64,000 bases of DNA from Mobula hypostoma (Eukaryota), in the NCBI RefSeq assembly GCF_963921235.1, contig NC_086097.1, positions 57,414,001 to 57,478,000 of the forward strand, given 5' to 3'. Shown one piece after another: positions 1 to 64,000 of this stretch. Numbering within the stretch: position 1 is the stretch's first letter; each line of letters starts with the position of its first letter. A model generated the notes under the pieces. It did not search any database and was not told the origin of the DNA. It saw nothing but the letters and a program-made list of their open reading frames with translations. The position numbers and the translations under genes were made by a program.

Positions 1-2288
1 CGTGCTATCTTAGATCTGGTCCTGTGCAATGAGACAGGTAAAATTAATGATCTTGTTGTTAGGGATCCTCTTGGAAAGCGTGATCACAGTATGATTAAGT
101 TTCTCATACAGATGGAGTATACAATAGTTTGATCTAAAACCAGTGTATTATGCCTAAACAATGGAGACTACAGTGAGGATTTGTTTAGTGTAGGCTGGAA
201 ACACAGGCTCTATGGTGGGATGGTTGAAGAACAGTGGAAGACTTTCGAAGAGATTTTTCATGGTGCTCAACAAAAGTATATTCCAGTTAAAAGCAAGGAC
301 AGTAAGGGAGGGGAGAGCCAGCCTTGGATAACTAAGGAAGTAAAAGAAGGCATCAAACCATAAGCTCGTACATATGAAGTCACCAAGAGTAGTGGGAAAG
401 TGGAAGATTGGGAAAACTTTGAAAAGCAACAAAGAACCACTTAGCGAGTAATAAAGGAAAGCTAGATTATGAAAATAACTAGCACAAAATATAAAAATGG
501 ATAGTAAGACCTTTTATAATCATATAAAGCAGAAAAGGATGGATAAAATAAATGTAGGTTCCTTGGAGGATGAGAAGGGGTAATTGATATTGGGTAATGA
601 GGAAATGGCAGAGACTTTGAATGACTATTTTATATTGGTCTTCATGGTGGAGGACACATCTAACATGACAAAGAGAGATGTTATGGATATGATGGGAGGT
701 GAGGATCTTGATACATTAACTATCACTAAAGAGGTAGTGCTGAGCAACTTGTGGTCCTGAAGATAGACAAGTCCCCTGATCCTGATGGAATGCAGCCCAC
801 GGTAACTGAAAGAAATAGCAGAAGATATAGTAGAGGCTTTGGTGATGATTTACCAAAATTCACTGTACTCTGGATAGGTCCCAGTGGATCGGAAGACAGC
901 AAATGTCATGCCACTGTTCAAAAAAGGATGTAGACAACAGACAAGTAACTATAGGCCAGTTAGTTTAATATCTGTAGTTGGGAAAATGCTTGAAGCTATC
1001 ATTAAAGAAGAAATAGCGAGGCATCTGGAAAGTAATAGATCCATCAGACAGGCACAGCATGGATTCAGCAAAGACAGGTCCTGTTTGACAATCTTACTGG
1101 AGTTCTTTGAAAATATAATGAGCTCAGTGGATAGAAGGGAACAGATGGATGTTATTTACTTGGATTTCCAGAAGACGTTTGATAAGGTGCCACATAAAAG
1201 ACTTATCCATAAGATAAGGATACATAGAGTTGGGGCTGATGTATTAGCATAGATAGAGGATTGGTTAACTAATAGAAAGTAGAGAGTTGGTATACATTTT
1301 TGTTACTCTGGTTGGCAATCAGTGGAGAGCGGTGTGCCGCAAGGGTTGGTGCTGGGCCACAACTATTCACAATATGCATTAACAATCTGTAAAAAGGGAT
1401 TGAGTGTAGTGTATCTAAGTTTGCTGATGATAATAAATCGTGCAGAAGATATGGAGAGTCTGTAGAGAATGATAGGTTAAGTATGTGGGCAAGGGTCTGG
1501 CAGATGGAGTACAATGTTGGTAAATCCACTTTAGAAGGAAAAATAAAAGAGCAGATTATTATTTAAATGGTAAAAAATTGCAGGGTGCTCCTATGCCGAG
1601 GGACTTTGGAGTGTTTGTGCATGAATCACAAAAGGTTGGTTTGCAGGTGCAGCAGGCTGTTAAGAAGGTAAATGGAATGCTGGCCTTCATTGCTAAAGGC
1701 ATTGAACTTAAGAGCAGGGAGGTTATGCTGCAGCTGCACAGGCCACACCTGGAGTACTGAATGCAGTTCTGGTCTCTTTACTAGGGTTGGAGGAGGTTCA
1801 TCAGGTTGATTCCAGAGATGAGGGGTTAGACTATGAGGAGAGATTGAGTCGCCTGGGACTGTACTTCCTGGAATTCAGAAGAATGAGAGGAAATCTTATA
1901 GAAACATATAAAATTATGAAGAGGATAGATAAGATAGAGGCAGGAAAGTTGTTTCCACTGGTAGCTGAGACTAGAACTAGGGGACATAGCCTCAAGGTTC
2001 AGGGGAGTAGATTTAGGATGGAAATGAGGAGGAACTGCTTTCCCCAGAGACTGGTGAATCTGTAGAATTCTCTGCCCCGTGAAGCAGTGAAGGCTACCTC
2101 AGTAAATATATTTAAAACAAGGTTGGATAGGTGTTTGCATATTAGGGGAATTAAAGGTTATGGGGAAAAGGCAGGTAGGTGGAGGTGAGTCCATAGCCTG
2201 GTCCGCCATGATCTTATTGAATGGCAGAGCAGACTTGACGGGCCAGATGACCTACTCTTGCTCCTATTTCTTATGGTCGTATGTTCTT
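1..2288 (+). mobile_element. CR1-clade LINE, decayed ORF2 and 3' end
   Basis: NYRPVSLISVVGKMLE, QHGF, YLDFQKTFDKVPH, RPHLEY, RRMRGNLIETYK; 3' tail ctcctatttcttatggtcgtatgttctt. Confidence 0.9.
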
Positions 2289-3415
2289 ACTTTGTGCTTA
2301 CCTTCTTAATGACTTTTTAGTTGCTTTATGTTGGTTTTGAAAAGCTTCTCAATCCTCTATCTTCCCACTAATTTTTGCTCTATTTGCCCTCTCTTTGGCT
2401 TTTATGTTGGCTTTGACTTCTTTTGTTAGCCACAGTTATGTCTTCTTTCCTTGAGAATACTTCTTCCTCTTTGGGATGTATTTATCTTCTGTCTTCCGAA
2501 TTGCTTCCAGAAATTCCAGCCATTGCTACTCCACTGTCATCCTTGCCGGTGTTCTTTTCCAATCAGTTCTGGCTATCTCCTCTCTCAGGCTTGTGTAATT
2601 TCATTCAGTCCACTGTAATACTGATACATCTGACTTTAGCTTGTCCTTCTCAAATTTCAGGGTGAGTTCAATCTTGTTATGATCACTTTCCACTACAGGT
2701 TCTTTTACCTTAAGATTTCCAATCAATTATGTTTCATTGCACAACACCCAAACCAGAATAGCTGACTCCCTCATGGGCTCCACCATGAGCTGCTCTAAAA
2801 AGCCATCTCATAGGCACTCAATAAATTTCTCCTCCTGGAACCCAGCACCAACCTGATTTTGCCAACCTGCACATTGAAGTCCCTATGACTGTTGTAACAT
2901 TGCCCTTTTGGCATGCATTTTCTATCTCCTGTTGTAATTTATAGCCCACATACTGGCTACTGTTTGGTGGCCTGTATATAACTCCCATCAGGGTCCTTTT
3001 ACCCTTACAGTTCCTTGACTTTATCCACAATGAATCTATACTTCTTATTTGATTTCGTTTTTTACCAACAGAGACACACCACCCCCTCTGCCTACCTGCC
3101 TGTCCTTTTGATACAATGTGTATCCTTGGATGTTCCGCTCTCAACTATAACCTTTCATCTGCGCCTCAGTGATCCCCCCCAACGTCATACCTGTGAATTT
3201 CTAACTCTGCTATGAGATCATCTTCCTTATTCCATATACTGTGTGCATTCAATTATTACACCTCAGTCCTGTATCCATCACCCCTTTTGATTTTGACCCC
3301 CTGTTAAACTGCAACTCATCCCACTGGCTAACAATTTTGCCCTATCATCTGCCTATCCTCCTAACAGTCTCACGACACACTGCTCCTGCTTGTATACCAA
3401 CTGCCCCATCCTCAC
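2289..3415 (-). mobile_element. CR1 LINE fragment (endonuclease region)
   Basis: Minus-strand ORF with SLWIKSRNCKGKRTLMGVIYRPPNS (APE domain); abuts the + strand CR1 tail. Confidence 0.8.
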
Positions 3416-3537
3416 TGGTTAGTAAATTAATTTGTCGTTGTAAATTGTCCTGTGATTAGGCTAGGGTTAAATCGGTATGTTCCTGGGTGGTGCGGCTTGT
3501 TGCGCTGTTCTAGGCTATATCTCTAAATAAATAAAAT
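3416..3537 (+). mobile_element. 3' half of an HE1-like elasmobranch SINE
   Basis: ttaatttgtcgttgtaaattgtcctgtgattaggctagggttaaatcgg...tatctctaaataaataaa, recognised from memory of the family. Confidence 0.6.
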
Positions 3538-4449
3538 CATACCTTAATGGGCTCCTGCAACTTCTTTGCTAGCATACATAGTGTTAATCACATCTGCTAA
3601 AACATCCAGAAGATTAGCTGCTGCACTGGTGGCATCCTTTTACTTGATACCCCAGGGGTTTACCATCTGTGTTCTGCTGAACAGAGCTTGCCCTGTACTG
3701 TTTTTTCCAGTACAAGTTTTATGCCGTGTTCCTTAAGTCTGTTCTTGCTTATGAAATGCAAGTTACAAATTGCAACTCATTTCTATCTCACAGAATGCTT
3801 CAAATTGTGAATAGAGCTAAATAGGTGGAGCATCCTCAGGTTCGGAAACTTCCTCTGAAGAATCATTATTGTTGTCTCTGGGCAAGTCAGATTGTTGAGA
3901 TAAGAATGTTAGTTATCATTTTGCACTTGTTGCTGACTTGAGTTCACAAGGATGAGTGCTGAATGAATGTAACTAAGGGTTATTAGGGTCCCATCTCTAA
4001 TGTCTATGTTACCTCTAAGGGTAAATTGTTTTTTTATTGTCACATACCCAGAATGTGCCATTGCACTCATTTTTACAGATCTTCCGCACTGAATCCACAA
4101 TAGTGTGATTATCTTCCTACATCCCACTTATGTAGTCATGTTTTCTTGGTCTCATTATCCAGCGTCTTCCTCTGATGAGGAAGAAATATCGGGGCTACAT
4201 TACCTGACCTGCCTCTTGCTGGCTATTATCTAGGTAATTTTAACTGCAGTGCAAGCAGTTCCTTAGTGTCTTGCTGGTAGTTTAGGCTGTATTTACAGCA
4301 GGGCACAGGCATCAACAATGTTTAAAGAAGACAAGATAATTATCCTTCATAAATGAAATTGTAACAGCAACCATGGCAACAAATAGAAACAAAAGTAAAG
4401 AAAACTAAATCACATAGTCAAGCAGATAGTAACGGATACGTAACTAGAA

Positions 4450-4950
4450 TTAGATTATTATAACTGATATATGACTTGAAATTTGTTGTTTCACAATAGC
4501 AACACAGTGCAACAGCATAAAAACATACAAATTACAAAAAAACTGCAAAAATGAATAATAAGGTAATGTTTGTGGGTTCATAGACTGTTCAGAAATCTGA
4601 TGCGAAGGGGACAAACCTAAATTGTTCCTAAAACATTGAGTGTGCGTCTTCAGGCTCCTGTACCTCCTCCCTGATAACAGTAATGAGAAGAGGGCATGTC
4701 AAGAATGGTTAGTGTCCTTAATGATGGATGCCAACTTCCTGAGTCACATCTTGAAGTTGATGATGGAGAGGGTTGTGCCCATGATGGTTTAGGCTCTCTG
4801 CAGCCTCTTGTGATCCTGTGCATTGGATGCTCCATATCAGGCTGTGATGCAAGCATTTAGAGTTTACTCCACCTTACATCTATTGAAATTTGACATACTG
4901 ATCCTAACAAAGTAAAATCACAGGGATGCTTTCTTCCTGATTATCTTGAG
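4450..4950 (-). mobile_element. Rex1/Babar-like LINE 3' fragment
   Basis: Similar to 29020-29700 (gtgtgcgtcttcaggctcctgtacctcc...gagaagagggcatg). Confidence 0.65.
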
Positions 4951-5270
4951 AATGATGCAATCATGATGAAGAAGTGCTGAAGACTGTGGTAGTAATCTGG
5001 AACTTTTCCACAAATATTAATGGATTTTTCAAGATTCAAGTTTATTTATTATTTGTACATTGAAACATATCATTTGCATTAACAACCAAAGTTAATTTAA
5101 AATCTAGAATAAACAGATACCTGTTATTTGTTAATCAAATACAGGTGTATATGAGGGTATAGATAAAAGGCACATGGAATAGAAGACTCGTTAACTGCCA
5201 TCTTATTAGATTGTAGAAGAGGCCTTCTGTAATTTAATAGCGTACATCAACTTCAGTGTTCCATCTTCTT

Positions 5271-6090
5271 CAAAGGTTCGAAGGTTCAGTTTAATGTCAG
5301 AGAAATGTATACAATATACATCCTGAAATGGTTTTTTTTTCGCAAACATCCATGAAAACAGAGAAGTGCCCCAAAGAATGAATGACAGATAAGCGTAAGA
5401 ACCCCAAAGTCCCCATCAGCTCCCCTCCCTCCAGTGCGTAAGCGGCAGCGAACAATTCCCCCTCCCCCTCCAGCAAAAAAGTAAGCATTGGTACTACCAC
5501 CGAGCACTCAGTGTGAGCAAAGCAATAGCAAAGACACAGACTTACAGTTACCCCAAAGATTTGGCATTTCATCCGGCATTCGACATACCACAGATTCTCT
5601 CTCTCCCCAATAAGGAAGAAAAAAGCGACTCCATTTTTCACCAGTGAGCAGGGAGACATAACAAACAACTCGCTGGTTTACGATGTTACAAGTCCATTAC
5701 GTCGCTTTTTCAGAGCTCTGTGCCCGAAGATCATGAAGATCTCGGGTCTTCGGTCCCACAGCAGAGATCCTGACTCCCCCGACGCCACACGTGTCTCCTC
5801 CCATGACACTGACCCTTGATCCGCCCGTCTCCAGAACTCCGAGATCTTACACTTCCGAATTTGAGCCGGACTCTCAGGCTGAACCCTTGATGTGCCAGAC
5901 AACGGCCAGTTATGGAACCCCGAGAATGCGTCCCATTCCCGCAAAGAACCGAAGTCAGCGTGTAATTCCAGGTCAGGGTCTTCAAAAGAACCCTGAAAGA
6001 GAAAAACAAAGATATTAAAGATGGAAATAGAGCTGTTTCCGAAGATGCAAGGAAAGGAGTCGCCGTTTAGCACCATCTTAACTTCGCCCT
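5271..6090 (-). mobile_element. ~820-bp non-autonomous retroelement with a Rex/Babar-like 3' tail
   Basis: CpG-rich island in AT-rich intron. The minus strand starts near aagatggtgc and ends tttcaggatgtata...attaaactgaaccttcgaacctttg, resembling the LINE tail at 28250-28340. No recognisable protein. Confidence 0.55.
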
Positions 6091-7451
6091 ACCTTAACTT
6101 CTTAGGCTGTGTAGCATGTGTTTATTCAATATTTTTTATTTTAAATATTAATTTATAACATTAAAAGCAATAATAAACAGCACTGTTCGTGAACAGATTT
6201 GTTCCTTCTGAAAAACTTCTTATTACAAATTTAACTGGAAGGAAGAACGATCAAAGTTTTTCATTGCAAAACTTAATTCTTCATTCTGTAATGTACAATA
6301 TGAGTTTGTAAATGTTGTAACTAGGAAAATGAAAATGGTGATTTATTTTAATAAAAATCTCAGTATGGCTTACAGCCTTAGTATATACAAGCATACTATT
6401 AAAACAACCAAAATCAGTCATAGAATCCAATGTAACTGGAATTACCAGAAAACATGATTGTAATTATAATAATAATTAAAGAACAAAACAGTAGTTGCTA
6501 AAGAATTGGACAATGAGTTCCATACCTTTCCGATTGCCAAATACACTGAAAAGTGTCCAGTCTGACTGGAATGGTGTTAATGGAAGATATCCTAGTGATA
6601 GGAAGATACAAAAAATTATGATGATATGCTGAGTTCCAACGGGAACATGGCAACTTGGCAAGGGACTCGTTTGATTAATGTAGGAAGTGCAAGTCAACTA
6701 TTCAGTGACCACTGAGTCTCTCACCAAACTGACCTTTTCTAACCTGAACATCCACGGTTATAATATTCATGACCAGTCAGTGGTCGGACATTCTGATCAA
6801 CCGTGTCCGTAAAATCTTGAGATGGACTACCAGATCTGAGGACAATTGGCTTATTTGCACTGATCTGCTATTCTGAAACCCCTGAATCTGTCAATTGATG
6901 TTTGTAGTGTCCTTAGTGGACCTGAACCTCAACCCTGAGTCACTGACATCCAGCCTTTTCAACTTCATTAGCTACAAAACTTGGAAGTGTATTAGTGCAT
7001 GGCTTACCTTTAATAATAAGCAATACTTAAAAATGCAATTTTTTAAGATTTGGAATTCTTTATTAAAGCCTTAGCTGCTTTGCCCAGTCTGAATATAGCC
7101 TTTGCTGAGTGTATAGAAACTTTTGGATTTGAACTACCTCATTATCCACTACCTATGTACATTGAAATGTTCAAAATTCAGTGTTGCTGTCATCCGAAAT
7201 CATTTTAATAAGTTGTGCTAATTAGTAAGTTAATTTTCTACTATATATTGTGGTGGGGTGGAGAAGTGGGGTGGGATTAGTGTAATGCATGATTGATGAC
7301 CAGCGCTCTTACGTTGGGATAAAGATGCAGGTTTTGCCCTATGTGATACTATGAATGTGCACTCAGCCGAGGTGGACAAAGGCAGCCTGAATGAAGCTTT
7401 CAAAAAGTTAAAATTTATTAAACTTTTCATTTTGTAAAAGATTTTAAATGT

Positions 7452-8842
7452 AGTAGTAGGAATAGTCCCCGTAATTATAGACCTGTGAGCCTTACGTCTG
7501 TGGTGGGAAAGCTGTTGGAAAGGATTCTTAGAGATAGGATCTATGGGCATTTAGAGAATCATGGTCTGATCGGTGACAGTCAGCATGGCTTTGTGAAGGG
7601 CAGATCGTGTTTAACAAGCCTGATAGAGTTCTTTGAGGAGGTGACCAGGCATATAGATGAGGGTAGTGCAGTGGATGTGATCTACATAGATTTTAGTAAG
7701 GCATTTGACAAGGTTCCACATGGTAGGCTTATTTAGAAAGTCAGAAGGCATGGGATCCAGGGAAGTTTGGCCAGGTGGATTCAGAATTGATTTGCCTGCA
7801 GAAAGCAGAGGGTCATGGTGGAGGGAGTACATTCAGATTGTAGGATTGTGACTAGTGGTGTCCCACAAGGATCTGATCTGGGACCTCTACTTTTCGTGAT
7901 TTTTATTAACGACCTGGATGTGGGGGTAGAAGGTGGGTTGGCAAGTTTGCAGACAACACAAAGGTTGGTGGTGTTGTAGATAGTGTTGAAGGTTGTTGAA
8001 GATTGCAGAGAGACATTGATAGGCTGCAGAAGTGGGCTGAGAAATGGCAGATGGAGTTCAACCTAGAGAATTGTGAGGTGGTACACTTGGGAAGGACAAA
8101 CTCCAAGGCAGAGTACAAAGTAAATGGCAGGATACTTGGTAGTGTGGAGGAGCAGAGGGATCTGGGGGTAAATGTCCACAGACCTCTGAAAGTTGCCTGA
8201 CAGGTGGATAGGGTAGTTAAGATAGCTTATGGGGTGGTAGCTTTCATAAGTCGAGGGATAGAGTTTAAGAGTCGCGATGTAATGATGCAGCTCTATAAAA
8301 CTCTGGTTAGGCCACACTTGGAGTACTGTGTCCAGTTCTGGTCGCCTCACTGTAGGAAGGATGTGGAAGCATTGGAAAGGGTACAGAGGAGATTTACCAG
8401 GATGCTGCCTGGTTTAGAGAGTATGCATTATGATCAGAGATTAAGGGAGCTAGGGCTTTACTCTTTGGAGAGAAGGAGGATGAGAGGAGACATGATAGAG
8501 GTGTACAAGATAATAAGAGGAATAGATAGAGTGGATAGCTAGCGCCTCTTCCCCAGGGCACCACTGCTCAATATGAGAGGACATGGCTTTAAGGTAAGGG
8601 GTGGGAAGTTCAAGGGGGATATTAGAGGAAGGTTTTTTACTCAGAGAGTGGTTGGTGCGTGGAATGCACTGCCTGAGTTAGTGATGGAGGCAGATACACT
8701 TGTGAAGTTTAAGAGACTACTAGACAGGTATATGGAGGAATTTAAGGTGGGGGGCTTATATGGGAGGCAGGGTTTGAAGGTCAGCACAACATTGTGGGCC
8801 TAACGGCCTGGACTGTGCTGTACTATTCTATGTTTCTATGTA
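7452..8842 (+). mobile_element. 5'-truncated CR1/HER1-type LINE
   Basis: SLTSVVGKLLERILRD, QHGFVKGRSCLT, DFSKAFDKVPH, RPHLEYCVQFWSP; tail ctgtgctgtactattctatgtttctatgt. Confidence 0.92.
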
Positions 8843-9364
8843 TCAATTGTAGGAACAAATTTTAGATTTACCATTCCAGATGGAAATTGAGGAGCATTAA
8901 TTTTTGCCATATTTAGTTGAATAGTTTGGAAGTATTAAGTTGAAATTGACTTTATTGCGTAAAGAGTTAAACATTTGGCGCAGATAATCGGGATTTGGAA
9001 AAAATATATATGGTGGATAATGTACAATGACTACTGTTTAAAGCATCATCATGTGACTTGCAACAAATACATACTGTATTCCCTTAAGATGCAATAAAAT
9101 TGAACAGGAAAAGTAGAGTATCTGTGGCTAATAAGATAAATATACTATGAAAATAAAAAGAAAAGACTTAAAGTATTGCCAAATAGAAACCCCGAAGATG
9201 GAGGAAATTTTAGAATTTAGTTCTGTAATACACTCTCTTTAAGAAGAAAAGGAAAGTGAAGTGTTGAGAGTAATCTGGCAAGAAGCATAAGAATGGATGG
9301 TAAAGGCTTCTGGAGATATTTCAAAAAGGAGTATGAATCCTTTGGACTGAGACAGGTATTGCGG

Positions 9365-9530
9365 AAACTGTAAAAGGTGGAAGTAAAAGAAGTAACCTTG
9401 CTTAAAATATTAAAGAAATGTGTCATCTTTAACTTTATGCCTTTTGGAAATCAGGTCATCTTATACTCGCTTAGCTATTCACAGTAACAGAAATTTTGAC
9501 CAGGGATGCCTAAACTTTTGCATACCACTG
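9365..9530. mobile_element. Solo Tc1-like terminal inverted repeat fragment
   Basis: Reverse complement of about 26040-26210; ends cttttgcataccactg followed by TA. Confidence 0.8.
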
Positions 9531-11334
9531 TATAAGCAGCCAATAACATGTTAGAGTAAGGAGTATGGTGTAAAAATATGGAGAATTCTTTTTGAATGAT
9601 GTATTTGATATAGAGGCACAGATTAAGGGAATTTTCATTTTAAATTGCTTTGGAATATTGTATTTTTATGTTACCGAAAATAAGTGTAAGAACTTAAGAA
9701 GACTATAGGACCATAAGTCATGGGATCAGATTAGAGTATTTGGCCATTTGTGTCTGCCCCACCATTTTATCATGGCTGATTTATTATCCCCATCAATCCC
9801 ATTCTTCTGCCTTCTCCCCATGACCTTTGACGGCCTGACTAATCAAGATCCTACCAACCTCTGCTTTAAACATACACAATGACTTGGCCTCCACAGCCGT
9901 TGCAGGCCGTGATTTCCACAGATTTACCATCTTCTGGTAAATTCCTCCTCATCTCTGTTATAAATGGACTTTTCTCTATTTCGAGGCTGTGCTCTATGGT
10001 CCTAGACTCCCCACTGTGGCAAACATCCTCTCCACGTTCACTCTATCTAGGCCTTTCAATATTCAATATGTTTCAATGAGATTCCCCGCATTCTTTTAAA
10101 TTCCAGTGAGTACAGGCACAGACCCATCAAATACTCCTCATACATTAATCCGTTAATTGTTGGAATCATTCTCATCAATCTCCTCTTGGCCCTTTCCAAT
10201 GCCAGCACATGTTTTCTTAGATAAGGGTCTCAAAACTGCTCACAATACTCACAAAGAACATGCACTGACTCTCCTTTTCTATCTTGCCTGTTATTTCCTC
10301 AAAGAGTTCCAATGGATTTGTCAGGCAAGATTTCCCTGTAAGGAAACCATGCTGTGTGTATCATGTGCTTCCAAGTACCTTGGCAACATCTTGCCAACTA
10401 CTGAAATCAGGCTATCTGGCCTTTAATCTCTTTTTTTTCTGCCTTCCAACCTTCTTAAAAACTGGGGTGCTATTTGCAATCTCCCAGTTCACCAGAACCA
10501 TTTTAGAATTTTGTGATTCTTGAAAGATCACTATTGAAAGAATAGCAAATCCAGAATTCCTCTACAGGGCTCAACAAGCTGCTCTAAAAAGCTATCTTGT
10601 GGGCATTTTACAGATTCTGTCTCTTGGGATCGAGCACCAATCTTATTTTCCCAATCTACCTGCATATTGAAATCTCCCATAGCTGTCTTAACATTGACCT
10701 TTGACATGCCTTCTCTATTTCTCCTTGTAATTTGTATCCCACATCCTAGCTACTGTTCGGAGGCCTGCAAATCACTCCCATTAGGGTCTTTTTATTCTTG
10801 CAGGTTTTAAACTCTATGGACAAGAATTCTACATCTTCCGAGCCTATGTCACTTCTTTCTAAAGATTTGCTATCTTTTACCAACAGACCACCCACCCTGC
10901 TTACATACCTGTCCTTTCGATACAATGTGTATCTTTAGATGTTCAGCTCCTAACCAATATAATATTCTTTCAGCTACAACTCAGTAATGCTGACAATGTC
11001 ATGCCTGCCAATCTCTACAAGGTCATCTATCTTATTCCATAATTGGCATGCATTCAAATATAGCACATTCAGTCTTGTTTTCATCGCCCTTTTTGATTTT
11101 GTCTCCATGTTACACTTCAATACATTACACTCACTACAATTTTGCCCTACCTCACTACACACTACATCTACTGCCCCATCAGTCCAGTTCCCATCCACCT
11201 GCCAAATTAGTTTAAAACCCCTCCCCAACAGCTCTTGCTCACCTACCTGCAAGAATATTGGTGTAACCTGTCCTTTTTGTACAGGTCATACCTTCCCTGG
11301 AAGAGATGCCAATGATCTAGAAATCTGAAACCCT

Positions 11335-13052
11335 TCCATAGAACCATAGCACATTACAGCACAGAAACAGGCCTTTTGGCCCTTCTTGGCTGTACCGAAC
11401 CATTTTTCTGCCTAGTCCCACTGACCTGCACCTGGACCATATCCCTCCATACACCTCTCATCTGTGTATCTGTCCAAGTTTTTCTTAAATGTTAAAAGTG
11501 AGCCCGCATTCACCACTTCATCCGGCAGCTCATTCCACACTCCCACCACTTTCTGTGTGAAGAAGCCCCTCCTAATGTTCCCTTTAAACTTTTCCCCCTT
11601 CACCCTTAACCCATGTCCTCTGCTTTTTTTCTCCCCTAGCCTCAGTGGAAAAAGCCTGCTTGCATTCACTCTATCTATATCCATCATAATTTTATATACC
11701 TGTTTCAAATCTCCCCTCATTCTTCTACGTTTCAGGGAATAAAGTCCTAACCTATTAAACCTTTCTCTGTAATTCAGTTTCTCAAGTCCCGGCAACATCC
11801 TTGTAAACCTTCTCTGCACTCTTTCAACCCTATTAATATTCATCCTGTAACTTGGTGACCAAAACTGCATGCAATACTTCAAATTCAGCATCACCAATGC
11901 CTTATACCAGTGGTCTCCAACCACTGGGCCGTGGACCAGTACCGGGCCACAAAACGTATGCTACCAGGCTGCGAAGAAACGATATGATTTGGTGACGTGA
12001 CTGTGTTGCCGACTTGCTGGTTGGTGCCTTCTTGCCCAGACTCTTGGCTGCAGAAATATTGCCAAATGTAACTGACCAAAACACATTTTTCTTAAAGGAA
12101 AATGTTTTAGAAAAAGGATGGTATGTAATTTCTGTGCAGATAAATTTAGCATGTAAAAAAACCAGGAAAAAGCCAAAAAGCCAAATGACTTTTCAGATGC
12201 CAGCCAAATTGAGAAAAAGCCAGATTTCTGGAATTGGTCAGCCAATCTGGTAACCCTTAATGAGTCAGCTGCACCCCTGTTGAACTTGAACGCATGCATC
12301 ATCCATGTCAGCGCAGGAAGAAGATCAACTCCTTGAGCTTGCAAATGACGGCGGACTGAAAAGTATGTTTGACATAACATCTCTGCCGGCATTCTGGATC
12401 AAAGTCAAGGCTAAGTATCCTGAGATAGCCACGAAAGCACTGAAAACGTTGCTTCCATTTCCAACATCATATCTCTGGCAAGCGGAATAGACTAGACATA
12501 AGGAACCCCCTTCGAGTATGGCTGTCTCCCATCACCCCTCAATGAGACTGTCTTTTTGCAGGGAAACAAGCCCGGGGCTCCCACTGATTCACCGATATTG
12601 GTGTGTTACAATGATTTTATATGTTCATACGAGGAAAATGCGTGCTGTGTGTTTAATATCCAAATGTTACTTAAAATGTTATGATGCTATTGACTTATAA
12701 GTGACATAATTGACTTATCACTATATTCATGAGAGGAAAATTATTGTGCTGTGTGTTTAATATTAAATTTGTTAGATAAACTTTTTAGAAATGAAAATGA
12801 GTTTATTAGCCACTTATAATTTACTTATAGTTGACTTATCACCTATATTCCAGTCGTGATTAACACCCCCCCCCCCCACCCCCCGTCGGCCGGTCCACAA
12901 GAATATTGTCAATATGTCAATATTAAACCGGTCCGCGGTGCAAAAAAGGTTGGGGACCCCTGCCTTATACAACCTCACCATAACATTTCAACTCTTATAC
13001 TCAATACTTTGATTTATAAAGGCTAATGTACCAAAAGCTCTCTTTACGACCC
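11335..13052 (-). mobile_element. Younger 5'-truncated CR1 nested in the older CR1
   Basis: Tail ccatagaaccatag at the left end; ORF 11412-11924 C-terminal ORF2 (YCMQFWSP, RRFTRMLPGL, RRMRGDL); resumes at 12963 after the hAT insertion. Confidence 0.85.
11908..12962 (+). mobile_element. Non-autonomous hAT (Buster/Charlie group) transposon
   Basis: TIRs CAGTGGTCTCCAACC / GGTTGGGGACCCCTG (13/15); perfect 8-bp TSD CCTTATAC (11900-11907, 12963-12970; nnnTAnnn type); dimerisation-domain remnant FWIKVKAKYPEIATKALKTLLPFPTSYL. Confidence 0.93.
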
Positions 13053-14079
13053 TCTGCAACAGTTCCTCAGCCAAGCATTCATCTGTCAAATCATTCTATT
13101 CTCTTACCCTCACTGGTGCTGTCACAGGCAGCAATCCAGAGGTTACTGCGCTTGAAGTCCTGCTTTTTAGCGATCTACCTAACTCCCTATTTTCATCCTT
13201 CCAGACCTATCTCTTTTCCTACCTACAGTATGTCACTGCTACCAATATTTGCCACGACTTCTGGCTGTACACCCTCTCCCTTTAGTATGCTGTGGACCTG
13301 AGCTGAGGTATCCCTGATCCTGGCATGTGGGAGGCAACGTACCATCTGGGTTTCTTTTTCACATCTACAGAATCTGCTGTCCACTTCTCTCACTAGGGAA
13401 TCTCCTATCGCGACTGCACTCCTCTTCTCCCCCTTTCCCTTCTGAGTCACTGAGCCAGACTCTTCCAGCCACCCCTCCTCCCCCACAAAGAATATCCAAT
13501 GCTGTATACTTGTTATTGTGGAGATGGCCACAGGGATACTCTGCACTGGCTGCCTATTTCCTTTCCCTCTACCAACAGTAAGCCAGCTACCTGCCTCCTG
13601 CAACTTATGTGACTACCTCCCTGTAGCTCCTGTCTATCACCTCCTCAATTTCCTGTACGAACCGAAGGTCATCCATTTGCAGCTCCACTTCCTTAACACT
13701 TTCTCTAAGGAACTGCAACTGAATGCACTTCTTGCAAATGCAGTTATCAGAGAGATTGGACGTCTCTCAGAGTTCCCACATCTTACACAAAGAACATATC
13801 GTTTACCTTGGATACATCCTCAATGCATTAGCTATGTACGAATAGACAAAGAAAAAAACTTACTAGAAGCTTACTTAGAGTCTCCGCCTATTCTTGCTGA
13901 AGCCTTTTGAGACAAAGTCTCCCACTCTAAACCTGGTTCATTCACAGAAGATAAGAGCAGACTAAGTTCATGGGGTACGTCAATATTTACCCTGCCAATT
14001 GATAAGATCGTGAATAATCTGCCTCTTATCATGTCTAATTCTGCTAGTTCTACATAGCCGTCAATTAATGACCATTCAA

Positions 14080-14850
14080 AATTTATCAACCTCTTTCTTC
14101 TACATCTCCAATTTTCTTGTCACCACAACATTTTAGAGAAGAGAATTTCAGAAATTTATCGAGCGCTGTGATAAGAACTTCTTGTGCTTCTCCATTTCAA
14201 ATAACTGCCCCCTTATCTTGCAGCTATGCCCCTTATTTAGAATTCTTCCATTAGTGGAAACATCTCAACAGCCACCTTGTCATGCCCTCTTAGGATTCCT
14301 TAGGATAAGTTGGCTGCTCATTTTCTCTAAAAGACAATGAGTACAGGTCTAACATTTTTAGTCATCCCTCAGTCTGTTCATTCCAGAAGTTAACGTAGCG
14401 AATCTAGTACGTAATTCTCTTACAGCATCTGTAGTGCTTGTCTATCTTTCATTAAGTACGAAGACCAAAACTGAGCAGTTCTCCAAGTGCAGCATCTCCA
14501 TTACCCTTTACAATTGTAACAATGTTTCTTTACTATCGTCCTTCCCTATAAAAGACAATATCCTGTTTGCCTTCTTAATTACTCACTTCATCTGTATGCT
14601 AACTTAGGTTTTGTATATAGGAACATTTAAATGGTTTTGTACTCCACTGATTTGCTGATTCTCTCCATTTTGATTCCTTTTACTAAAATGCATGACTTTC
14701 CAACATCAAACTCTGTTTACTCTGTTTTTGTCCATTTACTCAATCTATTATATCCTATAGCAGAATTGGGATATCCTTATCACAGCATGACCTCCCACCT
14801 ATTTTGTTTTGTTCAAACTTCAATATCCTGCACTCTGCTCCTTAAGTCAA
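14080..14850 (-). mobile_element. Highly decayed CR1 fragment
   Basis: Residual similarity to the 3' region of other minus-strand CR1 copies (gaccaaaactg...ctccaagtg...tttgccttcttaattact). Confidence 0.5.
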
Positions 14851-15640
14851 TATAGATACCGAGTGTTTGAAAAGATAAGAATAATAGAATGATAACTGAA
14901 TAAGTAAATAATTTAAGGCTGAAAACACTAAGTGTTGGAAATGGTTAGCAGTTCAGGCAGCATCTGTGGAGAGAGAAAAACAATGAATGATTCAGGTCAA
15001 ATGACCCTTTCTTCAACTGGAAAAATGGTGTATTTGAGGCTGCAGAGAGAAGAAGAGGTGGGACAAGCATTGTAAGAAAGGTTTGAAGCTTCAAAGGGGT
15101 ATTTCTAACTGAAAACAGCATTAATGACAAAGAGAAGCAGTATTTTCTAACTCCAGAAGTACTAATATTTGAATTTAGTCCAGCAGAACCAAAGAAAAGC
15201 AGTTGAGGGAGTTTGTGGCGGGAGTGACAGTCACATCTTTGCTTTGAAGCCAAACATCTATTCTTTCTGCTTTCTACAAGTGCTGTCCCCTTTCTGACTA
15301 TTTTCCCAACCTTTGATGCAGCTGGTAAAGAGTGATGGAGCTTGTAATTATCCTTCTTCCTCATAATAATTTATCTGCAGGTTGGTGAGTAGCCAACATT
15401 ATTCATGATGATTGCAGAGAAAAATATCTGCATAATTTGAAGACAAAAATTCAACAGGTGCTCTGCACCTACATCACTAAACAAATGTATCTATTTCCTT
15501 TGCATTTGCCCACCCGCAGATTCACATTTCTAGAAATACTGGCGAGGAGCAGAATAGATAATTGCTTATGACTTTTGTGAATAATTACCCCTGGAAATTG
15601 ACAATAATGCACAAAGCTAATTTTGTATTTTCTAATACAG

Positions 15641-15827
15641 ATATCTATGGATGGGATTATGCCACCTACCCCAGTGTTAAAAGGTGAAGATTACCTCCAA
15701 AAAGTATATGGAAAGGCACTTTATCAGGGGCATCGCAGTACATACAAAAAAGGGCCATATTTAAGGGTGAATTCTCCAGTCCCTAAATCCAAAACGCAAA
15801 GGCCTAAAATAATTGAGAATACTAAGG
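15641..15827 (+). CDS. KIAA0586: KIAA0586/TALPID3 internal coding exon (phase 0 to 1)
   Basis: Acceptor ttttctaatacag, donor G|gtgagt. Encodes [62 protein letters not shown], matching the remembered TALPID3 block EDY..QVYGK..YQGHRST.KKGPYLR.NSP.PKS..QRPK.IE. Confidence 0.93.
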
Positions 15828-17571
15828 GTGAGTGATTTGTTGTAATTTAAAGTATGTTTGATGTTTTACCAATGAGATTGTTTCTCACATTTGTTCTGCT
15901 ATGTGGCTTTAGCAAATGTCTTGCAAATCTGGTTTTGTTTAATCATTCAGCCAGGACTTGCACATTTCATTCTGATTCTCATTCCAATTTGAATCTGCAT
16001 TTAATTAAATGAAGAGACGATAATTAAGCTGATTTACCAGTAAGTAGGTCATTACCAGATGTGTTTAATTACAGCAACAATGAATGGCTTGGAAATACAT
16101 GAGGATGTCTGCAGTAATTTATTCATTTTTTCCCCTAATCATGTACATATTTATGTTCTGGGGAGAAAAATATTACCAAGTTCACTTCAAGGGAAACACA
16201 AATGGATGCACACTTTCCAAATGTTGCTGAGATTCATGTAATCTATTATAGTACAATTCATTTTGTATTTTTAAAGTAATTTATGTATGCTTGGGTTGTA
16301 CTTACTGAGAATTTTTATCAATTGAAACCTCTTGTGAAGAGTAAGTAAAACACTACCGTGCAAATGCATCAATCAGGATTATTTCTTGTCATTTTAAGGT
16401 TGAAGGAAAATGTAGGGCTAAAAATTAGACTTCTACCAATAACAACAGGAAATTGTTTTTATGTATGTATAATTTAAAAAACAAAGCAATGTAGTTAGAA
16501 ACTCACCAGAAGCAGGCTGTTAAAGGAAATGTGGAATAGATTATTATCAGATCAACCATGCTTTACTATGTTGTGTAGCAACTCATTAGTGGAGGTATCA
16601 CCAAAACTAGTTCAGCATACCATTCATATTGCAACTGCTGAGAAATGTAGCATTTTCTATGTATATTTTCAAGTGAAATGGGCTGGATCACCCTGAAGTG
16701 ATCTATTGCCCAGACTCCCTGCCTGCTCACCATATTTACATTTTCTGGATATGGAGAGTTAGAAAATTTGACCCTCCATTTGAAAAGCTGGATAGACTCC
16801 AAGCAGTTTTCAGGTCTCAAGTATCTTATCCTGAGCCCCTGCCCCCAAACATCCTGTCAGGCAGACATTATAACTTAAAAACTTAAAAATAAAACTTAAG
16901 CTTTAGAAGATGTAATTAATACAGCAATGTAATTGAAAACATTTGAAGTGGTGTGATATAATTAAAATGCTCACTTCACAACTTCCCTTGCCTTTTACCA
17001 TACAGTCAATGACTCCGATTAAGTGAATGGAGTTGTCATCCTGATGTTAATGTTCCTTGTTGTAAAAACTTTTTTCACCATTCCATCACTGTGATCCATG
17101 TTGACTCCAGCGAAGGAGCCATGTCATCTTCTGACCTTAGAGTATCTCAAACTTGCATGTTTGGCCAAACAAGTCCAAAATTTTCTGGTCCATAATCAGC
17201 TTAGGCTCTGATATCGGTACAATTTGACCATTGATTCTATGGAAATAAATGAAAATAGTCGTGAAATTCTTAAATGAGTGTTCAAATCTTCAGTCATAAT
17301 TGTAATTAATGGGAAAAATGGGAAAATTAAAATGACTTCAAACATTTACTCTTCATATATGAATGAGTTTGGAATGCTAGTATTTTGCTTAGTGTGAAAC
17401 TGCACATATGACCTCTGGGATACTGCACTTCAAGTATTCAGAAAAATATTTTTGTAATAATAGTCAAGTACGTAAGGAAGAAACACCTATGCCCTTTGTA
17501 AGGAATTCTTTAAACTAATGTACTGTAGTTACTACAGAAGTTTCATACCTGTTTTGCTTCTATTTTAATAG

Positions 17572-17772
17572 GTGTCAAGGTGAAATCTGCAAGAACACAA
17601 ACTATTCCCTCTGTATTCAAGCCAGACTTAATTCTCCCAGTAAGGCAGCAGCCTCCTGCTCCACATTTTCAGAGCGACCAGTATCTTTTTAGTCCTTCTC
17701 ATCAGATAATGTCTGGATCCATCATTTCAGGCCCAGTTGAAGGGCATCTTGTCCCAATGGCAATTGCCTTAG
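17572..17772 (+). CDS. KIAA0586: KIAA0586/TALPID3 internal coding exon (201 nt, phase 1 to 1)
   Basis: Acceptor ttctattttaatag, donor G|gtatgt. Continues the frame as GVKVKSARTQT...QYLFSPS...GPVEGHLVPMAIALG (TALPID3 G.KVKS.RTQT and GHL.PMAI.LG). Confidence 0.92.
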
Positions 17773-17828
17773 GTATGTTCAATGTCTAGTCTAGATTATT
17801 ATTTCAAAATGTTAAGATCTAGCTTGTC

Positions 17829-17997
17829 ACACAAACACGAGGAAATCAGCAGATGCTGGAAATTCATGCAACACACACAAAAAATGCTGGTGAACGCAGC
17901 AGGCCAGGCAGCATCTGTAGGAAGAGGTACAGTCGACGTTTTGGGCCGAGACCCTTCGTCAGGACTAGCTGAAAGAAGAGTTAGTAAGAGATTTGAG
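17829..17997 (-). mobile_element. Penelope terminal-repeat-derived unit with mutated hammerhead motif
   Basis: Inverted homologue of 46037-46208; minus strand reads agtcCTGACGAagggtctcggcccAAAAcgtcgactg (GAAA changed to AAAA). Confidence 0.8.
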
Positions 17998-17999
17998 AT

Positions 18000-19072
18000 G
18001 TCGATCCTAGAGCTTGGCCAAAACTCGGAAGTCAATGCCTTTCATTGTCCCAATGATATGGCGAGAGTAGAAGGATCACGTGACAGACAGCTACTTCTGT
18101 CTGACCAGTGTGTCTGGTTTCTCTGCTAAAAACAAGAAATTTTTTGAATACCCAATGTCCTGTCAGCCATGGGACTGTGCCGCATGATGACAATCTTCCA
18201 GTACTGCAGACATCAGAGACATGGAGTCTAGAAGAGGCAGACGAAGATGTCACGATGCATGAGCCAGGAATGGAAAGCGACACAGATTTTGAACATTTAT
18301 GTCAAATGAGCCTCATCTGATAACTCAATCTGAGTTAAATGATCTGGTCAGAGAATTGGGTTTGTCAAAGGCAAAAGCAGTATTACTGGGGTCAAGACTG
18401 CAAGGATGGAATCTGCTGTCACCAGGCACAAACATTGCTGTGAAGGATTCCGATATTCGAGATAGATGTTTCCCAGAATAACTGATGCCAAGATTAAGGA
18501 AGACATTTTGTTGGTCCACAAATCAAATGGTTATCAATAACAGGCAATTTGAAGAACTTCTGGTGGAACTGAAAAAAAGGCATTCAAGGATGATGTAGAA
18601 GATTTTCTTCGCAACTACAGAGCACCAAATTATGTGCAGCTGGTTGACAACATGCTTCCAGCATACAAAACCATGAAGCGCAACATGTCAATAAAGATTA
18701 ATTAATGAATTCCCATTTAGACTTCTTCCCTGCAAACCTTGGCACTGTTAGTGAAGAGCATGGTGAAAAGTTTCGCCAGAACATGGTCATAGAGAAATTG
18801 TATCAGGGTAACTGGAATCATTCAATACTGGCTGATTATAGTTAGACACTTAAGCAAGAAACCTTAGACACTGAGTACAAATGAAAATCATCAACAAAAT
18901 ATTTTTAACTTCGTTAAACTATTACAAAGCGCCAGTACTATTATGCAATTAAATGTATTATATTCAAAAATAGTTAATTTCTTATTTCTCCAAATTCCTA
19001 CGTGATACAAGTAGTCTGAAATTATATTTGGTGTTCAGCTTCAAGCAGTCTGAAAATATTTGCTGTCCAGTG
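18000..19072 (+). mobile_element. Chapaev3-like DNA transposon, deletion derivative
   Basis: Frameshifted transposase motifs VPMIWRE..DHVTD.YFCLT, TQSELNDLVRELGLSKAKA.LLGSRL, HLDFFPANLG.VSEEHGE.F.Q; ends tttgctgtccagtg|taa. Superfamily assignment from memory. Confidence 0.7.
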
Positions 19073-20129
19073 TAATTAAAAGAAGAACAACAAGGTGGGG
19101 AAAGGGATTTGAAAAAGGAAATTGTAAATTAATTAGATCAACGTAAATTTTATGTCAGGGACAAAATGTACTGAATAGGACAAAATAAGTTAAAAGGGGA
19201 TGCAGGAATTAATTGAAAGTATCAATGAAGGGAGGAGGAGATTTAAAAATGTGTTTCTATTGCTCAGTGACTTCAGGCATCCGATAACAGGAGATTTATT
19301 GATGTTTCTTACTTTGAGTGTTAATATTATGTTTCAATGTGGAATTTTAAACACTTTACCAGAAATTATTTTATTGTGACAACTTTGCATTGAAGATCTA
19401 AAGCAGTAACATTCAGCCACAGATTTAGCCTATGTTGACACAATTCCCTTTTCATGTATATTTTCAACTAAAGTTACTTTTCAAATGTGGGTAAACACTG
19501 GCATGTTTGATAATCATTTGGTCTGTTAGATTGTGTAGTTCAGGTGCTTCCAGCCCTCTTGAACTTCTGCTGAAATGCGTCAAACATTCTTGCTAATCCC
19601 GATGGTAGCACAATTCAAAAGTTGTTTTGAGAGGTGGAAAACAACTCATGTGGCATTTTGGCACACCATTTATCTTCTTTAGAAAAATAAGATAAACTGC
19701 AGAATATTTAAGAAAACCCTGTTGAGGCATTGCCCTCATTAAATGCAATGGTAAAGTGTTACTGGTTCCAGCTAATGCTGTGCCATTGAAGGTCATTCAG
19801 CTACCCTGCTGCCAAGCTTCATTGAAGAGCCATTGAACTTTAGTCTTAAGCATTAATACAGAGGCTCCCTGTATGTACACATGAAATTCATGAAGGATAT
19901 TAGAAGCAATTGAAGTTTTAAATTAAAAAAAAGAAGCAAAGGCATGTTAAATTATCAAATTAAATACTAATGGCAGGAATTTGAGTAAGACACGTTTGCA
20001 TTTTTAATTGTTTGTACTGAAGGATTCTCTTGCAGATAAGTGTTCAGGAAATTTCATTTTTTAGTTAGCAACAGTAATAATCAACAGTAGATACTTTGGA
20101 AAATCAACACTTTTTAGTTTCTTAGGATT

Positions 20130-22037
20130 TCAACTTCCTTAATATAAACTGGGGCCTTCGTATTGCAAGGAGTTTAGATAGGGCAGAATTTGTTCAGTGT
20201 GTCTAGGCGGGTTTACTTAGTCAACTTGCAGATGGTCCAACGAGAGGAGGACCTATACTGCACTTGCTGTGGGGTAATGAGCCTGGCCAGGTGACCAACC
20301 TTTCAGTGGGTGAGCAGTTGGTGAACAGTGACCACAGCTCCATTGCTTTCAGGATAGTGGCAGGTAAGGATAGGTATGGTCCTTGCAGGAGAGTTTTAAA
20401 TTGGAGTAGGGCAAATTACGAAGGCATTAGGCAGGAACTAAGAAGAGTTAATTGGGAACATCTTTTTTTCCGGCAAGTCCACATCAGACATGTGCAGGGT
20501 GTTTAAGGATCAATTGCACAGAGTACAGGAAAGATATATTCCTGTTAGGACAAGGATGGAAAGATAAGAGAACCTTGGATGTCCAGAGAGGTGATGATTG
20601 CTGGGCCCTTGACCAGTATCTTTGTGTCCTCTCCAGCCATAGGCAAGGTCCTGGAGGACTGGTGAGTGGCAAATGTTGTACTCTATTTAAGAAAGGAACA
20701 AGGGAAAATCTGGGAACTATAGACCGGTGTGCCTCATGTCAGTTGTAAGGACTGGAGAAAATTCTTAGTGATACGATATATGAGCATTTGAAAACCCATG
20801 GCCTAGCTAGGGAGTGCTAGCATGGCTTTTTATGTGGCAGGTCGTGTATTACCAACTTGATTGAATTTTGTGATAAGGTGTTGAGAGAGATTGAAGAAGG
20901 TAGGGCAGTGGATGTTGCCTACATGGATATTAGTACAGTATTTGACAAAGTCCCTCAGGGGAGGGTAATCCTGAAGATTAAGATGCATGGGTCCACGATG
21001 AATTGTCTGTGTGGATTCAGAACTGGCTTGCCAATATAAGACACAGGGTAGTGGTTGAAGGGACTTATTCAAGCTGAAGGTCTGTAATTAGTGGTGTTGC
21101 ACAGGGATCTGTACTGAGACATTTGCTCTTTATGATGTATATAAATGACCTTGTTGAAAATGTAGGTGGGTTAGTAAGTTTGCGGATAATACTAAGATTG
21201 GTGGTGTTGTGGAAGACTGGCAAAGAATACGGTACAATGTAGATCAGTTGCAGATACGGGCAGAGAAATGGCAGATAGAGTTTAACCCAGATAAATATGA
21301 GGTGTTGCTAATGCAAGGAGACAGTGCATTGTAAAGGGCAAGATCCTGAACAATGTTGCTGAGGAGAGAGATCTTGTGGTCCAAGTTTAAAGCTACCTGA
21401 AAGTGGCTACACAGGTCAGTAGGGTGGTTAAAAAGTCTTGTGAAATGCTTGCTTTTATTAGTCAAGGCATTGAGTTCAAAAGTCCAGAGGTTATGTTGCA
21501 ACATTATAAAACTCTGGTTAGACCACGTCTGCAGTATTGCATACAGTTCTGGTCGGCCCACTATAGGAAGGATGTTGAAGCCTTGGATAGGCTGCAGAAG
21601 AGGTTTACCAGGATGCTGTTGCTTTAGAGGGCATGTGCTATCATGAGAGGCTGGACAAATTTGGGTTGTTTTCTTTGGATTGGCGAGGCTGATGGGAGGT
21701 CTGATAGAGGTTTATAAGATTATGAGTGGTTTAGAAATGTCTAATACTAGGGGGCATGCATTGAAGGTGAAAGGGGTAGGTTCAAATGGGATGAGAAGGG
21801 TAAGATTTTTTTACTCAGAGAGTGGTGGATGCCAGAAATGCACTGCCTGGTATGATGGTAGAGGCAAATATGTTTGAGGCTTTTTAGAGGCATTTAGTTA
21901 GGCACATGAATGTGAGGATGATGGAAGGATATGAACATTGTGTAGGAAGCAGGGATTAGTATTTGGGAGTTTTTGATTTACTTTTTAGCTGGTTTGGCTG
22001 AACATTGTGGGCTGAAGGGCCTGTTCCTGTGCTGTAG
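20130..22037 (+). mobile_element. Decayed CR1 LINE
   Basis: SDH...F.I, LNWSRANYEGIR, DVAYMDISTVFDKVP, RPRLQYCIQFWS; 3' tail gggcctgttcctgtgctgtagagttttatgtt. Confidence 0.85.
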
Positions 22038-22269
22038 AGTTTTATGTTTTACGTTTCTAACCCTGAATGAATGAATTAGATTAATATTCATTTTCATTGA
22101 ATTCAATTTGATTTACAAAATAACTCAAGCTGCACTTAGATTTTTGCAAAACAGGATCTCGAATATATGTTGTTGAAGATTCTGTAACTGGAATTTTTAC
22201 TATACTTGTGTACAAGTACTCTACTATTTTACATTTCTATTCTGTGTAAAAAGATTCTTACTATGTATC

Positions 22270-22480
22270 CTATTTATGGCACTCATAATTCTATTAAGTC
22301 ACCCCTCAGCCTCCAGAGAGAACAGTCCAGCCTCTCCTTATAGCTAATACTCTCTAATCCAGAGAATATCCTCATAAGCCTCTTCTGCACCCTCTCCAAA
22401 GCTTCCACATCCTTGCCGTGATATGGCGATCACAAGTGCATGCTATACTCCAAATGTGGCATAACTCAGGTTTTATACAG
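22270..22480 (-). mobile_element. Short CR1 fragment
   Basis: tcacccctcagcctc...ctctctaatccag...ttctgcaccctctccaaagc...atactccaaatgtggc. Confidence 0.6.
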
Positions 22481-22562
22481 TGCACTGCAGGTTTAAAATA
22501 CCTCATTTATCATATGAGCAAAAAGAATCTTTATAATATTCACTGCTTAACTCCTAAATAAA

Positions 22563-23261
22563 ACTACTACCACTACGTTGACTCAGGCCTAGGGGGCCGG
22601 AGTCAGGCACGAAGATGGACTCTCCACTTCTCCCTCTCCCTCATCAGTGTGTTCGGTTCATCTATATTAGCCGCGCCACTGTCTTCTAGGAGCATGTTGA
22701 CCGTAGTCTTGGGAGGGCGCCCGGGGTTCATCCTCCCTTGCTTGGGCTCCTATATGATGACTAGGCTGGTAGGTAGTTCGGGGTGGCGTAGACAGTGCTC
22801 CGCTAGTTGTAGTCTTCTCGCCTTGATTTTAGTGGTGAGCATCGGTAGGTCACCATAAAGCTCGACGTTTGTCATGTGCTGTTGCCAACTTGCGTCAAGA
22901 GCCATCCGGAGCATTCGTGTATAGCAACCATCTAGAGACTTTCGCATAGTCTTGGTGTGTGTCCACGTCTCACATCTGTACATGAGAATGGACTCTATGA
23001 CCGCTATGAAGATCCTCTTTTTAAGCCCTCTGGTCAGGTTTGACTTCCAGATTTCCTTCAAGTCGTTCATAGCCCTCCACGCCAGCACCTTTTGTATCTT
23101 TATGTCCTTCTCCAAACTCATCATTCTTGACCCGAGGTACTTCTATTCAAAGACTTTCTTAATGGTATCATTCTTTACAGTCTTGAGAGTACCTGCGTCA
23201 CAGTTAAACGCCATGTACTCAGTCTTTTTAGCATTTAGGTGAAGTCCAACTTTATTGCACT
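22563..23261 (-). mobile_element. RTE-like LINE, 5'-truncated
   Basis: ORF with ESILMY.CETWT.TK...KSLDGCYTRMLRMAL..SWQQH.TN.ELYG.LP....IK.RRLQLA.HC.RHPE; (GTA)n-like tail; possible TSD taaataaaa / taagtaaaa. Confidence 0.75.
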
Positions 23262-24119
23262 TAAGTAAAAAGGACCCTAAAATAGTGCAGTGACCAATAC
23301 AGGCTTTGCAAATGTTCAGCTGCCTGTAGAGGTTCAGGCTACACTAAACATGAGACTGAAAGTTTAACTAATTAAAATCCATTGCCAGTCTGTAATTATA
23401 TCTGCAATGTCATGAAGTCATTAGTCTGTAGTTGCCACAGTGTCACTGTTGACACTTCTGTGCTTAGTGGTGTTGACAGCTTTGAGGCAGCCATGTCTTG
23501 GCAAAGTGAAGCATTTCATTTTTTATTTTGTATTGGTCTATATTTAGAAGTTAATTGTAATGCTTTGCCTACATATAAAGCTGCAAAATGACCAAAATGG
23601 AATATGATCTATTCCTCTCAGGTTGATTTAGGAACAACTAATTATCATAAAGGAGTAGAAAACATCGGAACATGTGATCATAAATTAATTAGCAATACTG
23701 TCACAAAGAAAAAATCTTGCAAGTCTTTACACCCCAGTTATGTAAATTCATTTCTTGACAGATGTAATGAAGTGTGGCCTTAGTTGAGGGCTTTTGTTCT
23801 GGCTTTGATGTAAGCGTAAACTCATGATTGACTGCTTTATATCATGCAATTGATATATTACCTTCCAATCAATTTACTTCAACAAAATTTGTAAGCATTG
23901 GAAGTCATATTCAGACAATGCAAAATAATTGGTTTATCATGTGATTAAGAACAGCCTAGCAAAATTATAATTATTAAAAGTGAATGATTGGAAAAAACCT
24001 GGAGTGAAAAGGCAAAATGAAATATAACAGCGGTTATATTTTGGTCACAATTTAATGATAAGGACCTCTCTTTAGCAAGGACAATATCCATGTGGGGAAG
24101 TTAGCAAATCCATAGGGGA

Positions 24120-24445
24120 AGGGGCAGCATGCATGTGGTTAAGTTACTGGACTAGACACCCGAGATCAGGAGCATTGGTTGAGAATAAATGTGTTTGAAT
24201 CTCTCCACAACAGCTGAGGCATTTAAAGACAAACAAATAAAAATCTGAAAATGCAACATAAAGCTAATTTTGATAATAGGAGCTTTGAAATGTTTGATTG
24301 TCTTAAAAACTAATCTGGTTAACAGATGTCCCTCAGGAAAGAAAATGTACCATCCTTACCCAAGCCTAAATGTAACTCCAGACCTTTATGGTTGACATTT
24401 ATCTGCCCCTTTATTTCGGGGCAATTAGGAATGGACAGTAATTGC
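24120..24445 (+). mobile_element. Old tRNA-derived SINE with a LINE-like 3' tail
   Basis: Degenerate A/B-box-like head (gtggttaagttactggactag...gtttgaatctc); tail gggcaattaggaatggacagtaa resembles the LINE tail at about 50240-50270. Confidence 0.45.
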
Positions 24446-26039
24446 CAAAGTATGATTGCTGGAGGACTTAGAGGGTCAAGCATCTGTGAGACAAAAGGAA
24501 ACTGTGTCAACCCTTGTTTGAAACTGAACAGAGGGATAAAACCAGAAATTAGAAATCACTTAGCCCAACAGTGGTAGACTAGTGTTTAGAGGCATTAATT
24601 GAAACAATATTAGCTGACAATTGGAAAAGTGTATGCTAAGTATTAATATTCAGCTTGTATTTGTTAAAGTCAAATTGTGTTTGACTAATTTAAATGATTA
24701 ACAAACAGTTGATGAAGGTAGTACAGTTGCTTTTATGTACATGGCCTTTCAGAAGCCCTTACAACGAAGCAAAATTAAGGCTCATTGAGCTGGGGACAAT
24801 AACAACATGGATATAAAATTGACTACAGAAAACAGTATCAGTGAACTTATTATTTTTTAATTTACAGGATGGGACGACATTTATTGTACATTTTTAATTG
24901 CCCTTGAATTTCAATAGACCTGGTGAAAGTATGCCTGTAGTACTGTTTAGTAAGGTGTTTCAGGATTTAGATCCAGCAGTGCTAGAGGAATTAAAGTATA
25001 TTTCCAAGTCAAAATGATGGTGATGTCAAGACTTTAAGTTTAAATGTTTAGTTGACAATGTTGCCTTGTGCCTGCTGCCTTTGTTCCCATTGAGGTTAAA
25101 GATTTGGGAGAAGCTCTTGATTTAACCAAAGCTAGTAAATAACCACCTTATATGCCATTTTTCATCTTATCAAACCTCTGAAGAAAAAAATGTGTTTGTT
25201 AGGCTGACCCAGGGAGTTGTCATGCCTTTGAAATGCTAGGCTGGGCTTAGCAGTGTGTTTTTTTCCTCCAATTATGATGGCTGAATTAAACTGCTAATTT
25301 CATCTTCATTATGCTGACCTTCCAAGATCCCAGGGGTAGATTTGATTTTTCTATGTTATCTACTCAAAACAGTTTTCTATATTTTACATTTGCCCCTTTT
25401 TCTTATGAGGTTAAGGTAAGAGAATTACAATTCTGTTTGCTAGAGTACAGAAGAATGAAAGCAAAAATTATTAAGGTTTTCCAAGTCAATAACATTTGGG
25501 AATAGAGAGAATAGGTCAAAGAATTGAAAAGAAATTGTAATATAAAATCAGGTAATTTGGCTCAGTCACTCAGTATTTATATTTATTCTTCATCCAAACA
25601 GCAGCTCTAATCCCCTGCATTCAGTGTTTTCAATACCTTAATCCACCTCTGCTATAACAGTTTATCTAATTTATTCTTAATGCGGACATGATTATTCATT
25701 AACTTAAATAATGCATTCCAGAGCCATACAATGATCTTTACTATGCATTTCATTTATTCCTTTTTCATTTACCTTTATAGCTCATATCTGGTTCATATCT
25801 CTCAAGCCCTAAAGCAATCTGTTTATATCTACCCTATCCTGTCACTTCATAAATTTAAACATTTCCATTAAACAAAACCCATAAAATCTTCTAATGAAAA
25901 CAGTTAGAATTGATATGCCATTCTTCATATTTTTATTTCCTGATACCTGGCATAATCCTGATGAGGGCTTGAGTTTTAAGGAGATTGCTCAGCTGGGGGC
26001 ATTTTTCTCTGGTGCATAGGAGTCTGAGGAATGTGCTTA

Positions 26040-26880
26040 CATTGGCATGCAAGAGTTCGGGCACCCCTGGTCAAAATTTCTGTAACTGTGAATAGCTAAG
26101 TGAGTAAAAGATGAACTGATTTCCAAAAGGCATAAAGTTAAAAATGACACATTTCTTTAATATTTTAAGCAAGATTACTTTTTTATTTACATCTTTTACA
26201 GTTTCAAAATAACAAAAAAGGGAAAGGGCCTGAAGCAAAAGTTTGGGCACCCTGCATGGCAGTACTTAGTAACACCCCCTTTGGCAAGTTTCACAGCTTG
26301 TAAACGCTTTCTGTAGCCAGCTAAGAGTCTTTCAATTCTTGTTTGGGGGATTTTCGCCCATTCTTCCTTACAAAAGTCTTCTAGTTCTGTGAGATTCTTG
26401 GGCTGTCTTGCATGCACTGCTCTTCTGAGGTCTGTCCACAGATTCTCGATGATGTTTAGGTCGGGGGACTGTGAGGACCATGACAAAGCCTTCAGCTTGC
26501 GCCTCTTGAGGTAGTCCATGTGGATTTTGAGGTGTGTTTAGGTTCGTTATCCAGCTGTAGAAGCCATCCTCTTTTCACCTTTGGCCTTTTTATAGACGGT
26601 GTGATGTTTGCTTCCAGAATTTGCGGGTATTTAATTGAATTCATTCTTCCCTCTACCAGTAAATGTTCCCCGTGCCACTGTCTGCAACACAAGCCCAAAG
26701 CATGATCGATCCACCCCCGTGCTTAACAGTTGGAGAGGGGTTCTTTTCATGAAATTCTGCACCCTTTTTTCTCCAAACATACCTTTGCTCATTGTGGCCA
26801 AATGTTCTATTTTAACTTCATCAGTCCACAGGACTTGTTTCTAAAATGCATCAGGCTTGTTTAGATGCTCCTTTGAACCT
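26040..26880 (-). mobile_element. Tc1-like (DD34E, IR/DR type) transposon, 3' part
   Basis: TA|CATTGGCATGC terminus; direct repeats at 26049-26066 and 26235-26252 within a ~210-bp TIR; QLDNEPKH...WSSQSPDLNIIENLW with 34 residues between D and E across one frameshift. Confidence 0.9.
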
Positions 26881-28340
26881 TTTGAATAGAACTTTTTCAC
26901 CAAGGCCTTCTCATGCCGCCTTCTTGCTTCGTTTATACCAGTGCCCAAGAAGAGTGTGGTGCCCAGTAGCACTTACATCCACAATGATGAGGTGTTTTGA
27001 GGGGCTTGTGATGAAACTTATCAGCTACTGCCTGAGAAATGACTTGATCCACTCCATTTTGCCTACTGGAGCAACAGCAGTTGCCATCTCATTAGCTCTT
27101 CATTCAATCGTGGACCATCTGGAGAGCAAAGATACATACATCAAGATGCTCTGTATTGATTACAGCTCAACACTCAATACGATCATCCCTTCAAAACTTA
27201 TCAATAACCTCCAAGACCTTGGCTTCAATACCTCTTTGTGCCATTCGATCCTGGGTTTCCCCAACCAGTTCAGATTGGCAACAACAACTCCTCTACGATC
27301 TCCATCAGCACAGATGCACCACAGGGCTGCGTGCTTTGCCCTCTGCTCTACCTGCCTTACACCTGTGTCTAAGCACAGCTCCAATGCCATATTCATGTTT
27401 GCTGATGACATCACTGTTGTGGGCTGTATCAAAGGTGCTGATGAATCAATATTCAGGAGGGAGACTGAAAATTTCGTTGAGTAGTGTCATAACAATAAAC
27501 TCTCACTCAATGTCAGCAAGACCAAAGAATTGATTATAGACTTCAGGAGAGGAAGCCAGAGGTCCATGAGCCAGTCCTCATCAAAGGATTAGTGGTAGAG
27601 AGAGTTAGCAACTTTAAATTCGTGGGTGTTTCAGAGGATCTGTCCTGGACCAAGCACATAGTGCAATTGCAAAGAAAGCATAGCAGCGCCTCTACTACCC
27701 TAGGAGTCTACGGAGGTTCAGCATGACATCTAAAACTTTGACAAACTTCTACAGATGTGTGGTGGAGAGTGTATTGACTGGCTGCATCACAGCCTGTAGT
27801 ATGGAAACACCGATGCCTTTGAATGGAAAATCCTACAGAAAGTAGTGAATATGGCTAAAGCCCTCCCAACCACTGAGCACATCATCATGAACCACTGTCA
27901 TAGAATAGCAGAATCCATTATCAGAGATCCCCACCACCCAGGCCATGCTCTTTTCAAGAGCCGTAGGACAGCCAATACCAGGTTCCAGAACAATTACTGC
28001 CCCACAACTATCAGGCTCTTGAACAAAAGGGCTTAATTACACTCACTCACCCATCCATTGAGATGCTTCCACAACCATTGATCTCACTTTAAGGACTCTT
28101 TATCTTGTTATCTCATGTTCTTGTTACTTATTGCTATTTATTTATATTTGTGTTTGCATAGTTTGTTGTCTTCTGCACTCTAGTTGATCTTTCATTGATC
28201 CTTTTATAGTTATTGTTCTATAGATTTGCGGAGTATACCTGCACGAAAACGAATCTCAGGGTTGTATATGGTGAAATATATATGCAAGAGATACTGTAAT
28301 AAAATTTGCCTTGAACTTTGAAATTTACTTTGAACTTTTC
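26880..28340 (+). mobile_element. Rex1/Babar-like LINE, decayed
   Basis: PVALTSTMMRCFE.LV, YIKML.IDYSS.LNTIIP, FADD.TVVG.I; tail ttgaactttga. Confidence 0.85.
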
Positions 28341-29019
28341 AACTTTGATACTGAAACTGCTTTTCTACATCTGGAGAGTACAGTTAAATCTTTACTTTTG
28401 CATTGATGTATATAAGTCCTGTGTTCGTTTGGCTGAAAACGTAACATTAAACCTGCATAATCAGTCCAAATCTGAGATCAAGGTGCAGAAAACCAAAGCG
28501 GTTTTATAAACTCCCTTTGTCTTAGAGTTCAGCTTAAATTTGACAAATGGCTGGTCTTTGATTTGCATGCATGTAATTTTTTCTTGTTCTTTACCCAATA
28601 TCTTAACTATAAGAATATGATTTTCCAGTCCAATCAATACAGATGGTTTCTTGTTAAAGTGTACTTTCCCATCTGCACACTCTTACCACTAATGTTCCCC
28701 TAAGGATCTACACATGGCTTCCTGCTAGTTCCTTTATAGTATGTTGGTCCCACCACTGTTGAATCACCCACTTTCCAAACTCTCTAGCTGCTTCTTTTTC
28801 ATGCCAATTCTGGATGACAAAAAATTTCACCCAACTGATTTTACGGAAGCTCTCATTTTTTGATCTCCATTGCAAACTCAATTGCATAGATACTTTCCCT
28901 GGAAGCTGCCTGAGATTGAAATAAGCTAATTGCAACATTGATGTTGTTGTCCAGTCCTTAGTGAGCTATGCACCACACATCTGCACCATTTCCATTTTTA
29001 TAGTATTGCCTGATTCAAA

Positions 29020-30500
29020 AATCAGAATCAGATTTAATATCACCGGCATATGTATGGCCTGAAACGTCGACTGTACTTTTTTCCATAGATGCTGCCTAGC
29101 CTGCTGAGTTCCTCCAGCATTTTGTGTGTGCTGCTCAGAGTTTCAGCATCTGCAGATTTTCTTTTGTAGTGAAATATGTTGTTTTGCATCCATAGTTCAT
29201 TGCAATACACAAAAAGCTATAAATTACCATACAAAATATACATATAAAACTGTATACTGTATAAATTAAACAAGTAGCGCAGAAAGGAGTAAAATAGTGA
29301 GTCAGCGTACAGGAAGGGAAGGAAGCTGTTCTGAAATGTTGTGTGTGTGTCTTCACGTTCCTGTAACACTTTCTTGATGGTAGCTATGAGAAGAGGGTAT
29401 GCCCTCGGTGACGGGGGTCCTTAATGATGAATGCTGCCTTTTTGATTGAAGCATCACCTGTTGAAGATATCCTTGATGATGGGGAGGCTAGTACCCATGA
29501 TGGAGCCGTCTGAGTTTGAAGCTTCTGCAGCTTTTTCCGATCCTGTGCAGTGGCTCCTCCATACCAGATGGTGACGCAAGCAGTTTAGAATGCTCTCCAC
29601 AGTACATCTGTAGTAATTTGCGAGAGTCTTTGGTGACGTACCAAGTCTTCTCAAACTCTTAACGAAATATAGCCGCTCTCATGCCTTCTTTGTAATTGCA
29701 TCAATATGTTGGGACCAGGATAGATCTTCAGAGACATTGGCAGCCAGGAACTTGAAATTGCTCACCCTTTCCACTGCTGATCCCTTGCTGAGGACTGGTA
29801 TGTGTTTCCTTGATTTCTCCTTTTTGAAGTCCACAATCAGTTCCTTGGTCTTACTGACATTCAGTGCAAGGTTGTTGTTGCAACATCACTCAACCATCTG
29901 ATCTATCTCATTCCTGTACGTCTCCTCATCGAGATCTGTTATTCTGCCAGTAATAGTTGTGTTGTCACCAGATTTATAGATGCTGTTTGAGCTGTGTCTA
30001 GAGGTGTCGAGGAGTGGGCTGAGCATGCATCCTTGAGTGTGCCAGTGTTGATTGTCAGCGAGGAGGAGATGTTATTTCTGATCTGCATTGATAGTGGTCT
30101 CCTAAAGAGGAAATCAAGGATCTAGTTGCAGAGAGAGGTACAGAGGCCCATGTTTTGGAGAGTGTTGATTAATACTGAGGGTATGATGGTATTGAACTTG
30201 AACTGTATCCAATAAACAACAGCCTGATGTAAGTATTGCTATCATGCAGGTGATTCAAGACTGGTTGGAGAGCCAGTGAGATCGCATCAGCTGTGGACTT
30301 ATTACGCCAATAGGCAAATTGCAGCAGGTCCAGGTCCTTCCTTATTCTGGTTATTCTGGTCTTGAGATGGGTACCTCAGACTGCTGCAGTGAGAGATGGA
30401 GATGTCCTTGAACACTCGCCAGTTGGCTGGCACAAGTTTTCAGTGCCTTACCAGGTACACCATCATGACTTGATGCCTTATGAGGCTTCGCCCTCATGAC
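29020..30500 (-). mobile_element. Rex1/Babar-like LINE, decayed
   Basis: Tail aatcagaatcag; SPKTLANYYRCTVESIL; PHKAS..DGVPGKALKTCASQLA. Confidence 0.8.
29054..29165 (+). mobile_element. Truncated Penelope terminal fragment inserted in the LINE tail
   Basis: ggcctGAAAcgtcgactg...gatgctgcctagcctgctgagttcctccagcatttt...cagcatctgcagatttt; the CUGANGA half is missing. Confidence 0.75.
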
Positions 30501-30570
30501 TGCTGCTGTATCTGCCATTGTTCTCCCGGAGCTGACCACTGACCTACCTCTCTTGTTCTACCCTTGATAA

Positions 30571-31715
30571 CACTAGACAACAAATTTTTTTGAAAGTGTT
30601 GCTTCCTCAGAATTTTTTTTTGTTTTCGATAGACAGTTTGAACCTGAACACAAACATAATTTCAGACTACTTATGTCACATTGGAATTTGCAGAAACAAG
30701 AAATTAATATTTATTGAATATAATGTGTTTAATTGCATAATGGTGCTGAAACTTTGCAATAGTTCAACTAAGCTAAAAATGTTTTATTGATGATTTTCGT
30801 TTGTACTCAGTGCCTGGGGCTTCTCGCTTAAGTCCCCAACACTAATCAGCCAGCATTGGTGGATTCTCGTTGTTCTGATACCACTTCTCCTTGACCACAA
30901 TGCCCTGATAAAACCTTTCACCATACGCTTTACTGACAGTGCCAAGATTTGCAGGGAAGAAATCTAAATGGGAATGCAGTAAATTAATCTTTAGTGACAT
31001 GTTGCTCTTCATGGTTTTATGTGCTTGAAGAATGTTGTCAACCAGCTGCATGTAGTTTGGTGCTCTGTAGTTGCCAAGAAAATATTTCAACAGCATCCTT
31101 GAATGTGTTCCATGCGATTTTCTCCAGCCACACCAGAAGTCTTTTGAATTGCCTGTCATTGATGACCTGTTTGATTTGTGGACCAACAAAAATGCCTTCC
31201 TTAATCTTGGCATCAGATATTCTGGGAAACGTCTATCTCAGATATTGAAACCCTTCATGGAAATTTTTTTTCCTGGTGACAGCGGATCCCATCCTTGCAG
31301 CCTTGAACCCAGTAATTCTGCTTTTGCCTTTGACAAACCAAACCTAAGTCTTTGACCAAGTCATTTAACCCAGACTGAGTTATCAGATGAGGCTCACTCA
31401 ACACAAAGGGTTCAAAATCTGTATCAGCATCAATGTCATTTTTCATTCCTGGCTCATGCATCATGACATCTTTGTCTGCCTCTAGGCTCCATGTTCTGTT
31501 TTTCTAATACTTGGCCTGCCATGCAGCATTCGCCCTGCCTAAGCATTTCCAGGCATGCCTGGACAAGATGGAAAACTTTCCAGCTTACATTGTGGGCAAC
31601 ATTTTAACTGATTTTGAAAATGAATGGAAATAACACGTATAGGTGTTTTTTAAAAGAAAATGGTACATGATAGGGAAATTTCATGGTGATTTCTATGATC
31701 AGCAGCCCAAAATCC
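30571..31715 (-). mobile_element. Chapaev3-like DNA transposon, deletion derivative (second copy)
   Basis: taa|CACTAGACAACAAA terminus; FLGNYRAPNY.QLV...NMSLKI..LHSHLDFFPANLG.VS..YGERF.Q; homologous and inverted relative to 18000-19072. Confidence 0.72.
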
Positions 31716-32110
31716 TATATTCCTTACCTTCATAATATCTTCTACCCGAGGTAACTCCCTTCCACCCTGATGTCTGCCTTCCTATAACTCTTATCGACTT
31801 GATCCCTGAATTTAATTCTCACCATTAGCAGCACTCTCTTCAGTTACCAATATCTTAATTTCTCCATTTACTTCCTTGAGATTCTCCACATGTCAGTTTC
31901 TGCCTTGAAGATGCTTCTTAAATGTACTATTTCACCAACCTTTGGATAATCTGCTCTATTTCAAGATCATATCCTTTTGTGGTTTATTGTCAGTTCTTAT
32001 TTCATAAAAATCTTGCAAAACAGATGGGAATATTTTGTAACTTTAAGGATGATATATATTTAGAAGTTGTTACTGTTTCTCTCATAGCTGAATTTTCTTC
32101 TGTCTTCTAG

Positions 32111-32289
32111 GTGTGCCCCGGGTGGACCGTGCTGTTCCACGACCTGCAGATTTGATTATCAGCAATGCACATCCAACTACGTTAACAACGGCCTCATCTC
32201 ATCAGATACCACAGCCTGAGATGAAAAAAAACATAACTGTCATACACATGAAATCTGAAAAGAAGGATCCACCCAAGCTAACTGTACAG
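32111..32289 (+). CDS. KIAA0586: KIAA0586/TALPID3 internal coding exon (179 nt, phase 1 to 0)
   Basis: Acceptor ttcttctgtcttctag, donor CAG|gtgtgg. Encodes GVPRVDRAVPRPADLIISNAHPTT...NITVIHMKSEKKDPPKLTVQ (TALPID3 MKSEKKDPP.LTVQ). Confidence 0.92.
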
Positions 32290-32689
32290 GTGTGGTGCTA
32301 CATGAGATGCATGTTGTACTGGACAGCTACCATACTTTAGCCACAAAAAACCAGCAAAACTTGGCTTGAGGATACTCTTAAAGTACAGATTTCTCAAATG
32401 TACATTTAAATTTTAGGATATGGGGATGTTGAACATCATGGGATGTGAGGAGGACAAATTTTGTGCTCCATCAAAGCCCATAAGCTTTAGGTCCATTTAT
32501 CTAATTGATCTCATCCTTCCTGTTCTTCTTAATGGTAGAAATAGATGGGAAATCATCAGCATTGAGATCTTGAAAATTATTTCCACATTCCCCACTCTCC
32601 CCCGGCTCCTCTGTTGTCTCATTGACTCATCATATCAGTTAGACATTAAGCAAGAATGTCCGGAGTACAGCAATGGCTAGAGTTTCAGG

Positions 32690-34460
32690 AAGCAATTTGG
32701 GAGGCATAGGATAGGTACATCGAAAACATGAATTATTGTAAAAGGAGCACAAGACAACTGTGGCTTACAAGGGAAGTCAAAGACAGCATAAAAGGAAAAG
32801 AGAGGGCATATAATATAGCAAAAATTAGTGGGAAGTCAGAAGATTTGGATGCTTTTAAAAACCAGCTAAAGAAACCATAAGGAGAGAAATGATGAAATGC
32901 AGGTAAGCTAGCCAATAATATAAGAGAGTATATCAAAAGTAAAAGAGAGGCGAAAGTGGATATCAGCCTGCTGGAGAATGATGCTGGAGAGGTAGTAATG
33001 GGGGTCAAAGAAACAGCAGATGAATTGAATAAGTACGTTTGTATTTTGCATTGGTCTTCACTGTGTAAGACACTAGCAATATGCCAGAAATTTGAATGTG
33101 ACAAGGGGCAGAAGTGAGTGCAGTTGCTAAGGAGAAGTTCTTGGGAAGCTGAAAGGTAGATATTTCACCTGGACCAGATGGACTGCACCCCAGGGTTTTC
33201 AAAGATGTAGCTGAAGAGAATGTGGAGGGATTAGTAATGATCTTCCAAGAATCACTAGATTCTGGAATGGTTCTGGAGAACAAGAAAATTGCAAATGCCA
33301 CTCCATTCTTTAAGAAGGGAGGGAAGCAGAAGAAAGGAAATTCTAAGCCACACTCATAACACGCTTTGAGGAACTCAGCAGGTCGGGCAGCATCCGTGGA
33401 AACGATCAGTCAACGTTTCAGGCCGGAACCCTTTGTCAGCACTGAAGATGGAAGGGGCAGAGGCCCTATAAAGAAGGTGGGGGGAGGGTGGGAAGGAGAA
33501 GGCTGATAGGTGCCGGGTGAAAACCAGTAAGGGGAAAGATAAAGGGGTGGGGGAGGAGAAGCAGGGAGGGGATAGCCAGGAAAGGTGAAGAAGGAATAGG
33601 GAAAAGCACAATGGGTAGTAGAAGGAGGTGGAACCATGAGGGACGTGATAGGCAGCTGGAGGAGGGGGCAGAGTGAAACGGATGGGGGATGGGAGGGGGA
33701 GGGAATTACCTATCTGCAGATTATTTTGTGTTTAAAATTCTAGGCCAGTTAGCCTAACTTCAGAGGTTAGGACAATGTTAGGGTCCATTATTAGGGATAA
33801 GGTTTCAGAGTACTTGGAAGCGTATGATAAAATAGGCCAAAGTCTCCATGGTTTCCATAAGGGGAAATCTTGCCTGGCAAATCTGTTGGAATGCTTCAAG
33901 GAAACAACAGGCAAGATAGACAAAGGAGAGTCAGTGGATGTTGTTTATCTGGATTTTCAGAAGGCCATTGACAAGGTGTCGCATCAGAAGGGGCTTAATA
34001 ATACAAGAGCCCATGGTGTTATCAGGGGGAATCTCATTGAAACCTATTGAATATTGAAATGTTGGGATAATTGGATGTGGGGTGGATGTTTCATATAGTG
34101 GGTTAGTCTAGGACCTGAGGACTCAACCTCAGAATAGAGAAACATCTATTTAGAGCAGAGATGCGGGGGAATTTCTTTAGCCAGAGGATAGTAAATCTGT
34201 GGAATCCATTGCCACAGGCAGCTGTGAAGGCCAAATCATTGAGAAGTTGTTAGGTTCCTGATTAGTCAGGGCATGAAAGGGTACGGGAAGAAGGCAGGCG
34301 AATGGGATTGGGAGGGATAATAAATCAGTCATGATGGAAAGTTAACTAATTGCATGACACATCCTGGTGATACTAAACCTGATTCTGAAATCAGCCATGA
34401 TGGAACAGTGGAGCAGACTTGCTGGTCTGAATGGACAAACGATGCTGCTTTATCTTATGA
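32690..34460 (+). mobile_element. Decayed CR1 LINE with internal deletion, interrupted by a PLE fragment
   Basis: PGPDGLHPRV, HGFHKGKSCLANLLE, YLDFQKAIDKV; tail gctgctttatcttatgacctt. Confidence 0.8.
33351..33734 (-). mobile_element. Penelope 3' fragment with short inverted tail
   Basis: TSD aaattctaagcca (33338-33350) / aaattctaggcca (33735-33747); mutated hammerhead at 33407-33444 (CTGACAA); purine-rich tract; inverted tail atctgcagattattttgtgtt. Confidence 0.8.
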
Positions 34461-36299
34461 CCTTAGACTGAAAATATCAAAATATTTCATGTACAGTGAC
34501 TTTTTTTTGAATTGGATGTTTATATTGGTAGCATGGCTTGGTAACTTCACACTAAATCAGGGAAGCTAGGGAGACATAAATCAAAAAGAATTTAATTTTT
34601 AATATGTGCTGTGCTTGACATGTTTTGAATCTGTTCATAGTTCCATGTACAGGTATATTTATCCAGACACTAATAAATATTGGCAATAACCATAATCTTT
34701 TTTTGTATTTTGAAGCAAAGTAAATGATTTGGGAAAGTCCAAATATTATATGGGCCCAAATCATGCTCAGTCCACCTTCCTTCCCTTCTCTCACCCCTGT
34801 GCACTTGCTGCTACTCACCAGGCTCGATGCAAGAGGTGTTGTTGCCATGCACTTGACACCATAAAATAAGAAAAAATGTTCAAAACATAAAATGAAATAA
34901 TGAAAAAAATTTCAATCAAGGTTGGTGAACCCATTTTGATAAATGGGGGATATGCTATATTCACAAGCTTTGATTGGCATAAATCCATAGAGAACATCTG
35001 GCCCCTCAGTTCTGTATACATGTGCTATGCTCCTAGTCTTAATACTGAGACTAGGTTGGACAGGAGGTCAGAAAAGTATCTGGCTCCAGCTCATCTCTGA
35101 ATTCCATGTTGACCAGAATGAAAAGCATACAAGCAGATCCACAGGGCAGAGTTCACTATCATTTATTGCCATGAACCTCCAGAAAAAGATAATTACCCTT
35201 AGGCCTATTAACTTTCATGCTTACCCTTTTGGAGTCTAGGAATCCACAGGTTTTGATCTTTACGGGGTTGCTGATAATTGGCTACAAATTACATTGCTAC
35301 AGTTTTGCTCTTTAGTCAGACAACTCTAGAAGAAAACCATTGTTTATTATATACATTTATTTAATTTAACAATATAGAAGTATGTTAACTCGTATCTCTA
35401 GTGAATGGAATGAAAAAAACAGGTAGCATTCTATAAGGCTTCTCTTGGTGCCAATCTGTAGCTTGCAATTCAGAAGCAGAGACAGAAAATGGAGACAAAC
35501 TTAATTCCTTTCATTCCTACTTCTGCAAATTTTTATATTTTGGGCAGCTTGACAGATTTAAAATTTTCAGATTGTGGACAGTATTACCCTGCAGTGTAAG
35601 CGTATTGTATTAGTGTGAGGCTCTATCAGTCTGCCGAGAAGCAAATGTCTGCTTTGTCATAGTATTAATGGCGTACTTCAGATCAGACATTTAAAACCAT
35701 TATAATAAATACCTAAAATATTTTTGAAATTTAGCAATGCAGTAAACTTCTTGAAACAAATAAAATAGCTAACAACAGCAAAGTATGATAAAACAATGTT
35801 CTCCTTTACCTCATAACCTGCAGGCCTACAAACCCTGCTGAAGGCACCTGGGTCTCAGATCTGACACAAATCTTGAATAACTGCACTTTTTGTGATTTTG
35901 TAGGACTGGTGCAAAGTGGTCTGGAAGATGAAAGGGACAAGGCCTCAGACAGTGTACATAAAAACATCCTGAAGTAGTAGAGATTAATTAAAATCCTGGC
36001 ACTGATCTGAGAATTAATTCCCCGGCATGCAGCTGGGGAGTCCCAGCAAAATTGACCCCCTCCCCCCAATGTGCTGGATTTCATATGGAGTTCAGGAGTG
36101 GGGCTCAGTGACAGATGTGGCACCATCTGTTAATCACTAAATCCTGAACTTCTGTGCTTGTGAATGACATGCTCAAGTCTGGGACTCACAACCGTTCAAA
36201 TGGCTGAACACCAGTGGTTCTAGTCAGAACATTGTCTAACCTTATGTATTTGGCAAAGAGACAATCGGATAGACATAATATTGATAGGTGAAATTAGAA

Positions 36300-37680
36300 A
36301 TGACCTAAAATGAACTAAATTAGAAATGAACTAAAAAGGAGTATAATGTAATAAAATTACTCATTATAGATTTGCAAAAGGCATTTGATTAAGTACATCA
36401 TTATAGACTAATGCAGAAGACCAGGAGATAAGTAGCTGATGGCTCGTTGGTTACAAGATTGAGAAGAAAGTGGATTGGGAAAGATAATCATTTGTTGTGG
36501 AGTAATGTGGGAAGTGGGAACTGGAGTTCCCTGAGTATTTAGGCTTTGAAATTAGAACACAGTATCTTTATGTATATATTTATGCATGCACAGAGGGAAA
36601 TCAATCAGATAAAGCTCCAAGAATCTGACATCCTCAGGAGCTTGATGTACCATATAGGCAGATTTTGCAGATTATTTGATATTACTCCTATTAATGCCCA
36701 ACACTTTTTTTTAGAAGTTATATAGTAGTTTATTAAACAAATTATATTGGAGCATTATACACTTCCCAGAGAACTCTGAGTTTAAAGGGAGCGTAAGGTC
36801 TGGGGCAACCACTCGTTTTAAAGGGAATACAGGAAATAGATCCCTCTGAGGCTAGAGGAACATGAGAAGCTGCTCTGTTTAAAAGGTGTGTGGGAAACAG
36901 GTGCTGAACCATTGGGATTTCCAATGAATGGTTTAGTGGATTAGCAGAGTTTTTCTGTGCTGTGTTGCGCTGTAAAATAATTGGAAAATGCACTAATTAA
37001 TTTTGATGTAGTCAAAATGAGCTATTACATTGGTCAAATACAACTTAGAAAATATAAATCAAAATAGGGTAGTGCATGAAAAGGATCTGAGGCAGAAATA
37101 TGCAAGTGACTTAAAGCTGAAATGAAGATTAATATGACTATTAGTGGAAGCAAATCATACTAAAGTTTCATTTCTAGAGGGACACAACTGGGAAATAGGA
37201 TGTTTTGAATGAAGGTGAGGCAAACTTGAAGGACAGAGTACACCTTAGGTTACTCTGAAGGTATATTGAAAAGGATTTGGAGGTACTAGAGGGATACACA
37301 AAAAATCAGGTTGGTAGCAAAGCTGCAAGTTGACATATCAGTTCACCTGCTGGTTCCTTTGACAAGAGAAGGCTGAGTGTTTGTTTAATAAAGGTTATCA
37401 GAAAAATAAGTTTTGATAGTGAAAACAGGGAATATTTGCTCTTTTGGAGAAGAGAACATTTGAACAACATCAATTTAATAATTAAGCAGAGACTTCAGAG
37501 TAATAAACATATGATCAAGGCTATTGTTACTGATTTAGGGGAAACGAGGAATATGAAAGTGAGGGCTATATTGTTCTGCTGATGGAGGTAGGTATAGAAG
37601 GAGGTTTGAGCAGAGTCTGAATGATGACATGTGTTGGCTGGGGTGATGGACCATCTCTGTTCATTAATTCAATGAAACAT
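36300..37680 (+). mobile_element. Very old CR1 remnants
   Basis: atagatttgcaaaaggcatttgattaagtacatca (DFQKAFDKV-like) and a degenerate 3' region. Confidence 0.45.
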
Positions 37681-38161
37681 TGTGGGTTGGCACCATAAAT
37701 GCAATGCCAGAGGGGTTTTCTATATTGATCTTATCTGGCCTACTTACCATTTAAGTCATATATCACGTCGTTGGCACTAGTTGTTCTTGGGTAATGAAGG
37801 ATGGACAATAAATACTACATTGTGAGTGTTACCCTCAACCCCATAAAAATTTGGTTGCTGTAATACATTATTGGTTTTTGGTATTTCTAGAAATCAATAA
37901 TAACTTTATAACTCTCCTCATAGCAAATAGAATGTTTTGGATATAAGCTACAAAGCAAACAATAAAATCAGCAAAAAGCAATTTAAATATAAAAGGCAAA
38001 TCACCATAATTTACTATAACATTAAAAAGTTGTTTCATAATCAAATTTTCAGCAACTCTTAGAATATGTATTTCAAAGGTTTTTGTACAAAAAGAACCAT
38101 TCGTAAGTTGTCTCATTCTTAATTTTTTCTTCATATAACTGGATGTGAAAATTGTCTTCAG

Positions 38162-38278
38162 GTATTGCCCAATGTGGATATTGATAGTCTTCCAAGTATT
38201 AGTCCAGAAAGAAGCCAGAGATCACCGAGCCCTGAGCAACAGCAGATGATGCAACAGACTGCACCAACTCTGAAACAG
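38162..38278 (+). CDS. KIAA0586: KIAA0586/TALPID3 internal coding exon (117 nt, phase 0 to 0)
   Basis: Not in the ORF track. Acceptor attgtcttcag, donor CAG|gtacca. Encodes VLPNVDIDSLPSISPERSQRSPSPEQQQMMQQTAPTLKQ; VLP.VDIDS directly follows LTVQ in TALPID3. Confidence 0.9.
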
Positions 38279-38859
38279 GTACCATTATTGTTGTCAGTGT
38301 TTGTAAATGTTTTTCTTTCTGATTGAAGGCATACTCCATTTATAGTATAGCTTTGTTCAGAAATATTTCCTTAGAATGAATATTTGGATGGCATTCCACT
38401 TGAACTTCCCTCTTAACTAAGACATTAAGCAAAAGGACTGATATCAGAATAAATTGGCACTGGATGTAAAACATAAAAATTTAATTGAAGTCTTTCACAT
38501 CTTGATGAACAACATTTCTGTGGTCTGCTGGCCAAAACTACAAAACTAAGATATTATTTGAAGTTTTGTTTGCTTAATAGAGAGAGCAGTTACACTTGCT
38601 TGGAAACATACCCACTAATCAAATCTAGAGGATTTAGCTATAAGAACAAAGGCTTATGGCATTCATCCCACTGCATCAACTGTGTTTGAACAGATTAAAA
38701 TCATATGCATAGAAGAACATATAGTATACATTTTAAAACCATGGCTGGCAAAGATACTTAAACCAATAGGAAGAATCATCCAGTGATGGCTTCTGAACTA
38801 TGCTATATGGTTATTCACCAGTAATGCCCTGGAAACCTACAGATCTATCTGACTGTTAT

Positions 38860-38990
38860 TCAAAACAATAAATGCTGGAAATCCTCAGTAGATCAGGCAG
38901 CATCAGTGGATAGAGAAACAGAGTTAATATTTCAGTTTAATGACCTTCAAAGAAATTCTGATGAAAAATCATAAACCTGAAATGTTTGAC
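38860..38990. repeat. Fold-back Penelope terminal fragment with two opposed degenerate hammerhead motifs
   Basis: gagttaatatttcagtttaatgaccttcaaagaa followed by ttCTGATGAaaaatcataaacctGAAAtgtttgac. Confidence 0.6.
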
Positions 38991-39174
38991 AAGGGGCTGC
39001 AGATGCCGGAATATAGAGCAACACTGAATCTGCTGAGGGAGCTCAGCGGACTGAGCAGCATTGCTGGAAGGAAAGCAATTGTCGACATTTCAGGTTGAAA
39101 CCTTGCATCAGTACTGAGAGTGGAGAGAGAAGGTGGCCAACATAGAGAGGAGAAGGAAATGGCAAGCAAGGAAA

Positions 39175-42100
39175 CTGTGGCAGCTTTTTACTATGTTTGT
39201 CAGTGATTTGGACTATGGGATTATTAGATTTGTGGCTAAATTTGCTGATGATACAAAGATAGGTGATAGTGTTGAGGAAACAGAGAGCCTGCAGAGAGAC
39301 TTAGATAGTTTAGGGGAATGGGCAAAGAAGTGGCAAATGAAATACAATGTTGGAAAGTGTATGGTCATGCACTTCAGTGGAAGAAATAAACGGGCAGATT
39401 ATCATTTAAATGGGGAGAGAATTCAAAATACAGAGATGCAAAGGGACTTGGGAGTCCTTGTGCAGGATACCCTAAAGGTTAACCTCCAGGTTGAGTCAGT
39501 GGTGAAGAAAGCGAATGCAATGTTGGCATTCATTTCTAAGGGTATAGAATATAAGAGCAGGGATGTGATGTTGAGGCTCTATGAGGCACTCATGAGACCA
39601 CACTTGGAGTATTGTGTGCAGTTTTGGGGAAAAGGATGCAACCATGGTTGACAAGAGAAGTCAAAGCCAAAGCCAAAGTTAAAGCAAAGGAGAGGGCATA
39701 CAAGGAAGCAAAAATTAGTGGGAAGACAGAGGATTGGGAAGTTTTTAAAACCTTACAAAAGGAAACCAAGAAGGTTATTAAGAGAGAAAAGATTAACTAT
39801 GAAAGGAAGCTAGCAAATAATATCAAAGAGGATACTAAAAGCTTTTTCAAGTATATAAAGAGTAAAAGACAGGCGAGAGTAGATATAGGACCGATAGAAA
39901 ATGATGCTGGAGAAATTGTAATGGGAGATAAGGAGATGGCAGAGGAACTGAATGAGTATTTTGCATCAGTCTTCACTGAGGAAGACATCAGCAGTATACT
40001 GGACACTCAAGGGTGGCAGGGAAGAGAAGTGTGCGCAGTCACAATTATGACAGAGAAAGTACTCAGGAAGCTGAATAGGCTAAAGGTAGATAAATTTCCT
40101 GGACCAGATGGAATGCACCCTCGTGTTCTGAAGGAAGTAGCTGTGGAGATTGCGGAGGCATTAGCGATGATCTTTCAAAAGTCGATAGATTCTGGCATGG
40201 TTCCGGAAGACTGGAAGATTGCAAATGTCACTCCACTATTTAAGAAGGGGGCAAGGAAGCAAAAAGGAAATTATAGACCTGTTAGCTTGACATCGGTGGT
40301 TGGGAAGTTGTTGGAGTCGATTGTCAAGGATGAGGTTACGGAGTACCTGGAGGCATATGACAAGATAGGCAGAACTCAGCATGGATTCCTTGAAGGAAAA
40401 TCCTGCCTGACAAACCTATTACAATTTTTTGAGGAAATTACCAGTAGGCTAGACAAGGGAGATGCAGTGGATGTTGTATATTTGGATTTTCAGAAGGCCT
40501 TTGACAAGGTGCCACACATGAGGCTACTTAACAAGATAAGAGCCCATGGAATTACGGGAAAGTTATATACATGGATAGAGCGTTGGCTGATTGGCAGGAA
40601 ACAGAGAGTGGGAATAAAGGGATCCTGTTCTGCTTGGCTGCCGGTTACCAGTGGTGTTCCACAGGGATCAGTGTTGGGGCCGCTTTTTACATTGTACATC
40701 AATGATTTGGATTATGGAATAGATGGCTTTGTGGCTAAGTTCGCTGACGATACGAAGATAGGTGGAGGGGCCAGTAGTGCTGAGGAAACGGAGAGTCTGC
40801 AGAGAGACTTGGATAGATTGGAAGAATGGGCAGAGAAGTGGCAAATGAAGTACAATGTTGGAAAGTGTATGGTTATGCACTTTGGCAGAAAAAATAAACG
40901 GGCAGACTATTATTTAAATGGGGAAAGACTTCAAAGTTCTAAGATGCAACAGGACTTGGGAGTCCTTGTACAGGATACCCTTAAAGTTAACCTCCAGGTT
41001 GAGTCAATAGTGAAGAAGGCGAATGCAATGTTGGCATTCATTTCTTGAGGAATAGAGTATAGGAGCAGGGATGTGATGTTGAGGCTTTATAAGGCACTGG
41101 TGAGACCTCACTTGGAGTACTGTGGGCAGTTTTGGTCTCCTTATTTGAGAAAGGATGTGCTGACGTTGGAGAGGATACAGAGAAGATTCACTAGAATGAT
41201 TCTGGGAATGAGAGGGTTAACATATGAGGAACGTTTGTCCGCTCTTGGACTGTATTCCTTGGAGTTTAGAAGAATGAGGGGAGACCTCAGAAACATTTCG
41301 AATGTTAAAAGGCATGGACAGAGTGGATGTGGCAAAGTTGTTTCCCATGATGGGGGAGTCTAGTACGAGAGGGCATAACTTAAGGATTGAAGGGCGCCCA
41401 TTCAGAACAGAAATGCGAAGAAATTTTTTTAGTTAGAGGGTGGTGAATCTATGGAATTTGTTGCCACGGGCAGCAGTGGAGGCCAAGTCATTGGGTGTAT
41501 TTAAGGCAGAGATTGATATGTATCTGAGTAGCCAGGGCATCAAAGGTTATGGTGAGAAGGCAGGGGAGTGGGACTAAATAGGAGAATGGATCAGCTCATG
41601 ATAAAATGGCGGAGCAGACTCGATGGGCCGAATGGCCAACTTCTGCTCCTTTGTCTTATGGTCTTATTTTAGAAAGGATATACTGACATTGGAGAGGGTT
41701 CAGAGAAGATTCATGAGAATGATTCCAGGAATGAAAGGGTTACTGTATGAGGAACATCTGGCAGCTCTTGACTGTATTCCCTGGAGTTCAGGAGAATCAG
41801 GGGGATCTCATAAAAACATTCCAAATGTTAAAAGGCCTGAACAGATTAGATATGGCAGTTATTTCCCATGGTAGGAGAGTTGAGGACAAGAAAGCACTAC
41901 TTCAGGATTGTAGGACGTCCATTTAGAACAGAGATGTGGAGAAATTACTTTAGTCAGAGGATGGTAAATCTGTGGAATTTGTTGCCATGACCGGTGGTGG
42001 AGGCCAAGTCATTGCGTGCATTTAAGGCAGAGATAGATAGATTCTTGATTAGTTAGGGCATCAAAGGGTATGGGGAGAAGGCAGGGGTGTGGGTATGACT

Positions 42101-42188
42101 GGAAGAATTGGATCAACCATGATTGAATGGTGGAGCAGACTCAATGGCCAAATGGCCTTCTTCTGCTCATATATCTTATGGTCTTATG
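39175..42188 (+). mobile_element. 5'-truncated CR1 (outer copy; about 39175-39628 and 41664-42188)
   Basis: KFADDTKIG...RPHLEYCVQFW breaks at about 39628 and resumes as YFRKDILTLERVQRRF at about 41664; tail ctgctcatatatcttatggtcttatg. Confidence 0.85.
39629..41666 (+). mobile_element. Young 5'-truncated CR1 with a continuous RT domain
   Basis: 478-codon ORF (39612-41048) with PGPDGMHPR, NYRPVSLTS, DFQKAFDKVPH, GVPQGSVLGP, FADD; one stop and a frameshift near the C-terminus; tail ctgctcctttgtcttatggtctta. Confidence 0.93.
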
Positions 42189-43959
42189 AATAGTGGACTG
42201 ACAGGGACATCAATTGACTGGTAGGTAGTGCTAGGTATGGGAGGTGAGCAGGCGTGGAGCTGGGACACTATGGTAGATGAATGATAGATAAAGGGAGAGA
42301 AAAAGCCAAGAAAAAGAAAAATGATGACATTTGCAGCAAGGTTGAGTGGAGGCAAGTGTGAAGATGGGTGAAGGCGGTTGAAATGAGATAAGCAGGAACA
42401 GAAAGTATTTCAAAATTGGATTCAGATAATTGAAGAACGTGATAATTGGATTTATTAAAGTAGAAGGGAAAGTTGAACAACATTTGGAACCAGAGCAGGG
42501 ATAGTCGGTGGTGGAACCTTCTGTGTGAAATGGATGGATGGAGCCAGGAGGAGGAAAGGGACAATGATGGGTGAGGGGATGGTGGGAAGGGGAACAAAAT
42601 TCAGGATGACTAGAGGATCAGAAGGAGGAGATGGAAGAAAAAAGGGAGAGGGTGTGTTTACTTAAACTTATGAAACTAATATTCATTTCATTGGGTTGTA
42701 GAAATAAGGTGTTGCTCCTCTAGTTAACGGTGGGCTTCATCCTAGCAGTGGAGAATGCCAAGGATGGACAGCTACATGTGAGAATGAGGAGTGCAGTTGA
42801 AATGCTGGGCAACTGGGAGCTCAAGATGGCCATTGCAGACTGAAAGTAGCTGTTCTGCAAAGTAGTTGCCGAATCTGCGCTTGATCTTGGCAATATAGAG
42901 GAGGCACATCTGGAGCTACAGGTGCAGTAGACGGGGTTGGAGTAGATGCATATGATTATCCTCACCTGGAAGTACTATTAGGTTCTTGGATGATGGTGAA
43001 AGAGGAGATGTAATGACAAGATGCTGTCTGACCTGTTGAAGGTCTCCAGTATTTTTTGTTTTGATTGAAGATTTTCAGCATTTGCAGTTTTTCCACTTTT
43101 TAGTGGCACTGGTATTAAACAAATAATGTCACTAAGCCAGTCACTTAAGAACTAAAATGTGCAGATTAAGCCAAGAACACTTCAGATGTAGCATCACAAG
43201 CAATAAGCCATAAGGTACCATTTCTTTCCTCTTGAACAAGCACTATACTTCGATTGTTGTTCCAGAGGGCAGTTCAGAACAACTCTTGGTCATTTTGTAA
43301 TTGAGTAACTGTAAACTGTAAATATACCGGTGTATCTTTTCATGCACACTTTATGTATAAGAAAAATTTATACAAGACAGTCATCTTTATGTGCCAACCA
43401 TCTTGTATTTTGACTACCATGAATGATTTCTCTTCCAACATGCTAAATGGGTGATTTGTGTAGCTAGAGCTATGTCCCCTTGTAATTGTTCAGTCTAGCC
43501 ACAAATAATTAAATGATTTATCCTATATGTGAGTCAGAGAAACCTTTCTAGTTAATCATTCTGAACCTTCAAGCAAAAGTGATTTCAGATGGGCTTATAC
43601 GCTGGATATTTAACCTAATTGAGATATTGATATACATCCTCTGCAGTTCTTCATACACAAATTGTGAAGAATTATTTTCAAACTAATGGTGACATCCACC
43701 AGTCACTATGTATCAACAACTGAGATAATATTTCTTGATGGCACAATGAAGTAGAAATCTGTAAATGACAGATTTCTGAGGTTAGAAATGAATGGAAGGT
43801 GTTGGAATTGCTGGGCAAGCAAAAAGAATTTTTAAAATATCCTTCTGCCAATCTTGATCTTAACTGTGCATTTCTGACTTGTGCTTTATTTTAGTATGCT
43901 TGATTCTTGAACAGAGAACTGGATTACACAGTCGTTGAGAAGTTATTATACAAATTTTA

Positions 43960-44135
43960 AAGACGAGATTCTGCAGATGCTGGAAATCCAGAGCAGCATA
44001 CACAAAATGCTGGAGGAACTCAAACAAGTCAAGAAGCATCTTCATGAATCTTGGCCTGAAACATCAACTGTCTATTCCTCTTCATGGATGCTATTTGACC
44101 TGCTGAGTTCTTCCACCATTTTGTATGTATTATCC
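43960..44135. repeat. Fold-back Penelope terminal fragment
   Basis: Left arm cacaaaatgctggaggaactca...gtcaagaagcatc; right arm gatgctatttgacctgctgagttcttccaccattttgtatg; partial hammerhead ggcctGAAAcatcaactg between them. Confidence 0.7.
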
Positions 44136-44512
44136 AATTTGTTGCAATGTATGCTCTCATAGTTTCAATGTAATCTGGCAAGAAGCAATCTTTAAAATAT
44201 GGAAGATTTAGCCATCCTTTTGATACAGGAATCCCAATACCAATCATTTTAACTGTTCACGGCAGAGGCTGAAATTCTGCACCCCACCATCCCCTTGCCA
44301 TATTCATATACCGTAGATGAATTAAAATAGTCTAGATCTCATTTAGGCAAATATGCCATGCTCACCCTTCTCCTGGTCATACGAATTCTACTGAGGCATA
44401 ATATTAGCTAAGAAAGATACAGTATAGGCCAATGTGTAGCTATTCATTATAGTTTCACCGGTACTCCTTTTTCTTGATGGTATTGATTCATAAATTTTCT
44501 TTCTGCTTATGA

Positions 44513-44535
44513 ATATATATATATATATATATATA
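44513..44535. repeat. (AT)n microsatellite
   Basis: About 11 perfect AT units. Confidence 0.9.
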
Positions 44536-46036
44536 ATGTATGCTGGATATAATGCAAACTTAGTGATCTGATATAATATCCAATTTACTGTTTGTACAGA
44601 AGCTTAGCTGTAGGCCCTTTGCTGTATATGGTGCCCTAAGTAATTAATATACCAGCTAATCAATGCTTCATCTAGAAAGAATGATTATACAATTAATATA
44701 TAGTCAGTGCTTTTCATCTCTTTCTTGCCTTATATAATGCCCTTATTTTACAGTTTCTTGGGTTCATTTAAAATATTTCTGCAACCATAGATTTTGATTT
44801 TAAAAAAGCAGAATGCTTCAGGCACATTTTGAATGATTCGTTTTAGTGATGCAATGCATCAAGAATTTTTTTGAAATGTTTAAAGTCTGTTGAGACTGCA
44901 ATAAAAAAATCAAATTAATGCATTCTGTTCCATTTTTCTCTAAAATATCTTGCTTACTTTAATGTTATGCGAATCTATGCCATTCCATTTCTGCCTTAGT
45001 GCAAGACTCCTTTGATCTTCTAACTATAAAATTGCTGATAGATGTGCTTATACAACTCACCAATGTCCTACTGTGTATGTCTTTTTTTGTTTAACTATCT
45101 GTGATCTAATAATTATTTTAGTTATGTACTGTATCAGTACAACTAAAAATCTGTGGTTAAAGTTTATTCTCTCCTTCATTTTATTTCTTTTTAAATGCTG
45201 GAGATATGTTGTCATTGTTTTGAAACACTAACTTCAATATTGACAGACTTGCTGAGGATATCTAAGCATCTCTGTATTTGTTTTAAAGCCGTGGTGTACA
45301 GCATACAGTCTAAACTCCAGAGAATTTTTCCGTTCGGCTCCCTTCGAAGAGCGGTAAGCTGCCCTTAGTTGCACCAACAATTTGGTCCCTAGAACCAGAC
45401 ATAGTGAACAATTGCAAAATGACATGTGTCTTTCTATGCAGTATGTACCTATATGTAGTGTCAATAGTGTGCAGTGAAGAGACCTCTGAAAAGTGGGTTT
45501 TCTCTCAAAGGAGCTCCAGTGAGCTCTAGATCAATGGCAGATCTATGCTCTTGGAATCAGCTAAAATGTTAGAGGCCAGACATTCAAATTTATGGAGCAT
45601 TTACAATGTGAGTGACTTGAGGATTAATCATTTCAGGTAAATTGATAAATACAGCCTTGCTTTCAAGCAAGTATGAAAATGCTGCTCAAAGTCCCCCCCA
45701 AAAGTACAAGTTCATCTGCAGAAATGCATTTACAGCAAGTTATATAATGGTTTCAGACTAGCTGGCTCTCAACACGTTCCAAAGACTTGAATGTACTTTC
45801 AAAAATTTCAGATACTATTGAAATGATTTAAACTGGAAAAAGTTGAAAAATCATAAAACACTAAAAATTAAACTATTTTTGAAAGCTTCAAAATAATTAG
45901 AACACTTAAAATAGTAGTAAACACTTGCATCAAAATATATAACAATATATTGGAAGAGTAGATTACCTGAGGCTTGCCTGCCTCCTTTGGAGCTGACCTT
46001 CTCCATTAAAATGATTGAAGTTAATGACACAGTAAA

Positions 46037-46208
46037 AAATCCCTTACTCACTCTTCCTTCAGTTAGTCCTGACGAAGGGTCTCGGCCTGAAACGTCGACT
46101 GCGCCTCTTCCTATAGATGCTGCTTGGCCTGCTGCGTTCACCAGCAACTTTGATGTATGTTGCTTGAATTTCCAGCATCTGCAGAATTCCTGTTGTTTAC
46201 GTTTAAAA
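46037..46208 (+). mobile_element. ~170-bp Penelope terminal-repeat-derived insertion
   Basis: Flanked by 10-bp direct repeat ACACAGTAAA (46027-46036, 46209-46218); homologous end to end to 17829-17997. Confidence 0.85.
46065..46100 (+). ncRNA. Minimal type I hammerhead ribozyme motif, core intact
   Basis: AGUC-CUGACGA-AGGGUCUCGGCCU-GAAA-CGUC-GACU: stem I AGUC/GACU, conserved CUGANGA and GAAA, short stem II, loopless palindromic stem III (ACGU), predicted cleavage after GUC at 46096. Activity untested. Confidence 0.8.
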
Positions 46209-46689
46209 ACACAGTAAAGCTGCTGGGTTCCATGAGGAGACCAATGTTTGACTGAAATAACAGCAGCAAAAGCCTATCATGCAGGACTTGAGTACATTCA
46301 CTTGGGTGGTCTTGCATGTGTTTCAGTCACATAAACAAATTGTATCATTTTAAATCATTTTGGAGTTAGCCTAGGTTCATGGTCCTGTTTGCTTATTTGC
46401 ATTTAGACTAGTCAATCATTTGGGCAAGGCCTCATCATTTCTGCCAGTCAGGATTCTGATGGGAAACTGATTGTAGACATCACCAAAAATTATTTAACTG
46501 ACCAAACTAATTTTTAACAACTCGACTTAAGGAAATTATTCTGATATTATGTCATTTTTGTAGTGATTTCTTCAGAATGTTTAAATATTTTTTGACCTCA
46601 TGTACTAAAAACATCAACGAGAGATGTATCCCACTGATTTTTAATGGTGAAATAATGCACGATACCATTTGTAATTTAACAATTTTTCC

Positions 46690-47410
46690 ACAAATTTAGT
46701 TGATTCATTTAAGTACAAGGATGGTCACCTTGTAATTTTTTCTCGTACATATACTTATCCAATTCCTTCTTTAAAGCCACAATGTAATCTGCTGCCATTA
46801 CATGTACAGGTAGTGCATTGCGGATTCCAACATGTTGTGTAAAATGCGTGTTTCCTCATATCAATCTTAATTCCCTTCCCCTTTATTCTATACCTGTTGA
46901 ATGAGCTTCAATCCTTGACCTCTTTGCCACAGGGAACAGCCTCTCCCTTTCCATTCCAATTGACCTCTCATCATTTTCAGTGGTATTTAACTCAGCCTTC
47001 TCTTCAAAGAAAACAATCCCATCCCCTCTAATATATCATTGTAATTTAGTCTCTAATCCCAGGAACCATTATTTTAAATCTAAATCCAGAATGGCCATCT
47101 TATAATGTAGCATCAGCATTGAACATAGTATTTCAAATGAGGCCAGGCCAATGATAGTTAAAAGTTCAACATAATTTCCCTGCTTTATACTCTATGCATC
47201 TATTGCTAAAGCCCAGCATCTTGTATGCCTTAAATAAATTGTTTTCTCAACTAGCTTGGTGCTTTCAATGAGTTGTGCACACATATATATCTCCATGAGT
47301 CTCTGCTTCTGCACTCCTTTTAGAGCAGCGACCTTATTTTCTAATATTGCCTCTCCTAATTTTTTGTATCAGATTGCATCATCCCTTCTCCCCTGCCCCA
47401 TTGCATTAAA
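46690..47410 (-). mobile_element. Very old CR1 fragment
   Basis: Residual 3' ORF2 similarity (ttatccaattccttc...acagggaacagcctctcc...ccaggaaccatt...ctaaagcccagcatc). Confidence 0.5.
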
Positions 47411-47589
47411 TTTAAATGAAATGGCCATTCAATGATTTCTTATTAGATAAGACACTTCTAGTTGTGAATGTTGAAAGTAAGTATTGGCAGGCAATTCATT
47501 ATCAGGTTGTTAAAGCTAAACCTAGTTCAATGCTCACCTGATATTCTCATGTGTACATTTTCCAGGTGTGAGAATTGCATTTTTATCTC

Positions 47590-50300
47590 TGCTATAGTCA
47601 GAAGGTGATGGAAGCTCTCATCAGCAGGCATATCAAATGGCATTTTCTCATCAGTATGCTAAGCTTGAGCTTTGCCCAGACTATTTAGCCCTAGATCTCA
47701 TCACAGCCTTGATCTTCAGGACAGTGCCCTGATAAAAACCTGCAGTGATACCCTTGGGCTGGATTAAGGAACTAATTTCTAGAGCTGAAGTGAGAGTGAC
47801 TGTTCTTGGTGTTAAGGTAGCACTTCCTCAAGTGTAGCTTCAAGGCATCCGGATAAAACTTTGAAGTCACTGGTCTTTAAAAGGGATAATACTCCAGTGG
47901 CTCGAGTCATTCTTCACACAAAAGATAGTCAGGAAGTCAATCATCCCAGCCCAAGGGTATCACTGCAGATTTTTTAAATCAGGGTACTGTCCTGGATCCA
48001 ACTATCTTCAGCTGCTTGATCAATGACCTTCCTTCATAAAGACAGAAATTAGGATGTTTAATAATGATTGGACAATACTCAATTCCATTCAAAACTCATC
48101 AGAAAATAAAGCAGCATACTTACTTGAAGATTTTGACAACCTTCAGGTATGGGCTGAATTGCGACAGGTTGCTTTTGCACCATAGTAGTGTCAGACCATG
48201 ACCATCTCCAACACTCTTGACATTCAATGATTTTGTCATTATTGCTTCCCTTCCACTGATATCCAGACGGTCACCATTCACTACAAACTCAACTGTACCA
48301 GTCTTGCTGAAAGGTTTTGAATTGAATTGATTTTATTTTATTACTTGCATCCTTCATGAGGAGTAAAAGTCTTTACGTTACGTCTCCTTCTAAATGTACA
48401 ATTTATAATGAATAGTATGTACAACAGGACTGTCAATATAACATAGAAATACAATTGTGTCAGCATGAATTAAGCAGTCTGATGGCCTGGTGAAAGAAGC
48501 CTGTCCCGGAGCTTGTTGGTCCTGGCTTTTATGCTGCGGTACAGTTTTCTTGATGGTAGCAGCTGGAACAGTTTGTGGTTGGGGTGACTCAGTTCCCCAA
48601 TGATCCTTCGGGCCCTTTTTACACATCTGTCTTTGTAAATGTCCTGAATAGTGGGAACTTTACATCTACAGATGCTCTGGGCTGTCCACACCACTCTCTG
48701 CAGAGTCCTGCAATTGAGGGAAGTACAGTTCCCATACCAGGCGATGATGTAGCCAGTCAGGGTGCTCTCAATTATGCCCCTATGGAAAGTTCTTAGGATC
48801 TGGGGGCTCATACCAATCTTCTTCAACCATCTGAGGTGAAAGAGGTGCTGTTGTGCTTTTTTCACCACACAGCTGGCATGTTCAGACGGTGTGAGATCCT
48901 CAGTGATGTTTATGCAGAGGAATTTAAAGCGGTTCACCATCCTATCAACATCAATGGGGTTGAGGTCTAGCCCGTCTCCACTCCTCCTGTAGTCCATGAC
49001 CAGCTCCTTTGTTTTTGCGACATTGAGGGAGATCTTGACACCACTGTGTCAGGTTGATGACTTCTTCTCTGTAGGCTGCCTCGTTATTATTTGAGATTAG
49101 GCCAATCAGTATAGTATCATCAGCAAATTTAATTAGCAGATTGGAGCTGTGGGTGGCGACACAGTCATGGGTATACAGAGAGTAAAGGAGGGGGCTTAGT
49201 ACACAGCTCTGAGGGACACAGGGACAAAAGTGAGGGAGCCCACTCTTACCACCTGCTGGCGATCTGACAGGAAGTCCAGGATTCAACCACACAACGCAGG
49301 ATGAAGGCCGAAATCTCTGAGCTTCTTGTCGAGCCTGGAGGGAATTATGGTGTTGAATGCTGAACTGTAGTCCAAGAACAGCATTCTCACATAGCATGCT
49401 TCTTCTCCAGATGTTTATGGACGGTGTGTAGAGCTGTGGCTATTGCGTCATATGTCGATCAGTTGTGTCAGTAGGCGAAATGTAGGGGCTCCAATGAATG
49501 CAGTAGCAAGCTGCAGATGTAGTCCTTGACCAGCCTCTCAAAGCATTTGCTTATTATTGAGGTGAGTGTGGCAGGATGCCAGTCGTTCAGGCATGTTACC
49601 TTGGTCTTTTTGGGTATAGGAATATTTGAAGCAGGAGGGCACTCTACGTGGGAGAGGGAGAGATTAAAAAAAAAAGTCAACTGTTCTTTTTTCCATAGAA
49701 GTGTAATTTTGTGTCCCAAAGGGCAGATCAGAGAATGGGTGTCCTGCAGTGAATGACTCATCTCCTAATACCCCAGGCTCTTTCACCATGAACAAGTCAC
49801 AGACCAGGAACTTAATGGAGTAACTTTCATTTGCCTGGATGAAGGCAGCTCCAACAACTCTCAGGAAGAACATTGTCCAGTACAGAGTAGTCCAGTTGAA
49901 TAGAATCCCATTAACATCTTTAAAACATTATTATCTCTACCATCACCATGGTTGCAGTTTCCACCATATATGTGATGAACTGCAGTTCCTTGCCCAGGCT
50001 TCTCTGACTACACCTTATGAATCTGTAATGTTTACCACCAAGGATGAACACAGCAGATGTGTGTGGAAATTACAATCTGCAGGTCACCCTCCAGAATGGG
50101 TACTCCTATCCCGACTTAGAAATATATCACTGGTTTGACATAATTTATTGGTCTTAATCTTAGGCCACTCCACCAATTGGAGTATCTTCACTAGAAGGAC
50201 TGAAATCCTTCAAGAAGCCAGCTCACCACCACCTTCTCATGGATGTTTAGAGGTGGGCAACAAATCCTATGCCAGCTATGCCTACATCCAGAAAAAGAAT
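47590..50300 (+). mobile_element. Old L2/CR1-group LINE, interrupted at about 48310-49630
   Basis: QG.VL.PTIFSCLINDLP-like stretch near 47980-48030; 3' end caagaagccagctcaccaccaccttctc. Confidence 0.55.
48315..49625 (-). mobile_element. Rex1/Babar-like LINE, 5'-truncated
   Basis: CLNDW.P..LTSIISKCFERLV, PQSCVLSPLLYSLYTHDC, KFADDT.LIGLI, HPNHKLFQLLPS; tail ttgaattgaattga. Confidence 0.88.
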
Positions 50301-50516
50301 ATATTGTAAAAGTATAATATCAAATACATTGAATTACAGAAAATATCTAGAAGGGTAATTTTGTGTAAAATTACACTTCTATTTTGATGGCCATTGTCCT
50401 GGCACTGTCACTTGTAAACATCAATTCTGTTTCTGGCGACACTTGGCTAAAATTAAGGGTGATCATGGGGTTACTTAGGTAGTGCAGAAGAGAAAGTGTT
50501 GTGTAACTTAAGAGTA

Positions 50517-51998
50517 CAGGTTTCCCCTGCCATCCGAAGGTAGAGCATTCCTATGAAACGGTTCGTAAGCCAAAATGTGGTAAAGCGAAGAAGCAATTAC
50601 CATTTATTTATATGGGAAAATTTTGTGAGCATTTGCAGACCCAAAAATAACCTACCAAATCATGCCAAATAACACATAAAACCTAAAATAACAGTAACAT
50701 ATAGTAAAAGCAGGAATGATATGATAAATACACAGCCTATATAAAGTAGAAATACTTTTACAGTCATTACTGAACTGTTCTCGGTAGCGAAAATCTCGCG
50801 CACGTGCCATCGGTTGAAAATCTTACGCAAGCGCTGTTGGCAAAAACACGGTGCAAGCGCTCTCCAGTAACCTTTAAGCTATGAAGCTGCCAAATCATAC
50901 CAAACAACACGTAAAAATACACAGCCTATATAAAGTAGAAATAATGTATGTACAGTATAGTATCACTTACCGGAATTGGGAAGACAGCGCCGAGCACACT
51001 GATGGCGTGTTAGGCTGAGTTGTCGCAGGTTGGGGTGGTGCAGTGGCCCCCACCCTCCGGGCCGCCGACTGATACATTGCCGTGAAGCATGCAGGGATCC
51101 AGCGGTAGCCGGGAGGCACACAGCACATCTTTAAGAAAAAAGCCAAAACAAACATGCTAATTAATTAGGTGCCGCCCAGCACATAATTGCCGGCAGCACC
51201 TAATTAATTAGCATGTTTATTTCGGCTTTTTTCTTAAAGATGTGCTGTGTGCCTCCGGGCTAACGTTGCATTCTCCGCGAATCGGTATCTGTCCATGGCC
51301 TGGGGGTTGGGGTGGTGGGATACTGGGGTGTCATCTCGTCGTCTGTTTCCATTAGAGCAGGCAGCTCATCTTCTTCTATCTCTGCTCGCCTCGATGTCGA
51401 AGGTCGAGGTTCGCCGTCTGCTGTGGCTGATGTGGAAGGCTTGCTTGACTGCTGAGCCTTGCGCATTTTAGATCATACAGCTCTTTCTAAGGACTCAAAC
51501 CATCCTGCAAATATCCCTTAAACCGATGTACCCTTTCAAAATTAAAGTCGTACTTTATCATTACTCATTCGGTTTCGATTGTTATCCTTTTTTCTTCTAA
51601 TTGCATCAGCTCTTCATCTGTCAGTTCTTGGTCATGGGATGCCAAGACCTCTTTAACATCATCTTCGTCAGCTTCCACAAGCCAAACTCATTTTGTCCTT
51701 ACTTCATTCACCACGATCGAAACGCTTAATTATGTCTAGTTTTACGCTAAGTGTAACACCCTTACGAGCTCCTTTAGGCTTTTCCAATACCATAGAACTC
51801 ATCTTGCAAACGGCTGCTCACAGGCACGTGTTAAAGCAATGCAATTCCAAATCCAGGGGAGCGGCTGCTTGGGGCACGTGCTGATTTTTTTTCGTAACAG
51901 TGAAAACACTTTCTGAAAGCGAAAACAGGGTACTAATGTAGGTCTTTCGTAACAGTGAGGTTTCATAAAGCGAACGTTCAAAAAGCGGGGGACGCCTG
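50517..51998 (-). mobile_element. Tigger/pogo-like non-autonomous DNA transposon
   Basis: TA|CAGGTTTCCCC ... GGGGGACGCCTG|TA; remnants of the N-terminal HTH (KPK.ARKGVTLSVKLDIIKRF) and acidic C-terminus; internal palindrome. Confidence 0.85.
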
Positions 51999-52246
51999 TA
52001 CTGAATAAAGATATACTAACTATGAGCTTTGAGAGAATATTTATCATCCAAGCGGGAAAAGACCAATCAAAAGAATTCTACCTATGATTTTATTTACAGA
52101 AGGTTAGCTATGTGAGGGCATTTCACCATTGCACTACATTTGATGTTGTATAAGCCCTACTGGAACACTTGTTCAGTGTCCTTCATTCCTTGGCTCTAGG
52201 AACACCTGAAAAGCACAGCATATTTGCAAACTAGTTTCCTTTTCAT

Positions 52247-52768
52247 GTTGAGTAGCATCTGTGGAGGCTATGTGGATGAATGTTTTTGGTGCAGAACCTC
52301 CATCAGGACTGAGAGTGTTGAGGGAGCATGGTCAGTATAGTGAGGTGGGGGCTTGCAGGTGATAGGTAGAACCAGCTGAGGAGCTGGTTGAAGGGGAGAT
52401 GCAGCTCGATGGAGGAGGATTGGAGTTGGGAGACAGCAGCTGCTGGGTGTTAGGTAGAGGAGGGAGAGGGAGAGATTATGGAGCCAGGTAAGGGAAGGTG
52501 AAGGATAAAGGTTGATGGGCTGGAAGATGATGTGGAGATTTAAGAGGCTGCCTATTCTCGAATATGGTGGTAAATACCTCCAGCAAAGGAAGGGAGGAAC
52601 CAATTGGGGGAGGGGAATAGGAGACTCCTTATCAGCTAGCTGTACAATGTGTAGATGCAGGCAGATGGGAGCGTGGAGAGGGTAGAACTTGGGTGGATCA
52701 GGAGAGAGAAAGAATGTTACCTGTGATTGTTGAGTTCTAGATTACAGCATCTGCAGTATCTTGTGTCG
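52247..52768 (-). mobile_element. Penelope 3' fragment with inverted tail
   Basis: Perfect 16-bp TSD CTAGTTTCCTTTTCAT (52231-52246, 52769-52784); degenerate hammerhead near 52275-52312; inverted tail cagcatctgcagtatcttgtgtc. Confidence 0.8.
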
Positions 52769-53734
52769 CTAGTTTCCTTTTCATAGTTTAAATTGCTAGT
52801 TAGTGGATGTAAAAGGTACAATGCACTTACCAAGAAAGTGATTTAATGAGATGAATAGATACACAAATCATATGTAAAGTCAGCTCTTAATTTTTCCAGA
52901 TAATTTTGTTCCATGTTAAAACAAAACACTGAGTATTTAATATTTGTTGTCTTTGCATTTTGCTGAGGCATTTTTTGAAAGTCCATTCTGATTTTCTAAA
53001 GCAATATTATCGTACTCTTAAAGTTTAACTTTTTTAGTAGATATTAATTGATTATACATTTATCAGACTGATAAGAAAAAGGCAGAGCAGATCAGTTAGT
53101 TTTAAAATTTAGGAGAAAATTGAAAAGCATTACTTGTTTCCATTTTGAATTCGTTGTTACCAGATTTAGTGTGTTTGATATTTGTTACGTTGCATTTTTG
53201 GCCTAAACATTTGTCTGGGAATCATATTGCATTATTGACAGTGTCTAGTTGTATATATATTTTCTGATTCTATTTCTATGATCACAGTACCTTCCCTGTA
53301 CTACACAAGTAACTGTTGCACACTCAAAGACACTTGATCTTTTCATTGCTGTGAAAGTAATGAAAGGATCTATTATCACAGGATTATAAAACATAGGAGT
53401 AGAATTAGGCCACTTGGCCCATTGGTCTGCTCTGCCATTCCATTATTACTGATTTATTACTCCTCCCAACTCCATTGTCCTGCTTTCTCCCATAAAGCTT
53501 GATGCCCTGACTAATCAGGAACCTATCAACCTCTACTTTAAATATACCCAATGACTTGACCTCTACAGCCAACTCTGCCAATGAATTCTTCGGATTCACC
53601 ACCCTCTGGCTAAAGAAATTACTCATCTGTTCGAAAGGGGTGTCCATCTATTCTGAGGCTGTGCCCTCTGGTCCTGGATTCACCCACTGTAGGAAACATC
53701 TTCTCCATGTCCACTGTATCTAGGCCTTTCAATA

Positions 53735-55346
53735 CAGGTTTCCTCCACCATCCGAAGGTAGAGCATTCCTATGAAACGGTTCGTAAGCTGGAATGTCGTA
53801 AAGCAAAGAAGCAATTACCATTTATTTATATGGGAAAAATTTGTGAGCGTTCACAGACCCAAAAATAACCTACCAAATAACACATAAAACCTAAAATAAT
53901 AGTAACATATAGTAAAAGCAGGAATGATATGATAAATACACAGCCTATATAAACTGGAAATACTTCTCTACAACGATTGCCTGCACTGTTCTCTGTAGCG
54001 AAAATCTCATGCAAGCGCTCTCGGCAGAAACACTCTCTCCAGTAACCTTTAAGCTATGAAGCTGCCAAATCATACCAAATAACATGTAAAAATACACAGC
54101 CTATATAAAGTAGAAATAATGTATGTACAGTGTAATATCACTTACAGAAATCGGGAAGACAGCATCGAGCACACTGATGGTGTGTTAGGCTGAGTCTCGG
54201 AGGCTGGGGTGGTGCAGTGGCGCCCACCCTCCGGGCAGCGAACCGATACTGATCCGTGAAGCATGCAGGGGTCCAGCAGTAGTCCAGCAGTAGCTAGGAC
54301 GCACCCAGCACATCTTTCAGAAAAAAGATGAAATAAACAAGCTAATTAATTAGGTGCCACCCGGCACGTACATGTCGGCCCAGATCACAGACAATTGCCG
54401 ATTGCGTCGCCTCTGATCTGGGCCAACATTTACATGCCAGGCGGCACCTAATTAATTAGCTTGTTTATTTCGGCTTTTTTCTTAAAGATGTGCTGGATGC
54501 CTCCCGGCTACCGCTGCATTCTCCGCAAATCGGTATCTGTCCGCGGCCCGGGGGTTGGGACCACTGGGTTGATGGGACACGTGTGTCATCTCATCGTCGA
54601 TCAGGGCAGGCAGGTCATCTTCTTCTATGTCTGCCTGCCTCGATGTCAAAGGTCGAGGTTCGTCGTCTGCTGTGGAAGGCTTGAAAAACGACATTATGCT
54701 TGACTGCTTAGCCTCACGCATTTTTCTATCATACAGTTCTTTGTAAGCACTCAAACCATCTTGCAAATATGCCCTAAACCAACGTACCCTTTCAAAATTA
54801 AAGTTGTACTTTATCATTGCAGTGAAAATCTCACGCAGTTGCTTCACGTTCAGTTCCTGGACGACTTCAGTTTCGGTCCGTTCGCTGCTGCATTCGGTTT
54901 TGATCGTTATCCTTTCCTCTTCCAATTGCATCAGCTCTTCATCTATCAGTTCTTGGCCATGGGATGCCAAAACCTCTCCAACATCATCTTCTTCAGCTTT
55001 CACAAGCCAAACTCACTTCGTCCTTACTTGGTTCACCACGATTGAAACGCTTAATTATGTCTAGTTTTACGCTGAGTGTAACACCCTTACGAGTTCTTTT
55101 AGGCTTTTCCGATACCTTAGGACTCATCTTGCAAACGGCTGCTCACAGGCACGCGTTTAAGCAATGCCGGCGAGAATGTCTTTCTGAATCCAGGGGAGTG
55201 CGGCTGCTCGGGGCGAGCTGCTTTTTTTCCACGCGCTACTTTATCTGCACGCTTTTTTCGTAACAGTGAAAACACCTTCTGTTAGTGAAAACAGGTAACT
55301 AATGTAGGTCTTTCGTAGCGAACGTTGGAAAAGCGGGGGACACCTG
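53735..55346 (-). mobile_element. Tigger/pogo-like non-autonomous DNA transposon (second copy)
   Basis: TA|CAGGTTTCC ... GGGGGACACCTG|TA, inserted at a TA in the CR1; MSPKVSEKPKRTRKGVTLSVKLDIIKRF joined to EEDDVGEVLASHGQELIDEELMQLE (TIGD/Tigger-like). Confidence 0.88.
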
Positions 55347-55533
55347 TATTTGATAGGTTTCAGTGAGACTCCCTCATTCTCCAGCAAATACAGGCCCAGA
55401 ACCATCAAGCTCTCCTCCTATGTTAACCCTTGCATTCCCAGAATCATTCTCATGTACCTCCTCTGGACCCTCTCCAAAACCAGCACATTTTTTCTTAGAA
55501 AAGCGGCCCAAACCTGCTCAAAATACTCTAAAT

Positions 55534-57620
55534 TAGTGATTTTCAACCGTTTTTTGGTTACGGCCCCCTTAGGAGCTCTTCTCAGATTCCAGGGCTCCCC
55601 TTTCAAACAGGGATACAATACGAACAGATAGACAGAAAATCATTTATTATTGAACACCAAGAAAACATGAACATTTCAAACATAGAGGTTTAACAGGTCA
55701 TTAAATCGTTCTTGCATATCCTTGTGTATCTGCTTGAGATGTTTCACATAAACGGTAAGATCATCGTCTTTCAGTGCCTCTGCGATCATCTTCAGGTTTG
55801 GAAATTGTAAAAATTCCTGACATCCCATAATGCGGCAATAGACTTCGAGTTTCTTAAGGAAAGAAACAATGGCTTCCTTACAATCTAAGAGTTTCTGTTT
55901 TTGCCCTGTAAGGTCTTGTTTAACAAATTAAGTTTCTGAAAGATATCTGCCAGATAAAATATGTCCGCCTTAGCATCAACGCGTCTTTCTCCATGCTCTT
56001 TATCAGACATGAAGGAAACTGGTGTCCCAGAGTGTAACAAAACATTGAAGAGTTTCCCTTGGAAAGCCACCTTACGTTGGTATGCAGCAGCAACATCCGG
56101 AAGACTTCATCTTTTTCTTCACTCAGCTGTCAGAAAAGACGATCCTGAAAGGCATGGGATTTGATGAGTTTACAGCCTTTATGGCAACTGAAAGCGAAAG
56201 ATTGAGACATCCTCCTAAGATTTAGCTAATAGGTGCTCCCTGTGAATGACACAATGAATAGTAAAGACAGAAGGTGTAACTCTTTTTAGATTGGCGGTGA
56301 ATCCTCTATCAACCAGCCATAGAAGTGGCACCGTCAGTTGCACAAGCAGTTATATTCTCCATTGGAATATTGTTCTCGCTTAAGTAAGTTCTGACTTCTT
56401 CAAAAAATAGACAGTCCCTTAGAATCAGTTTTAATCCTCCTGACAAACAACATCTCTTCTATCAGTTCGTTTCCATTCCAGAATCTCACATAAGCCATTA
56501 GAAGAGCATTGTTTTCTTGTAAAGTAGTTTTGTCTAATTGTAAAGAGAATTTCTTGGATTGTAATGAACTGACCAATCCCTCTTCAATGTCCCGTGCCAT
56601 CTCATCAATTCTTCTGGCAACAGTAGAATTACTCTAAGGAATTGCCTGAATTGTTTCTTTGGCACCCAAATTCGTGACATCAGATATTATTATGGACACT
56701 GAAGGCAAGGTAAATGACTCAATGTTGTGAGCATTTCCAGTTTTAGCAATCAGTTTACTAATTTTGTATGATGCAACAAGACCTTTCTCTAAGTTCTGTG
56801 ACGTTTGAGTAAGCATTTGTTTCAGCATTGGCCTTCCCTCGAAATTATCTAAGGTTTTTGAAGAAATCTAACTGTTTATCCTTCTTCTCTGTATGCAAGG
56901 TATCCAAATGTTTTTTTTCCCCCTATTTGCTTGGCGTCATATTTTCATTTGACAATGTAGTCATGCAGTTGAAACACATGGGCAAAGATGGGTTTTGCAG
57001 AGATGCGATGAAACCATACGACAAGTATTCCACTGAATACTGCTGACACTTTTTTCACCAAGGAACTCATGGGTAGAATTATTTCTGAAAATAATAAGCA
57101 CACGAAATACAGATACATTGACAAAAAATGCTGTCACCCGGAGCCAGGGAGTTTTTTTTTGGTGACTTCATATGCAGTAATAAACACTTTTCACAACCTA
57201 CCTTAACGTATAATATATCCAAACACATATACTTTAAAATTACTAGGCTAAAAAAGGCCTAGCAAGACACGCTGATCTTTGGAAAATGAAGTATGGCAAT
57301 AATTGATGCGAGAACCCTTGATTGAATACGTTGACCCGGTGCAGTCTGATTCACCACTGACTCTGAAGTGAGGCTGTGTGGGAGGAGTTTAAGCAATGAA
57401 TTTACCAGGTGTGCTGAATTCATACTGTGTTGGAAAGATATGAAAAATAGGAGGGAAACTATTGACTCCAATGAAAGTTGCTGCTTGGATATTTCATCGG
57501 TTCAGTTACCAGGGCCCCCATAAACCCTTGGGGCTCCCCTTCTCAGTTTTCAGTTGGTGGCCCCCTTCAAATGTGCCAGGGCCCCCAGAGGGGCCATATG
57601 GCCCCTGTTGAGAATGGCTA
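55534..57620 (-). mobile_element. hAT Buster/Charlie-group transposon with decayed transposase
   Basis: TIRs TAGTGATTTTCAAC / GTTGAGAATGGCTA (11/14); imperfect TSD ctctaaat / gtctaaat (right copy offset 2 nt); BED-finger-like QYSVEYLSYGF...PMCFNC..TLSNE; FSLQLD...ALLMAYVRF; DIFYLADIFQKLN.LN..LQG. Confidence 0.85.
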
Positions 57621-57884
57621 GAGTCTAAATGTTTTCTGATCAATGCCTTATAAAGCCTCAGCATTATATCCTTGCTTTTATATTCTATATCTCTCAAAAT
57701 TAATGTTAACATTACATTTGCTTTCCTTACCTCTGCCTCAACCTGCAAGTTAAGATGAGGGAATCCTGTATGAGGACTCCCAAGCCCCCCTTGCACCTCT
57801 GATTTTTCAATTTTCTTCCCTTTTAGAAACAGTTTATGCCTTCATTCCTTCTACCAAAGTGCATGACCATACATTTCCCTGATG

Positions 57885-58570
57885 CTGACATATCCTAGGA
57901 CACAGTGATGTAACAGGGGATTATTGGGTGTTTTGGGTCTTTCAACATCAGACACCCTTGCCCAAGTTGATCAAGCCCTGGCTTGTGTCCCAGCAGCATT
58001 GGTCACACCTCTTGATCCATAGTCACTTAGCAGCTTCTGTGATGATCTTGATGGCACTTCTCTTTGCAGCCCTTGTAATGCGTAGGAGAGATTAGGTTCT
58101 TCAGAGTGAGCAGCCAGCAAAACCTGTACACCCCACTTCTATAGGCTTGCATCATGCTCTCCATTTCTGTCTCTGGCAGTGCTCTACCAGCTCTTGGTAT
58201 TTGGCTTTCTTAAGCACGAACACCTGCTCAATCCTGTCTTCCCAAGGCACTGTCAGTTCTATTGCGACCACCTGCTTCGAGGTTTCTGACAGAATGACCA
58301 TGTGAGGCCTCAGTGATGACAATGCGATGAAGTCAGGGAACTTTAATTGCTTGCCAAGATTGACTTTTAGTTGCCAGTCAGACACTGTGGTGAGTAAGCC
58401 TGCTGGTGACCTGGGCTGGGGCTGAGGCTGTGGTTGGTCTCTGGCTTTGACAAAAGTCATGAGTTTTCTGGGTTGGCGGAGGTGCTTACTGTTGTTAATG
58501 GCAAGGAGATATTTGCTGCCACTGGCTTCAGCACTTGGGCAAAGCACCAGTGGTAGTGGCCTTCTCCCAG
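57885..58570 (-). mobile_element. 3' fragment of a non-LTR element with restriction-like endonuclease (HERO-like)
   Basis: DWQLKVNLGKQLKFP..IA.SSLRP(H/D)MVILSE..KQV..IELTVPWEDRIE.....KKAKYQELVE.C....WRA, followed by a IEVGC.GF-like stretch. Confidence 0.78.
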
Positions 58571-59599
58571 TGCACTGTATTCCATTTGCCACTTTTTTGC
58601 CTATTCTCCCAATCTGTCTAGGTCCCTGCTTCCTCACACTACCTGACCCATCACCTATCTTTTTATTGTCTGCAAATGTGGCCACAAAGCCATCATTTCC
58701 CTTATCCAAATCATTGACATATAACATGAAAAGTGGTCCCAATACAGACTCCTGCAGAACACCGCTAGTCACTGGCAGCCAACCTGAAAAGGCCCCCATC
58801 GTTCCCTCTTTTCTTCATGCCAGTCAGCCAATCTTCAATCCATGGTGGTATTTTTCCTGTAATACAATGGGCTCTTATCTTGTGAAGCAACCTCATGTGT
58901 GCCACCTTGTCAAAGGCCTTCTGAAAATCCAAGTACACAACATACACTAACCTTGTTTATCCTGTGTCATTACATATAATATAAAGAGCTCTTTTTCTTT
59001 CTCAACAAAAATGCATCTGTAATGTCAACTTAGGTTGAAGGAAGGGCATACTTAATTGATTCAAAGTTAATTCAATAATAATAGTGATAATCATGCAAAA
59101 GTGAAATATTGAAGATTGGAAGTAAAGCAGGAAATGTGCAATATCTTTGGAGAGTAACACAAGTTAACATTTCAGATCAATAATCTTTCATCAGTTGTGA
59201 GAAATGTCATACACAAATGACCGCAAAGGTCATTTTAAAAATAAAATGAACAGGTAATATTAATCCATGGGAATCCCAAAGGCAAGGATGTATATATACA
59301 TCCAGTAGAACATATTCATGCTTTCCCTTTGTTGAATAAAAATAAATTAATTGATGGCAGATTTTCACGAAACTGTTACTAGGGTAATTTGTCACATGAT
59401 ATGTTTCTAACTGCAAATTGCATATCTTGCTTCCCATTCACTTATTACTGTATTCTTTGAACAGTATTAGTCATCGTGAATTGGATTAACACCAAATTTT
59501 TCAGACATTCCTTTTTGAAACATAATTATTGGCATAAGTACAAACATGCTTTTTGGATTTGGTATCCGTGGATTATTCATAATTATCCAATTGTATCAC

Positions 59600-59795
59600 T
59601 CAGTGGGATAGCTGTGGGTTTATGCTTCTTTCTCGAGACTTGAGATCAAAAAAAACTTTGACTTACACTAACAAAGTAATGCACTGCAATGCATTCAACT
59701 GGATAAGGCATTCAACAGAAGTCCCTTCTTTATTTCCATTGGCACTGTTTTAAAGAGTTAAGAAACTAATCCTGAGCTTCTGGTCGATATTTGAT
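59600..59795 (+). mobile_element. Degenerate Deu-domain SINE (SacSINE1-like)
   Basis: gtgggttt...gagacttgag...tgcactg...ggataag...ccattggcactgtttt...ctggtcgatattt follows the remembered order of the family consensus. Confidence 0.4.
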
Positions 59796-59879
59796 TGATA
59801 AGCAGAAAGGAACAAAAGTAAAATTTAGGTTACTTGGCAAAAAGGGTAAAACATTCTAATTGTTGGTTGATAGTTGTGG

Positions 59880-60431
59880 TTGTTAGAAGGCAGTCACCCC
59901 AGGCCCAGGACTCTGCTCTATTTCCTCTGCACAGCATCCGATACTCATCTGTTTTCATCAGTGACCCTCCCATCAACCATAAGGTCAGAAGTGAGGAGTT
60001 TCATTGGTTGCACAATCTCCATTTCCTTCTGCAATCTTTCAGCTATAGATTACATTCAAGCATGGACTGATAGAGGTATTAACAGTTACACCATAAGATT
60101 TCTGACAATTACTGAATCCAACAAAGACTAATTGCCTATCAATGATCCTCCATTAACAACTCAGGTCTCAGCATGGACAGAAACACAACCGTGTAAATAC
60201 AGTGCTTAAAAGATTTGTAGAAGCTGAAAGAGCACATTGCAAAGAATTTGCCTCATGATGCTCCAGTTGTTGAATGCGAAAGACATGTGCATCTCCCATA
60301 GCATTCAAGAAGCTCAACATAGTTGAGGATGAAAATGCAGTCTGGGTTGATATGCCACTCACCACCCTAACCATTCATTCCATCAACATCACTGCACTAT
60401 TCTGTACCTTGTACTACCTACACAATGCACT
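59880..60431 (+). mobile_element. Old L2/CR1-group LINE fragments
   Basis: Similar to 47930-48250 and 49830-50000. Confidence 0.45.
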
Positions 60432-60913
60432 TGGCAGGACACTGAAGCAGGGACCCAATCACAGACCAATTACTGTGAGCACAGTGATATTTGCTGAGTA
60501 GCAAATACATAGGGGCAACAAAGTTGGCATCAAAGTTCAGGCAGAGATCAAAAATTCCAGAAAAATCCAAAAACCAGAATTGGGAAACAGGCAGAGTTAA
60601 TATTTAGACAGACATGGTTCAGGTATGAATGCTGGAAAGGCTCAGGAAAACTCACTGGTACAATCTGGCAACAAACAGTTGAAAATACAGGACTGAAATA
60701 CACTGAGCAATAAACAGAGAGGCAGATGATAGGTGGAGCACAATGAGACACAGGTGGCAGCAAAACAGGTAATAATGAGACGGAGTACTCAGTAATACAG
60801 GGGCTGGAGTAGAGCAGGAGTGGGGGCAGGAGTACATGGCAATACAAAACCACAGACTGACAGCTAGGGGGAGAAACACACAAAAAGACAGAGTTCAACT
60901 ACAGGTACTGAGA
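60432..60913 (-). repeat. Putative 3' LTR of the Gypsy element
   Basis: Non-coding ~480 bp directly downstream of a polypurine tract (minus strand gggggaggggggtac, about 60914-60929); termini are degenerate TG..CA. Confidence 0.6.
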
Positions 60914-63900
60914 GTACCCCCCTCCCCCCAACCACAGACCCCTCCTGGCATCACTGCAGGTAGAGCTGGGTGCTGGCGATGAAAGTCCCTGATGAGAGAG
61001 GGGTCCAGGATGTTACAGGCAGGGAGCCAGCACCTCTCCTCAGGACCATAGCCCTCCCAATCCACAAGGTGCTGGAGGCCACAGCCCCAGCGATGAACAT
61101 CCAGCAGACGACACACCGTGATGGCCTCTGAATAATTGATAAGCCGTGGGGAAGTGGGGGGGTTGTAGAGAAAGGACACAGGTGGTGGCTCATGAAAGGC
61201 TTGAAGCGGGACACATGGAAGGTGGGACGAATGCTGCGGAGAGTGGACGGGAGCTTGAGACGGACGGTAGCAGGGCTGAAGACTTTAGCAATGGAAAGGG
61301 GCCAATGAAGCTGGGGAGGCGCGATCTTGCAGGAATCCACCTTGGGGGCAGGTCTTGGGTTGAAAGCCACACACGCTGTCCCTGGTGGTAACATGGAGTA
61401 TTGGAGCAATGGTGGTCAGCTTGATGCTTGATCCTAGCAGAGGCATGGAGAAGGGCAGAGCGAGTGTGCCTTCATGGCCGCTGACAACAGCGGATGAATG
61501 TCTCGGCAGATAGAATACCAACTTTCTCCTGGGCAGGAAACAGTTGAAGTTGGTAGCCAAGGCAGCACTCGAAGGGGAACAGACTGGTGGATGAAGACAG
61601 ATGAGAGTTTATGGGGTACTTGGCCCAGGGCAACTGCTGACTCCACGCAGAGGGGTTCTGGGAGACTAGACACCGCAAACTGTTTCTAGCTGTTGGTTGG
61701 CCTGCTCAGTCTGGCCATTGGTCTGTGGGTGGAATCCTGAAGACAGACTTACGGAGGCACCCAGAAGATTACAGAATGCCCTCTAGAAGTTGGATGTGAA
61801 TTGAGACCCCCGTCTGACATCTACAGGTAAACCATACAATTTAAAAACATGCAGTACTAGTAACTTGGCTGTTTCTTTGGCCAAGGGGAGTTTAGGTAAA
61901 GGAATGAATTGTACAGACTTGGAGAAACAATCAACTACTGTGGGAATGGTGGTGTTACCATCTGATGGGGTAAGACCGGTGACAAAATCTAGGGCCATGT
62001 GGGAGCAAGGTCTCTTGGGGATAGACAGGGGTTGTAACAGACCAGCAGGCAACCAGTTAGAGTTCTTACCTCGAGCACAGACCGAGCAGGCTGAGACGAA
62101 GTTGTGGATGTCGTCTCCCATGGAGGGCCACCTGAACCGCCGATTGATGAAGGCCTGAGTATGCTTGGTTCCAGGGTGACAGGATAACCGGGAAGGATGA
62201 CCCCACTGCAATACCTGTGAGCGGACAGAGCTGGGAACATGAACACAGTTAGTGGGTCATTGACTCAGGGCTGCCTCACTCTGTTGAGCAGCTTACACAA
62301 TGGATTCAGTGTCCCATCACGCTGTACCCATGAGACAGTGAGCTGGGAGGATGACATCGGGAGAGGGCATCAGGTTTTCCATTCTTGGAATTGGGGCAGA
62401 AGGACAGAGTAAAATTGAATCTTGAGAAAAACAGAGACCAACGAGCTTGATGGGAGTTGAGACTCTTGGCAGTACTGATATATTCCAGATTCTGGTCATC
62501 AGTCCAGACTAAGAATGGCATTTTGGCTCCCTCCAGACAATGCCTCCACTCCTCCAGAACTAGCTTCACAGCCAGCAGCTCCCAGTTTTGGACACCATAA
62601 TTCCTCTCCGTGGGGTGTGAGGCGGTGAGAGAAGGCAGCGCAGGGGTGTACCTTCTCATCCTTGGCCAAGCACTGAGAGAGAACAGCTGCTATGCCAATG
62701 TCAAATACATCCAACTCCACAATGAACTGCTGGTCGGTGTCGAGTTGAATCAGAATTGGGGCAGAGGTGAAACGTTCCTTCAGGTCAGAGAATGCTTTTT
62801 CTGCAGCAGGGGACCAGGAGAATCTGACAGCAGATGAGGCAAGAGCAGTGAGTGGTACAGTCAGTGTACTGTAATTTCTGATGAAGTGGCAATAGAAATT
62901 AGCAAAGCCCAGGAAGTGTTGAAACTCCCGACGAGTCGAAGGTTGAGGGCCATTCGACCACTGCCTTGACCTTCTATTGATCCATCTGAATGGAACCGCC
63001 TGAAATTACATACCCGAGGAAGGAGACTGTATTGTGATGAAACTCACGTCTCTCAGCCTTCACAAAGAGCTGGTTCTCCAGAAGGCACTAGAGAACTCTG
63101 CGGACGTGACCTGTGTGTTCAGCAAGGGACTTAGAAAAAAAAATATCAAAATGTCGTTGAGATACACAAAAACAAATTGGTTCAGCATGTCCCTGAGATC
63201 GTCATTTACCAGGGCTTGGAAGACGGCAGGGGCATTGGTGAGACCGAATGGCATGACCAGATACTCATAATGGCCTGAGGTGCTGTTGAAGACTGTCTTC
63301 CACCCATCCCCTTCGCAGATGCGACCAAGATGGTATGCATTACGGAGATCAAACTTGATGAAAACTGAAGCTCCTTGCAGTAGGTCGGATGCAGAGGTCA
63401 TGAGCGGAAGAGGGTAACGGTTCTTAACAGCGACTTCATTCAGTCCCCGGTAATCAATGCATGGATGTAAGGACCCGTCCTTCTTTTCAACAAGGAAAAA
63501 ATTGGCACCAGCAGGGGAGGAAGTCAGCCGGATGAAGCCTGCAGCCAGAGGCTCGTTCATGGCTTCAGTTTCAGGTACGGACAGGGAATACAGGCAGCCC
63601 CCCCCCACCCACCCACCCACCCCACCAAGGGAGATGTGCCAGGCAAGAGGTCAATGGCACAATCATATGGATGACGAGGTGGCAGGGAAGTGGCCCAGGA
63701 CTTGCTGAACACAGCCTTGAGGTCCACGTATTCAGGAGAGATGGCACTAACGTCTGGAAATTCCTCGGGGGGATCTGGGCTTGGAGACAAAGAGATCTGA
63801 GCATGGTGGAGGCAGTGGGAATGACAGAATGGACTCTAGCCTACAATCTTGCGACTGAGCCAGTCAATGTGGAGGTTGTGTTTAACTAACTAGGGATGGC

Positions 63901-64000
63901 GCAGGACAATGGGAGCTTGAGGAGAGTCAATAACATAAAGGGTTAACTGTTCATGATGGTTGCTGTATAAACTGAGACTCACTGGGGCCGTGACATGGGT
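60432..64000 (-). mobile_element. Ty3/Gypsy chromovirus (Sushi-like) LTR retrotransposon, decayed, runs off the window
   Basis: RT (CIDYRGLN...KNRYPLP...[13 protein letters not shown]...YLND), RNase H (ELLAVKL.LEEWRH), integrase (HPG...CSVC, DFVTGL, FIGPF), chromodomain ([14 protein letters not shown]); Gypsy domain order. Confidence 0.93.

Follow-up and report, generated by a model that had tools for sequence, protein, structure and literature searches.

A hammerhead motif in a TALPID3 intron of the ray Mobula hypostoma belongs to a truncated Penelope-like insertion and is likely to be an inert passenger

The complete hammerhead motif found in an intron of the TALPID3 gene of Mobula hypostoma is best explained as the minimal hammerhead of a high-copy Penelope-like 3′ terminal repeat, brought in as a truncated insertion of 172 bp and now likely to be an inert intronic passenger that is spliced out uncut; we put the probability of this reading at roughly 0.9. 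All positions given below are those of the window, that is, the whole stretch of 64,000 nucleotides that was analysed. The initial annotation of this DNA had overlooked that the motif sits inside this 172-bp insertion and that the repeat concerned is very abundant.

The structural description given in that annotation, an intact minimal hammerhead with a full core, a 4-bp stem I, a short stem II and a loopless palindromic stem III, agrees with the window letter for letter, and its assignment of the motif to the Penelope-type minimal type I class is supported as well. Read from the window sequence, the plus-strand motif at 46065-46100 is a complete minimal type I hammerhead with the core CUGANGA / GAAA / NUH, a helix I within the 4-5 bp range and a palindrome at 15.2-16.2 (Table 1); a lone copy cannot form helix III by itself. 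At 10.1-11.1 the motif has G-U, and the G10.1-C11.1 pair that is usual in minimal hammerheads, though not strictly defining of them, is absent. The same G-U was seen in 48 of 61 young copies of the family, with C in 38 of 57 older copies, and the extra A (A46076) is retained in 59 of the 61 young copies. A T at 11.1 (46088) characterizes the most amplified and youngest subfamily, which accounts for 32,886 or more of the 50,271 matches in the genome, and the loss of the usual G-C pair there may reflect a relaxed catalytic constraint. The hammerhead family was absent among the eight matches (E ≤ 5) of an Rfam scan of the window, a result which is uninformative for a motif so small.

Table 1. Coordinates of the motif, its insertion and related features in the window.
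Feature	Position	Strand	Basis or remark
TALPID3 exon upstream of host intron	38162-38278	+	about residues 894-932 of closest named TALPID3; in spliced-looking RNA contigs
5′-truncated insertion of Penelope-like 3′ terminal repeat and tail, 172 bp	46037-46208	+	repeat identity, target-site duplication, absence in relative
Target-site duplication, left copy, 10 bp, ACACAGTAAA	46027-46036	+	perfect; single copy at empty site
Target-site duplication, right copy, 10 bp, ACACAGTAAA	46209-46218	+	perfect; single copy at empty site
Stem I strands, AGTC / GACT	46065-68 / 46097-100	+	4 bp; sequence
Core CTGACGA (CUGACGA)	46069-75	+	sequence
Extra A between positions 9 and 10.1	46076	+	sequence
Stem II	46077-88	+	4 pairs; sequence
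AGGGTCTCGGCCT, letters between CTGACGA and GAAA	46076-88	+	sequence
GAAA	46089-92	+	sequence
CGTC	46093-96	+	sequence
Palindrome ACGU, helix III without loop	46092-95	+	sequence
Predicted scissile bond	after C46096	+	sequence
Older, more truncated copy of related subfamily	29056-29167	+	78% identity; 3′ hammerhead half only; intron two exons upstream
Antisense copy of same family, broken core (G12 to A)	17833-17994	-	sequence match
Older antisense copy, broken core	33336-33447	-	sequence match
Older inverted pair of truncated copies in host intron	43968-44130		sense arm 44049-44130 without catalytic half, palindrome broken

The insertion is a single copy between its target-site duplications, not a tandem, and is 98.8% identical over 172 bp to the nearest of the copies compared (L144). 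Contigs from a DNA run of the same organism enter the element from both flanks, so the insertion is not an artefact of assembly. In a relative which is about 2% divergent (organism B), the site is empty and 46026 is joined directly to 46209; the contig concerned (X5, record 17) aligns from 45300 and shows 29 differences over some 1,420 letters of flank, and the bridge is that of one contig from one study. In two further species (organisms C and E), the match of the flank contigs breaks off at these same borders; this is compatible with an empty site, although the contigs do not bridge it. The empty site in the relative thus indicates that the insertion is young, or at least unfixed among close relatives.

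The repeat to which the insertion belongs is very large. The exact 36-letter motif occurs 32,886 times in the 3.48-Gb genome (16,386 forward and 16,500 reverse) and reversed control patterns gave no genomic matches, hence the motif is not a product of chance; a 31-nt pattern with two free positions gave 50,271 genomic matches, evenly on both strands. In the first 30 loci listed, the downstream end is fixed and the upstream ends vary, and members of the family extend upstream to variable lengths, directly into a frame encoding reverse transcriptase (RT) and a GIY-YIG endonuclease. The parent frame (locus L032:2018-4054) is of 679 codons with RVT_1 (E 2.5e-5) followed by a C-terminal GIY-YIG domain (E 6e-4), both matches lying below the Pfam curated cut-offs, and the motif-bearing sequence lies about 300 nt past its stop codon, within the terminal repeat at the 3′ end of this Penelope-like retrotransposon. 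The copy at 46037-46208 is itself too truncated to carry this frame. Between the RT and endonuclease domains, the frames of L031, L032 and L033 share a CX4CX2C linker (CKRNKCYTC), and this linker motif alone points to a family of the Neptune type. Of 88 young copies, 36 have their 3′ end at 46159-68 and 43 at 46195-200, which makes two clusters separated by about 35 nt, and inverted, 5′-truncated neighbouring copies are found at L031 and L032; an optional tail of 30-40 bp, or two preferred 3′ ends, is a signature of Penelope-like elements (PMC8557442; PMC11167929), and both the end clusters and the inverted truncated neighbours match this published anatomy. No complete unit flanked by two terminal repeats turned up in 1.9 Mb of sequence, the longest copies being 5′-truncated, and same-strand pairs 2-3 kb apart are separate short insertions and not full-length units.

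The exon map bears out that the motif lies within a TALPID3 intron, in sense orientation and downstream of exon 38162-38278. The Pfam TALPID3 model gave 10 matches around the window, all on the plus strand; the window exon was closest, among four protein matches, to TALPID3 of Mobula birostris (97%), and the M. birostris protein mapped on the genome with 27 matches across 507 kb. The host intron, 67.6 kb long and with GT-AG borders, begins at 38279 and ends outside the window, at about 105883; the motif lies 7.8 kb into it. The next TALPID3 exon begins at about window position 105884 and 12 further exon matches lie downstream of the motif; the initial annotation had allowed for a gene that ends before the motif, and as these matches continue downstream, TALPID3 evidently runs on past it. 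Exon 38162-38278 alone was matched by one piece in three of four presumed-RNA contig sets from the same species. In two of those sets the record extends about 2.1-2.2 kb downstream of the exon, which is compatible with the 1,965 coding bases that remain, and this onward stretch would represent the downstream TALPID3 exons. The unique flanks of the insertion had no cover in the four presumed-RNA contig sets, and contigs cannot show RNA ends, so this lack of cover has no bearing on cleavage.

The window contains a number of other mobile elements. A 487-codon open stretch of a CR1-like LINE, identified by eye, occupies 39585-41045 (+), and several further LINE fragments fill the host intron. Broken frames at 60954-63650 (-) resemble by eye what we take to be the polymerase and integrase region of a Ty3/gypsy-type retrotransposon. 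Long, near-perfect inverted repeats at 51097-51271 and 54285-54516 lie in two related 1.5-kb elements (50515-52000 and 53733-55348), and the Rfam microRNA matches within them, which fall below the gathering score, are likely to reflect hairpins.

The family was also counted by strand within genes. TALPID3 (507 kb) and MAD1L1 (1.0 Mb) together hold 200 family matches, 101 sense and 99 antisense, and the split is even in each of four age bins. Complete motifs in the two genes numbered 28 sense versus 11 antisense (p 0.009, uncorrected), with 21 intact sense-strand motifs in MAD1L1, and a replicate fixed beforehand (in FTO, 210 kb, and in a further 138.5 kb of MAD1L1) yielded three sense versus four antisense, too few to settle the sense excess, yet not supporting it. 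Pooled over 1.86 Mb of the three genes, there were 31 sense versus 15 antisense intact motifs (p 0.026, uncorrected); the p values are uncorrected since overlapping motif definitions were tried (core 47:32, full 31:15, exact 26:14), and the counts leave aside TRAPPC9 (one exon only) and NBAS/Sec39 (none), for which there was no usable gene span. No depletion of intact motifs on the sense strand was found over the 1.86 Mb of TALPID3, MAD1L1 and FTO, and the pattern runs counter to what harmful cutting would be expected to produce, namely a shortage of sense copies. The sense excess of complete motifs, which is not predicted by neutrality, is unexplained and may be due to chance. After insertion the core decays freely, like CpGs outside it: among 57 older copies, 25 of 50 scorable cases retain the CpG of the core palindrome and 27 of 54 a non-core loop CpG, and 12 of 65 copies which are below 88% identity and reach the core still keep it. 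Across older subfamilies the commonest letter is unchanged at every core position and flanking positions vary, a constancy which suggests selection on the transposing master copies.

The approximately 170 bp around the motif match five other places in the window, on both strands (Table 1). One of these, the antisense copy at 17833-17994, lies just 56 bp past a TALPID3 exon whose last position is 17777. The partner in cis put forward in the initial annotation, a half motif at 29056-29073, is indeed present, but it cannot be a partner able to cut 46096. It lies 17 kb and two exons upstream, in another intron, and in the geometry of a double hammerhead the partner has to supply the CUGANGA strand, stem II and GAAA in order to cut a given site (PMC4209133); as CUGANGA is missing from the 29056 copy, it cannot cut at 46096. 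Judged from its letters, this copy could only serve as a substrate, cut after 29068, such that the proposed roles in cis would be reversed. Three more sense cores are found 27-32 kb downstream in the host intron, two of which are complete (at window positions of about 75365 and 77817, or 29 and 32 kb downstream), and that at about 75365 adjoins an inverted copy. The 6.1 kb of host intron at window-relative 73147-79248 (57487147-57493248) contain six short hammerhead-bearing fragments, three per strand, with one pair inverted back to back.

The capacity of the motif to cut was considered with folding models, which leave out tertiary contacts and are weak evidence. The monomer is predicted to be an inactive rod of about -10 kcal/mol each in which the core is sequestered; the pairing probability of stems I and II is <0.01 in contexts of 172 and 700 nt, and the value of 0.24-0.37 in one 350-nt context counts against inertness. 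With two copies, the double hammerhead reached -9.5 kcal/mol versus -28.3 for the best co-fold, a gap of about 19 kcal/mol. Cleavage by single minimal hammerheads is reported as undetectable and by dimers as low (PMC4209133), and the Anolis Poseidon hammerhead cuts only with the protein of the element, is dispensable for insertion in vitro and has no RNA-seq reads ending at its site (PMC11167929). Identical motifs are abundant in RNA-type runs, so partners exist. Just one of the 88 young copies has its 5′ end at the cleavage site, and cut RNA is thus rarely the template. Among young copies truncated inside the query, 17 of 49 start in the 5-nt interval 46065-46069, where the hammerhead begins, a cluster which is possibly a reverse-transcription stall at a structure, alignment ends being imprecise. 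Contigs in all four DNA runs contain a joint from 46099 back 35 nt to 46065, which suggests that head-to-tail dimers of the bare motif exist somewhere in these genomes; such dimers would be the best natural dimer candidates.

Three other explanations have to be weighed against an inert passenger. The motif might occasionally be cut off-target, in trans by another of the many copies or, in tissues where the element is active, with the help of the Penelope protein; such cutting would have no selected role and would change TALPID3 mRNA little if at all. The core is complete, related dimers and protein-assisted forms cut in vitro (PMC4209133; PMC11167929), sequence of the element is abundant in RNA-type runs, and complete sense motifs at about 75365 and 77817 lie within the same intron; however, the predicted folds (double hammerhead -9.5 kcal/mol, best co-fold -28.3, rod of each monomer -10), the G-U in place of the conserved G10.1-C11.1, the single young copy in 88 that starts at the cut site and the Anolis case, where no reads ended at the site (PMC11167929), all make such cutting unlikely. 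A wider version, in which bursts of Penelope activity provide an RNA partner or protein cofactor and nick many host pre-mRNAs, including that of TALPID3, via a shared pool of tens of thousands of identical intronic sense hammerheads, is in our opinion highly unlikely; if true, it would be a genome-wide, transposon-triggered side effect and not a gene-specific switch.

A gene-specific switch is what the initial annotation envisaged, with cleavage dependent on copy number: pairing with a second transcript, or with the half motif at 29056, would cut the TALPID3 pre-mRNA and tune its output. Absence of the insertion from the relative that is about 2% divergent largely refutes this idea, which is extremely improbable and unsupported on several other counts, although the motif is intact and sense-oriented in a real intron and a role in mRNA biogenesis has been proposed for intronic hammerheads conserved in amniote genes (PMC6155905). 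The insertion is of recent date and sense copies are tolerated; among 32,886 identical motifs this one is indistinguishable from the 32,885 others, hence pairing could not report the copy number of TALPID3; the 29056 copy is without the catalytic half and in another intron; the intermolecular pairs are only eight, in two short helices; and spliced-looking transcripts of the same species span the upstream exon and about 2.1-2.2 kb onward. The chance that the copy is instead a non-autonomous retrozyme, a tandem hammerhead repeat spreading via small circular RNA and not a truncated Penelope end, is practically negligible. Short hammerhead-bearing copies do predominate, the 35-nt-back read joints suggest some head-to-tail dimers elsewhere, and an origin of animal retrozymes from the terminal repeats of Penelope has been proposed (bioRxiv 10.64898/2026.07.22.740005), but the copy at 46037-46208 is single where at least two tandem units would be expected, its relatives run upstream at variable lengths into the RT-GIY-YIG frame, 5′ ends do not fall at the cleavage site, and the motif is minimal, not canonical. 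Domestication as an intronic hammerhead of the RECK type was also considered and rejected: the orthologous position is empty in organism B and therefore not conserved, the motif has no helix III loop and is predicted to form neither a stable helix III nor a canonical fold active as a monomer, and the predicted fold sequesters the core.

The inert passenger reading would entail the following history. Target-primed reverse transcription would have started in the tail of the element and stopped after about 170 nt, giving the insertion. Selection on transposing master copies would be all that keeps the motif intact, and its activity in those copies is likely to be weak, occurring in tandem transcripts or with the assistance of the protein which the element encodes. 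In the intron, the single copy would cut rarely or never because it has no helix III alone, is expected from the folding models to adopt a wrong structure and is no nearer than 29 kb to a sense partner, and the core at 46065-46100 would be expected to be lost by CpG decay, as in older copies. The locus itself is thus of little weight, being one recent transposon fragment among tens of thousands. The family, on the other hand, is well suited to a clean test of in vivo cleavage by minimal hammerheads of Penelope, since at least 32,886 identical motifs would sum to a strong RNA-end signal and one ray species has the insertion while a close relative does not.

One literature search for such motifs in cartilaginous fishes came back empty, although some may be listed in supplementary material, and cartilaginous fish are unnamed in the available text of PMC4209133. 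By its letters, the ray motif has the tested sequence features of the Penelope minimal hammerheads described in 2014 except for the G-U at 10.1-11.1. With the minimal hammerheads in the terminal repeats (pLTRs) of metazoan Penelope-like elements (Cervera and De la Pena, 2014; PMC4209133) it shares the type I core, the 4-bp helix I, the extra base 9/10.1, the palindromic 15.2-16.2 without loop 3, the location in a terminal repeat and the occurrence mostly as solo truncated copies. It departs from them in having G-U in place of G10.1-C11.1 and, compared with those of Schistosoma, in a stem II of four pairs against 7-8 bp, whilst the copy number, at least 50,271 near-exact matches, is higher than the 4,000 reported for coelacanth and the 9,000 for Xenopus (PMC4209133). 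The Neptune-type EN+ elements (Craig et al., 2021; PMC8557442) likewise have RT followed by a C-terminal GIY-YIG, a CX2-5CxxC linker, 5′ truncation, inverted adjacent copies, an optional tail of 30-40 bp and a terminal-repeat hammerhead; for the ray family, placement in this clade is by the linker only and no full-length copy with two repeats was seen in 1.9 Mb. The Anolis Poseidon element PAc (Frangieh et al., 2024; PMC11167929) shares a terminal-repeat hammerhead, two preferred 3′ ends giving the tail and an AT-rich target, but belongs to another clade, Poseidon being without the zinc-finger linker, and the dependence on protein was shown for PAc.

More distant comparisons can be made with hammerheads outside Penelope-like elements. 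The intronic hammerheads of amniotes (RECK and C10orf118; PMC6155905, PMC10761166) are also of type I and on the sense strand of a host intron; however, they have the canonical form, cut as monomers and have been conserved in birds and mammals alike, whereas the ray motif is minimal, one of tens of thousands and missing in a close relative. Animal non-LTR retrozymes carry type I hammerheads, those of vertebrates being better as dimers, and a common ancestry of retrozymes and Penelope terminal repeats has been proposed (PMC7229834; bioRxiv 10.64898/2026.07.22.740005). Retrozymes are tandem arrays of 170-400-nt units, in contrast to the ray copy, which is the single truncated end of a coding element.
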